Below the pieces are notes generated by a model. The model searched no databases. It had not been told where the DNA came from and worked only from the letters and a program-made list of their open reading frames with translations. Source: an uncultured Bacilli bacterium (lineage in GTDB: Bacteria; Bacillota_I; Bacilli_A; Mycoplasmatales; Mycoplasmoidaceae). From it: a stretch of DNA of 64,000 bases. The stretch lies in assembly GCA_904501665.1 (NCBI GenBank), contig CAJGBT010000001.1, forward strand, positions 657 through 64,656. The letters are read 5' to 3'. The position numbers and the translations under genes were made by a program. Of this stretch, positions 1 to 64,000 are shown one piece after another (the stretch's first letter is position 1; the number at the start of each line of letters is the position of its first letter).

Positions 1-2895
1 GTTTTCTCATCTTTATTGGGTGTTTGTGTGTTAACTCCAATTGTTGTTAGTACATTAAACACTACTAATCCAACTATGACATCTGATGTTATCTTGCAAG
101 GCAATAATAAAAATTTAGCAAGAAGTGGAGCTCGATCATTTAATATTAAAAAAAATAATAGTGCTATTAAATATACATATAATAATGCAGTATTAGATCC
201 AGAAGGACAACTACCTGATTTACAACTTATGCTAGGTTCTTTTCCTGATAGAGAAAATATAGTAACTAATGGTACATTGTTTAAACGAGGATATACTTTG
301 CGTATATATCCTGATAATGTAACTAAAAAGATGAAATTAGATACTGTTGGGTATAATGGTTATCCATTAGATAATCCTACTCCATTACCTTTTGGATTTG
401 AATATACACCAGATGGTGATCCAGAGGCTTTTGGCGAATATTTCCGTTTTGGATATTACAATGATGAAAATTGAAATAAAAAGGATGATATTGCCTGAAA
501 AGATTCAGGTGGTAATTATTGATATACAACCAATGAATGAAAACCTGAAGTTGTAAATAATTATAATGGTGCAGTACTTCAAGGGGTTATCCAATTACAA
601 GTTCCAGGTTATTGATTTAGAAATTGGGATGATTCTCCTGAACGTAATTATTGATGAGCTAAAGTTCCTCCTAGTTTAGGTGGGCTTCCTTATAAGAGTG
701 ATGATGACTTAATTCATGCTCGTAATATTCAAGATGGTTTTGATGCAGTTAGATATCGTGACTCTACATATCAATTTGTGGATGATCCTAATAGTGATTG
801 ATATGTTGGTCAATTATCATTAGGTGTTTATGACAATAAGTTTTGAAAAGGAAGCACCAATGAAGATGATAAATCAAAAATTACATGAAGTCTAACTGAT
901 AATATTTCTAGCGTTAACAAATTTCAAGGTACTATGGATGAATTTGTTGATCAATTAACTGCAGATAACTTAAGTAAATATGTATCTATTAATGCCTTTA
1001 ATACTCCTAGTTTTTGTTTAGATGATGCAATTATTAATGCATCAGTTAATCAAAGTGGTGTATTACTTAACATTACTACTTTAAGATCATTTGAACCGAG
1101 TTTAGAACTTAAGTATGATGAACCTAATCGTATTAATGTTTTAAAAAATAAACAATGAATTACAAACAACTCTAAAAGTTTTAGCATAAACATTCCAGCT
1201 AGTTGTTTTACAGGTATTTCTACTAGTACATCTTTAAAAGCAAAAGTAATTGATGTGAATGATGATGAATTTAAAAATATTTTCACTAATTTTTTAGGTA
1301 AAGGTTTTAATATTGATTTTTATCATAATCTTGAATTGGTAAAAAATATCTTAATTACATACATTAACAATAACATTAATTTATTTTTTGTTAACCCTAC
1401 TTTATCTACAAAGGTAAATAATTTAGATTTAACAATAACATCAAATAATAAAATTACTATTAATAATGTATCATTTGTTGGTTATCAATCTAATGGTAAT
1501 ATATCTACTACATTAGAAAGCAAATCTTCTCCTTGAGAAATTGTTAATTTAAAAAACCCACCATCAGATTCAACCATTACTGAAATGGTTAAGAAAGTTA
1601 TGACAACTAAGTTAACAGAAGATGTTAGTAAAGATAAACCAACAATTGTTAATAAAGATCTTCTAGTTGCTCAATTGGTAAGTGTATTAAATGAATTGAA
1701 AGAACCAGGTAGTCCTACTAATTTAGCAAGTGACACATGAGATGGTTTACCACAATCTTACTTACCAAGTGGTGGTATTTTCACTAATTTAAATATTGCA
1801 ATTGATAAAAATCAAATTGTAGTACCTAATAAATTTGATTCTAGCATTTCATCTTATGCTTATAACATCCCAGAATTTCAAATTGGTTTAGCTTCAATTC
1901 CTAAAATAACAATTGCTATTATTAATCCTAATTATTCATTAGACAATGATCAAAATGGTCCAAGCACTGATGATAGTACAACAAGTACAGTTCTAAAAGC
2001 AAAGATACTTGATGTTAATAGCAATGAATTTAAAAGTATTTTTACTAACTTTTTAAGTAGAGGGTTTAACATTGATTTTTATCAAAATATTGAGTTGGTA
2101 AAAAATATCTTAATTTCATATATTAATAACAATATAAATTTATTTTTTAATAACCCAAGTTTATCTACAAGGGTAAATAGTTTGGATTTAACTATAACAT
2201 CAAATGATAAGATTGCTATTAATAATGTATCTTTTATTGGTTTTCAAAATGATGGTAATATCTCTACTACATTAGAAAGTAAAACTTCTCCATGAGAAAT
2301 TGCTAATCTAAAAAATCCTCCATCAAGTACATTAATTGCACAAACAGTTAAAAATGTTATGACTACCAAGTTAACAAATGATGTTAATAGTGATAAACAA
2401 ATGATTACTAGCAATAGTACTTTACTTGAAGAATTAGCAAATGCTCTAAATAGTTTAAAAGATCCAACTAATAATTGGGATGGTTTCCCACAATCATACT
2501 TACCTAATGGTAATATTTTTACTAGTTCAAATATTGCAATTGATAAAACTCAAATCATAGTACCTAATCAATTCAATTCTAGTATTTCAACTTATGTATA
2601 TAATATTCCAGAAATTCAATTAGGTTCAGCTTCGATTCCAAATATAGCAATTGTTATCAAGAATCCAAAATATTCAGAGACAGACCAAAACAATCCAAAT
2701 ACTAATCCCCCAAGCAATGACAATAGTTCAGGTACCAACATTCCTACAACAAATGTAAAAGAACATTCTTCAACAAATAATACACTACCTATTGTACTTG
2801 GAGTTATTGGTGGAATCTTATTATTAATTTTATTGGTGATCTTGATTTCTTTCATTGCTAGAAGACAAAGAAGAGATAGTGATTGATATTATTAA
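1..2895 (+). CDS. Large surface/membrane protein, 5' end lies outside the window. It has a Trp-rich N-terminal region, a 2 x 253-aa internal duplication and a C-terminal TM anchor
   Basis: ORF pieces 16-474, 934-1158, 1255-1536, 2095-2295 and 2359-2886 are all in frame 1 and separated only by TGA. With TGA=Trp the true stop is TAA at 2893-2895. A hydrophobic stretch LPIVLGVIGGILLLILLVILISFI followed by RRQRRD lies at the C-terminus. Confidence 0.7.
1225..2742 (+). repeat. Tandem in-frame duplication, 2 x ~759 bp, diverged, inside the surface-protein gene
   Basis: STSLKAKVIDVNDDEFKNIFTNFLGKGFNIDFY...TLESKSSPWEIVNLKNPP (from 1225) recurs as STVLKAKILDVNSNEFKSIFTNFLSRGFNIDFY...TLESKTSPWEIANLKNPP (from 1984). 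The period is 759 nt. Confidence 0.8.
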
Positions 2896-3065
2896 TTTAT
2901 AAGAGTTAGCAATATTTTATTTTAAAACATTTAGAACATTAAATTCACTAAATCTAAAGGTTGTTTAAAACTAATTAATAGCATTATTTAATATATAATA
3001 AGTTTAGATTTTTGAATCTATAAGATGGTTTTTAAACAAATTAATGTTGATAGTGGTAAATTATA

Positions 3066-3203
3066 ATGAGAAAATTAGTTATTAATCCAACTAATATTAA
3101 AAATTTTAGAGGAATTAAAAATTGTTTTCTTGCTTTTAGTGAACATTTTAATTTAATTGAAGGTGAAAATTGTCTGAGAAAAACAAGAAGTGTAGCAATT
3201 TTA
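3066..3203 (+). pseudogene. 45-aa N-terminal fragment resembling an OLD/AAA_15-type ATPase with a degenerate Walker A motif
   Basis: MRKLVINPTNIKNFRGIKNCFLAFSEHFNLIEGENCLRKTRSVAIL resembles the IKNFRSI...LIGENNSGKS start of OLD/RecF-like ATPases. It is truncated after 45 aa. Confidence 0.3.
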
Positions 3204-3269
3204 TAAGAAAATCAATTAGAGCTACATGCTAATTGCTACACATAGTAATTTATTTAGATCATAATTTTG

Positions 3270-3907
3270 TTAGGAAACAAAATTTTGTAGATCAGTACTT
3301 GCAATATGTCTTGTGCAATTTCTTATTTGATGAATAACACATTTTTGAATATTTACATCTGGGAATACTACTTTAAATGATTCAAAAATAGCTTTTAGAT
3401 TATAACAACAAGCTAATAAAATATCTTGTCTACCACGTGATTTAAGTTCATTAAATATATTCAATCATTGTCTATCTGATTCACTTTCAGCTATTCAAAA
3501 CCCTAATATTTCTTTATATCCATCTATATTTATATCAATTATTATGTATACAGATTTTTCTACATATAAAGATTCTTCTCAACTTTAAATCCAATACCAT
3601 CAACATATACAATAGGATAATTGAATCTAATGGCCTTAGTTGTCATGTTGCAATTTCAGGTAGTATTCTATTAGTAATTCTTGAGATTGTATCTTTATCA
3701 AGATCACAATAAAACATTTGATATAAAGTTTCTTGAATATCTCTAGTAGACATTCCCTTTGAATAAAGAAATAAAATTTGGTCTTCAATTTATTGAATAT
3801 TTCTTTGATACCTTTTTACAATTTTTGGTTCAAAAGTAGAGTTATGATCTCTTGGTACATTAATAGTCACTTTACCATTTGATGTTACTTCGATGAAATT
3901 CTTTTTC
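3270..3907 (-). pseudogene. IS256-family (Mutator-like) transposase remnant, truncated at both ends and carrying an in-frame stop and a frameshift
   Basis: The minus-strand reading gives VTINVPRDHNSTFEPKIVKRYQRNIQ*IEDQILFLYSKGMSTRDIQ, then after a frame change ...DGYKEILGFWIAESESDRQWLNIFNELKSRGRQDILLACCYNLKAIFESFKVVFPDVNIQKCVIHQIRN. These are typical IS256-type motifs. Only about 640 nt remain of the ~1.2 kb expected. Confidence 0.7.
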
Positions 3908-4132
3908 ATTACTATCTTTCATACTCACTCTTTTATTAATTTTAATTTCTAAAAGTGAATTTCTCCAAAATTATCTACAATCCAATTGAAACATTATGAA
4001 TTTTACAAATTTATATAATTTTGTTATAGTTATAAGTATAATATTTAAAATGCTTTTACACATTGTGTTGTTTTTATTGCTATTATATTTCAATAATAAA
4101 ATATTACACATAAGAAAATAAGGAGATAATTA

Positions 4133-5882
4133 ATGAAGTTAAAAAAATTATTACCTTTCCAATTAGGGGGGGGCTTTGACCGTAGCAGCAGCACCTATTA
4201 TTGGTGTAGCTGTTAGTTGTTCGTCAACACCTGCTACTGATTCTTTTAAAGCAAATAGTGGTGTAGTTGGTGATAGTGGTATAAGTACTACTGGATTTAA
4301 AGATGTTGTATCTAAACTAAATCTATCTAATACAACTACATTATCAACATTAACTAATGATTCTCTTAATGATTTATTAAAAGAAACTGATTATAAAGAC
4401 TTGAAATTAGCTATTCAAGATGGATCAAGTGAAGTTACTGGTACCTTAAAATTAAAAGTAACTGGTACATATAATGGCAAAACTTATAATGATGACATCA
4501 CTATTAGTAATTTTCTTCATTTAGGAACATCATCTACTTTTACTGTTAGTGATGTTAAGATTAACAAGGAAGAATGATTTGCTAATGGACAACCTTATAG
4601 TGGTAGTGAAAATCAATTAGGTTCGCTTAATGAAAATCTTGATAAACAATTAATAACATTTAAATTTAATGGAACTGAAATTGATTTTGCAGAACTAAAA
4701 ACAATTGCTAATATTCAAAATGCTAATTGAAAATTAAGTGATGATAAAACTAAAGTAGAAAATATTTCATTTGAATTAACTCCAACTAGTAAACAAAAAG
4801 AATTTAAAGATGGGACATGAAAAGAAGTTAATAATAATCCTAGTAGTTTAACACAGCAAAACCCAGCACAAGTTAATTTACCTATATTTAAAGATTTAAT
4901 GCAAATTGTAATTGATGGTCTTAAAATTAAAAAAGAAACTACATCAAAATTCTATCCATCTTATTTTTATGGATTAGTCAAATTTGCTCTTGGTGGAGAT
5001 AATAATAATGATTCTAATATTAATGAAAATGTATTAGAAGCTGTAATTGAAGGATGTATAGATGATACTGATATTCAAAAATATAATCAATATTCAACTT
5101 TACAAGATATTAAACTAGATTTTTCAAAAAGTAAAGATGCTTACAAAGCAGATGATTTTAATGGTACTTTTGATTTTGATATAACACTAACTTATAATGA
5201 TATAACACTAAATAGAAAATTTAATTCTTCTGATTTTAAGAAAATGGATAGCAGTAAAATTCCTGAAAAAATAACATCTACTATTCAAATTAAAGATAAT
5301 GAAAGCAATTATTTTATTAAACAATTTGCTAATGCAGAATTTAAACCTAATGAAGACAATCCAAATAATGTAATAAGTCAAATAGAAAAAGTTAAATCCG
5401 GAGAGACACTAAGTGATGACGAACAGAGGGATCTTGAAAACAAAACTAATAAAATTAGTAATTCTTTCTTTTCAAATGGAGCAATTTATCCAGTTAGATC
5501 AGAAAAAGAACCTGATGAAGATATAAACAGATATATACCTAGATTAAATGAAAATCTTGATTTTAACATGCTAAATAGTCAAAAGGTAACTTTTGGTCGA
5601 TTTCAAGTAATGGTAAAAGATAAGGGGGTAAGTTTTGATTATGATTCAGGGTTATTTAACTATGATGGAAATGAAGAGAACATTTTTTTAATTAGTTTAA
5701 TTGAATTAAAAGTTAAAGGTGGTGAAGCAAAAGATGTTAAGTTAGAAAAAGTTGATGATGGTGTAAAGCTATCATTTAAGCGAGACATAAACATTGCTTT
5801 TAATAATAAAACTATCACACAAACAACTACTTTTGAAGCAACCATTAAAAACACATTTCCAAAAACCTCAACTAATATATAA
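4133..5882 (+). CDS. Lipoprotein, currently out of frame (phase OFF) because of a G9 tract in the signal-peptide region
   Basis: AGGAG lies upstream of the ATG at 4133. With G9, MKLKKLLPFQLGGG runs into TAG at 4183. A +1 shift gives ...GGGALTVAAAPIIGVAVSC|SSTP, a lipobox, continuous with frame-0 ORFs 4176-4577 and 4899-5882 that are joined by TGA. The stop is TAA at 5880-5882. Confidence 0.75.
4165..4173 (+). repeat. Poly-G homopolymer (G9) inside the lipoprotein signal-peptide coding region
   Basis: Counted directly in ...caatta GGGGGGGGG ctttgacc... Confidence 0.9.
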
Positions 5883-5962
5883 AAAATTTTTAAGTTTGAC
5901 ATTACTTATGTACTACATATTTATATGCTAAAAACTTTTGTATAATATAAATATTGATTATT

Positions 5963-7798
5963 ATGTGTGGAATTGTAGGATATATAACTTATAAAAAAGA
6001 TGCTATTCATAAAGCAATTGAAGTTTTAAAAAAATTAGAATATCGTGGATATGATTCTGCTGGTATTGGTTATTTAGATAATAATAAACAAATTCAAATT
6101 AAGAAAGCAAAAGGAAAGATTAATAATCTAGAAAAACAATTAAATTATAAACTTGATTCAAGTTGTGCTATTGCTCACACTAGATGAGCTACCCATGGTA
6201 TTGTTAATGATATTAATGCACATCCACATTATGGTGAAAATGTTATCTTAGTTCAAAATGGAATTATTGAAAATTATTTAGAACTTAAAAAGACATTAAT
6301 GGATAAAAATATAAAGTTTTATTCTCAAACTGACACAGAAGTTATAACTAAACTAATTGATTACCAGTATTCTATTTTAAAAGATCCAATTAAAGCAATT
6401 AGATCTGCTTGTAAACAAGCTAAGGGTACATATGCTTTATTAATGATGTTTAAACAACAACACAATGTTTTATATGCAGTTTGTGAAAATGCTCCATTAG
6501 TAATTGTTCAAAACAATAATGATGGTTTTGTTGTAGCTAGTGATGTAAATTCTATTAATAATTTTGGTACTAATGATTTTTGGTTTTTAAAAGCAAAGGA
6601 AATTGTAGTTATTGAACAAAATAAAATCCTATTTTTAGACGAAAAGAATCATGTTTTTAAAAAGAAGACAACAAGAGTTAGCATTGATAAACAAGAAAGT
6701 GATAAACAAGGTTTTAAAACCTTTATGCTTAAAGAAATATATGAACAGACTAGTGTTTTATCAAAAGTACTAACTACTTATACTAGTCAAGGTAAGATAA
6801 AATTCACTTTTAATAAGGTTTTAAACAACAACTTCTTAAAAAAAATAGATAAGGTTAGGATTATTGGCTGTGGTAGTGCATATAACTCAGGTTTATTAAG
6901 TCAAACCTTTTTTAATGAATTAGCTAGCATTAAACTTGAATTAATTATTGCAAGTGAATTTAGATATCAAAAATTTATTAAGGAAAAAAATGTTTTAAAT
7001 ATCATTATTTCACAATCTGGTGAAACTGCTGATACTATAGCTTCTTTAAGGTTATTAAAAAAACAAAAAGAAATAATTGTTGCTATTGTTAATAATGTTA
7101 ATTCAACTATTGCTAATGAAGCAGATTTTGTTATTAGTATGAATTGTGGTATTGAACAAGCTGTAGCATCTACTAAAGCATATTCATCAACTTCTTTTAT
7201 TCTCCACTTATTAGCTTTCTATATCGGAAAACTTAAAAATAGCCATCAAATTAATGATGCTTTTTTTATTAAACAAGCTTATAGTAGTATTAATCTTGCT
7301 AATAATTTAATTACTAACAATGATATTGAAAAAATTGTTTCGAAAATTTATAAATTTAAAAATATTTTTTTTATTGGTCGAGGTATTAATTATGCAATAT
7401 GCACAGAAGCCTCATTAAAGTTAAAAGAGCTTAGTTATTTAAATGCTAATGCTTATCCAGCTGGTGAATTAAAACATGGACCAATTTCATTAATTGATCA
7501 CAAAAGCTTATCAATTGCCATTGTGGCTAATGATAATCAAATAATTAATGAAAAGACATTATCTAATATTAAGGAAATTGAAACCCGTAATGGTAATATT
7601 TTATTATTAGCAAGTGAAAATTACAAAAAGTACTTAAATAAAGGTAATATGTTTATTAATAATTTTGCTTCTGATAACCTTTTTAGTTACATCCCATCAA
7701 TTTATATCATTCAATTAATCGCTTATTATACTGCTCTAAAATTAGGTAATGATGTTGATTGTCCAAGAAACTTGGCAAAATCAGTTACTGTTGAATAG
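5963..7798 (+). CDS. glmS: Glutamine--fructose-6-phosphate aminotransferase
   Basis: It starts MCGIVGY (catalytic Cys2). HTR-W(TGA)-ATHG joins ORFs 5954-6187 and 6299-7798. SIS-domain motifs and a C-terminal KSVTVE are present. Confidence 0.9.
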
Positions 7799-7858
7799 TT
7801 TTTTTATTGATGGTGAAAATTTGATTTAAATATATATAATTAAAAAGATTAATTTATT

Positions 7859-9412
7859 ATGAATGCTAGTTTTGAAAAAATCAGGAAAAATATTGCTCAA
7901 CTAATATATATCAAACATTTTGCTAGAAAGAACTCTGTATATTCTGTAATTAATGTTTTTTATAATATTTTTATTATTGCTATCTCCTTAACTGGTATTA
8001 TCCCCTTTGTTTTTCATCTTATATATCCAAATTTTAATGATCATAATGTATTAAATGGTTATTATATTTCAGTTATAATTTTTTGCATCATATATATTTT
8101 TGATTTCTTATTAAGACTTCTAACCTTAGATATTTATTACGAAACATCTTATAAAAAAGCCCTGAAGAAACAGCTTTTTAGTTATTATTCAAATTATCAA
8201 TTCCTATCTAGTATAACTTGTTTGATATTGATCATTGTTTTTAGCAAACAAGATAATGGATTGATTATTTTTAGCAATAATGGTACTTTCACTAATGATA
8301 TGGCAATGATTGTTTTTGCAATTTTATTCCTTTTGAATTTCATGGCAATCTTTTTCCGTTTATTTATTTTTCATACAAATTCAGAAAATTTAAATACATT
8401 AAAAAGGATTTTATACTCAAAAAGGAAATCTATAATAATTACTTTTATTGTTATGATTGTGTCATGACTAATCTTTTCTTATCTAGTTTTTATGGTAGAA
8501 AGAGATTCAAATTCAAATATCAATAATATGCCAGATGCAATGTATTTTACATTTATCTCAATGACTACAGTTGGATTAGGTGATATCACTCCTATAACTA
8601 CATCTGGTAAAATATTTTCAGTTGTTATTGCTATTTTTGGTGCTTGCTTTTATGCCTATGTTGGTAGTATTTTTGTAAACATATATATTGAATACATCAA
8701 TAAAATTAAACAAATTAGATATGAAATTAAAAATCAAAGGGAAAAAGAAAATGATAACAAAAAAATGTTAGCCGAAATTAATGATATTGTTTTAAAAAAC
8801 CTTTATTTAAGTGGTTTAATTAATAAGAGTAAGTATAATAAACTATTAAAATTACACCAACAAGAAAAAAAGAAAGAACAAATTAACTATTCCTTAACTG
8901 ATTTTAATTTTGATAAAAAATTACAAAAAATTTTTTTAGATAATCATGAATTAGGTTTAAAGATCATTAATAAGGAATCTATTAAAGAGGCACGTACAAA
9001 GAGTTGATTGATTCATCATGATGAATCTAAATCGCCAATAGTCTTATATAAAATGCCATCTAAATTTATTCAACGAATTAAAGAAAGTCAACAAATGCCT
9101 GTTATTTTTACATCAAATTTTATCAATGAGAACATTAATAAAGTATTAGTTTTTAATAAAAAATCACTTAAAGCATGTGTTTTAGAACTTAATTTATATG
9201 CATCTTTGACATTTGAAAAGGAAAATGCTTGAGCTGAATTTGGTAGTTTTACAAATATGTCTAAAAATAAATTTGATGCTATTTTTAAGAAATCAGAAAG
9301 TATTAATGTACTTTTAATCAAAAATTTTATAATTTATGACAAAATAAAACCATTAGAAAGTTTTGGTATTAACACAAATATTAAGATAAATTCTATTTAT
9401 TATTTGAAATAA
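7859..9412 (+). CDS. Potassium channel family protein (multi-TM, TTVGLGD selectivity filter) with a long C-terminal cytoplasmic domain
   Basis: Frame-2 ORFs 7859-8467, 8492-9007 and 9008-9232 are joined by TGA. The pore signature is MTTVGLGDITP. The stop is TAA at 9410-9412. Confidence 0.7.
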
Positions 9413-9513
9413 TAAATGTATTTAAAAAATAAAACATTCATAAAATTAATAAAAAAACATATGTTTTTATAATATAATGAATTGTTGAGTAAAATATTAA
9501 GTAGGAGAACAAA

Positions 9514-10008
9514 ATGGCTACTAAAAAATTATCACGAAGTGAAATTTTAAGATTAATTAAGGAAGAAGAGAAAAAAATTGAGATTGCAAAGGATAGAAAA
9601 GATTCATTTCAATTAGTAAAGGAATCAAAACCTAGCAAACCAAAAACTAGAAAAAGTGCTGTTAAAAGTAGTTCATCAAGCAACAAAACAAGAAAAACAT
9701 CAGTTTCTAGTAAGAAAGAAAATGTCCCACCAAGCATACCACCTGTTTATGTTTTTAATAAGGATAAGGATAATAAAGCACCAATTAAAACTATGCCAAT
9801 CCCACCTAAGTTTGAAAATAAAGTTGAAAAGGTTAGTGCACAAAAGGAAGAAGTAGTTGCAAGCACAAATAGTAATAATGAAAATAAAGTATCTAAAAAA
9901 GGACAACTAATTTTTGCTATTACTAGTATAGTTGTCGGTCTTTTGTTAATTGCTGTAATTGTAATTATTATCCTTGGTATTAGTTCAGGTTGAAAATTTA
10001 AATTTTAG
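9514..10008 (+). CDS. Hypothetical Lys/Ser/Pro-rich protein with a C-terminal TM anchor
   Basis: GGAG lies upstream of the ATG. The sequence is low complexity and basic, followed by LIFAITSIVVGLLLIAVIVIIILGI. TGA readthrough reaches TAG at 10006-10008. Confidence 0.55.
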
Positions 10009-10049
10009 TAATGGTTGATTAATAATCATTTATAATAAGTAGATTTTTC

Positions 10050-10937
10050 ATGAGTTCAAAAACAAAAAAAACAAATAATGAAATAATAAATATTGGAAAA
10101 GATCTTTCTGAATTAAAACAAGAACGAGAATCTTTAAGAGATTATTATCAGGTCTTAAAGGAAAGACGAGAAAGAATAATTGCTTTAAAAAAGATTAAAG
10201 ATAATCACAAGCGACGAGTTGCCATTAAACAAGAAAATGAAGTTCTTGAAAATGTACCATTGCTTTTCCAAAAAGGTGAATTTAAGGGTAAAACAAGTAA
10301 TCTATTAGTTAAATCAAAATTAATGGAAGAAGATGATCAAAAACAATTAAGGCACAAAATCGATAGAACCTTAAATCAAAGTGATCGTCCTATCAATGTC
10401 AATGACTATGCCGGTAAACCATTAGAAGTAAAAGATGTTTCTTCTCGTAAATACGAAACAATTGTCGAACAATTAAATTCAAGAAGAGAAAATTTAACTC
10501 AAACTGTCCCTGATATTGTTGAACCAAAAATTGATTTATCGTCAAATAAAAATGTTCCTCCTCCACCACCTGTTTTGGTTAATAAAAATCTTGCAAACGC
10601 TCCTGCTATTACTCAAAAACAGGTAATTAATACTAATAATCAAACACAACCACAAATAGTACAACCGCAAGATGTAAATTCAACTAATATTATTCAACCT
10701 GAATCTGCATTAATATTAGATCCATATGAAAAGCAAGAATCAAAGTGAGAAATTAGAGAAAATATTCATAAATTGATGCCAAAATATTCTCCATTGTTTG
10801 TAACAATGATTGTAATCTTACTAATTTTACTTATATTATTGTTATTATTATTACTTATTTGGGGATTTGCTAGTGATTGAAGTTTTGGTGATCCAAAAGA
10901 TTTATTTAATGATATTAAAAACTTTTTTCAATTTTAA
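10050..10937 (+). CDS. Hypothetical coiled-coil/Pro-Gln-rich protein with a C-terminal TM anchor
   Basis: ORF 10050-10748 extends through TGA to TAA at 10935-10937. The C-terminal stretch is LFVTMIVILLILLILLLLLLLIWGF. Confidence 0.55.
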
Positions 10938-10952
10938 TTTATAGGAGATTTT

Positions 10953-11180
10953 ATGGCTCTAGCATTAGGACTAGCTCTAGGTTTAGGTATCCCATTTTCA
11001 CTAATTATTGGTGCAGCAATTGGTTATTATATTGCTACTAAAATTTTTAAAAGACAACTAAAAAAGAATCCTCCTATTAGTAAGGATACAATTAGAATGA
11101 TTTATCGACAAGTTGGTAGACAACCATCTGAAAAGCAAGTTAATGAAATATACAACCGAGTTGTGAAAAAATCAGATTAA
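10953..11180 (+). CDS. UPF0154 (YneF-like) small membrane protein
   Basis: 75 aa with an N-terminal TM helix followed by KKNPPISKDTIRMIYRQVGRQPSEKQVNEI, the typical family signature. Confidence 0.7.
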   Translation: MALALGLALGLGIPFSLIIGAAIGYYIATKIFKRQLKKNPPISKDTIRMIYRQVGRQPSEKQVNEIYNRVVKKSD

Positions 11181-11743
11181 TGGCTTTTATCAAATCAGCA
11201 TCAACTTTTTGTGATTTAATAATAGATAATATTCCAGAGGTTTGTTTAATTGGTCGTTCAAATGTAGGAAAATCTTCAATTGTTAATGCTATATGTAAAC
11301 AAGCAATTGCTAAGGTTTCATCTAAACCTGGTTATACCCAATTAATAAATTATTATGATTGTGAAAAATTTAGATTAGTTGATTTACCAGGTTATGGATA
11401 TGCTAACGTTAGTAAATCAAAACAAAATTTTTTAGTAAATTTGGTCGAAATGTATTTGCAAAAAGCAAAGAATTTAAAAGCTATATTTCAAGTGTGTGAT
11501 ATTAATGTTATTACTGATTTAGATCGTCAAATGGCTGCTTTTTTTCAAAAACAACAAATCAATCATTATATTGTTTTAAATAAAGTAGATAAGCAAAGTG
11601 GTAATTATAAAAATCAAATTCATAAAATTTTAAATTTTTTTTCAGTTGAAGAAAGTAAAATTATTATTATTAGTGCTATTAAAAAAACAAATATAGATTT
11701 TTTAGTTAATAAGATGATTGAAGCAAGCAGATTAAAAGGTTAG
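11180..11743 (+). CDS. engB: Ribosome biogenesis GTP-binding protein YsxC/EngB
   Basis: It has a GRSNVGKSS P-loop, DLPGYGY and NKVDK motifs, and a TAATG overlap with the upstream gene. Confidence 0.85.
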   Translation: MAFIKSASTFCDLIIDNIPEVCLIGRSNVGKSSIVNAICKQAIAKVSSKPGYTQLINYYDCEKFRLVDLPGYGYANVSKSKQNFLVNLVEMYLQKAKNLKAIFQVCDINVITDLDRQMAAFFQKQQINHYIVLNKVDKQSGNYKNQIHKILNFFSVEESKIIIISAIKKTNIDFLVNKMIEASRLKG

Positions 11744-11744
11744 T

Positions 11745-14390
11745 ATGATTAAAAGTTTAGAAAAAAAATATAATCATCAAAATATTGAGAAAGATAAGTA
11801 CAAATTTTGAATTTCGAAAAATCTTTTTAAACCTAACCAAAACGGAAAACCTTTTTGTATCATTTTACCACCACCAAATGTTACTGGTATTTTACATCTA
11901 GGTCATGCTTGAGATGCAGCAATTCAAGACACTATAATTAGATATAAAAAAATATTAGGTTATAAAACATTATGAATTCCTGGTTTTGATCATGCTGGAA
12001 TTGCTACCCAAACAAAATATGAAGAATATTTAAGAAAAAATAATTTACCACCACGAACAAAAACAAAACGTCAAAATTTTATTAATGATATTAATGTATG
12101 AAAAGATAAGAATGCTGACTTTATTAAACAACAATGGGCCGCATTAGGTCTATCATTAGAATATAATTATTTAAAATTCACTCTAGATAAACAAGCTAAT
12201 AGTATAGTTAATAAAGTTTTTATTGAGTTATATAATAATAATTTAATTTATAAAGGTTTAAAATTAGTTAATTGGGATGTTAAACTACAAACAGCTATTA
12301 GTGATATTGAGGTAATACATTCTAGTAAAAAAGTTCCTCTATATTATTTAAAATACTATTTCACAAAAAAGAATAAAAAATATATTGAAGTAGCTACAAT
12401 TAGACCAGAAACTATGTTTGGTGATGTTTGCATTTTTGTAAATCCTAATGATAAAAGATATAAAAAATATATTGGTGAAACTGTCATCAACCCTATTAAT
12501 GGTCAAGAGTTAAAAATCATTGCAGATAAATATATTAAAATAGATTTTGGTTCAGGTGCTATGAAATGTACACCAGCTCATGACTTTAATGATTATGAAT
12601 TAGCTAATAAACATAATTTGAAAAAAATTAATATTATGAATCCTGATGGTACTATGAATGAGTTATGTAATGAGTATCAAGGATTAGATCGATTAGAATG
12701 TCGTAAAAAAGTAATTGAAAAATTGAAACAAAAAGGTTTTATAGCTAAAATTGATGAAAATTACGAAACACAGGTTGGACATAGTGAAAGAACTGGAGAA
12801 ATTGTAGAGCCTTATCTTTCAAAACAATGGTTTATGAAAATGAAACCATTAGCAAAAAAAGTTATTTCTAACCAGAAAAAACATAATAATGGTGCTACTA
12901 GTTTTTTACCTAAAAGGTTTGAAAAAACCCTTTTAACTTGATTAGAAAATATTGATGATTGATGTATAAGTCGTCAATTATGATGAGGACATCAAATTCC
13001 AGTTTGATATCATAAAGTGACTAATCAAATTTTTGTTGGTGAAAAATCTCAATTACCAGAAAAATCTTCAAATTGAATTCAAGATGAAGATGTACTTGAT
13101 ACTTGATTTTCTTCAGGTCTATGACCATTAATCTGTTTAGAATGAAACAGTAAATCTAAATTATTTGATGACTTCTTTCCTACAAGCATTTTAATTACTG
13201 GCTATGATATTATCTTTTTTTGAGTATCAAGGATGATGATGTTATCTACATATTTTGTTAATAAATCACCATTTAAAAATGTATATATTCATGGATTAAT
13301 TAGAGATAATCAAGGTCGAAAAATGTCTAAGTCATTAGGTAATGGGATAGAACCAAATGAAATTATTAAACAATATGGTGCAGACACATTAAGATTGTTT
13401 TTAACCTCAACTTCTACAATGGGTGAAGATCTAAATTTTTCAATTGAAAAAATCAAAAATAATTGAAATTTTTTAAATAAATTGTGAAATTCAGCACGTT
13501 TTGTTTTTAGCCATGTTAATCAAGATATTAAGTATAAATTACACATTCAAAAATTACCAAAGATCTGTATTTGAATTTTAAATAAAATGAATAAAGTAAT
13601 TGAAAAAGTAAATAAAAATATGGATGAATATAATTTTGTTATTTCTACAAAATACTTATATGATTTTATTTGAAATGATTTTTGTAATATTTTTTTGGAA
13701 TTTGCTAAAGTTTTAATTCATAATAAACAACATGCAAATGATGTAATTGCAACAATGCTTTTAGTACTTAAAAATATTTTAATAATGTTACATCCCCAAT
13801 GTCCTTTTATTACAGAAGAAATTTATCAATTATTTCCAGATAAAAAAATATCAATATTGAAAGAAAAATGACCAAGTAAAATTAATAATTTACCTAGAGA
13901 AAATCAAGCTGAAAACTTGATTGCAATTATTAATTGTATTCGTAGAAATAGACTTGAAAATAATATTCCTAATAGTCAAAAATTATTAATCAATATTTTA
14001 ACTAAAAATTCTATTAAATCATTAGATAGTGCAAAAGCATTTTTTAATGAATATTTAATCATTGTAAATTGTGAAATTACTAGTATTACTAATGTATCAA
14101 TAATTGGTAGTAAAATTACTGAAGTAATCAAGAATTTTACAATCGAAATCCCTTTCAAAAAAAATAAAACAAAAGAAATAGAAAAAATTAATTTTTTAAT
14201 AAATAAATTAAATCAAGAAATTGAACGTTCTCATTCAATTTTGAAAAACAATAATTTTATTACTAAAGCACCAAAGCATAAAGTTGATCAAGAAAAAGCA
14301 AAATTAAAATTATATGAAGAACAATTAAAAAATGCTAATGATTCATTAGATAATTTAATGATGGAAGATGATCATAATGAAGATCATTAA
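11745..14390 (+). CDS. valS: Valine--tRNA ligase
   Basis: Frame-0 pieces are joined by [18 protein letters not shown] (HIGH) and RKMSKSLGN (KMSKS) motifs are present, with a C-terminal coiled coil. Confidence 0.92.
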
Positions 14391-15255
14391 ACTGATACCT
14401 CAAGGATTTTGTTATGGAGTTACTTATGCTTACAACCAAACTAAAAAAATTATTCAAGAAAATCCAAATAAAAAAATATATATGTTAGGTTGGTTAGTGC
14501 ATAATCAATTGGTAGTTGAAGAATTTAAACAATTAGGTTTAATTATTTTAGATGATAAGGAAAAAACAAGATACGAATTAATAAATTCATTAACTGAGAA
14601 TGTTAAAAATAATATTTTATTATTATCAGCTCATGGAACAGATAATAATACAATTGCACTAGCAAAACAAAAAGGTTTTGAAATTTATGATTTAACTTGT
14701 AAATATGTTTATAAAACTCATCATGTTATTCATGAAAAAATTAATGATGGATTCAATATTATTTTTGTTGGTAAAAAGTTACACCCTGAAACCTTAGCAA
14801 TTAAATCGATATCTCCAAATATTAAGATAATTGAATCTGCAACTGATATTAAGGATTTAACATTTAAACAAGGTGAAAAAATATTTTGTACCAACCAAAC
14901 AACATTAGGGATAAATTATCTAGAAAATATTTTTAAAGAATTAATTGTAAAATATCCCAATATTCAATTTCAAAATGATATTTGTGATGCCACTAGTCAA
15001 CGTCAATTAGCTGTTATAAATATGGATAAAGATATTGATATTTGTATTATTGTTGGCGATAAAAGATCAAGTAATTGTAATGAATTATTAAAGATTGCTA
15101 ATAAAAAGGTTACTAGTTATTTAGTTTCAAAAATTGAAGATATCAATCCACTATGATTTAAAAACAAAAAAAAGTGTGCAGTAACTGCAGGTGCTTCTAC
15201 ACCCAGTTATTTAATTGAAAAGATCATTATTTTTTTAAGTAATGAAATTAAATAA
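14368..15255 (+). CDS. ispH: 4-hydroxy-3-methylbut-2-enyl diphosphate reductase (MEP pathway)
   Basis: (M)[14 protein letters not shown] start, SAHG, NQTT and a GDKRSSN-type motif. It extends through TGA to TAA at 15253-15255. An alternative start lies at 14377. Confidence 0.8.
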
Positions 15256-15305
15256 ACATATTTTATTTTTTAAAAATTATTGATAAAATTTATTTAATTT
15301 TAATT

Positions 15306-15953
15306 ATGAAAAAAAACAAACATCCAATTTTAATATTAGTGTCAGGACCATCTGGTTCAGGTAAAACAACACTAAGTCAAAGAATTGCTAATAGTGTACC
15401 TAATAATGTTAATGTTGTAGTTATTTCTCAAGATGATTTCTATAATGAAAAGAAAATGATACCAAAATTAAATGGTATTTTTAATTATGATCATCCAGAT
15501 GCATTTAATTGAAAACTAATTAAAAAAACATTAAATGATTTATTAAATACTAATAAAAAGGTAACAATATATAAATATGATTTTAATATTAGCAAAACAA
15601 CAAGTGAAGTTTCAGTTACAGCTCAAGATGTTGATTTAATAATTTTTGAAGGTTTATTCACTCTATATGATAAACAAATAAGAGAACTTGCTGATTTAAC
15701 AGTTTTTGTTGAAACTGAATTAGATGAATGTTTTATTCGGAGAATATTAAGAGATATTCATGAACGCGGAAGGAATATTGATAATGTAATTGTTAAATGA
15801 AGAAGTATTGTTAAACCAATGTATAAATTTTACATTGAGCCTCTTAAATTTGATGTTGATATTATAATTCCATGAGATGAAACAAAAGAAAATTCAATTA
15901 GCCTTCTTACAAATTGAATTACAACTAATGCGATTAAAAAAAATAGGAAATAA
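15306..15953 (+). CDS. udk: Uridine kinase
   Basis: SGPSGSGKTT P-loop and the DDFY, NYDHPDAF and RRILRDI motifs. Joined through TGA codons. Confidence 0.85.
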
Positions 15954-15954
15954 A

Positions 15955-17340
15955 ATGAAAGTTAAAGATTTTAATTTACTACATGCAAAAACAAAAATAG
16001 AACAAACAGCTTCATTCAGAATAGCTTGTTTAAAGAAAATGAAGCATAATATTTTGTTATATGAAGAAGCAATTAAAAAAGCTTTATTAAAGGATCTAAA
16101 TAAAAGTTTTAAGGAAACATATTTATGTGAGATTAATGAAGTATTAGAAGAAATTGATTATCATATTAAACATTTAAAAAAGTGAGTAAAACCAAGGAAA
16201 GTAAAATCAACATATCAAACCTTTAATTGTAAATCATTTATTCATTCTATTCCTCGAGGAAAAGTATTGCTGATTGTTCCGTTTAATTATCCATTTAATT
16301 TATGCTTTATGCCATTAATTGGGATTATCAGTGCAGGTAATCAAGCTATTATTAAGATGTCATCTTCAACCCCAAACATTAATAAAGTGATTAAACAAAT
16401 TATTAAAGCAACTTTTAGTATTCATCATATAGGTTTTATTGATCAAAATATGATTAAGAATTATGATGAATTATTTGATTATGAACCTGATTTTGTTTTC
16501 TTTACTGGAAGTAGTGTTGTAGGAGCTCAAATTGCTAAAAAATGTGTTGAAAATAAAATTAATTATATTACTGAATTAGGTGGACAATCACCATGTTTAG
16601 TACTACATGAGACCAATAACATTTATCAAAGAATTGTTTGAGCAAAATTTCTAAATGCCGGCCAAACTTGCATAACTCTTAACCATATACTTTATAATAA
16701 TGATATTAAAACTTTTGAAACTAATTTAATTAATGAAATTAAAAAACAATATCCAGATCCAATTAAAAATAAAAATATTCCTAAAATTATTAATCAAAAA
16801 AACTTTGATCGCTTAGTTAATATTTTAAAACAGCAGCACAACAATATTATTTATGGTGGTAAATATGATAAAAAAACACTAATTATTGAACCAACTGTTA
16901 TTAGAGCTAAGAGCTTAAGTGACATTAAGCAATATGGTGAAATTTTTGGACCAATCATTTTTATATATGAAAAACATGGAACTAACTTAATAGATTATAC
17001 TAATGATGCTAATTTTATTGATAATAGTCCATTAGCTGCATACTTGTATTCACAAAATAAATCTGATTTTAATAACTTTTTTAACAATATTAATGCTGGT
17101 GGATATTGTATCAATGATGCTATAACTCATATTTTAAACCACCACTTACCATTTGGCGGTGTTAAAAATAGTGGCTTTGGTAGCTACCATGGTAAGTTTA
17201 GTTTTGATTCACTTTCATATAAAAAACCAGTAGTTATTAATAAATCCAAAAAGGACTTTAATATTAAATTTATAAATAATGATATTCAATTAAATAGGAT
17301 TAAAAGATATTTGAAAATAATTAAATGTTTTATTAAATAA
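15955..17340 (+). CDS. Aldehyde dehydrogenase family protein (ALDH3-like)
   Basis: Frame-1 pieces are joined by TGA. ELGGQSP, the catalytic NAGQTC and FGGVKNSGFGSYHG are present. Confidence 0.8.
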
Positions 17341-17536
17341 TTTTATTTATTTTTTTATATATTTAAATTTATTTTTAATAAGCTAGAAAAATTTGACAAA
17401 AAAAATTTAAAACAAATAAAAAGGGAGGTAAATTTAAATCAACATATGAACTAAAGCATTTATATTAATTAAAAAGGTTAAAATGCTAATATATAATATA
17501 TTGTATAGTTCAAGTTTTTCTAGACAATCTACATTT

Positions 17537-18844
17537 ATGGATATTTTAAGTATTATTAATAAAAAGAAACAGAAGCGAGAATTAACTGAACAAGAAATTG
17601 ATTTTTTTGTTTATGAATATACTATTAATAAGACAATTAAAGACTATCAAGCTAGCAGTTTATTAACAGCTATGAATATAAATGGATTATCAAATAATGA
17701 AACATATTATCTTACAAAATCCTTTATCAATTACTCCTCTAAGTTTGAATTTGATAAAAATAATGAAGTTTTAATAGATAAACATAGTTCTGGTGGAATA
17801 GGTGATAAAGTATCAATTATAATAATTCCAATTTTATTAGCACTTGGTTATAAAATAGCAAAAATTTCTGGTAGAGGTTTAGGTTTTACTGGCGGAACAA
17901 TTGATAAATTAGATTCTATAAAAACTAAAACTAATTTTTCCTTTAATAAAGCCAATAAAATTTTTAAGAAAATAGGATCAATATTGATGCAGCAAACTGA
18001 CGATTTAGTCCCATCAGATAAACTTATTTATGCATTAAGGGATGTAACAGCAAATGTTGACTCTCCTGGTTTAATTGTATCTAGCATTTTATCAAAAAAG
18101 TTTGTTGTTAATAGTGATTATATTTTTATTGATTTGAAAGTTGGAAGTGGAGCATTAGCAAATGATTTAAAAAAAGCAAACGAATTAGCTAAGCGCATGA
18201 TAAACGTTGCAAATCTAATGAATAGAAAAATATGTATAACATTAACTAATATGAATGAACCACTAGGACATTTTGTTGGTAATTTTTTAGAAATTAAGGA
18301 ATCTATTAATTTTTTATTAAATATTAATGTTAGTAATGATCTAAAGGAAATTATCTATGAATTTGTTATTAAAATTTTATTACTAACAAAAAAAGCAAAG
18401 AATCAATCAGAAGCTATTAAAAAAATTGATAGTGTTATAAACAATAAAATAGCATATGAATTATTTTTAAAATGATTAAAAGAACAAAAAGCCAGTTTAA
18501 AACAATTAAAAAAATATCAACAGATTAAAAGTAAATATATTTTAAACGTGAATTCAAATAAAACAGGATATTTAGAGTTTATTAGTGCTAGTGAAATAGG
18601 TTTAATTTCATTAGAATTAGGTGCAGGTCGGAAAACAAAAAATTCTAAAATTGATTTTTGAGCAGGAATTGAAATCTTGAAAAAGAACAATAATTTAGTT
18701 AAAAAAGGGGGAACTATTGCAAAGTTATATAGCTCAAAACCAATAGATGAAAAGCTCATTATGCGCTATTTAAATAATCTAAAATTTAATAAAAAGGCTA
18801 AAAACTACAAAAGTATCATAATTAATTCATTAACTAACATGTAA
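17537..18844 (+). CDS. pdp: Pyrimidine-nucleoside (thymidine) phosphorylase
   Basis: MDILSIINKKK...EIDFFV...DYQASSLLTAM...HSSGGIGDKVS. It extends through TGA to TAA at 18842-18844. Confidence 0.85.
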
Positions 18845-18905
18845 ATAATATATAATTTATCAATCAAGATATATAAAATAAAATGAAATTTTCAAGAGGT
18901 GAAAA

Positions 18906-20786
18906 ATGAAAATATGATCATTTAAATTTAAAAGAAGCAAAAAAAATAATCCAACTATAGCAGATTTTTTAGATGATAAGACTAGGAGATTAGAAAGAGC
19001 AAAAACTAATAGTTATGATTATCCTAATCATTCAAATAAAGATAATGTTTCTATATCAAAAGGTCAAAATAAAACTAAACATAACACAAAAAAAACATCA
19101 ACTAAAAAAACAACTAATAATAAATCTAATAATGAGATTGTAAAAAAACAAGCAACTACAAAGACATTAAATAAGTTAACTAAAACAACCAAAACAACTC
19201 CTACTAAATCTATACAAAAGTCTGGGAAACCAAAAAAAGAAGTTGTTAATAAAAATGTAAAGCAAAAAAAGGTAGCATCTCCATCAAAAACTAAACAAGT
19301 AGTTAAAAAAGAAAATACAAAAAAAATAGAAAAAGTAAAAGAACCAATTAAAAAAAGTATTTCAAAAGAACAATCAAGTAAAAAAATTAATCGAGTTCAA
19401 CTTAAATTAACCTCTTCAAAAAATAAAAAAATTGAATATGATGCAGATATTTTAGATAAAGATGTTAAGGTTTCTAAATCTGAAAAAAGAAGTAAAGACT
19501 CTCTAGAAAATGTTAATATTCCTAAATTATCTTTTAATGAAAGTGTTGATATATTAGAAAATAGAATCGATCCATTAGAAATTGGTTTATTAGATTCATC
19601 TACTAGAAACACTTCAAAGAATTTCTTATTAACTCCAAATCAAATTCTTGAAAAATTAATTAGAGATTCAAAAAATAGAAAAGGTCATTTACAAAATATT
19701 TTAGAATACTCAAAAGTTGAATTTGCTTTTTGTAATATTGATTTGGAAGATGAGCAATTAGAAGAAGTTTACAATTCATTAACATCAGCTGGTATTCAAT
19801 TAGTTGATGAATTGCCAAAAAAGAAAGTTACTGACTCTAAAAAAACTGTCCAATTTTCAGAAGATGATTTAGAGGTTTATGAATCTACATCCTCATCTAC
19901 TTTAAATGAAAAGGTTGATGATGGTGTAAAATCATTCCTTTCAACTCTAGGTGCTTCTAAAATGCTTAAAGCAGATGAAGAAATTAAAATTGCTAAATTA
20001 TTAGAATCAAAAGATGCTGACATTAGAAGAAATGCTAAAAATCAACTACTTACATCAAATTTAAGATTAGTAACATCGATTGCTAAAAAATATTTAAATC
20101 GTGGCTTAGCAATTGAAGATTTAATACAAGAGGGTTCAATAGGTTTAATGAAAGCTATTGATAAATTTGAATGAAGTCATGGTAATAAGTTCTCAACTTA
20201 TGCAACTTGATGAATAAGACAAGCAATTACAAGAGCAATTGCTGATCAAGCAAGAACTATTCGAATTCCTGTTCATATGGTTGAAACTATTAATAAATTA
20301 GTAAAAGCAGAAAGGATGCTAACACAAGAATTAGGACGAGATCCTACTGTTGATGAACTAAGTGAAAGAATGGGTGGTGTTGCAGCTGGATTTTCACCTA
20401 AAAAAATTATTGATATTAAGAAAATTAATTCTGAACCCATTTCATTTGATCGACCAATTAACCATGATGAAGAATCTAAATTTATTGATTTTGTTCAAGA
20501 TAATGATATTATGACACCAGAACAATATACCAATAAACAACAAATAATGGAACATATTGATGAAATTTTCAAAAAAGTTCTAACTAGTAAAGAAGAAGAT
20601 ATTATTCGTCGTCGTTATGGTTTAGAACCATATTCAAGACCTATGACATTAGAAGAAGTAGGAAAGGCGCATAATTTTACAAGAGAACGAGCAAGACAAG
20701 TTGAAGCAAAAGCAATAAGAAAATTAAAACATCCATCTAAATCATCAAAACTTAAAGCTTTTTTAATTAATGAAAATAAGAATTAA
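18906..20786 (+). CDS. rpoD: RNA polymerase sigma factor RpoD/SigA with a ~278-aa Lys/Thr-rich N-terminal extension
   Basis: AGAGGTG RBS. Regions 2-4 are recognisable ([55 protein letters not shown]), and frame 0 is open back to the ATG at 18906. Confidence 0.9.
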
Positions 20787-21444
20787 TGCAATTGCGAGTT
20801 TAATTAATAAATCTAATATTGTGATCGATGTTGGTAGTGACCACTGTTATTTAGCAATTGAATTGCTCAATAACAATCAATGTCAACATGTTATTAATAT
20901 TGAAAAAAATGCTCAACCATTATATTCTGGAATACAAAATTTAACAAAAAAACAATTAATAGACAAAACAACTAATATTTTAAATAATGGTCTACAAAAT
21001 TTAGATTTAAAACAAATTAATAATCAAGTGGATTACATTGTTATTGCTGGAATGGGTTCTAATAATATTATTAATATTCTTTCAAACAATAATAACATTA
21101 GTTTTAAATATCTTGTTTTGCAATCTAACAATAATTTATATCGATTAAGAAGTTTTTTAAAGAAACAAAAACTTAAAATTATTAAGGAATTATATGTTTG
21201 TGAAAATAAAATAATTTATCCAATTTTACTAATTAAAAAAGTAAATTTTCCTATTTTTTACTCTAATGAAGATTTATACTTTGGCAAAAAGAAAAATATT
21301 TCTAATAAAAATGAATATTTATTTTTTTTAGCTAATAGGTTAAAATATTTAAGATTACAAAAAGCAAATCATTATAAAGTTAGTGAACTTTTAAGTTATG
21401 AAATAAGACTTTTAGAAAAAAGGATCAATTTTTATGAATGCTAA
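20770..21444 (+). CDS. trmK: tRNA (adenine22-N1)-methyltransferase TrmK-like
   Basis: IVIDVGSDHCYLAIEL SAM-binding start. It sits in the conserved rpoD-trmK-nif3 order known from Bacillus. Confidence 0.7.
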   Translation: MKIRINAIASLINKSNIVIDVGSDHCYLAIELLNNNQCQHVINIEKNAQPLYSGIQNLTKKQLIDKTTNILNNGLQNLDLKQINNQVDYIVIAGMGSNNIINILSNNNNISFKYLVLQSNNNLYRLRSFLKKQKLKIIKELYVCENKIIYPILLIKKVNFPIFYSNEDLYFGKKKNISNKNEYLFFLANRLKYLRLQKANHYKVSELLSYEIRLLEKRINFYEC

Positions 21445-22183
21445 AGAAATATATAGTTATCTAGATAAAGTTTTTAAGTTCAACAATCAAGAAGAATGAG
21501 ATAATTCAATTGCTCATTTTCATAATTTTCATCCTGTTAGAAAAATCTTAATTTGCCTAGATATTAATGAAAATATTTATCAAATTTCCAAAAAAAATGA
21601 GGTTGATTTAGTTATTTCTCATCACCCGCTTTTTACAGAACCACCATCATCAAAAAACTTTCATACTAGAAAGTTATTGGGTAAATTTAAAAATAATAAC
21701 ATTAGTTTAATTTTTTTACATACCCCTTTTGATAAATCTATTTATGGAATGAATACAAAATTAGCATCAAAATTAAATCTTTTTGATATTAATGTGGCTA
21801 AAGATAATATGACTATTATTGGTAAAACAAGAAAATGTAAATTATATAAATTTGCTAAAATTGCAAAAAGTAGTTTAGAAAGTGATTTTGCTTCTTATCT
21901 ATCAAGATATAAAAATATTGATGTAGAGAAAGTAGCAATTTGTGGTGGTAGTGCTGCTAGTAATATGTATGATTTAATTGATGAAGATTTTGATGTTTTT
22001 ATAACATGTGATTTAAAACATCATGCTTGAATTGATAGTGTTGATCTAAATATTCCAATTATTAATTTAAATCATAATATTGAAAATATTTTTATTGATG
22101 AAGTCGCTACAAGATTGAGAGAGTTTTTAGTAAATGTAGATATTATTAAAGCAAAATCATCATTACATATAGTTTATTTATAA
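21434..22183 (+). CDS. Nif3-family dinuclear metal-center protein
   Basis: VDLVISHHPLF, LHTPFD and CDLKHHA motifs. Joined through TGA. Confidence 0.75.
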
Positions 22184-22259
22184 ATTTTAATTTAATTTAA
22201 TGTATAATTTTAAAGTTTAATTTAGTTTGAATAGTTAAAATAAGAATAGGAAAAAAACA

Positions 22260-22379
22260 ATGGGTAGAAGAAGAAAAAAAGTTAGAGAACATAAAAAGCA
22301 AGTTCAATTAGATAAAAGAATTAAAAATATTAAACGTAAAGCTAAAAAAGCAAATAAAAAAAATGCTAAAAAATCTTAG
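22260..22379 (+). CDS. Hypothetical 39-aa highly basic peptide
   Basis: MGRRRKKVREHKKQVQLDKRIKNIKRKAKKANKKNAKKS, a stand-alone ORF in an intergenic region. No family recognised. Confidence 0.3.
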   Translation: MGRRRKKVREHKKQVQLDKRIKNIKRKAKKANKKNAKKS

Positions 22380-22435
22380 TGTTTTTTTATTTAAATATAA
22401 GTACAATAATTATGAATATAAAAAATTACGATGTT

Positions 22436-22460
22436 AAAACCCTATGATTTGGGGTTTTTT
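22436..22460 (+). terminator. Rho-independent terminator candidate
   Basis: AAAACCC tatgattt GGGGTTTT followed by a T-run. Confidence 0.5.
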
Positions 22461-22593
22461 CATTTATATTTGATTTTTGTATTAATCAAAGGATTATTTT
22501 TTAAACCAATTGCTACTTAATAAGATTTTTTTTGATAATAATATTTTAATGAATGTTCAATAAAAATATTATTTAAAGAGACTTTTTATCTCT

Positions 22594-22639
22594 ATAAAAA
22601 TTAAAAAGTGCTCTACCATTGTTATAATGGTGTGCACTT
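22594..22639 (-). terminator. Terminator candidate for the peroxiredoxin gene
   Basis: Two-part hairpin AAGTGC..ACCATT gtta AATGGT..GCACTT, followed on the minus strand by TTTTTAATTTTT. Confidence 0.5.
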
Positions 22640-22705
22640 AATAATTTAGTTTGGATAAACACTTAAAAATCTTAGTGTTTTTATATTAAATTAATTTTTT
22701 ATTAA

Positions 22706-23299
22706 TTAAATGTTTTTAGCATTTTTCTTTAAGTAGTCTGCTACACCTTTACTAGTTGGTTTCATAGCATCTTGACCCTTTTTTCAATTTGCTGGACAAA
22801 CTTCTCCATGCTCATTAACAAAATTAATTGCGTCACAAAGTCTTAGTGTTTCATTAACATTTCTACCAAGTGGCAAATCGTTAATAGTAGCATGTCTAAT
22901 ATTTTTGTCTTTATCAATAATAAATGTTGCTCTTAAAGTAATAGCATCATCAAATAAAACATCATAAGCTGTAGCTATTTCTTTTTTAATATCAGCTAAA
23001 ATCGGGAAATCGATTTTACCAATACCACCATTTGCAACTTCAGTGTTTTTTCAAGCCAAGTGAACCATTTCACTATCACATGAAACACCTGCTAAGTTAT
23101 AACCCCTATTTTGAAATTCTTTTAATCTATTATTAAAAGCAATAATTTCAGTTGGACAAACAAAAGTAAAATCTTTAGGTCAGAAAAATAAAATTAATCC
23201 ATTTTTACCAATAAGATCTTTTATACTCACAGATTTTATAGAGTTATTAGCCATTACAGCATCTACTTTAAAATCAATTGCTTTATTAGTTACTAACAT
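22706..23299 (-). CDS. Peroxiredoxin (typical 2-Cys AhpC/Tsa type)
   Basis: It is absent from the ORF track because of TGA codons. The minus strand reads [11 protein letters not shown]...[16 protein letters not shown]...EVCPANWKKG. AGGAGAA RBS. Confidence 0.85.
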
Positions 23300-23399
23300 A
23301 TTTTCTCCTTTCTATATATTTTATTTTAATTATTTTTTTATAAATATCAAATCAATTATAATTATTGCTGTAAAATATATGATATATTTAAGGAGTAAT

Positions 23400-23840
23400 A
23401 TGATTGATAAATTAACAATTGCTGCTAAAGAAACAATTCGTAATAACAAAAAAGGTAGTGGAATTGAATTTACAGACCTTTGAAAAAATGTAGCAAAAAA
23501 ATGTAATCTTAAACCTGATTCTGAGACTATTAGTGATTTTTATCAAGAATTAATTGAAAATCAAGATTTTGTAAAAATTGATAACAAGCGTTGAACATTA
23601 AGAGAATTAATTTCTTGTGATCAATTTAATAAAATATCAAAATCTTTATTCACATCTTCCTTAGATGATGTTGAAGAAGAAGGATCAAAAGAATTTATGT
23701 CAGAATATGAAAAAATTGAGGCTAAACATAAATTTAGAAATTCTGATACTAGTTCATTAGAAGTTGATGAATATGAAGTTGAACAACTTAATGATGAAGA
23801 TTTTGATGAAGAAGAAGATAATGACGATGACAAAGAATAA
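23400..23840 (+). CDS. rpoE: RNA polymerase delta subunit
   Basis: The N-terminal HARE-HTH-like region (FTDLWKNVAKK..., KRWTLRE) and the strongly acidic C-terminal tail DEDFDEEEDNDDDKE are typical of RpoE. Confidence 0.8.
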
Positions 23841-24717
23841 GAATAATTTAGCAAATTTAAAAAAAATGCTAAAAGTTGCACAAACTTTTAACTATGCTAT
23901 TCCTCAAATTAATGCTAATAATTTAGAATGAATTATGGCAATCTTAGAAGCTGCAAATGAATCTAATTCTCCTGTTATCATTGGTATTTCTGAAGGTGCA
24001 GCCAAATATATGTGAGGATATAAAAATGTTGTAGATATGGTTAGCAACATGATTAAGTTTAAAAATATTACTATCCCTGTTGCTTTACATTTGGACCATG
24101 GAACTCTAAATGGATGTATTGCAGCATTAGAAGCAGGATTTAGTTCAGTAATGTACGATGGTAGTTCATTACCAATAAAAGAAAATATGGCTAATACTCA
24201 AAGAATAGTTAAATTAGCTAAAAAATATAATGCTTCTGTTGAAGCAGAAGTTGGTGGAATTGGTGGTAATGAAGATGGTGTTACTTCATTAGGTGAGTTT
24301 GCTAATGTGGGTGATTGTATGGATATGGCTACATTAGACATTGATGCTTTAGCTGTAGCAATTGGTTCCATACATGGTATTTATCCAAAAGAATGAAAAT
24401 CACTTGATTTTAATCTATTAACACAAATATCTGAATTAGTTAATAAACCATTAGTTTTACATGGTGGTACAGGTATTCCAAAAGATCAAATTAAAAGAGC
24501 AATTGCAAATGGTATCAACAAGATTAATGTTAATACTGAATGTCAATTAGCTTTTGCATATGCTACTAGAAAATACATTATGGACAAAAAAGATTTAGAC
24601 GTTTCTAAAAAAGGATATGATCCTAGAAAATTATTAAAACCTGGTCAAGAGGCTATTAAAATAGTTTGTATTGAAAAATTTAAAGAATTTGGTTCTTTTG
24701 GAACATTTAAGGATTAA
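23827..24717 (+). CDS. fba: Fructose-bisphosphate aldolase class II
   Basis: LKKMLKVAQTFNYAIPQINANNLEW..., ALHLDHG and VLHGGTGIP motifs. Alternative starts lie at 23821 and 23866. Confidence 0.85.
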
Positions 24718-24723
24718 TAATAT

Positions 24724-25827
24724 ATGAATTTATCAACAGGAATTATTGGCTTACCAAATGTTGGAAAGTCAACACTTTTTAATGCGATTACTAATTCAAA
24801 AGTAGAAGCAGCAAATTATCCATTTGCAACCATTGAACCCAATGTCGGAATAGTAAATTTACCAGATTCTAGAATTGATAAATTAGTAGATTTGGTTCGT
24901 CCTGAAAATGTAGTAAAATCAATTGTTAAGTTTGTAGACATTGCTGGATTAGTTAAAGGTGCTAGTAATGGTGAGGGATTAGGAAATAAATTTTTACAAA
25001 ATATTCGAGATGTTAATGCTATTGTTCATGTTGTAAGATGTTTTGAAGATAATGATGTTGTTCATGTTAATGAAACAGTTGATCCTGTTCGTGATGTTGA
25101 AATCATTAATTTAGAATTGATATTATCAGATTTAGAAATTGTCAATAATAGAATCGGTAGAATTCAAAAAGTGGTTGTTGCTAATAAAGATAAAATGGCT
25201 AAATTTGAATATAATGTTTTAATGAAAATAAAAGCAACATTAGAAAAAGGAAAATTAGCTCTTGAATGTGATTTAACTAGTGAGGAATTGGATGCAATTA
25301 AACATTTTAATTTAATTACCATGAAGCCATATATGTTTGTGGCTAATATTAGTGAACATGAAATCACTAATCCTAATATCAATAAGCATTTTTTAAAATT
25401 AAAGGAATATGCTAATAATAAAAAAATTAATATTATTCCTATTAGTGCAAAGATTGAAGCTGAAATTGCTAATTTAAACAAAGAAGAACAACTTGTTTTT
25501 TTGAGTGAAATTGGTATTAATGAACCAGGTCTAAATATTTTAATCAAGGCAACCTTTAGTTTGTTAGAACTTTGTACATTTTTTACTGTTGGAAAAAAGG
25601 AAATTCGTTCATGAATTTTTAAGAAAAATAGTTTAGCTCCTGATTGTGCAGAAATTATTCATAGTGATTTTAAAAAAGGTTTTATTAAAGTGGAAATTAT
25701 CAAATATAATGATTTTGTACATTATGGTAGTGAATTGGCTGTCAAAGAAGCTGGTAAATTAAATATTGAAGGGAAAAATTATCAAGTTCAAGATGGTGAT
25801 ATTTGCAACTTTAAGTTTAATGTTTAA
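24724..25827 (+). CDS. ychF: Ribosome-binding ATPase YchF
   Basis: GIIGLPNVGKSTLFNA and DIAGLVKGAS motifs, with a C-terminal TGS-like region after TGA. Confidence 0.9.
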
Positions 25828-25841
25828 GTTAAGGATAAAAA

Positions 25842-26492
25842 ATGGCAAAATTTAGAGCTCTTACCTTACCACATGGTTGAATTGAAGTTATCTGTGGACC
25901 AATGTTTGCAGGTAAATCAGATGAGTTAATTAGAAAGTTAAATCGCTTGATTTATGCAGATGTTGAATATGTTATTTTCAAACCACTAGTTGATTCTCGG
26001 AGTGATAATGAAATTAAATCACGTTCTGGATTAGCTAAACATGCTGTTAATATTTCTAATTCTTATGAAATCTTAAATTACTTAATGGAATCAAACAAAC
26101 GATATAAAGTAGTAGCAATTGATGAAGCTCAATTTTTTGATCAAAACTTAGTTGATGTTTGTTATACATTAGCAAATAATGGGTATGTTGTTTTAGTTGC
26201 TGGACTAGATCGTGATTTCAGAGGTGAACCTTTTGGTCCAATTCCTGCTTTACTAACAAAAGCTGAAATAATTCATAAATTAACTGCTATTTGCACAGAA
26301 TGTGGTGCTCCTGCTACAATGACACAAAGAATTGTTGATAACAAACCTGCACACTACCAAGTTAATCAATTTTTAATAGGTAATCATAATGATTATTCTC
26401 CGCGTTGTCGTCACTGTCATAAAGTTCCTGGTAAAAAAGTAAAAGAAATTGAAAAAAAGTTTATTCGCTTTACTAGCGAATTAAAAAATTAA
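25842..26492 (+). CDS. tdk: Thymidine kinase
   Basis: GPMFAGKSDELI, DEAQFF, and the C-terminal zinc motifs CTECG...CRHCH. Confidence 0.9.
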
Positions 26493-26494
26493 TT

Positions 26495-28237
26495 TTATTT
26501 TCTAAATGTTAAATCAAGCTCAATTAATTCTTCTTTACTAACACTTGTTGGTGATTGAGTTAATAAATCATAACCTGCAGAGTTTTTTGGAAAGGCTATG
26601 ACATCTCTAATACTACTAGAATTAGTAATAATCATCATTAATCGATCAATACCAATGGCCAATCCTCCATGAATTGGTACACCATATTTAAAGGCATCCA
26701 TCAAAAAACCAAATTTATCACTAATTTCTTGTTCTTTTAAACCAAGTGCTTTAAACATTCTTTGTTGAATATTTAAATCATTAATTCTAATGGAACCACC
26801 ACCAAGTTCAAAACCATTTAAAACAATATCATAGCTTCTTGCTTTAGCATCTTTAAAATTTTTATCAAAATCATTTAAACATTCATTTGTTGGACTAGTA
26901 AATGGATGATGTGCTGCTAAATATTTTTTTTCTTCTTCGTTATATTCAAATAGTGGTCAATTAATAATTCAAGCAAAATTAAATTCATTTTTATCTTTTA
27001 AATTTAAAATCGTACCTAACTCGTTTCTCACTGCACCTAAAGATTTTAATGCAATTTCTTGCTTATCAGCTACAAAAAAAATAGTTGCATTTTTAAATTG
27101 ATGCTTTTTTAAAATATTCATTACTAATTCTTCTTCAATGAATTTAGCAATTGAACCAGCCTTGATTTTATTTTTTTCTAGTCTAATTCATGCTAACCCT
27201 TTAGCTCCATTATCTTTAGCTAATTTTTCAAGTAATGTAATTTTTTTACTATCGATTTCATTTTCAACTATTAAGTAATTAATAGAATTGTTATTATCAA
27301 TTGTGTTTTTAAAAATTTTAAATTGAGTATTTTTAAAAACATCATTTGCTTCATAAATTTGGATATCAAATCTTAAATCCGGTTTATCTGTACCATACTT
27401 TTTTATTGCATCAAAGTAATCAATTCTTTGAAATGGAGTCTTAATTTTAATTCCTAAAACTTTTCTAAAAATATCAACTAATAATTCTTCTATTAATGTT
27501 TGAATAGTATCTTCATTAATAAAAGACATTTCAATATCTAGTTGTGTAAATTCAGGTTGACGATCTAATCTTAAATTTTCATCACGAAAACATCGAGCAA
27601 TTTGAAAATATTTTTCAAATCCCGATACCATTAATAATTGTTTATAAATTTGAGGAGATTGCGGAAGTGCAAAAAATGAATGTAAATTGTTCCTTGTTGG
27701 TACTAAATAATCTTTAGCTCCTTCTGGCGTTGGCTTACAAAGGATTGGTGTTTCAATATAGATAAAATCTTTACTTTCCAAAAAGGTCATAATTGTATTT
27801 ATAACCTTAGATCTTAAAATAATATTATTTCTAATGTTCTTATTCCTTAAATCTAAATAACGGTATTTCAATCTTGTTTCTTCATTAGTTATTATAAAAT
27901 CATCATCAATAACAAAAGGTAAATTTTGAGCACAAGAAATAATTTTAATTTCATCTAAGTTAATTTCAAATGCACCCGTAGGTATTTTTTCATTAATTGC
28001 ACTTCTTTTATTTACTATTCCAAATATTTCAACTACTGATTCCTTAGAAATGTTTTCAACTAATTCAAAGTATTTATTTTGATTTTGAACTACTACTTGG
28101 ACTAAACCAGAAATATCAGCAATATCTAAAAATATTAGATTACCTAATTTACGTTTCTTTTTAACTCAACCATAAATAGTTACTTTTTTATTTAATTTAT
28201 TTTTATTTATATCAAGACAATATGTTCTATTTTTCAC
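26495..28237 (-). CDS. aspS: Aspartate--tRNA ligase
   Basis: ORFs 26495-26758 and 27188-27871 are in frame and joined by TGA. Class II motifs are present (FRDE, GLAIGIDRL). A GTG start at 28237 overlaps the hisS stop. Confidence 0.9.
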
Positions 28238-29516
28238 TATAATTTCCTATATTCCTTTTAAAGTAGTCAAGTACATCATCAAATTTTATTTTAACCTCTT
28301 TTTTATTATTTTGTTCCTTAATGATAACAACTTTTTCATTTATCTCTTTCTTTCCAATAATGATAACATATTTACATTTATTGAATTCTGCAAACTTAAA
28401 ATGTTTTTTTAAATCAAATGTATTAGTAATAAAATCAGAACTATATCCATTTAATCTAAGGATGTTTTGTAACAAAAAACTTATCTTTAATGCTTCAGCA
28501 TCTAAAGGAGCAAATACAATATTTAAATGATTATCTTGATTTAGAAAAGTTGGATTTTCCTCATTAATAGCAATAATAAATCTCTCAACCCCAAGAGCAA
28601 ATCCAAAACCAGGAACATCTTTACCACCAGTTGCCGCTACTAATGAAGAATATCCACCACCACCAATAAGTGTTGATTGACCTTTTAATTTATCACTTGT
28701 TGATATAAATTCAAAAACTAATCCAGTATAATAATCTAAACCTCTAACTAAATTTGGATTAATAGTATATTTAATTTTATAAAAATCCAGTTGAGTTTTA
28801 ACTTGTTCAAAATATTTATTTTCTTCTTCTGTTAAGAACTTATCTAATTTTGGGGCATTAATGACAAAATCTTTCTTTCCATCTTCTTTATCATCTAAAA
28901 TTCTTAATGGATTAGTTTCTAATCTTAATTTTGAATCATTCGTTAGTTTATTTTCATATTTTTTAAAATATTTTTTTAGTTCTTTAATTCATAAAGTTCT
29001 AGATTTAACACTACCAATATTATTAATTTCTAAAACGTATTTATTTAATTTACAAGCAGAAATAATAGATGAGGCTAAAACTATCATATTAACTTCATCA
29101 CTAATTTGAAAATTTCCGACACATTCAACTCCAAATTGATGAAATTGACGTTGACGTCCTGATTGTGGTCTATCATATCGAAACATAGGACCAAAATAAA
29201 AATATTTTAAAGGATATGGTGAAGCTTCAATTAATTTATTTTCCACGATTGCTCGAATTGTTCCAGCTGTACCTTCTGGTCTTAAGGCAATATCTCTACC
29301 ACCTTTATCCTTAAAATCATAAAATTCTTTATGTACAATATCTGAATCATCACCTACTGCTTTAGTAAATAAATCTCGGGATTCCAATATTGGTGTTTTA
29401 ATTTCATGAAAGTTAAAAACTCTTGCATATTCTCTTACAAGATCTTCAATCAATCTAAATGCTTCAATATCTTTCCCAAATAAATCAGTTGTTCCTCGTG
29501 GCTTTGTATATTGCAT
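28227..29516 (-). CDS. hisS: Histidine--tRNA ligase
   Basis: MQYTKPRGTTD..., RPEGT and FRYDRPQSGRQRQFHQFG motifs. The pieces are in frame. Confidence 0.9.
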
Positions 29517-29572
29517 AATCTAAATTTATAACAAGATAATTATATATTTTTTTAAGATTATTTTTAAACCAA

Positions 29573-30634
29573 TTATATAATTGGATATTTTAATTGATAA
29601 ATACCTTTTGTATCAGATGCACGAAAATTAATTTCATCTATATTTTTACATGCAATGATTCCAAATGAACTAATAACAATATTAACATTATCACCATTTA
29701 AATTGAATTCAATTTTGTTTAAAACTTCATGATTTGAAAAAGATATTAGTTCTTCTTCGTTTTTATAGTAGCCAAATTTATGGCTAGTGATTTTTAAATT
29801 ATCATTAATTAAAAGCTTAATTGTTCCAATTTTAGTTTCTGAATTTTTAACATCAAGATAGAATAAATTTTCAATTTTTAAGGTTTTTCGTTGTCTTATT
29901 TGATAATTTCTTAAGTGCTTAATTTTTTGTAAAATTATTTTATTATTATCTCTTTCATTTTTTAATAAATATAAGTAACTTAAATTATTATTAAACCCTG
30001 GTGTATCAATCAAGCTAATTTTATTAATTTTTATCTTATTAAAAAAACATGTAGTATCTAAAAACGAACTAGTTGTTAGAATGGGTTTTAATTTATTCAT
30101 TTTTAATAAAGCATTAATTAATGAAGATTTGCCACTATTTGATTTACCAATAAATATTAATTTATATTTCTGCTTGTAATATTTTAATAAGTTACTATAC
30201 AAATCCTTAATTGAATTTTTATTATTAATGCTTGTAAATATAATCTCTTGGTAATTTTTATTAATACTATTAATATTTTTAATCATTTTTTCTTTGATTA
30301 TTTTTTCATCCTTAAAGGAACTAAATAAATCAATTTTATTAACAATAATTATTAAATTAGAAATATTATTTATTTCCTTAATATTCATAGAAAGCAAATC
30401 TAATGCATCAACTACTAAATAGACCATATGCTTTTCTAATTTAATCTCATTGATAACTTCATTAATAGTAGTTGAAATATTATCAATTTTAGTATTTTGA
30501 TTGTAATTAATTAATTTAAAACAACGTTGGCAATATTGTTGTTTTTGAGGATCATATTTTTCAATATAGCCTATTTTACCTTTATTAGAATTTAATGTAG
30601 CACCACAACCAATACATTTTTTAAATAAAGTCAT
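29573..30634 (-). CDS. yqeH: Ribosome biogenesis GTPase YqeH (N-terminal zinc finger, circularly permuted GTPase)
   Basis: GGAGG lies 4 nt upstream of the ATG at 30634 (MTLFKKCIGCGA...CQRCF). NKID and GKSNSGKSSLIN motifs are present. Confidence 0.8.
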   Translation of the reverse strand: MTLFKKCIGCGATLNSNKGKIGYIEKYDPQKQQYCQRCFKLINYNQNTKIDNISTTINEVINEIKLEKHMVYLVVDALDLLSMNIKEINNISNLIIIVNKIDLFSSFKDEKIIKEKMIKNINSINKNYQEIIFTSINNKNSIKDLYSNLLKYYKQKYKLIFIGKSNSGKSSLINALLKMNKLKPILTTSSFLDTTCFFNKIKINKISLIDTPGFNNNLSYLYLLKNERDNNKIILQKIKHLRNYQIRQRKTLKIENLFYLDVKNSETKIGTIKLLINDNLKITSHKFGYYKNEEELISFSNHEVLNKIEFNLNGDNVNIVISSFGIIACKNIDEINFRASDTKGIYQLKYPII

Positions 30635-31193
30635 AATCCTCCAATAATAAGGAATCATCAGAGTTTAAATTATTATTTTTTGTTAAGTTCTTATAAATTA
30701 AATTTTCAATTAAAAAAATAATAATATTTTTAATATTAGTATTGGACAAATCAAATAGTGGAAGTACTAAGATAGATTTAGCTCCTAATCTATTTGCTGC
30801 TAAAATATCTGTAATAAATTGATCACCAATAAAAATACTGTCTTGGATTTTGATATTATGTTTTTTGATTAGCTTTTCTATTTTTTTAATAAAAGGTTTC
30901 TTAGCATTATAAATAAAGTCATCAACTTCTAATAAACTACAAAAATTTTCAACTCGTTTTTTATGATTATTACTAATAATAAAAACTTTAAAATCTAGAC
31001 TATGTAATTTTTGAATAAATAAACTACAATTCTTATTTGGAAAACGTGAAAAATGAGGAACTAATGTATTATCTAAATCACAAAAAACATATTTAATTCC
31101 TTTTTTTTTAATTGAATTTAAATTAATATCATTGATATTATCAAAATATCATGTTGGACGAAAATAGTTAAATCAAATAAAATTAATTTTCAT
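30621..31193 (-). CDS. YqeG-family HAD phosphatase
   Basis: CDLDNTLV and GDQFITDI motifs. It sits in the conserved yqeG-yqeH order and has a TAATG overlap with parC. Confidence 0.7.
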
Positions 31194-33649
31194 TAAAATA
31201 AACTTTCTTGGTTATTATTTTCGTTTTCATTTTTAGATAACCAGTTATCTTTATAACCGCAAGTGATTTTACCTAATTTAGCATCTGTAAATCTTGTGCT
31301 TAAATCTGTTAATGGGATAGTAGAACATTTTAATTGATGAATTTGCATATCATTATTTAAAACATTAACTATATCTCGAGCATTAACGTTAATTACATTA
31401 ATAAGTTCATATGGGGCATTTTTAACTTGACTCATAACCATTAATCCCATACCTGCACGCTTAATTTTTGTTATTTGTTCAATATTAATTCTTTTTGCTC
31501 CTCTATTTGCTAATATCAATAGCTGACTTTTTTCGTTTGTAGAAGCAATACATCCAATGATTTCATCACCGTTATTTAATTTTTGAGCACGTACACCAGT
31601 GGATGTTTTTCCAATAATAGGTACTTCATCAATTTCAAATCTAATTGCTAATCCTTTTTTTGTAATTGAAACCACATCATATTTTATATTTTCATTAACT
31701 AATTGGGCACTTACTATTTCATCATTGTCTTTTAAATTCATAATAATTGATGATTTAGCACTTTTAGAAAAAGTTAATTCAGAAACTTTGACCCTTTTAA
31801 TGCTACCATTCTTACTACATATTAATAATAAATGGTCTTGATTAGGAATTGGATCAGTACTAAAAGCAAAAATAATTTTGTCATCTGAATCTAATGTGAT
31901 AATATTGTTCAAATGCTCAGCTAAATCTTTATATTTCATTTGCTTAATTTTGTGACATGGAATTGATATGTATAATCCTTTTTTAGTTATTAAAACTATT
32001 TGATTAGTAGTGTTAGATTCAAAGATATCTAACAAAATGTCTCCTTGTTTTAAAATGAAATCACCATAATTTGATGACTCTATTGAACGTTTATTAGTAG
32101 CTTTTATATAGCCACTCTTAGTAACCATAATAACTACATCTTTTGCTTCGATTAAATCGGAATTGTTAATTACTATTTTTTCAATTTCAGCTTCAATCTT
32201 TGTTTTTCTTTCAAAACCAAAAGTATTTTTATATCCTCTTAAAATTTCTTTTAAATGATTCTTTAATAATGAATCAGAATTTAAAATTGCTTGAATATCT
32301 TTAATTAATTTTTCTACATCTTTTTCTTCTTGCATCAAAGTTGCAATATCTGTAGCTGATAAACAATAAAGTCTTAAATTAACAATCGCATCAGCTTGGA
32401 CTAATGTAAAACCAAATTTAGCTACTAAATTATTTTTAGAATCCTCTTTTGAAGATGACTTTCTAATTGTTGTAATAATGTCATCTAAAATTGAAATTGC
32501 TTTTATCAATCCTTTGATAACTTCCAATCTTTTTAAAGTTTTATCTAAATCAAATTTTAATGTTTTTGTAATAATATCAATGCCATGATGAATATAAGCA
32601 TCAATCGTTTCTAGGATTGGCATTAAACAAGGTTTTTTATTATGAATAGTTATAAAATTAATTGCATAAGAAATTTGCAATGGAGTATTTTTGTATAAGA
32701 AATTTCTAATGACTTCTAATGATTTATCAGCTTCAATATCTATAACAATAGAAACCCCATTTTTATCTGACTCATCTCTTGTTTCAATTATTCCTGATAT
32801 TTTTTCATTAAATACTAAATCATCAATTGCTTTAATAATATTGCTTTTATTTGTCTCGTAAGGAATTGATGTAATCACTAATTGTTTCATTTTTTTAGTA
32901 TGATTACCTTCTTCGATATTTGCCCTAATAATAAATTTTCCTTTACCTGTTTTATAGGCATCTTCAATCCCACTTTTACCTTGAATAATTCCACCAGTAG
33001 GAAAATCAGGTCCAGGCATGATTTTAATAATAGAGTCTAAATGACAATTTGGTGAATCAATTCGATAAATAATAGCATTAATTACCTCAGTTAAATTAAA
33101 AGGTGGAATGTTAGTAGCATACCCTGCTGCTATCCCAGTTGCTCCATTAATTAATAAGTTAGGAATTAATGATGATAAAAAAGAAGGTTCTGATTCAGAA
33201 TCATCAAAGTTAGGTATAAAATCAACGGTATTCTTTTCAATATTAGATAACATCATTTCACCAATATGTGATAAACGACATTCTGTGTATCGCATTGCAG
33301 CAGCATTATCACCATCAATAGAACCTTTATTTCCATGCATATCTAACAATGGTTGATTGTTCTTTCATTCTTGACTCATTCTAACCATAGCTTCATAAAT
33401 AGAACTATCACCATGTGGGTGATATTTACCAATAACTTCACCAACAGTTCTAGCTGATTTTTTATAAGGCTTATCATGATTAATATTTAAATTGTACATT
33501 GCATACAAAATTCTACGTTGTACTGGTTTTAAACCATCACGTACATCTGGTAATGCTCGATCTTGAATAATGTATTTTGCATATCTAGCAAACCCATCAT
33601 TCATAATTTTATCAATTGATTTTTTTAGAATATTTTTATTGTTTTCCAT
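31193..33649 (-). CDS. parC: Topoisomerase IV subunit A (GyrA/ParC family; no GyrA-box seen)
   Basis: [20 protein letters not shown] and YHPHGD motifs. ORFs 31193-33349 and 33365-33649 are in frame via TGA. Confidence 0.75.
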
Positions 33650-33652
33650 TTA

Positions 33653-35551
33653 TTAATCCTCTTCTAATTTAAAATTGATATTTTCATTGATTCAATCTTT
33701 TCTTAGTTGAGCATTATCACCCATTAAAATATTTATTTGTCTTTCAGCAATTACTAAATCTTCAATACTCACCTTAATCAATCTTCTTGTCTTTGGATCC
33801 ATTGTAGTTTCTCATAATTGATCAGCATTCATTTCGCCTAAACCCTTATAACGTTGAATTTCAAAAGATGGATTTTCTTTTTTTAATTTTTCTAAATCAT
33901 TTTCATCTCAAGCATAGTAGAAGGCTTTAGTCTTTTTATTAGTTAACTTATACAATGGAGGTAAAGCTATATATACATGACCATTTTCAACTAGTGGTTT
34001 CATATAACGATAAAACATTGTTAATAACAAAATTTGAATATGGGCTCCATCAGTATCAGCATCAGTCATAATGATAATTTTATGATATTTTAATTTTTTG
34101 ATATCAAAGTTCTTCATGACACCTGTTCCTAAGCAAGTAATAATAGTATTAATTTCTTCATTTTTTAAAACTTCTAAATAGCTTGTTTTTTCAACATTTA
34201 TAACTTTACCCTTCAATGGTAAAATGGCTTGTGTTTTTCGATCTCTTCCTAATTTAGCACTACCACCTGCTGAATCTCCTTCAACTAAAAATAATTCATT
34301 AGTTTTTGGGTCTTTAGTTTGTGGTGGTGTAAGTTTTCCAGATAAAATTCTTTCAATTGAATTTCCTTTTTGTTTCTTAGTAGATTCCCTAACTCTTTTA
34401 GCAGCTTGTCTTGCATCTCTAGCAATGATAGCTTTTTGGATAATTTTTTCAGCTTCTTTTTTGTGTTCTTCAAACCAAAAAGCAATTTCTTTGCTTGCAA
34501 TTTTTTTAGTAGCTTCACGAGCTTCAGGAGTAAATAATTTATTTTTTGTTTGACCTTCATAGCTTATGATATTTTCTGGAACTTTAACAGAAATAACAGC
34601 TCCAATTCCTTCACGTACATCACTACCTTCTAAATTTTTATCTTTTTGTTTAATAATGTTTCATTTTCGACCATATTCATTAAAAATTTCGGTTAAAGCA
34701 ATTTTAAATCCATTTTCATGAGCTCCACCCTCTCCAGTTTTAATCGAATTTGCAAATGAAATAATTGTCTCATTCATATCATCGCAATATTGAAATGCAA
34801 TTTCTACCTCAATTTTATCAATCTTACCTGTAACACTACATATTGGAGAATTAATATTTCTGGTTTCATTGATAAATTTAACAAATTCTGATATCCCTTG
34901 ACTAGATTGAAAAGTATCAGATGTCTTATTAATTTCGTCATTGAAAATTATTTTTAAATTTTTAAATAAAAATGATGCTTCCCTTAATCTTTCACGAATA
35001 ATATTTGGATTAAATTCTATTTCTTTAAAGATTTTTTGATCAGGCTTAAAATGAATAATTGTACCAGTTTTATTCGAATCACCAACAACTGTTAATTTTT
35101 GTTCAATAACAGCACCACCATCTTTAAATTTACATTGGTAAAGTTTACCACCACGACCAACAACACAGATTAATCATTCACTTAGAGCATTAACTACTGA
35201 TGCACCAACACCATGTAAACCACCTGCTGTTGCATATGCATCATTATCAAATTTACCCCCAGCATGCAAAACAGTTAGCACTGTTTCTACAGCTGACATC
35301 TTTGTTTCTTTATTAATATCTACTGGTATTCCTCTACCATTATCCTTTACCATGATAGAGTTGTCTTTTTTAAGAGTAACTTCAATTTGATTACCATAAC
35401 CAGCCATTACTTCATCAATACAGTTATCGAAAATTTCTCATATTAAATGGTGCAAACCTCTACTATCGGTTGAACCAATGTACATTCCAGGTCTTTTTCG
35501 AACAGGTTCAAGTCCTTTTAAGACTTTTATATTATCAGCATTGTAACTCAT
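33653..35551 (-). CDS. parE: Topoisomerase IV subunit B (GyrB/ParE family)
   Basis: [37 protein letters not shown] and the Toprim motif [11 protein letters not shown]. Confidence 0.75.
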
Positions 35552-35746
35552 TAATACCTCTATTTTAATTGATAAAAACAATTTATTTTAACATATGTAT
35601 TTTTACTATGATATATAACTATAATAATTTTTATTGTTTTTTATAAATGGTTTTAACTTTTTTGATTTTAATTTTTCAAAATTTATTTTTTAAAATTTAA
35701 TATTCTAAAAAATGATATAATTTTAAAGAATTTATATATTTTATAT

Positions 35747-36487
35747 ATGAGATATGATGTTTTAGTAGATATTGGTCAAGTAAGACAAAATAATGAAGAT
35801 GTAGCATGAGCTGGTGTAAATAAGAATGAAAATTTTGCCGGGATTGTTTGTGATGGTTTAGGTGGATATAAAGGGGGATCAACTGCTAGTTCAATTGTAG
35901 TTGATGTTTTTAAAGAGCGATTTAGTGATATTAATTTAAATTTCTTCTCTCGAGAAGAAATTTTTGATTGAATCCAAAAAACGATTTCTGTTGCTAGAGA
36001 TAGAATATCCAATAAAATTAAAGAAAATCATCAGTTAAAAAATATGGCAACCACTTTTGTAGCTTGTATTGTTGTCAATTCAAAAGCATATATATTTAAT
36101 ATTGGTGATTCACGAGCATGATATATCTCAAAAAATAAAGCTGAACAAATAACTCAAGATCAAAATTTATATAATTATTTAATTAAAAATAAAGCTGAAA
36201 AAGAAATATTTGAACTATATCGAGATAATCTATATGCAATTACTCAATTTGTTGGGGCTCAAACTGAAAAGAAATTAAGTATTGATGTTTATGAATTTGA
36301 TATTCAAGAAGGAGTATATATTGTACTTACTTCAGATGGGACACATAATTTTATTAGTGTTAATGAAATCAAACGTTGTCTAATTGATAGTAATATGAAA
36401 TTTAACGATGTTTGTACAGCGGTTATTGCTAAGGCTATGGCTAATGGCTCAAATGATAATTTATCAATAGTTATTATGGAATTTTAA
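35747..36487 (+). CDS. prpC: PP2C-family Ser/Thr protein phosphatase
   Basis: GQVRQNNEDV, CDGLGG, GDSRAW and SDG...NDN motifs. Confidence 0.85.
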
Positions 36488-36489
36488 AA

Positions 36490-37656
36490 ATGAGTGTTTA
36501 TAAACAAGGACAAACTATTTTAGGTTATGAAATCATCCGAAAATATGGCGATGGTGGGATGAGTGATGTTTATCTAGCACAAAATAAAGATCTTGATAAT
36601 TGAAACCCAAATAAATATGTAATCATTAAAGTTATTAAAAATAGAATTAGCAAAGATGGTTCCAATAGTGACATTGATCAATGAAAAAAAGCAATTGATG
36701 AATTTAAAATCACTTGTACATTATTCGAAAATACACATGAAAATATAGTTAAACCAATTAAATGAGATTACTCTAACTCTAATGTTATTATCATCTATGA
36801 ATTTATTGATGGACCATCATTAAATCAATTTATTGATATATATAGGGCTATTCCAGTTGATCGGGCAATGTTTTATTTTAAGAAAATTTGTGAGGGAATT
36901 AGACACTTCCATAATTTAAATGATAAGACAACAGTTATTCACCGTGATTTAAAACCAGAGAATATAATTTTAACTAATGACCTTGCTGACATTAAAATCA
37001 TTGATTATGGTATTGCAACTACTTTTTATGATAAAAACATTAATTCATCGGAAGGAACAATTTATTGTACTGTAGATTATATAACACCTGATATTTTCAA
37101 CCTTTCTTCAAAAAATATTAAAAATAATCCAAATATTGATATTAATGAATGAAAGAATAAAGTCATTACTACTCAATTTGATTTCCATGCATTAGGTGTT
37201 ATCTTGTATTATATGATTACAGGCGAAATGCCATTTGAGTATGATAAAGAAAAAATCAGTGATGCTGAAATTATTCGTAATTGATTAAAATATGATTTAA
37301 AAATTATTAGTAATTCTATTCCTAATATTCCAAATAGTATAGAAAATATTATTTTTAGATGTACTGCTTCTAAACCTGAAGATTTACATTTTCGATATAA
37401 AAAAATCGAAGAATTAATTGATGATATTAATACATGAGATGATCCGAAAAGAAAAAATGAAAAACTTTTAAAACCAATTGAAAAAAGAGTATTCCAACAA
37501 GCAATGACTTTTGATGTTGCTAAGGAAAAAGAAAAAGAAAAATTTTATGAAAAATGATGATTTTATATCATTGTTTCAGTAGTAGTAGCAGTTGCAGTAG
37601 TTTTAATAGTTGTTATGTTGGTTTTATATTTTACAGGAGTCCTTAGTGACAAATAA
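36490..37656 (+). CDS. prkC: Ser/Thr protein kinase with a C-terminal TM segment
   Basis: GDGGMSDVYLA, HRDLKPENI and DYGIA motifs, followed by a hydrophobic C-terminus. Confidence 0.85.
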
Positions 37657-38494
37657 AATTTTTATTAGTAAATTAATTAAGGATGATGTTTGAATTTTTA
37701 AAAATGACCAAAACATACAAGCAAGTTTTAAGGGAAAAATAAGATTAAATAATATTGATGTTGCTGTTGGAGATTATGTATCATTATCCATTCAAAATAA
37801 TCACTATCTAATAAATGAAATCTTAAACCGGAAAAATTTTTTATTAAGACCAAAAGTGGCAAATGTAGATAAGGTATTAATTGTTCAATCAGCAATTCAG
37901 CCTGATTTTAATGATTTATCATTAGACAAAATGATAACTTTTTATGAAATGAAAAATATTCCAGTTGCTATAGCCATTAGCAAATTAGACTTAGTTAGCA
38001 ATCATCATTTTGTAAACAAATTCATTGATGAATATATTTCACAAGGTTTTGAAGTTTATAAATTAAATCAAGATGAGGATTTTAAAAAAATGATTCAAGG
38101 TTTTGATGGAAAAATTATTTGCTTTGTTGGTAATTCAGGAGTTGGAAAATCTAGTTTAATTAATAGAATTGATCCAAATTTAAATTTAAATACACAAGCT
38201 ATTTCTAAAATTTTAAATAGAGGCAAGCATACTACTACAAATGTTTCTATTTTAAAAGTTAAAAATTTTTTTCTTGTTGATACACCAGGTTTTTCCACTA
38301 TTAATATTAATGCAGATAAATTTATATTAGCACGCTATTTTTTTAAAAAAATATTAAAAGATAATCAATGTAAATTCAATGATTGTTTACATGATTATGA
38401 AAATGAATGTTTAGTAAAAAAATATGTACAAGAAAAAAAGATTACAATTAATAGATATAATAATTATCTAAATATCTTAAGAAATATAAGGTAA
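37646..38494 (+). CDS. rsgA: Ribosome small-subunit-dependent GTPase A
   Basis: GTG start overlapping prkC. VANVDKVLIV, SKLDL, GNSGVGKSSLIN and a zinc-knuckle motif CKFNDCLHDYENEC are present. Confidence 0.85.
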
Positions 38495-38497
38495 TAT

Positions 38498-39778
38498 ATG
38501 AGTGTTAAATTAATAACAGATTGTAGTTTAAACAATGAAAATAAAATATTAAAATGAAATGCCAAAAAATTAAATCGAGTTCATGAATTTATCAAGAACA
38601 AAAACGGCATTGGCAATAAAATGTTAGGATGAATAGATTGACCTAATAATTATAGTGATTTTCAAGATGATTTAATAAAAATAAAATCAATTGTTAATCA
38701 ATGAAAAAAAATGAATATTAATAAAATTGCTGTGATTGGTATTGGTGGTAGTTATATTGGTATTAAAGCTGGAATTGATATGTGTTTATCAAAATTAGAA
38801 ACAGAAAAATTTATTTTTATTTCTTCAGTTGATGAGTGAGAAATTGAATATTATCAAAATTTACTAACAAAAAATAATTGAGCTATTATTGTAATATCAA
38901 AGTCAGGTAAAACATTAGAAACATCAATTAACTTTCGTTTTTTTAGAGAAATGCTTAAAAAGCAATATCATAAAGATCATCATAAAAGAATTGCTTGCAT
39001 AACTGAAAAAGGAAATAATAGTTTAATCTATAAAATTGCTACAAAAAATCAATATCATATTCTTGGTATTCCTAAAAATATTGGTGGAAGATTTTCAACT
39101 TTCACTAATATTGGATTATTAGTATTTGCAATTGCAGGATTGAATATTAATAAAATGTTAGATACATATCAAAAAAGCATTAATGATTTTTTAGAAAAAA
39201 AATGATTAGATCCATTATATTATGCTAATTGAAGATACTTCTTTCTAAAAAAAGCTAAAAAAAAGATAGAGGTTTTTACAGTCTATGAGAAAAAGCATCA
39301 ATATTTAGCTGAACATTATAAACAAATATTTGCTGAAAGCGAAGGAAAGACAAAAAAATGTTTATTACCAACTATTGCTAACTATTCTAATGATTTGCAT
39401 TCTATTGGACAATTGTACCAGGAAGGTTGCAAAACTTTTTTTGAGACTCATTTATGTTTGAATGATCATCAAACAAAATCATTAAATATTCCTGTTTCAA
39501 CTTTTAAAAATGATGATCAATTATCTAACCTAGAAAATAAAACAATAAAAAATATTGTGAATGCTATCAATATTGGTGTAATTAATGCCCATAGTAAAAT
39601 AGCTAAAAATCCTTGCTTAAAAATAAAAATGGCTACTAATAATGAAGAAGATTTTGTACAAATAATGTTGTTTTTTAATATTGCTGCAAGTTGCTCTTCT
39701 TATCTATTAAAGGTTAATCCTTTTAATCAACCAGGAGTGGAAGCATACAAGGAAGAGATAACCAAGATTTTAGAATAA
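38498..39778 (+). CDS. pgi: Glucose-6-phosphate isomerase
   Basis: GIGGSY, SKSGKTLET, IGGRFS and NPFNQPGVEAYK motifs. Frame-2 pieces are joined by TGA. Confidence 0.9.
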
Positions 39779-39798
39779 ATATTATAATAATATATATA

Positions 39799-42700
39799 AT
39801 GGTAGTTTTTAAAGGTAAAAATAATTGAAAAAGAAAAATATTAAAAAGGCTTTTGATACCACTTACTTTAAGTGTTGCGTTAGCACCAACTATTACACTT
39901 TTAAATAAAAATAAAAAAAATAATAACAATTTACAAAAAAAAATATTTAATGAATCAAATCTATTTGAAAGTAGAAGTTTGAAGTCAAATAATGAAAAAA
40001 TAATTAATGCTAGTGATATTTTTAATATTGAAAAAGGGACAACTACAATTAATAATTTAGAGTTTGATGAAATTATTATTGCACCAAGAGGTAAGCCAGA
40101 TAATGTTTTTATATCATTGAAAAACAAAGATAATAATAAGTTAGTACTTAGTTTCAAAAAGAACAATCAAGAATTACAAAAAGAATCTCATTTAAGTAGT
40201 GATGTACCTACTTCTGATAATCCAGATAAATTCCCTAGAAGTAATTATATTTTTCTTCAATCAGTTAAAAATAAAGATTTAATGAATAAGGAAGATAGTA
40301 AAATTGAAAAAGAAGATTTAATTGATTCATTTAAAGATAAAATTATTAAATTTAATCAAGATGATGATTCATCATATTTTTCCATAGATGAAAATAACAA
40401 TAATAAAGAATTTAATGTTGAAGTCGGTACTAACTTTTTGTTTAGAGGATATATTAATTCTAGTATTGATGACGCAAATGCTTTAACTATCTTTGTTAAA
40501 GCTGGTAACAAGGTTTTTTCTCCAAATTCTAATGATGAAGAAAAAGGTTCTATTAACTATAAGTTTGATTTTCAAGATCAATCAACATCTTTTGAAACAA
40601 TTATTGGTTTAAATCAAAATAATAAGTTAGCGATTTCTTATAATACTAACAATGACCAAACAACATCCAGTGTTGTAATTAGTAATAATGATAAATTTAA
40701 AAAATTTAGTACATTAAAAGCTGAAGATGCTTTAAACAAAATTATTGTGGGACATGCTAATGATGGTAGTGATGAGCTAACATGGGGTGATATTTTAAGT
40801 GCAAGTTGATACAATTATAATGCTTTATTATTTGCATTAACTAAATTGAAATTTATTGCTTCAAACATTGATGGTACAATTACAATTAAGGTTTATTGCC
40901 CTTATACTATTAAAAAAACGGGAAATGGAAAAATTCAATCTCTTAGTTTTGAAAATGTAACTTCTCCTCCTTCACTATTAACATTAGAAGGTTTTAATAA
41001 AGGAAGTAATTTAATTGAAAATAATGTTAATGGTCAAGATCTAAATAAATATTTACCACAAAAGATCATAGAAGATGATAATTTATACAAACAATTAAAA
41101 GAGTTAGTTTATCAACAATGTTTTGGTGAAAACAATTTATTAAAAGAATTTGACTATCAAACAGATTTACAATTAAAAAATCCTAATTTTAATAACTTAA
41201 CTGGAAAAATTGATTGTAACTTAATTGTTTTAAAAAATTACATTGATACAAATGGCGAAATAATTACTGATAATACACCAAAAGATTTTGGTATTATAAG
41301 TATTTCTAATTTAAATAAAATTAATGCTACTAGCCAAATAGGTAATTCAATTGCAATTCCAAATGGTTCAACTTTAACAGAAGTTAATTCTTTTGATGCC
41401 AAGGATCATATTCAAGAATTAAAAAGTTTGATATATGAAAAAATAAAAGAATTATTAAGTAATATTCCTGATAGTAACACAGCGAATCGTGATATTAGTA
41501 TAAAGGATATTGATTTTGATGAAAGCAATATAGTAGAAACTCAAACCAGACATATTAAATTAGATAAAATAAAAATTAAATATTATTTTAATAGTAATAA
41601 TGGTTCATATGCAAATGAGAGCCCTTTTGAATTAAAAGATATTACTATTAGTGGATTTAAAGAAACACAAAAAACAATTTTACTAAATGATGGTTCTTTT
41701 ATTATTCCAGACCAAACAAAAAATGAGGCTGAAAATTACTCTATAAGTGAGGCAGAAATTTTTTTAAAAACACAATATAACAATGACAACCTTTTTAATA
41801 TTGTCAATAAAAACTTTAATATTGAAACAGATATTCTAATTGATGAAGAAAGTTGAACCATTAATTCTAAACAGGGAGAAATTACTTTTAATTTAAAAGC
41901 AAAAAATATTTTTGATAATAATGGTCCAGTAAGTAATTTTATTAATATTGGCAAAATTACTTTAACTGGTTTTAAACCTATAGTAGCTACTAAGTTAAAA
42001 GGAAAAAACTATCCGGTACCTCAAGAATATCAAGAAGATGAAGTAGAAAATATTACCCTTGGACAAATTAAAACAATTGTGTCTTCTTTTTATAACGAAG
42101 ACAAATTATTTAATTCTGAATCATCAAAATTTAATATAGCTACAGATATTGATTATCAAGAGGCATACCTTAAACGGATTAATCAAAATGGTGAAATTCA
42201 ACTTCAAATATATGCAAAAAATATTTATGATGAAGATTTAATGATTTCAAAAGATTATAAAGAACTAGGCACAATTACTTTAACTGGTTTTAAACACATA
42301 CAACCAACTAAACTTATACAACATGATTATGATGTTAGTGGATCATATAATGAAGTTTTTGCAGATAATATTGCTAATGATATAGAAAATATTTATAGGG
42401 TTGTTTTAGATTTCTATAACAAGAAAGAATTATTTAATAATGTAGCAAGTAGTTTTAAAGCAAGTGATGATATTAAAATTGACCCAGAAACTATCGTTGC
42501 TAATGCTGAGAATGGGACAATTAGTTTTGATATTTGAGCTAAAAATATTTATAATAGTAATTTTCAAATTACTAATAGTTTTAATAAAGTCGGAAGAATT
42601 ACATTTAGTGGTTTTAAAAAAAGAGTTAGTACAATCATTAATAGTGATAGGCAATTTGATATAAGCAAGACAGATTATAAGCAATCATATGTAACAAAAG

Positions 42701-43500
42701 TAGTAGAAAATCAAAATATTTTTAAGATATTTGAAGCATTATCTAATGAAAAAATATTTAAACCACCTTTATTTGAACATTTACCAAAAGATTTTGATTA
42801 TAAAAAAGATATAAGTATTATTGAAGAACCGAATATTAATCGTTTTAAGTCAACTATTACAGTTAAATTTAAACTTAATTACTATCTAGTAAATGGTGTA
42901 GAAACAAGAGATGATGGTGGGGAAAAAAGTTTAACTATTATTGGTTTTAAAGAATTGCCTTCAACGACTATAAATGGTGACAAAATTGATTTAAATAATG
43001 TTACTGAAATTAATATTAAATATACTAAGCCAATCCCACTAGACATCATTACTACTAGTTTAAAAAATAATCTAGCATTGATTACGACAAAAGTTAATGA
43101 TTTTTGATGATCGCCATTAATTGATGTTAAACAACCAAATAATACTGATGCAGATATCAAATTTGATGTTACAAAAGCAAAATGAGAAATAAAAGACAAA
43201 AAAATAATTTTAAATAATGTCGAAATTACTGGTAAATATTTTTATTTCAATGATAGAGCAGAAGATATTAATAATAATAAAAACAACCTTTACAAAATTA
43301 CTATTTCTGGTTTTGTAGAAAAACCTGAAGAGAACATCTTACCTATTTGAGCTATTATAATAATTTCTATTGGTGCTACTAATCTAGCTTTGTTAATTAC
43401 ATGATTATGTATTAAATATTATAAAAAATCTGTGCTAAAGCGAGGAAAAGGTGATAAATTTGATGATATAGATAAGAATAGTAATAATCTATCATTTTAG
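39799..43500 (+). CDS. 1233-aa surface protein with an N-terminal signal/TM segment, at least six ~110-aa repeated modules and a C-terminal TM anchor
   Basis: Frame-1 ORFs 39853-40809, 40846-41856 and 42079-42537 are joined by TGA. The recurrent module end is I(T/S)(L/I/F)(T/S)GFK (DITISGFK, KITLTGFK, TITLTGFK, RITFSGFK, LTIIGFK, KITISGFV). The C-terminal stretch is ILPIWAIIIISIGATNLALLITWLCI. Confidence 0.7.
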
Positions 43501-43505
43501 TTTAA

Positions 43506-43961
43506 CTAAATAGTGATTAGACAATTACATTCAATGTATTTATTTCTTTTATTTTCAAATCTAGTACTTTTTATACTTACATTTTTACAATTAGTTAATT
43601 CAGTAATTTTATTAATTATTAAATTATGATAATCTTTTAATAAAATTTGTTCACATACAATAGTGATATCAATATTATTAATTTTTTTATTTTGTTTTTT
43701 TAATGCTGTTAAAGCATATGCTAAAAAAAATAAACTACTTTTGTTTTTGTTTTCGTTATCATAATCAGGAAAAATTTCTCCTAGTGTCTGAGAACCAACA
43801 CAAGCTAAAATACAACTAGTAAGGGCATGAATAATCAAATCACCATCTGAATGGGCAATAATTTGATATTCTTGATTTTTAAGCTTAATACCACCTAAAA
43901 AAATAGTAGAATTTGACTTCTTTTTTAATTTATGAATATCTTTTGCAAAAAAAACTTGCAT
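43506..43961 (-). CDS. ispF: 2-C-methyl-D-erythritol 2,4-cyclodiphosphate synthase (MEP pathway)
   Basis: 151 aa. FLGGIKL...AHSDGDLIIHAL...LGEIFPD matches the IspF signature. Confidence 0.85.
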   Translation of the reverse strand: MQVFFAKDIHKLKKKSNSTIFLGGIKLKNQEYQIIAHSDGDLIIHALTSCILACVGSQTLGEIFPDYDNENKNKSSLFFLAYALTALKKQNKKINNIDITIVCEQILLKDYHNLIINKITELTNCKNVSIKSTRFENKRNKYIECNCLITI

Positions 43962-44006
43962 ATATATATATTATGTTATTATAAAAATAATAATTTTGGG
44001 GAAAAA

Positions 44007-45152
44007 GTGAAAACAAATAAGAATTTAGTTAATTTAAATAAAAAGACATCTCTTAATGATGGGAGAATTTTTTTTGGTGAATACAACGGATTTCAACGAT
44101 ATGATGTTTATAAAAATATTTTTTTTAAGAATATGGAAAGAGCTATGCGACAAGCTTTTTGAACACCAGAAGAAATTTCCTTAATTGCTGATCGGGAAAA
44201 TTTTAATAATTTACCTAAACATATTCAAGAAATTTTAATTCATAATCTTTTATTTCAAACACTTATGGATAGTGGACAAAATCGTGGCTTAGATTCAGTA
44301 TTAGCACAAATTGTAACAGAAAGTGAAGTTGAAGCTGTGTTTAAAACCCAAGCTTTTTTTGAATTAATTCATTCTTTATCATATTCGCATATTATTCGAG
44401 AAATGTTTCCTTCCAATGCTACTGATATATTTGATCGGGTTTATCAAATACCTGCAATTAAAAAAAGAATAGACCGTGAAGTAGATGCCTATGATGAAGT
44501 GCATGAATTATTTAAACAGGATAAACTAATTAATAATGATGAGAATAAAAAGAAAATATTAACATTATTACTTTATATATATTTTTTAGAAGGTTTAAAA
44601 TTTTATATTTCGTTTATGATTACTTATTTAATCAATTCCTCATATAATGATTCAATTCCTGGTGTTACAAAAATTATTAAACTAATTAACTTTGATGAGG
44701 ATATGCATGTAGGTGTGGTAAGTGGTTTGATCAATATCTTAAAAAAGGATAAAGCAGAGGGTTTTGTTCATTTATTTAATGATGGTTGATTTGAAAAACA
44801 AGCATATAAAATTATTGATACTATTGTTAAAGATGAAATTGAATGAGGAGAATTCTTATTATCAATTGGAAATATTCCATCATTAACCTCAGAAGTTATA
44901 AAAAATTTTATTCAATATTATGCTAATGATAGATTAGAAAAAATAAAATTAAAACCAAAGTATAAGGAATCTAAGGATTTAGAAATTATTACATGATTTC
45001 AATTTTATAAAGACATAAATAAAGATAATACTGCCCAACAAGAGGCACAAGCCTTAAATTATAATATCGGTTTAATGATAAATGATGTTGAGAATGTTAA
45101 TTTAAATGATGAGTTTAATAAATTAAAAAACGCAAAGAAAAAAGGTAAAAAT
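44007..45152 (+). CDS. nrdB: Ribonucleotide reductase beta subunit, E. coli NrdB-like class Ia. No stop codon: it reads straight into nrdA
   Basis: GTG start after GGGGAAAAA. The sequence reads FFGEYNGFQRYDVYKNIFF...FWTPEEISL...LMDSGQ...FELIHSLSYSHII...YFLEGLKFY...FDEDMHVG, so the metal ligands and radical Tyr are present. The C-terminal tail YNIGLMINDVENVNLNDEF is followed by NKLKNAKKKGKN and then the nrdA Met, all in frame 0. Confidence 0.8.
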
Positions 45153-47489
45153 ATGAGAAAAAAAATATTATTAAGTGAAATTGAAAAAGCTATTAATAAT
45201 GATGTTAATTTAGAAATTGATAATAATAAAATTATTAATGCTAATGAATTACTAGTAATCAAAAGAGATGGCCGCATTGAGAAATATGATGTAAATAAAA
45301 TGAAAAAGATATGCTTATGAGCTTGTGATAATAATGAAACATTTGCAAATGATATATTAAAATCAACTAGAATTAAACTTTATAATAAAATTAAAATTCA
45401 AGATGTATATGATGAATTAATTAAATCAACAGTCAATAAAATTTCTAGATTAACACCTCAATATGAAAAAATTGCTGCAAAATTGTATCTACTAAAAATT
45501 TATAAAGAGACATGAAATATTAAGAAAACTGATTATATCAATTTTTTAAACGTTATTGAAAAAGGAATAAGTAAAAATGTATATAACAAAAAGGTTTTCA
45601 AATCTTATTCAATTGAAGAAATTAACGAACTTGGCAAATACATTCAACAAGAAAGAGATTACTTATTCACTTATAAGTCACTTTATATATTTTTTGAAAA
45701 ATATTCTATGGGTGTTTCTAAAACTAAAAAATTCGAATTACCTCAACATACTTATATGCGAATTGCAATGAGTTTGTTTTATCAAGAAAATCAAGAAATT
45801 AGATTGAATTTAGTGAAAAATTTTTATGATGTGATTAGCCAACATTATATAACAGTGGCAACACCAATTATGTTAAATGCTGGTAGCAAAAATCAACAAT
45901 TATCATCATGTGTTTTATCAGCTGTTGGAGATGATACCATTTCAATTATGGATGTTGCTAAAGATGTGGGAATTTATTCTAAAAATAAAGGTGGGACAGC
46001 TATTGATATTTCAAAGATTAGATGTAGTGGTAGTAGCATTTTAGGTAATGATGGTTATTCAACTGGACCTGTTCCTTTTGTAAAAATTTATGAATCTACA
46101 ATTAAGGCATTTAATCAAGGCTCATCTCGTCCTGGTGCATGTTGTATTTACTTTCAGTGATGAAACTATAATGTTCGAGAATTAGTTGTTTTAAAAAACA
46201 ATGGTGGAACTGAAGAAAATCGAGCTAGACAATTAAAATATGCTGTTAAGATTAATCAAATATTTATTGATCGTTATTTAAATGGAGAAAATATAACTCT
46301 ATTTGATCCTAAGGAAGCAAATGAATTATTCGGTAAAACTGGAGATGAATTTAATAAAAAATATTGTGAATTAGAAAATAAAACTAATATTAAAAAAATT
46401 GTAATACCTGCAAAAGAATTATTTGCATTAATTTTTAAGGAGCGAGCAGAAACTGGAAATATTTATTTATTTCATGAAGAAAATGTTAATAATGCTTCGT
46501 TGCTAAATCGATATATTAATAGTTCAAACTTATGTTGTGAAATTGTCTTACCAAGCAAAGAATCAAAATTAATAAAACAAATAAATTATGTAGATGATGA
46601 TAAGGAAATGTTAAATAAACAATATGAATTAGGTGAAATTGCACTTTGTAATTTATCTTCAATTAATATTTTTAAATATATGCAAGCTAATACTGAAACA
46701 AGAAATAAAATTATTAAATACATAGTTAGAGGATTGGACAATTCTATTGATGTTTCTTACTATCCAGTTAAAGAAGCTGAATTATCTAATAAAAAGTATC
46801 GATATTTAGGTATAGGTGTCTTAAACATGGCTAATTATTTAGCTAATAAGAAAATTGTTATTGACAGTCAAGAAGCATTAGAAGAAACACACAAAGTATT
46901 TGATGAAATTTCTTTTCAGATAATTGAAGAAAGTATGAAATTAGCGAGCGAAAAAGGGGCATTTACAAATTTTAAAGATACACTTTGAGCAAAAGGTGAG
47001 CTTCCTATTTTTAGAGCAAACAAAAATGCTTTAAAATTAACTGATTATCAACCAAATTTAGAAAAATGAAAAAAATTAGCAAATATGATTAAACAGTATG
47101 GTTTAAGAAATGCTCAACTATTAGCTATTGCTCCTACTGCAACAAGTGGTAAAGCTATTAATGCAACTGAAAGTATTGAACCAATTCAAAATCTTTATTA
47201 TAAAGAAGATGGAAGAACTAATTTACCTACTTTAGTACCAAATATTAAAAATTGAAAATATTATAAATTAGCCCATGAATGTGATCAATATATGTTATTA
47301 AAAGCTGCTGCTATTAGACAGTGCTATCTAGACCAATCACAATCAATTAATATTTATTTTAATCAAATTAAATCATTAAAAGACTTCTCACTAATGCATA
47401 TATGAGGATTTAGCTTAGGGATTAAAACATTCTATTATTGTAAAACTTTAAAAGAAGACATTGAAAATATATGTGAAAGTTGTAGTTAG
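45153..47489 (+). CDS. nrdA: Ribonucleotide reductase alpha subunit, E. coli NrdA-like with an ATP-cone start
   Basis: AAAAGGTAAAAAT precedes the ATG. LLVIKRDGRIEKYDVNKMKKI (ATP cone), ATPIMLNAG...LSSCVL, NLCCEIVLP and a C-terminal CESCS are present. Frame-0 pieces are joined by TGA. Confidence 0.85.
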
Positions 47490-47520
47490 TTTTATTGAAT
47501 TTTAAAGAGACAATAAATTA

Positions 47521-48072
47521 TTAATTTTTTGTATGTTGAATTAAATAACATAATTCATAAAAAAAATAATCACTAGCTAAAATTTCAAATAAATCAAAAA
47601 TGTTATTCAACGGAATTGATGAAATTTTATCTCCTACTTTTAAATTAACTATATATTGCTTTAATAATAAAATGGTTTTATTAATTAAAATTGTCATAGC
47701 TGCTAAATCATATTTTTTAATAGATTTGTTCTTAACTAAAATTTCTAAAATTGTTTTTTTATCTCATTGATTAGTATTTTTATCAAACGCCAACTTAAGA
47801 GAAAGAATAAAATTATTATAAAACTTATCAGCTATTTCTTTTTTTGATGTCATAGCAAAAACAAAAAGATCAGTTAATGCTTTATTTTCTAATGAATTAA
47901 ATTTAATTAAAAAAACATTACTATGTACTAGTTCTTGTTGAAAATAATCTACTAAACTATCGATTAGTTTTGTTGGATTATTCATTTTGCTAGATAATAG
48001 TTTATAAGCAAAATAATTGTAGCTTTTTAATTTATTTTTAAAATACCTAAGATTTTTATTTTCATTTTTCAT
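47521..48072 (-). CDS. Hypothetical protein (183 aa)
   Basis: ORF 47764-48072 extends through TGA to TAA at 47521-47523. No family recognised. Confidence 0.5.
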
Positions 48073-48131
48073 ATCTAATTAAAATTTTAACATATTGATT
48101 AAGGATACAAATATTAATATAATTATTTTGT

Positions 48132-49250
48132 ATGACTAAACATTTATATATTCACATCCCTTTTTGTAAAAATATTTGCTCATATTGTGACTTTTGTCGA
48201 ACTAAAGTTACAAGAGATGATGATATCATGTTTAAATATGTTGATTTAATCATTGATTATGTAAAAAATGAATCTTATAAAAATCAATATTCTTCAATTT
48301 ATATTGGTGGTGGTACACCTAATTTTTTACCAGATAAATTATTAGATAAATTATTGTTAAACTTAAAAACTTTTTTAGATAAGTCTAATCATTATGAATT
48401 TTGTTTAGAATGTAATCCTGAATTCATTAATGATAATCAAGCAAAAATTTTACTAAAACATGGTGTTAATAGAGTTTCAATTGGTGTACAAACTATTAAT
48501 AACAAGATTTTAAAAGCAATAGGAAGAGAACATACAATTCAAGATGTTCAAAAAGCAATTAATGTTTTATACAAATATAAAATAAATAATATTAGTTTAG
48601 ATTTTTTATATGCTTTGCCAAAATTAAGTAATGATGATTTAAAAGGGGCTATTAAATTTGCTGTTAAAAATAATATTAAACATTTAAGTTTTTATGCCTT
48701 AGAAATAAAAGATGGTGCTTTAATGAAAAAACAAGATGTTTTTGTTGACGAAGAACAGGAAGCGGAACAATTAGAATTTATACAAAAAATATTAGCTGAA
48801 AATCAATACAAAAGATATGAAGTATCAAATTGAGCATTAGAACCAGAATATGAATCAATTCATAATAAAGCATACTGATTAACTAATGATTGAAAAGCAA
48901 TTGGTATTGGAGCTAGTGGATTTGAAGAAAATGTAATGTATAAATGAGAAGGGGACTATTTAAATTGGAAAAGAGTTGGATATAAATTAGAACTTAAAGA
49001 TTTATATTTACAAGTTTTAATGATGGGATTACGTCTTGTGGATGGAATAGATGTAATTAATAATGAAAGAAATTCAGAAGCATATAAAACATATTTCAAT
49101 GATTTAACAAATTGTTATATTAAAAATGGTAATTTAAAATGTATTAATATCAATCTATTACATGAAAGTTTGTTAAACATTGTGGATGAAACAAAAGAGA
49201 AACAATTAGATAATATCATTAATAAAGTTTATGAAGAAGAGGAAAACTAA
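48132..49250 (+). CDS. hemW: Radical SAM heme chaperone HemW / oxygen-independent coproporphyrinogen oxidase-like protein
   Basis: HIPFCKNICSYCDF (CxxxCxxC) and GGGTPN motifs. Pieces are joined by TGA. Confidence 0.85.
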
Positions 49251-49904
49251 TTGCGCTTACGTAATGATCCTAAAGCACAAAGTATTATAAATGAAAATTC
49301 ACACCTATTTGTGTTAAATCCACAAAATTGAAAAGGTAAATGGAAAAAATTTTTTCAAAATAATAATGATATATATTTAGAAATTGGTTCAGGAAAAGGA
49401 CAATTTGTTATTAACCAAGCACTTTTACATCCAAAAACTAATTTTATTGGTATTGAAAAAAATAAAGTAATTTGTGCCAAAATTTTTAAAAAATATAATC
49501 TACTTGAAACTAAACCACAAAACTTAATCATTTTAAACATCGATGCTCGAGACTTATTGCAGGTTTTTGCACAAGGAGAAATAACAAAAATTTTTTTAAA
49601 TTTTTCTGATCCATGACCTAAAAAAAGACATCATAAAAACCGTTTAACGCATAAAACATTTTTAGACATGTATAAGAATGTTTTAACTGATAATGGGATA
49701 ATTGAATTTAAGACAGACAATAATGATTTTTTTGAATGAAGTTTAGAATCAATTCATAATGAAAAATGAAATATTATATATTACACTAAGGATTTATATT
49801 CTGTATTAGAAAATAAAAATAATCTTGATAACATCTCTACTGAGTATGAAGAACGTTTTAATAGGTTAGGAAAAAACATTAATAAAGTTATTTTTCGCCC
49901 TTAA
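49251..49904 (+). CDS. trmB: tRNA (guanine46-N7)-methyltransferase
   Basis: TTG start (LRLRNDPKA). [24 protein letters not shown] and TDN motifs are present. Confidence 0.85.
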
Positions 49905-50470
49905 TAAAACTGATCTTCTTGATCAGCAAAATTTGATAAATAATGAAGTACAAAAGGTGCTTCTTTAGCAATTTCAATATCTTTGATTTTTCTTTCAAGA
50001 AATTTTTCGTCAAAAAGATTTTGTTTTTTAAGTTCTTCAAATAAACTTGATCAAGTTCAATTATTGTGATTTTTATAAAACATTGTATAAATTTGATTTG
50101 TTTGTGTAATGTTTAAAGGATGTTCATCATTTTTTAAAGCAGCAATTAATGGTTCACAATTATGATTATTACCAGCATCATCAGTAAAAATTATATTTTC
50201 TTCAATTACAACTTTTAAACATCTAACTGCAAAATAAAAGTCTCGTTCCATACATTCAACTCATCTTGTGTATGATCCTGATATTCAAATTTCTTTTATT
50301 TTTTCTTCGTTGTCTTTTATATCAACATCTTGATTAGTTGACCAAAAGGTTCTAATGGCATCAAGAACTTTAGAAGTTATGTCTGTAATATCATAAATAA
50401 GCAATTTGCTTTTTTTATATTCTCAAGTTCCAACATCAACAATTATTGTTTTTTCATCTAAACGTTGCAT
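49901..50470 (-). CDS. Hypothetical protein (189 aa), the first gene of the minus-strand accessory block
   Basis: GAAAGGT RBS. I verified the frame codon by codon, with several TGA codons. Its TAA (49901-49903) overlaps the trmB TAA (49902-49904). Confidence 0.6.
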
Positions 50471-50531
50471 ATTAATTTACCTTTCAATGTTTCTAATTTG
50501 ATTATTCATCATAAAAAGATCAAAATAATGA

Positions 50532-50558
50532 AAAAGTACCAACCACCTTGGTACTTTT
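50532..50558. promoter_or_regulatory. Cassette copy 1: inverted repeat AAAAGTACCA-ACCACCT-TGGTACTTTT upstream of the 189-aa gene
   Basis: It has the same arms and flanks as copies 2 and 3, but the 7-nt loop is the reverse complement (one mismatch). Confidence 0.6.
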
Positions 50559-50734
50559 GTGTAATACAAAAATAAGATGAATAAAAAAGCACACTAAAGA
50601 ATTAATGTGTTTTATTTACAAAAATTAAATAGAACTAATTTACCAAATGTAGGGAGAGTGGTAAGTAAGATTCATTAATATATTCAATTAATATATTTAT
50701 GTTTAATAATTTAATACTAATAAATAAAATTAAT

Positions 50735-50885
50735 ATAGGGTGGTAATTTCAAAAACCAAGCACTGGTATATTCATTTTTAAAGCACTGGTAATTTTATTT
50801 CAAGCATAGGTAATTTCAATTATAAGCATAGGTAATTTTAGTTAAAACCACTGGTACTTTATTTTTAAAGCACTGGTAATTTTAT
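50735..50885. repeat. Seven direct repeats with ~22-bp spacing (iteron-like array), core AAGCA(C/T)(T/A)GGTAATTT
   Basis: Repeat starts are at ~50735, 50758, 50781, 50802, 50824, 50846 and 50868, giving spacings of 23, 23, 21, 22, 22 and 22. An AT-rich stretch lies at 50640-50735. Confidence 0.7.
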
Positions 50886-50920
50886 AAAAAAAAGCAAAAG
50901 ATCAGCACTTGTTCTGATCT
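50886..50920 (-). terminator. Terminator candidate downstream of the Rep-like gene
   Basis: AGATCAG cacttgtt CTGATCT, followed on the minus strand by TTTTGCTTTTTTTT. Confidence 0.5.
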
Positions 50921-51045
50921 ATTTTTCAATAATATGTTAGTTTTTGATAAGTGAAAACTTGTAAAGAGTCTTTTTACACAATATTCTATTCATTAATTTG
51001 TTTATTTTATTTTTGTTTTGGATGAGGATGTGATTTGTGATTTAT

Positions 51046-64000: not shown

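Follow-up and report, generated by a model that had tools for sequence, protein, structure and literature searches.

A candidate poly-G ON/OFF switch in the signal-peptide coding region of a lipoprotein gene from an uncultured Mycoplasma

In the 64,000-nucleotide stretch of DNA analysed here (the window), an uninterrupted run of eight Gs near the 5' end of a putative lipoprotein gene separates the start codon from the reading frame of the lipoprotein body. We favour, with some reservation, the reading that this is a lipoprotein gene whose ON and OFF states are controlled by slippage, and that it has been caught OFF. The tract, lying in the signal-peptide coding region, would gate translation. 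As assembled, ribosomes starting at ATG 4133 would yield a 27-aa peptide and the lipoprotein would be OFF; slippage to G7 or G10 would put the n-region MKLKK… in one frame with the h-region, lipobox AVSC and body, and the gene would be ON, its product being a pre-lipoprotein that Lgt and LspA could process. Tract length would presumably vary in the population, with ON variants expressed and selected, and the members of a small paralog family with a common 5' module would carry tracts in different states and switch independently.

A G8 tract uncouples the start codon from the lipoprotein body

The features of the locus are listed in Table 1. The initial annotation had given ATG 4133 a ribosome-binding site, and a direct reading of the upstream sequence bears this out. 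A regular-expression count of the tract, which starts 11 codons past this ATG (4133-4135), gives eight Gs, one fewer than the nine that had been reported. With G8, the frame from the ATG encodes MKLKKLLPFQLGGGFDRSSSTYYWCSC and runs for 27 codons. The TAG at 4183-4185, at which this frame had been said to end after 17 codons, lies in a different frame, and the 17-codon peptide (…GGGLWP, then a stop) is the product of a hypothetical G9.

Table 1 Features in and upstream of the lipoprotein gene, in window coordinates
Feature	Position	Strand	Details
Degenerate IS256-family (Transposase_mut) transposase remnants	3273-3918	-	Six-frame reading; PF00872 E 2.8e-25, 1.6e-23
Promoter-like TTTACA-17 nt-TATAGT (candidate)	4002-4030	+	TG before the -10; ~100 nt upstream of ATG 4133; consensus match 10/12
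Shine-Dalgarno-like AAGGAG	4120-4125	+	7-nt spacer to ATG 4133; read directly
OFF-state frame MKLKKLLPFQLGGGFDRSSSTYYWCSC	4133-4216	+	Ends at TAG 4214-4216
Conserved 5' module (signal peptide and about the first 125 mature residues)	4133-4550	+	Identity in 60-column windows
G8 candidate slippage tract	4166-4173	+	Codes Gly-Gly(-Gly) of the signal-peptide h-region
Lipoprotein body frame GGALTVAAAPIIGVAVSC/SS…	4167-5882	+	Lipobox AVSC 4209-4220; Cys 4218-4220; TAA 5880-5882

The body lies in the +1 frame relative to that of ATG 4133, and start and body are uncoupled at G8; the central claim of the initial annotation, that the tract puts the ATG out of register with the long lipoprotein frame, therefore stands. 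When the tract was varied in silico from G5 to G12, full-length products resulted only with G7 (582 aa) and G10 (583 aa), whereas G5, G6, G8, G9, G11 and G12 gave products of 16-28 aa. A length change of one or two units within this range thus toggles between the full-length ORF and an early stop. The fusion, which had been ascribed to one extra G or two fewer, goes the other way and needs one fewer or two more.

Upstream, the body frame is blocked by a TAG at 4164-4166, and it is open from 4167; the long ORF is listed at 4176-5882 and has 568 codons (translation table 4, with three TGA read as Trp). The body is fully open in DNA of 24% GC and has no second lesion, and both the continuation of the frame to its end and the lipobox (...IIGVAVSC/SS) were as first described. 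The current gene call starts at an internal TTG (4176). We rejected this codon as a real start, as it lies 2 nt past the tract, where there is no room for a Shine-Dalgarno sequence, and would yield a signal peptide without a charged n-region. In databases, the gene would be better flagged as a frameshifted, possibly phase-variable lipoprotein than as a 568-aa protein that begins at an internal TTG and has no n-region. The promoter-like site upstream is a candidate by consensus match only, such sites numbering 37 in the region against 29.8 expected.

The fused reading is predicted to be a surface lipoprotein

The fused reading MKLKKLLPFQLGGALTVAAAPIIGVAVSC/SS has a charged n-region, an h-region and a lipobox with its Cys at residue 29, which is the arrangement of Mollicutes-type lipoproteins (n-region, h-region and a lipobox Cys about 20-30 residues in). 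With the NCBIfam signal-peptide model NF045726, it scored 8.9-11.9 bits and the paralog 17.3, both below the cut-off of 19.3. The genome encodes Lgt (PF01790 LGT, 106 bits on contig C9) as well as LspA (PF01252 Peptidase_A8, 36 bits on contig C5), each above its cut-off, so the fused product could be lipidated.

Residues 46-114 of the 568-aa ORF matched Pfam Lipoprotein_17 (PF04200) marginally, at 23.6 bits against a cut-off of 22.4, and a paralog on contig C34 fell just under the same cut-off at 22.0 bits. NCBIfam returned no family above cut-off for the window lipoprotein, and neither Pfam nor NCBIfam gave a Bmp-type (P48/P68) or other family match. An AlphaFold2 model built on a 6-sequence alignment was mediocre (pLDDT 68, pTM 0.48), only its N-terminal domain being confident (~90), and a Foldseek search with this model against the PDB gave no match at E <= 0.001. 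From these data the product is predicted to be a surface lipoprotein of about 580 aa with an N-terminal domain of the Lipoprotein_17 type.

Paralogs share the 5' module and differ at the tract

Three relatives of the window gene were found in its own genome by tblastn. The paralog on C34 is 46% identical and intact; it has the same signal peptide in one frame, with the leader MKLKKFLPFLLGGVLTVAAVAPIVGVAVSC and an interrupted tract site, GGAGGGG. The paralog at C28:10847-11402 (leader MRLKKFLPFLLGG…VVVSC; mature part of 175 residues) is out of frame and carries its tract as a G6 (C28:10879-10884); a G5 also lies inside its ribosome-binding site. Over a 5' module of about 420 nt, the window gene, C34:7022-7440 and the Logan contig L009 (SRR14039601) are 95-100% identical in DNA, whereas downstream of it the window gene is only about 50% identical to C34 and L009. 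The differences inside the module cluster round the tract, where L009 reads GGGGGAG. Logan contigs (k=31) break at the module boundaries, and one of them, L014, starts exactly where the paralogs diverge. The identity of the 5' module against the divergence of the bodies suggests that family members have exchanged modules or undergone gene conversion, and in sharing one 5' module among divergent bodies the family resembles other variable lipoprotein families of mycoplasmas.

The 7-mers of C34 and L009 are in frame and interrupted at different places; together with the uninterrupted 8-mer, they are most simply traced to an ancestral in-frame G7, from which a single slip would separate the window gene. 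A more distant relative (L008, SRR31865319; 39% identity) carries a G10 at the same signal-peptide position, and this tract keeps the frame of the TTG that was called as the start. In four further genomes of the genus, the leaders of the homologs are of the ordinary kind and free of tracts. As a separate observation, a C34-like gene of a related strain, on L009, is interrupted at a T8 run (L009:1250-1275, …AACTTTTTTTTATAA…), leaving products of 404 and 174 aa; the break reflects either a further homopolymer frameshift or a fault of the assembly.

In this genome, both family members with an uninterrupted tract (G8 in the window gene on C1, G6 on C28) are OFF, and only the copy with an interrupted tract is ON, a pattern that also fits the decay of redundant paralogs. 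The window gene could accordingly be a plain pseudogene, in which a +1 insertion in a former G7 (TTA GGG GGG GCT) was recently fixed in a redundant accessory paralog beside a decayed IS256, with occasional revertants of no selected function. We consider this rather unlikely, though several features of the locus speak for it. The C28 paralog is out of frame too with only G6, an intact copy with an interrupted tract exists on C34, and the related L009 gene is broken at its T8 run. The window gene is also confined to its species, lacks a syntenic ortholog and has transposase debris at its flank: the homologs of its relatives do not lie beside glmS, the contig of the sister species stops 228 nt upstream of glmS, and the 1.2 kb that separate the lipoprotein gene from the gene for a 977-aa protein are filled by IS256 remnants broken by frameshifts and stops. 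The 568-codon body, however, has stayed free of a second lesion, although stop-prone AT-rich sequence decays fast.

Two other features of this neighbourhood were recorded. Related IS256 fragments are present on contigs C45, C22, C18 and C23. The large upstream 977-aa protein (window 1-2895, its gene beginning 39 nt before the window) is an orphan: it matched no Pfam family, and a search among 5.8 billion proteins returned only itself at E<=1e-20.

The frame break might also be bridged without any change in the DNA, through constant low expression from G8 by RNA polymerase slippage or by a +1 slip of tRNA-Gly on the ribosome at GGG GGG GG. As can be read directly from the sequence, this slippery run permits perfect re-pairing after a +1 shift. 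Moreover, an out-of-frame P48-like protein of M. agalactiae was detected by MS/MS in the detergent phase, with 'riboshifting' as one possible cause (PMC2824730). We nevertheless hold such recoding to be improbable here, since DNA slippage explains the in-frame and out-of-frame relatives more simply and no stimulatory element is evident; it is in any case compatible with a DNA slippage switch and does not exclude one.

Long G and C runs are rare in the genome and mostly lie near gene starts

The window is contig 1 (C1) of an 854-kb draft genome in 56 contigs, with 24.4% GC and a completeness of 88%. The window contains one G8 against a mean of 0.01 in dinucleotide shuffles. The initial annotation was thus right that such a run is unlikely by chance, albeit for a run of eight rather than nine. 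Genome-wide, two G/C runs of at least 8 were seen against 0.07-0.55 expected under Markov orders 0-3, an enrichment that is moderate by count. GGG makes up 7.3% of the Gly codons of the genome.

The position of the runs says more than their number. The whole genome has ten G/C runs of at least 6, of which four reach at least 7. One of these four is non-coding, and each of the other three falls among the first ~20 codons of an ORF and puts it out of frame. The three at 5' ends are the G8 of the window gene on C1, a G8 in the gene of a small membrane protein on C8, and a C7 run in the gene of an HTH-like protein on C10 (C10:9102-9108). The in-frame G6/C6 runs are found inside a 1671-aa protein, a deformylase-like ORF and others, which are housekeeping or long ORFs; among the housekeeping genes, examples of in-frame G6 are C17:1807-1812 and C48:1578-1583. 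The C8 tract (C8:29471-29478, minus strand), the second G8 of the genome, falls in the N-terminal TM/signal region of a ~120-aa two-TM protein (MNFSGKKMKIIASCLIAGGG/IVTIASAAMLGVG…); this gene lies just upstream of metK, is out of frame and needs +1 or -2.

Two assemblies agree on the tract length

The window contig corresponds to ENA ERZ27234995 k141_487245, a MEGAHIT-style name (k141), and the paralog contig is in NCBI WGS JAEIGA01. An exact look-up of neighbouring proteins (glmS and the upstream gene) led to a second assembly, Logan SRR11528974. Its contig 28457 (L084), which covers the IS remnant and the tract as well as the upstream gene, matches over 4749 bp at 100% identity and likewise has G8; its contig 631 (L014) has a body identical to that of the window gene. 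The tract is therefore G8 in both covering assemblies, the only two; as these probably derive from one and the same sample, their agreement carries no information on length variation. This constancy is also what a plain pseudogene would show.

Agreement between MEGAHIT k141 and Logan argues against an assembler artefact. We thus judge it very improbable that the tract is a sequencing or assembly error concealing a true G7 and an intact gene. The error reading gains something from the nature of the genome, a metagenome-assembled draft in 56 contigs, and from the fact that three of its four out-of-frame tracts are mended by removing one base. Yet the C8 tract needs the opposite correction, and the 452 A/T runs of 8 in the genome do not obviously wreck the gene set, which includes 346 ORFs of at least 300 codons. 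Illumina-type consensus at 8-nt runs is normally reliable, which further counts against an error. A survey of frame switches between adjacent long ORFs at A/T homopolymers, made as a check of assembly quality, was dominated by ordinary gene junctions and was set aside as uninformative.

Searches for a second strain with the fused protein, the family alignment and the upstream 977-aa protein found none among 5.8 billion proteins, only 2-4 distant relatives, and the protein cluster look-up gave single-member clusters. A search of genome contigs with the lipoprotein body returned no related loci, and a scan of metagenome contigs with a 31-nt pattern from the 5' module returned the organism's own paralog contig only. 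A literature search under the run and assembly accessions gave no result. Among named relatives, 'MAG: Mycoplasma sp.' (JAZOSV01) is the closest, with a ValS identity of 89%, and both the gene content and the use of TGA for Trp are as expected of a Mollicute.

Poly-G and poly-C tracts recur across the genus

MutS_V and MutL (DNA_mis_repair) domains were not found in the 88%-complete genome, with controls matched in 11 of 14 genomes; this agrees with the absence of mismatch repair known from Mollicutes. In view of this result, the G run probably slips often during replication. Eight Gs lie at the short end for efficient switching; even so, a G8 without mismatch repair reverts at appreciable frequency, so the gene cannot be stably dead, which weighs against a plain pseudogene.

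By pattern search, G8-G12 runs were detected in 11 of 12 further genomes of the genus, a single genome carrying as many as seven distinct ones. Among 36 tract contexts examined in these sister genomes are a G9 that sits in frame in an N-terminal signal anchor (L053), a G10 located in frame 17 codons past a lipobox (L060), and an A14G10 (L064; G011:C33, the G10 at 10178-10187) that abuts a -10-like TATAAAAT box and the ATG of a lipoprotein-like gene. Mid-gene frameshift tracts occur at L016, L040, L051, L056 and L059. The one at L016 (G004:C45) is a G9 frameshift in a homolog of the C5-MTase-like gene of the C10 island in the window organism's own genome; elsewhere, a G9 lies between tRNA-like sequences (L047, G008:C2).

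A recurrent case is a conserved gene for an HTH-like protein of ~100 aa (…FLIELRK…IEEFI..MGWNNEKYYQQIVNGYKD…), which carries a G:C tract in most genomes of the genus (own copy C10:8797-9130, minus strand; relatives L015, L021, L034/L062, L035, L024, L054, L061 and L037). The tract lies 6-10 codons past the ATG and, depending on the species, reads on the coding strand as poly-C (7-10) or poly-G (11-12). Three loci are in frame and six are out of frame, including the C7 run of the own genome. There, the gene sits between an HNH-endonuclease/MTase-like pair and a defence-type cluster of PAPS-reductase, HATPase_c_3, Z1 and DUF4420. The HTH-like protein may be a phase-variable regulator. Poly-G and poly-C at the same site, in a mixture of ON and OFF states, would mean selection for mutability itself and not for the encoded residues.

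The recurrence of tracts at gene 5' ends in sister genomes indicates a trait of the lineage and not an accident of the window contig. It also speaks against a plain pseudogene, as long tracts recur both at the same site, with the G10 of L008, and at the 5' ends of other surface genes across the genus. A broader reading, which we put forward only tentatively, is that this uncultured Mycoplasma lineage has a genus-wide poly-G/C 'phasome' comparable to that of Campylobacter jejuni, of which the window tract would be one element. It may cover G:C runs of 7-12 at several loci per genome, in genes for lipoproteins with a recombining 5' leader, small membrane proteins, restriction-modification and the HTH-like protein. 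The recurrence of G:C tracts across the genus, including a regulator-like gene by a defence island, outweighs the single locus in importance.

Comparison with known systems

The proposal of a slipped-strand ON/OFF switch in the initial annotation keeps its main idea, which fits the indirect evidence above and the published mycoplasma precedent; its tract length, stop and restoring direction were each off by one base. The nearest precedents come from two mycoplasma species. In M. agalactiae 5632, the P48-like gene (MAGa1620) has a G10 in its 5' coding sequence and regains its signal peptide with the lipobox when one G is lost (Nouvel et al. 2010, PMC2824730). For M. bovis p68, the same article relates, citing Lysnyansky et al. 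2008 (pmid 18194339), a poly-G that ranges from 8 to 10 over four strains, the full-length protein being made at G9. It further describes the M. agalactiae spma family, which has poly-G of up to G13 in the 5' untranslated region with an effect that is unknown, and several G8/G9 and C8/C9 strain differences that agree with MS/MS detection (PMC2824730), a point taken up again in PMC3053259.

The window gene resembles P48-like and p68 in that a poly-G in the 5' coding sequence of a mycoplasma lipoprotein gene, in an AT-rich genome where such tracts are rare, joins or separates the signal peptide with its lipobox and the body through a change of one base. In contrast, the protein families are unrelated, as the window protein has no P48/basic membrane protein homology and has an N-terminal domain of the Lipoprotein_17 type, and the window tract is shorter, lies inside the h-region and codes for Gly-Gly. 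Length variation between strains is documented for P68, whereas the window tract is G8 in both assemblies, probably from one sample. With spma, the window gene shares the organization as a multigene lipoprotein family with a conserved leader and a poly-G whose length differs per member; the spma tract, however, is in the 5' untranslated region, while the window tract is in the coding sequence and would act via the reading frame.

Other homopolymers are known at mycoplasma surface genes, namely poly-A in the 5' coding region of M. hominis vaa and M. fermentans p78 and in the promoter of M. hyorhinis vlp. These systems share with the window gene the principle of homopolymer slippage for ON/OFF control of surface lipoproteins and differ from it in having A instead of G and, for vlp, in the promoter position of the tract. 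Outside the mycoplasmas, Campylobacter jejuni has poly-G contingency loci, and Neisseria pilC has a poly-G in the signal-peptide coding region, the same placement as in the window gene. In C. jejuni, too, G runs of at least 8 are rare in an AT-rich genome and mark several loci, mostly of surface structures and restriction-modification, in mixed ON and OFF states. C. jejuni and Neisseria belong to other phyla, the gene families are different, and switching rates and phenotypes were measured there.

The switch mechanism is thus already known in mycoplasmas, and here it appears in an unrelated lipoprotein family of an uncultured species. If real, it would mean that an uncultured Mycoplasma varies its surface lipoproteins by poly-G slippage at several loci, as is thought for M. 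agalactiae and M. bovis.

Follow-up and report, generated by a model that had tools for sequence, protein, structure and literature searches.

What are seven direct repeats doing just beyond the stop codon of a small winged-helix gene in the genome of an uncultured mycoplasma? A preliminary description of this locus, made from the letters alone, proposed that the repeats are iterons of a replication origin and that the neighboring gene encodes the initiator which binds them. We followed up this proposal in the whole stretch of 64,000 nucleotides (here called the window), in the homologous loci of other genomes and in comparison with characterized replicons. The window, which covers nearly the whole of a 64.7-kb metagenome contig (ENA ERZ27234995, k141_487245), has a G+C content of 24% and reads TGA as tryptophan; open reading frames were called with translation table 4, because table-11 lists break the genes apart. 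The parts of the locus, given in order from the gene outward, are the following.

51046-51666, minus strand: table-4 open reading frame of P0001, an orphan winged-helix protein of 206 aa that is the candidate initiator and would bind the iterons
50899-50920, both strands: hairpin AGATCAG-N8-CTGATCT with T-runs on both sides, scored as a terminator on each strand
50737-50890, no strand: candidate iterons, seven direct repeats phased at 21-23 bp, from sequence and Tandem Repeats Finder
50670-50737, no strand: AT-rich stretch of 67 bp with 94% A+T, a candidate DNA-unwinding element, from base composition

A phased repeat array between a terminator and an AT-rich stretch

The core of the array reads AAGCA(C/T)(T/A)GGTAATTT on the plus strand and AAATTACC(A/T)(G/A)TGCTT on the strand of the gene. 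Its GGTA motif starts at 50742, 50765, 50788, 50809, 50831, 50853 and 50875, which gives core-to-core spacings of 23, 23, 21, 22, 22 and 22 bp. Tandem Repeats Finder recovered the array with a period of 22 and 6.1 copies (score 109) and additionally with a 44-bp super-period (score 142); it is the sole case in the window of a period of 20-25 bp with at least three copies. The seven repeats of about 22 bp and their 21-23-bp phasing, as described before, were thus confirmed by both the core positions and the repeat finder. When the pattern AAGCAYWGGTAATTT was searched with up to two mismatches, seven matches were found in the 64 kb against 1.97 expected, and six of the seven lie inside the array. 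Unit 1 (50737-50751), the one farthest from the gene, is a more degenerate variant, TAATAT-AGGGTGGTAATTT. Conservation within the array is confined to the 13-15-bp core, while the spacers differ in sequence and in length; a core that is kept between variable spacers is the pattern expected of protein-binding sites.

The array begins 165 nt beyond the stop codon of the 206-aa gene. It adjoins the 67-bp AT-rich stretch on one side and, on the other, the terminator hairpin, which sits between the stop codon and the repeats. A terminator and a very AT-rich stretch next to the array had been pointed out previously, and both proved to be real by terminator scoring and base composition, respectively. 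Stretches with at most four G/C per 67 bp, as at 50670-50737, occur in six regions of the window, corresponding to 0.17% of windows of equal length, and the part at 50670-50697 comprises 2.2 copies of the 13-bp unit ATTCATTAATAT (Tandem Repeats Finder, period 13).

Because the array is flanked by the -10-like TAATAT of unit 1 and by a plus-strand terminator, it might be transcribed into a repeat RNA, either a type III antitoxin or a small RNA that acts as a protein sponge, and a ToxN-like protein is indeed encoded in one of the homologous elements described below (L001). We regard this reading as very improbable. Processed units of type III antitoxins are near-identical along their full length, which does not fit the restriction of conservation to a 13-15-nt core between varying spacers. 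Folding z-scores of +0.63 and -0.82 were no better than those of shuffled sequence, and Rfam gave no match for the array. No ToxN homologue was found within the window, and the ToxN-like gene of L001 lies 2.3 kb upstream, with a relaxase gene and the winged-helix gene in between. On these grounds the earlier rejection of a type III toxin-antitoxin system was upheld.

An orphan protein family with a predicted single winged helix

An AAAGGAG ribosome-binding site precedes the ATG of the 206-aa gene at 51666, and the encoded protein gave nothing above threshold in Pfam. One homologue was retrieved by a search of 5.8 billion clustered proteins, and when 1.84 billion representatives were searched exhaustively with a HMMER profile, ten matches were returned, nine of which are true family members; a cluster look-up supplied a few further close variants. 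Members are 160-230 aa long, bar one fragment of 57 aa, and all are encoded on AT-rich, Mollicutes-like contigs in which TGA is read as tryptophan. By tblastn, four family members had no match in PLSDB (72,556 known plasmids). Relatives were likewise not found in 2.9 million viral contigs, and 50,697 phage genomes yielded one non-significant match only. A scan of GTDB genomes returned the same species only, with a 98% identical copy of the protein in the Mycoplasma sp. metagenome-assembled genome (MAG) SGB_7821.

The preliminary description had called the protein wHTH-like and had proposed structure prediction as a check. AlphaFold2 run on nine family sequences gave a model with a mean pLDDT of 63, ranging from 64 to 89 per 10-residue block over approximately residues 11-140; the model obtained from merely two sequences was unusable (pLDDT 47). 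The predicted core consists of a long helix (residues 31-55), a beta-hairpin, a helix-turn-helix (helices 84-90 and 95-107) and a beta-hairpin wing (111-131), and is followed by a disordered C-terminal tail, which is acidic and contains a tryptophan in most family members. Foldseek against the PDB returned winged-helix proteins only (among them MarR, CodY, RTP and the iteron-binding N-terminal domain of staphylococcal RepA_N initiators), none of them at E ≤1e-3. The model and the Foldseek matches thus bear out the earlier assignment and support a single winged helix as the fold of the 206-aa protein. The two-domain architecture of a Rep_3/RepA-type protein was not found: one winged helix is predicted, and Rep_3 was not matched at E up to 1 in any of the nine members.

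Which kind of winged-helix protein this is was addressed by several comparisons. In predicted viral structures, the top named Foldseek matches were replisome organizers, replication initiators, DnaD and protein O, with E values of at least 2e-3 and low TM-scores. At the sequence level, phrog_428, annotated as 'replication initiation protein', was the most recurrent annotated match (4 of 9 members, best E 2.7e-5); phrog_270 was matched by one member (5e-5), and O-like initiators were matched too. Pfam contributed matches below threshold only, to HTH_36, to MarR or Rrf2 and, once, to RepL, and a profile search against PDB sequences returned only generic helix-turn-helix regulators (E ≥0.07). In the fold matches, such generic regulators (MarR, Lrp/AsnC, CodY) score as well as initiators. 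We therefore take the initiator assignment of the 206-aa protein as a lead that falls short of a demonstration.

Gene and array recur together in homologous loci

The contigs carrying each family member were fetched, and repeats were read downstream of the gene. Nine repeat types were found in this way, which are given here as cores on the gene strand.

Window (P0001): AAATTACCAGTGCTT, 7 units
L001 (P0002): AAATTACCAGTGCTT, 3 units
L006 (P0003): AAATTACCAGTGCTC, 3 units
L014 (P0009): AAATTACCACCCC, 4 units
L011 (P0007): GAAATTGTCTGTGCTT, 5 units
L021/L022 (P0014): AAATTG(A/T)G(A/T)GTGAC, 6 units
L012/L019 (P0008/P0012): (A/T)TTGGGGTATAT, 5 units
L008 (P0004): TTTGGGGTATAT / TTTTGGGTAATTT, 4 units
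L010 (P0006): AAAGTTTGGGTAT, about 2 units 19 bp apart, then contig end

Eight of these nine types consist of 3-7 direct repeats at about 22 bp that start 86-180 nt past the stop codon. A terminator hairpin precedes the repeats wherever the sequence is readable; it occupies the same position between gene and array as the hairpin of the window in L001, L006, L008, L011, L012 and L014. The low G+C content of the flank recurs as well: six of seven family loci have, in the 60 bp past the array, a G+C content within the lowest 0.1-4% of the locus. No DnaA box (TTATCCACA, up to one mismatch) was found in any of eight modules, matches with two mismatches occurring at the background rate, and GC skew profiles track gene orientation without an inflection at the array.

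Oriented alike with respect to the gene, the core of the window is also present downstream of the homologues in L001 and L006, which are 40-46% identical, and downstream of P0009 in L014. Across P0001, P0002 and P0003, 11-13 of 14 core positions are common, and across P0004, P0006 and P0008 the number is 9-13 of 14. Protein identity and core identity were correlated in a Mantel test for which the repeat registers were chosen by hand (r = 0.37, p ~0.017). The terminal unit variant AAATTACCAnnC(T/A)ATATTA is invariant in all four loci of the AAATTACC branch, the proteins of which are 30-46% identical. The neighboring genes vary by locus (a DprA-like gene, for example, lies upstream of the module in the window and downstream of it in L006), and the gene therefore travels with its array as a single portable module. 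These sequence comparisons strongly tie the gene to its array in a conserved module, in which the two strictly co-occur and the protein and the repeat core co-vary.

Two further candidates were considered in the course of this comparison. On account of a shared GGTAT motif, we considered that the array is inverted in the branch of P0004, P0006 and P0008; a common register anchored on AAATT, in which the orientation is the same, is simpler and is tentatively preferred. A scan of metagenome contigs with a two-unit iteron pattern gave two matches, which were dismissed as chance: both fall within coding sequence (38% and 46% G+C), and neither has a family gene close to it.

Palindromic cassettes upstream of the gene

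The proposal of an iteron plasmid had included an operator: a half-site of the inverted repeat upstream of the 206-aa gene was said to match the iteron core, as expected if Rep dimers bind at the promoter of their own gene. The features concerned are the following.

51740-51766, no strand: palindrome AAAAGTACCA-GGGTGG-TTGGTACTTTT in a 64-nt cassette, upstream of the promoter of the 206-aa gene
50532-50558, no strand: second copy of the cassette palindrome, at the far end of the module, with a minus-strand terminator score
49901-50470: gene for a 189-aa protein, the next one after the palindrome at the far end of the module

The likeness itself could be traced. The palindrome at 51740-51766, which may also be written AAAAGTACCA-N6-TGGTACTTTT, has TGGTACTTT in both arms, and the same string is present in unit 6 of the array. 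In addition, AGGGTGGT is found in the palindrome loop and in array unit 1, and its three occurrences in the window all lie in these two features. AAAAGTACTTTT is found once in the window, at 51837. The interpretation as an operator for a Rep dimer did not hold up to the same degree, since the palindrome also precedes two other genes: three cassette palindromes are present in the window (50532, 51740 and 53273), each upstream of a minus-strand gene. At the equivalent position, L001 has AAAAAGTTTCAAAATTGAAACTTTTT and L006 has GTTGTTAAG-N6-CTTAACAAC, which are unrelated palindromes, although the iteron core is kept in these loci. Because the cassette precedes three genes, one copy scores as a terminator and the homologues differ, we treat the likeness between palindrome and array in the window as unproven. 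The palindrome at 51740-51766 may be an operator or an insulating terminator and is only tentatively counted as part of the module; judged by their sequences, the cassettes look like a separate regulatory feature that is peculiar to each element.

The same features bear on the possibility that the protein is an element-encoded regulator and the array a cluster of operator or decoy sites; the protein would then silence or insulate the adjacent transcription unit or control a short convergent transcript starting from the terminal TAATAT. This would agree with the fold matches to MarR, Lrp/AsnC and CodY, which equal those to initiators, with the -10-like TAATAT of the terminal unit, kept at a fixed distance in four diverged loci, and with the sharing of TGGTACTTT and AGGGTGGT between the array and the palindromes upstream of three window genes. 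However, the array is never located in the promoter of its own gene but behind a terminator and at least 190 bp from the next promoter cassette, and the palindromes of the homologous elements are unrelated to their repeats. Moreover, seven phased sites beside an AT-rich block would be unusual as an operator. Altogether, we consider a regulatory role of the array to be rather doubtful.

The module resides on conjugative-type elements, and the window copy is joined to the chromosome

The genes around the module in the window point to a mobile element. The 189-aa, 147-aa and DprA-like proteins are homologues of genes on the elements of L001 and L006, and farther along from the module the minus strand carries hsdS and hsdM, a pair of Fic-like genes and one ASCH gene; hsdR was not seen beside hsdS and hsdM in the window. 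L001 encodes a topoisomerase, the ToxN-like protein, large surface proteins and a MobL-like relaxase directly upstream of the homologue, and L006 encodes a VirB4-like DUF87 protein. L019 and L021 both encode ParA, a VirB4-like ATPase, a MobL relaxase, which scored 43.7 bits against a cut-off of 28.5, and a VirD4-like coupling protein, which has only about 25% identity with its counterparts on Firmicutes and Spiroplasma plasmids. By their predicted gene content, the carriers are conjugative-type elements of Mollicutes. A recognizable Rep was not found on them; they hold many genes without an assigned function, among which a conserved zinc-ribbon protein of 242-255 aa (L010, L013, L019) is a candidate for an alternative Rep. 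The contigs L013 and L018, which are 4.3 kb long and have repeat units at both ends, were considered as complete circular small plasmids. This was rejected, because the module of L021/L022 runs on into the MobL relaxase and the coupling protein, so that L013 and L018 are assembly fragments broken inside the array.

The MAG SGB_7821 carries the same region as the window at 99.5% identity. Its contig matches the window down to 49909; past that position, further element genes follow in the MAG contig, and trmB and chromosomal genes follow in the window. This divergence places the junction between element and chromosome at about 49909, within the last codons of the 189-aa gene, and an identical junction is present in a second assembly (Logan SRR11528974). 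The free plasmid that the first proposal implied was therefore not confirmed: the window copy belongs to part of a conjugative-type element that is joined to chromosomal DNA, and in this state it may be silent.

On elements of this kind, the array might instead be an origin of transfer, at which the repeats bind the winged-helix protein as an accessory factor of the relaxosome and thereby place the MobL relaxase at a nearby nick site. This alternative gains weight because, in two lineages that are distant from each other, MobL and the module are at most one gene apart, in differing orientations: MobL is directly upstream of the homologue in L001 and one small gene from the array in L019/L021. 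In addition, the neighbors in the window (the DprA-like gene, hsdS and hsdM without hsdR and the Fic genes, all on one strand) presumably resemble the leading region of a plasmid, which would also suit a transfer origin. Yet the window has no relaxase gene at a distance of up to 14 kb from the module, and the contig of L006 starts at the gene, so that the adjacency is a feature of L001 and L019/L021. In L019/L021 the array is located 3' of the relaxase operon and outside its promoter region. The accessory proteins known from relaxosomes of the MobL type (pLS20) belong to the ribbon-helix-helix class, not to the winged-helix class, and known transfer origins usually consist of one to three sites beside an inverted repeat, compared to which 3-7 phased repeats with an AT-rich block are atypical. 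The weak homology of the protein likewise favors replication initiators. An origin of transfer is, in our judgement, unlikely, if worth keeping in mind.

The array could also serve as a centromere-like site with its binding protein, similar to TubR/tubC, ParR/parC or the single-protein Par system of pSK1. In a typical centromere, a small protein of the winged-helix or ribbon-helix-helix class binds 4-10 direct repeats in phase, a description that the array and its protein fit, and ParA genes are present on L013, L018 and L019. Nevertheless, a partition NTPase does not adjoin the module in the window, L001 or L006. Where ParA is present, it is three to five genes off, in a unit of its own together with a ribbon-helix-helix-like partner; in L013 this unit additionally has its own 12-bp ATAGAG repeats upstream. 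Furthermore, the conserved AT-rich flank is foreign to centromeres. We thus consider a partition function of the module improbable.

A candidate initiator-plus-iteron origin

With these alternatives weighed, the locus is most likely, as judged from sequence and context, an initiator-plus-iteron origin of a new kind that would work like iteron replicons. We favor a replication origin because of the combination of an orphan winged-helix protein, a co-varying phased array, an AT-rich block, carriers that have ParA and type IV secretion genes with no recognizable Rep, and a weak but recurring similarity of the protein to phage initiators. For the more specific statement that the 206-aa protein and the seven repeats form the initiator-iteron replication module of a conjugative-type Mollicutes element, we see about equal grounds for belief and for doubt, because Rep homology is not significant, the predicted fold has a single winged helix, a DnaA box is absent, GC skew has no inflection at the array and the carriers have many genes without assigned function. 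The original proposal of an iteron-type origin is supported by its layout, by the co-occurrence and co-variation of gene and array seen in the comparison of loci and by a weak homology to initiators; a two-domain Rep_3/RepA architecture, the operator and a free plasmid were not supported.

In our working model, the 206-aa protein would bind each 13-15-bp core by its single winged helix, and the phasing of 21-23 bp would line these proteins up along the same side of the helix. The resulting nucleoprotein array would melt the adjoining stretch of 94% A+T, and the acidic, tryptophan-containing C-terminal tail may recruit replisome proteins of the host. The bidirectional terminator, in turn, would shield the array against transcription from the gene.

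Comparison with characterized replicons

The module resembles iteron theta replicons (pSC101 RepA, R6K pi, F RepE, pPS10 RepA and the lactococcal pCI305-type with 22-bp iterons) in its repeats of about 22 bp, or two helical turns, its winged-helix gene and its AT-rich stretch, and also in that the repeat sequence co-varies with the protein. It differs from them in several respects. The protein is half the size, with one predicted winged helix and no match to Rep_3 or another Rep family of Pfam; the repeats follow the gene, with a terminator in between, instead of preceding it, and lack a DnaA box; and the inverted-repeat operator is not conserved among the homologues.

Initiators and replisome organizers of phages (lambda O-like, SPP1 G38P-like and DnaD-like; PHROGs 428, 270 and 391) provide the best, though weak, matches, which concern their N-terminal origin-binding winged helix. 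The binding sites of these phage proteins are arrays of direct repeats, and their C-termini recruit helicase loaders; phage origins, by contrast, are usually located within the initiator gene. The matches remain under the significance required for family membership, and a relative was not found in the viral and phage sets searched. Staphylococcal RepA_N proteins gave the longest alignments in the Foldseek search of the PDB, to the winged-helix N-terminal domains of pSK41 and pTZ2162 (PDB 4pql, 4pt7). These domains bind iterons, which in that family lie inside the rep gene. With E values of ~0.04-0.08, TM-scores of ~0.27-0.40 and an rmsd of >10 A, the alignments do not amount to a real match.

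Within Mollicutes, the closest layout is that of pMyBK1 from Mycoplasma yeatsii, for which a relaxase gene, the orphan Rep CDSB, a terminator and direct repeats make up an experimentally defined minimal replicon (PMC3541243). The order of relaxase, orphan protein gene, terminator and direct repeats on a Mollicutes element is common to pMyBK1 and the module. The repeats of pMyBK1 are different, comprising two units of ~27 bp about 70 bp apart and three units of 11-12 bp, followed by an essential stem-loop. pMyBK1 replicates by a rolling-circle mechanism, as judged by single-stranded DNA intermediates, and its relaxase is MobV, not MobL (PMC3541243). Homology of the family to CDSB was rejected (best BLASTP E 1.9; family HMM -12 bits), and the likeness is therefore one of architecture only.

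The module thus does not fit the Rep_3/RepA class or the pMyBK1 family and is not placed with confidence among the phage O-like initiators; the kind of system is familiar, and the protein family is new. That the protein is the founding member of an initiator family of Mollicutes conjugative elements, with 160-230 aa, a single winged helix and, downstream of the gene, 3-7 phased 22-bp iterons and an AT-rich block, is a proposal to which we give slightly less than even credence.

Implications for Mollicutes and their mobile elements

Very few replicons of Mollicutes have been characterized. Those described in PMC3541243 are pMV158-family plasmids, which replicate by rolling circle, and pMyBK1, which is unique; this agrees with the remark in the preliminary description that Mycoplasma plasmids are few, small and not of the iteron type. 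In our literature search, we found no iteron-type replicon in Mollicutes. If the locus is indeed an origin, it would represent a new initiator family on conjugative elements of uncultured Mycoplasma and would help to explain how these elements are maintained. A minimal genome would then carry a second, plasmid-type origin inside its chromosome. Replicative vectors limit both Mycoplasma genetics and work on synthetic genomes; as an origin, the module of ~1.1-1.3 kb would be a compact new replicon and a candidate vector backbone for Mycoplasma genetics. If the array is instead a transfer origin or a centromere, it would still be a DNA site with its cognate protein from an uncharacterized family of mobile elements of Mollicutes. 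The comparison of carriers also indicates that large conjugative elements of the MobL/T4SS type circulate in Mollicutes and can join the chromosome.

Sequences around the candidate origin module and elsewhere in the window

Just past the AT-rich block that abuts the repeat array, about 70-95 bp off the array itself, two short iteron-like half-sites form an inverted repeat (TTACCA-N13-TGGTAA, window positions 50641-50665); with arms of only 6 bp, this pair may have arisen by chance. The mobile element meets chromosomal DNA, on the trmB side, at about position 49909 of the window, within the last codons of a 189-aa gene. On the contig of a second strain (L015), more element genes continue from this junction point, and the counterpart of the 189-aa protein extends further at its C-terminus. 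Elsewhere in the window, at 35652-35750, an intergenic region that is very rich in A+T and contains repeats separates divergent gene blocks:

33653-35551, minus strand, gyrB/parE-like gene, on one side
from 35747, plus strand, genes on the other side

Palindrome-promoter cassettes

Several co-oriented genes are preceded by a repeated cassette that combines a palindrome with a promoter-like sequence, and each element has its own:

Window, 50496-50559, 51704-51767 and 53237-53300
L001, a contig with a related element, about 9927-9990 and 11020-11080
L006, a further such contig, about 20-60 and 1010-1050

Two of the copies in the window are 100% identical over 64 nt, and the palindrome sequence is completely different from element to element among the window, L001 and L006. 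The cassette could serve as a global operator specific to its element or, alternatively, as an insulating terminator joined to a promoter.

Accessory genes of the elements

In one branch of the family, the module is accompanied by a conserved protein of 242-255 aa whose only recognisable domain is a zinc ribbon of the topoisomerase type. This protein is an alternative candidate replication protein of the elements concerned:

L010, 447-1175
L013, 1915-2682
L019, 7940-8689

The window also carries type I restriction-modification genes (53755-56758), namely hsdS (specificity), which contains a perfect 24-bp tandem duplication (54356-54404), and hsdM (methylase); no hsdR was seen near them. In L001, the gene for a 347-aa protein with a ToxN domain (Pfam, E = 2e-12) has upstream of it a leader (7264-7446) whose G+C content looks high by the standards of this genome. 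Neither tandem repeats, including tandem antitoxin repeats, nor an Rfam match were found in this leader, which may represent an unusual partner RNA of a type III-like toxin.

Many otherwise unrelated element proteins, among them Fic-like, DprA-like, ToxN-like and unknown proteins, end in short basic Gly/Gln tails (for example ...SSGQGR, ...KKGQRR, ...NKGQR, ...GGQKN and ...AKGQK). Genes with such tails lie at:

Window, 51953-52780, 57162-58004 and 58268-59161
L015, 11197-11796
L001, 5242-6102, 7446-8489 and 11867-12514

These tails could constitute a common C-terminal signal, for instance for transfer via the conjugation machinery.
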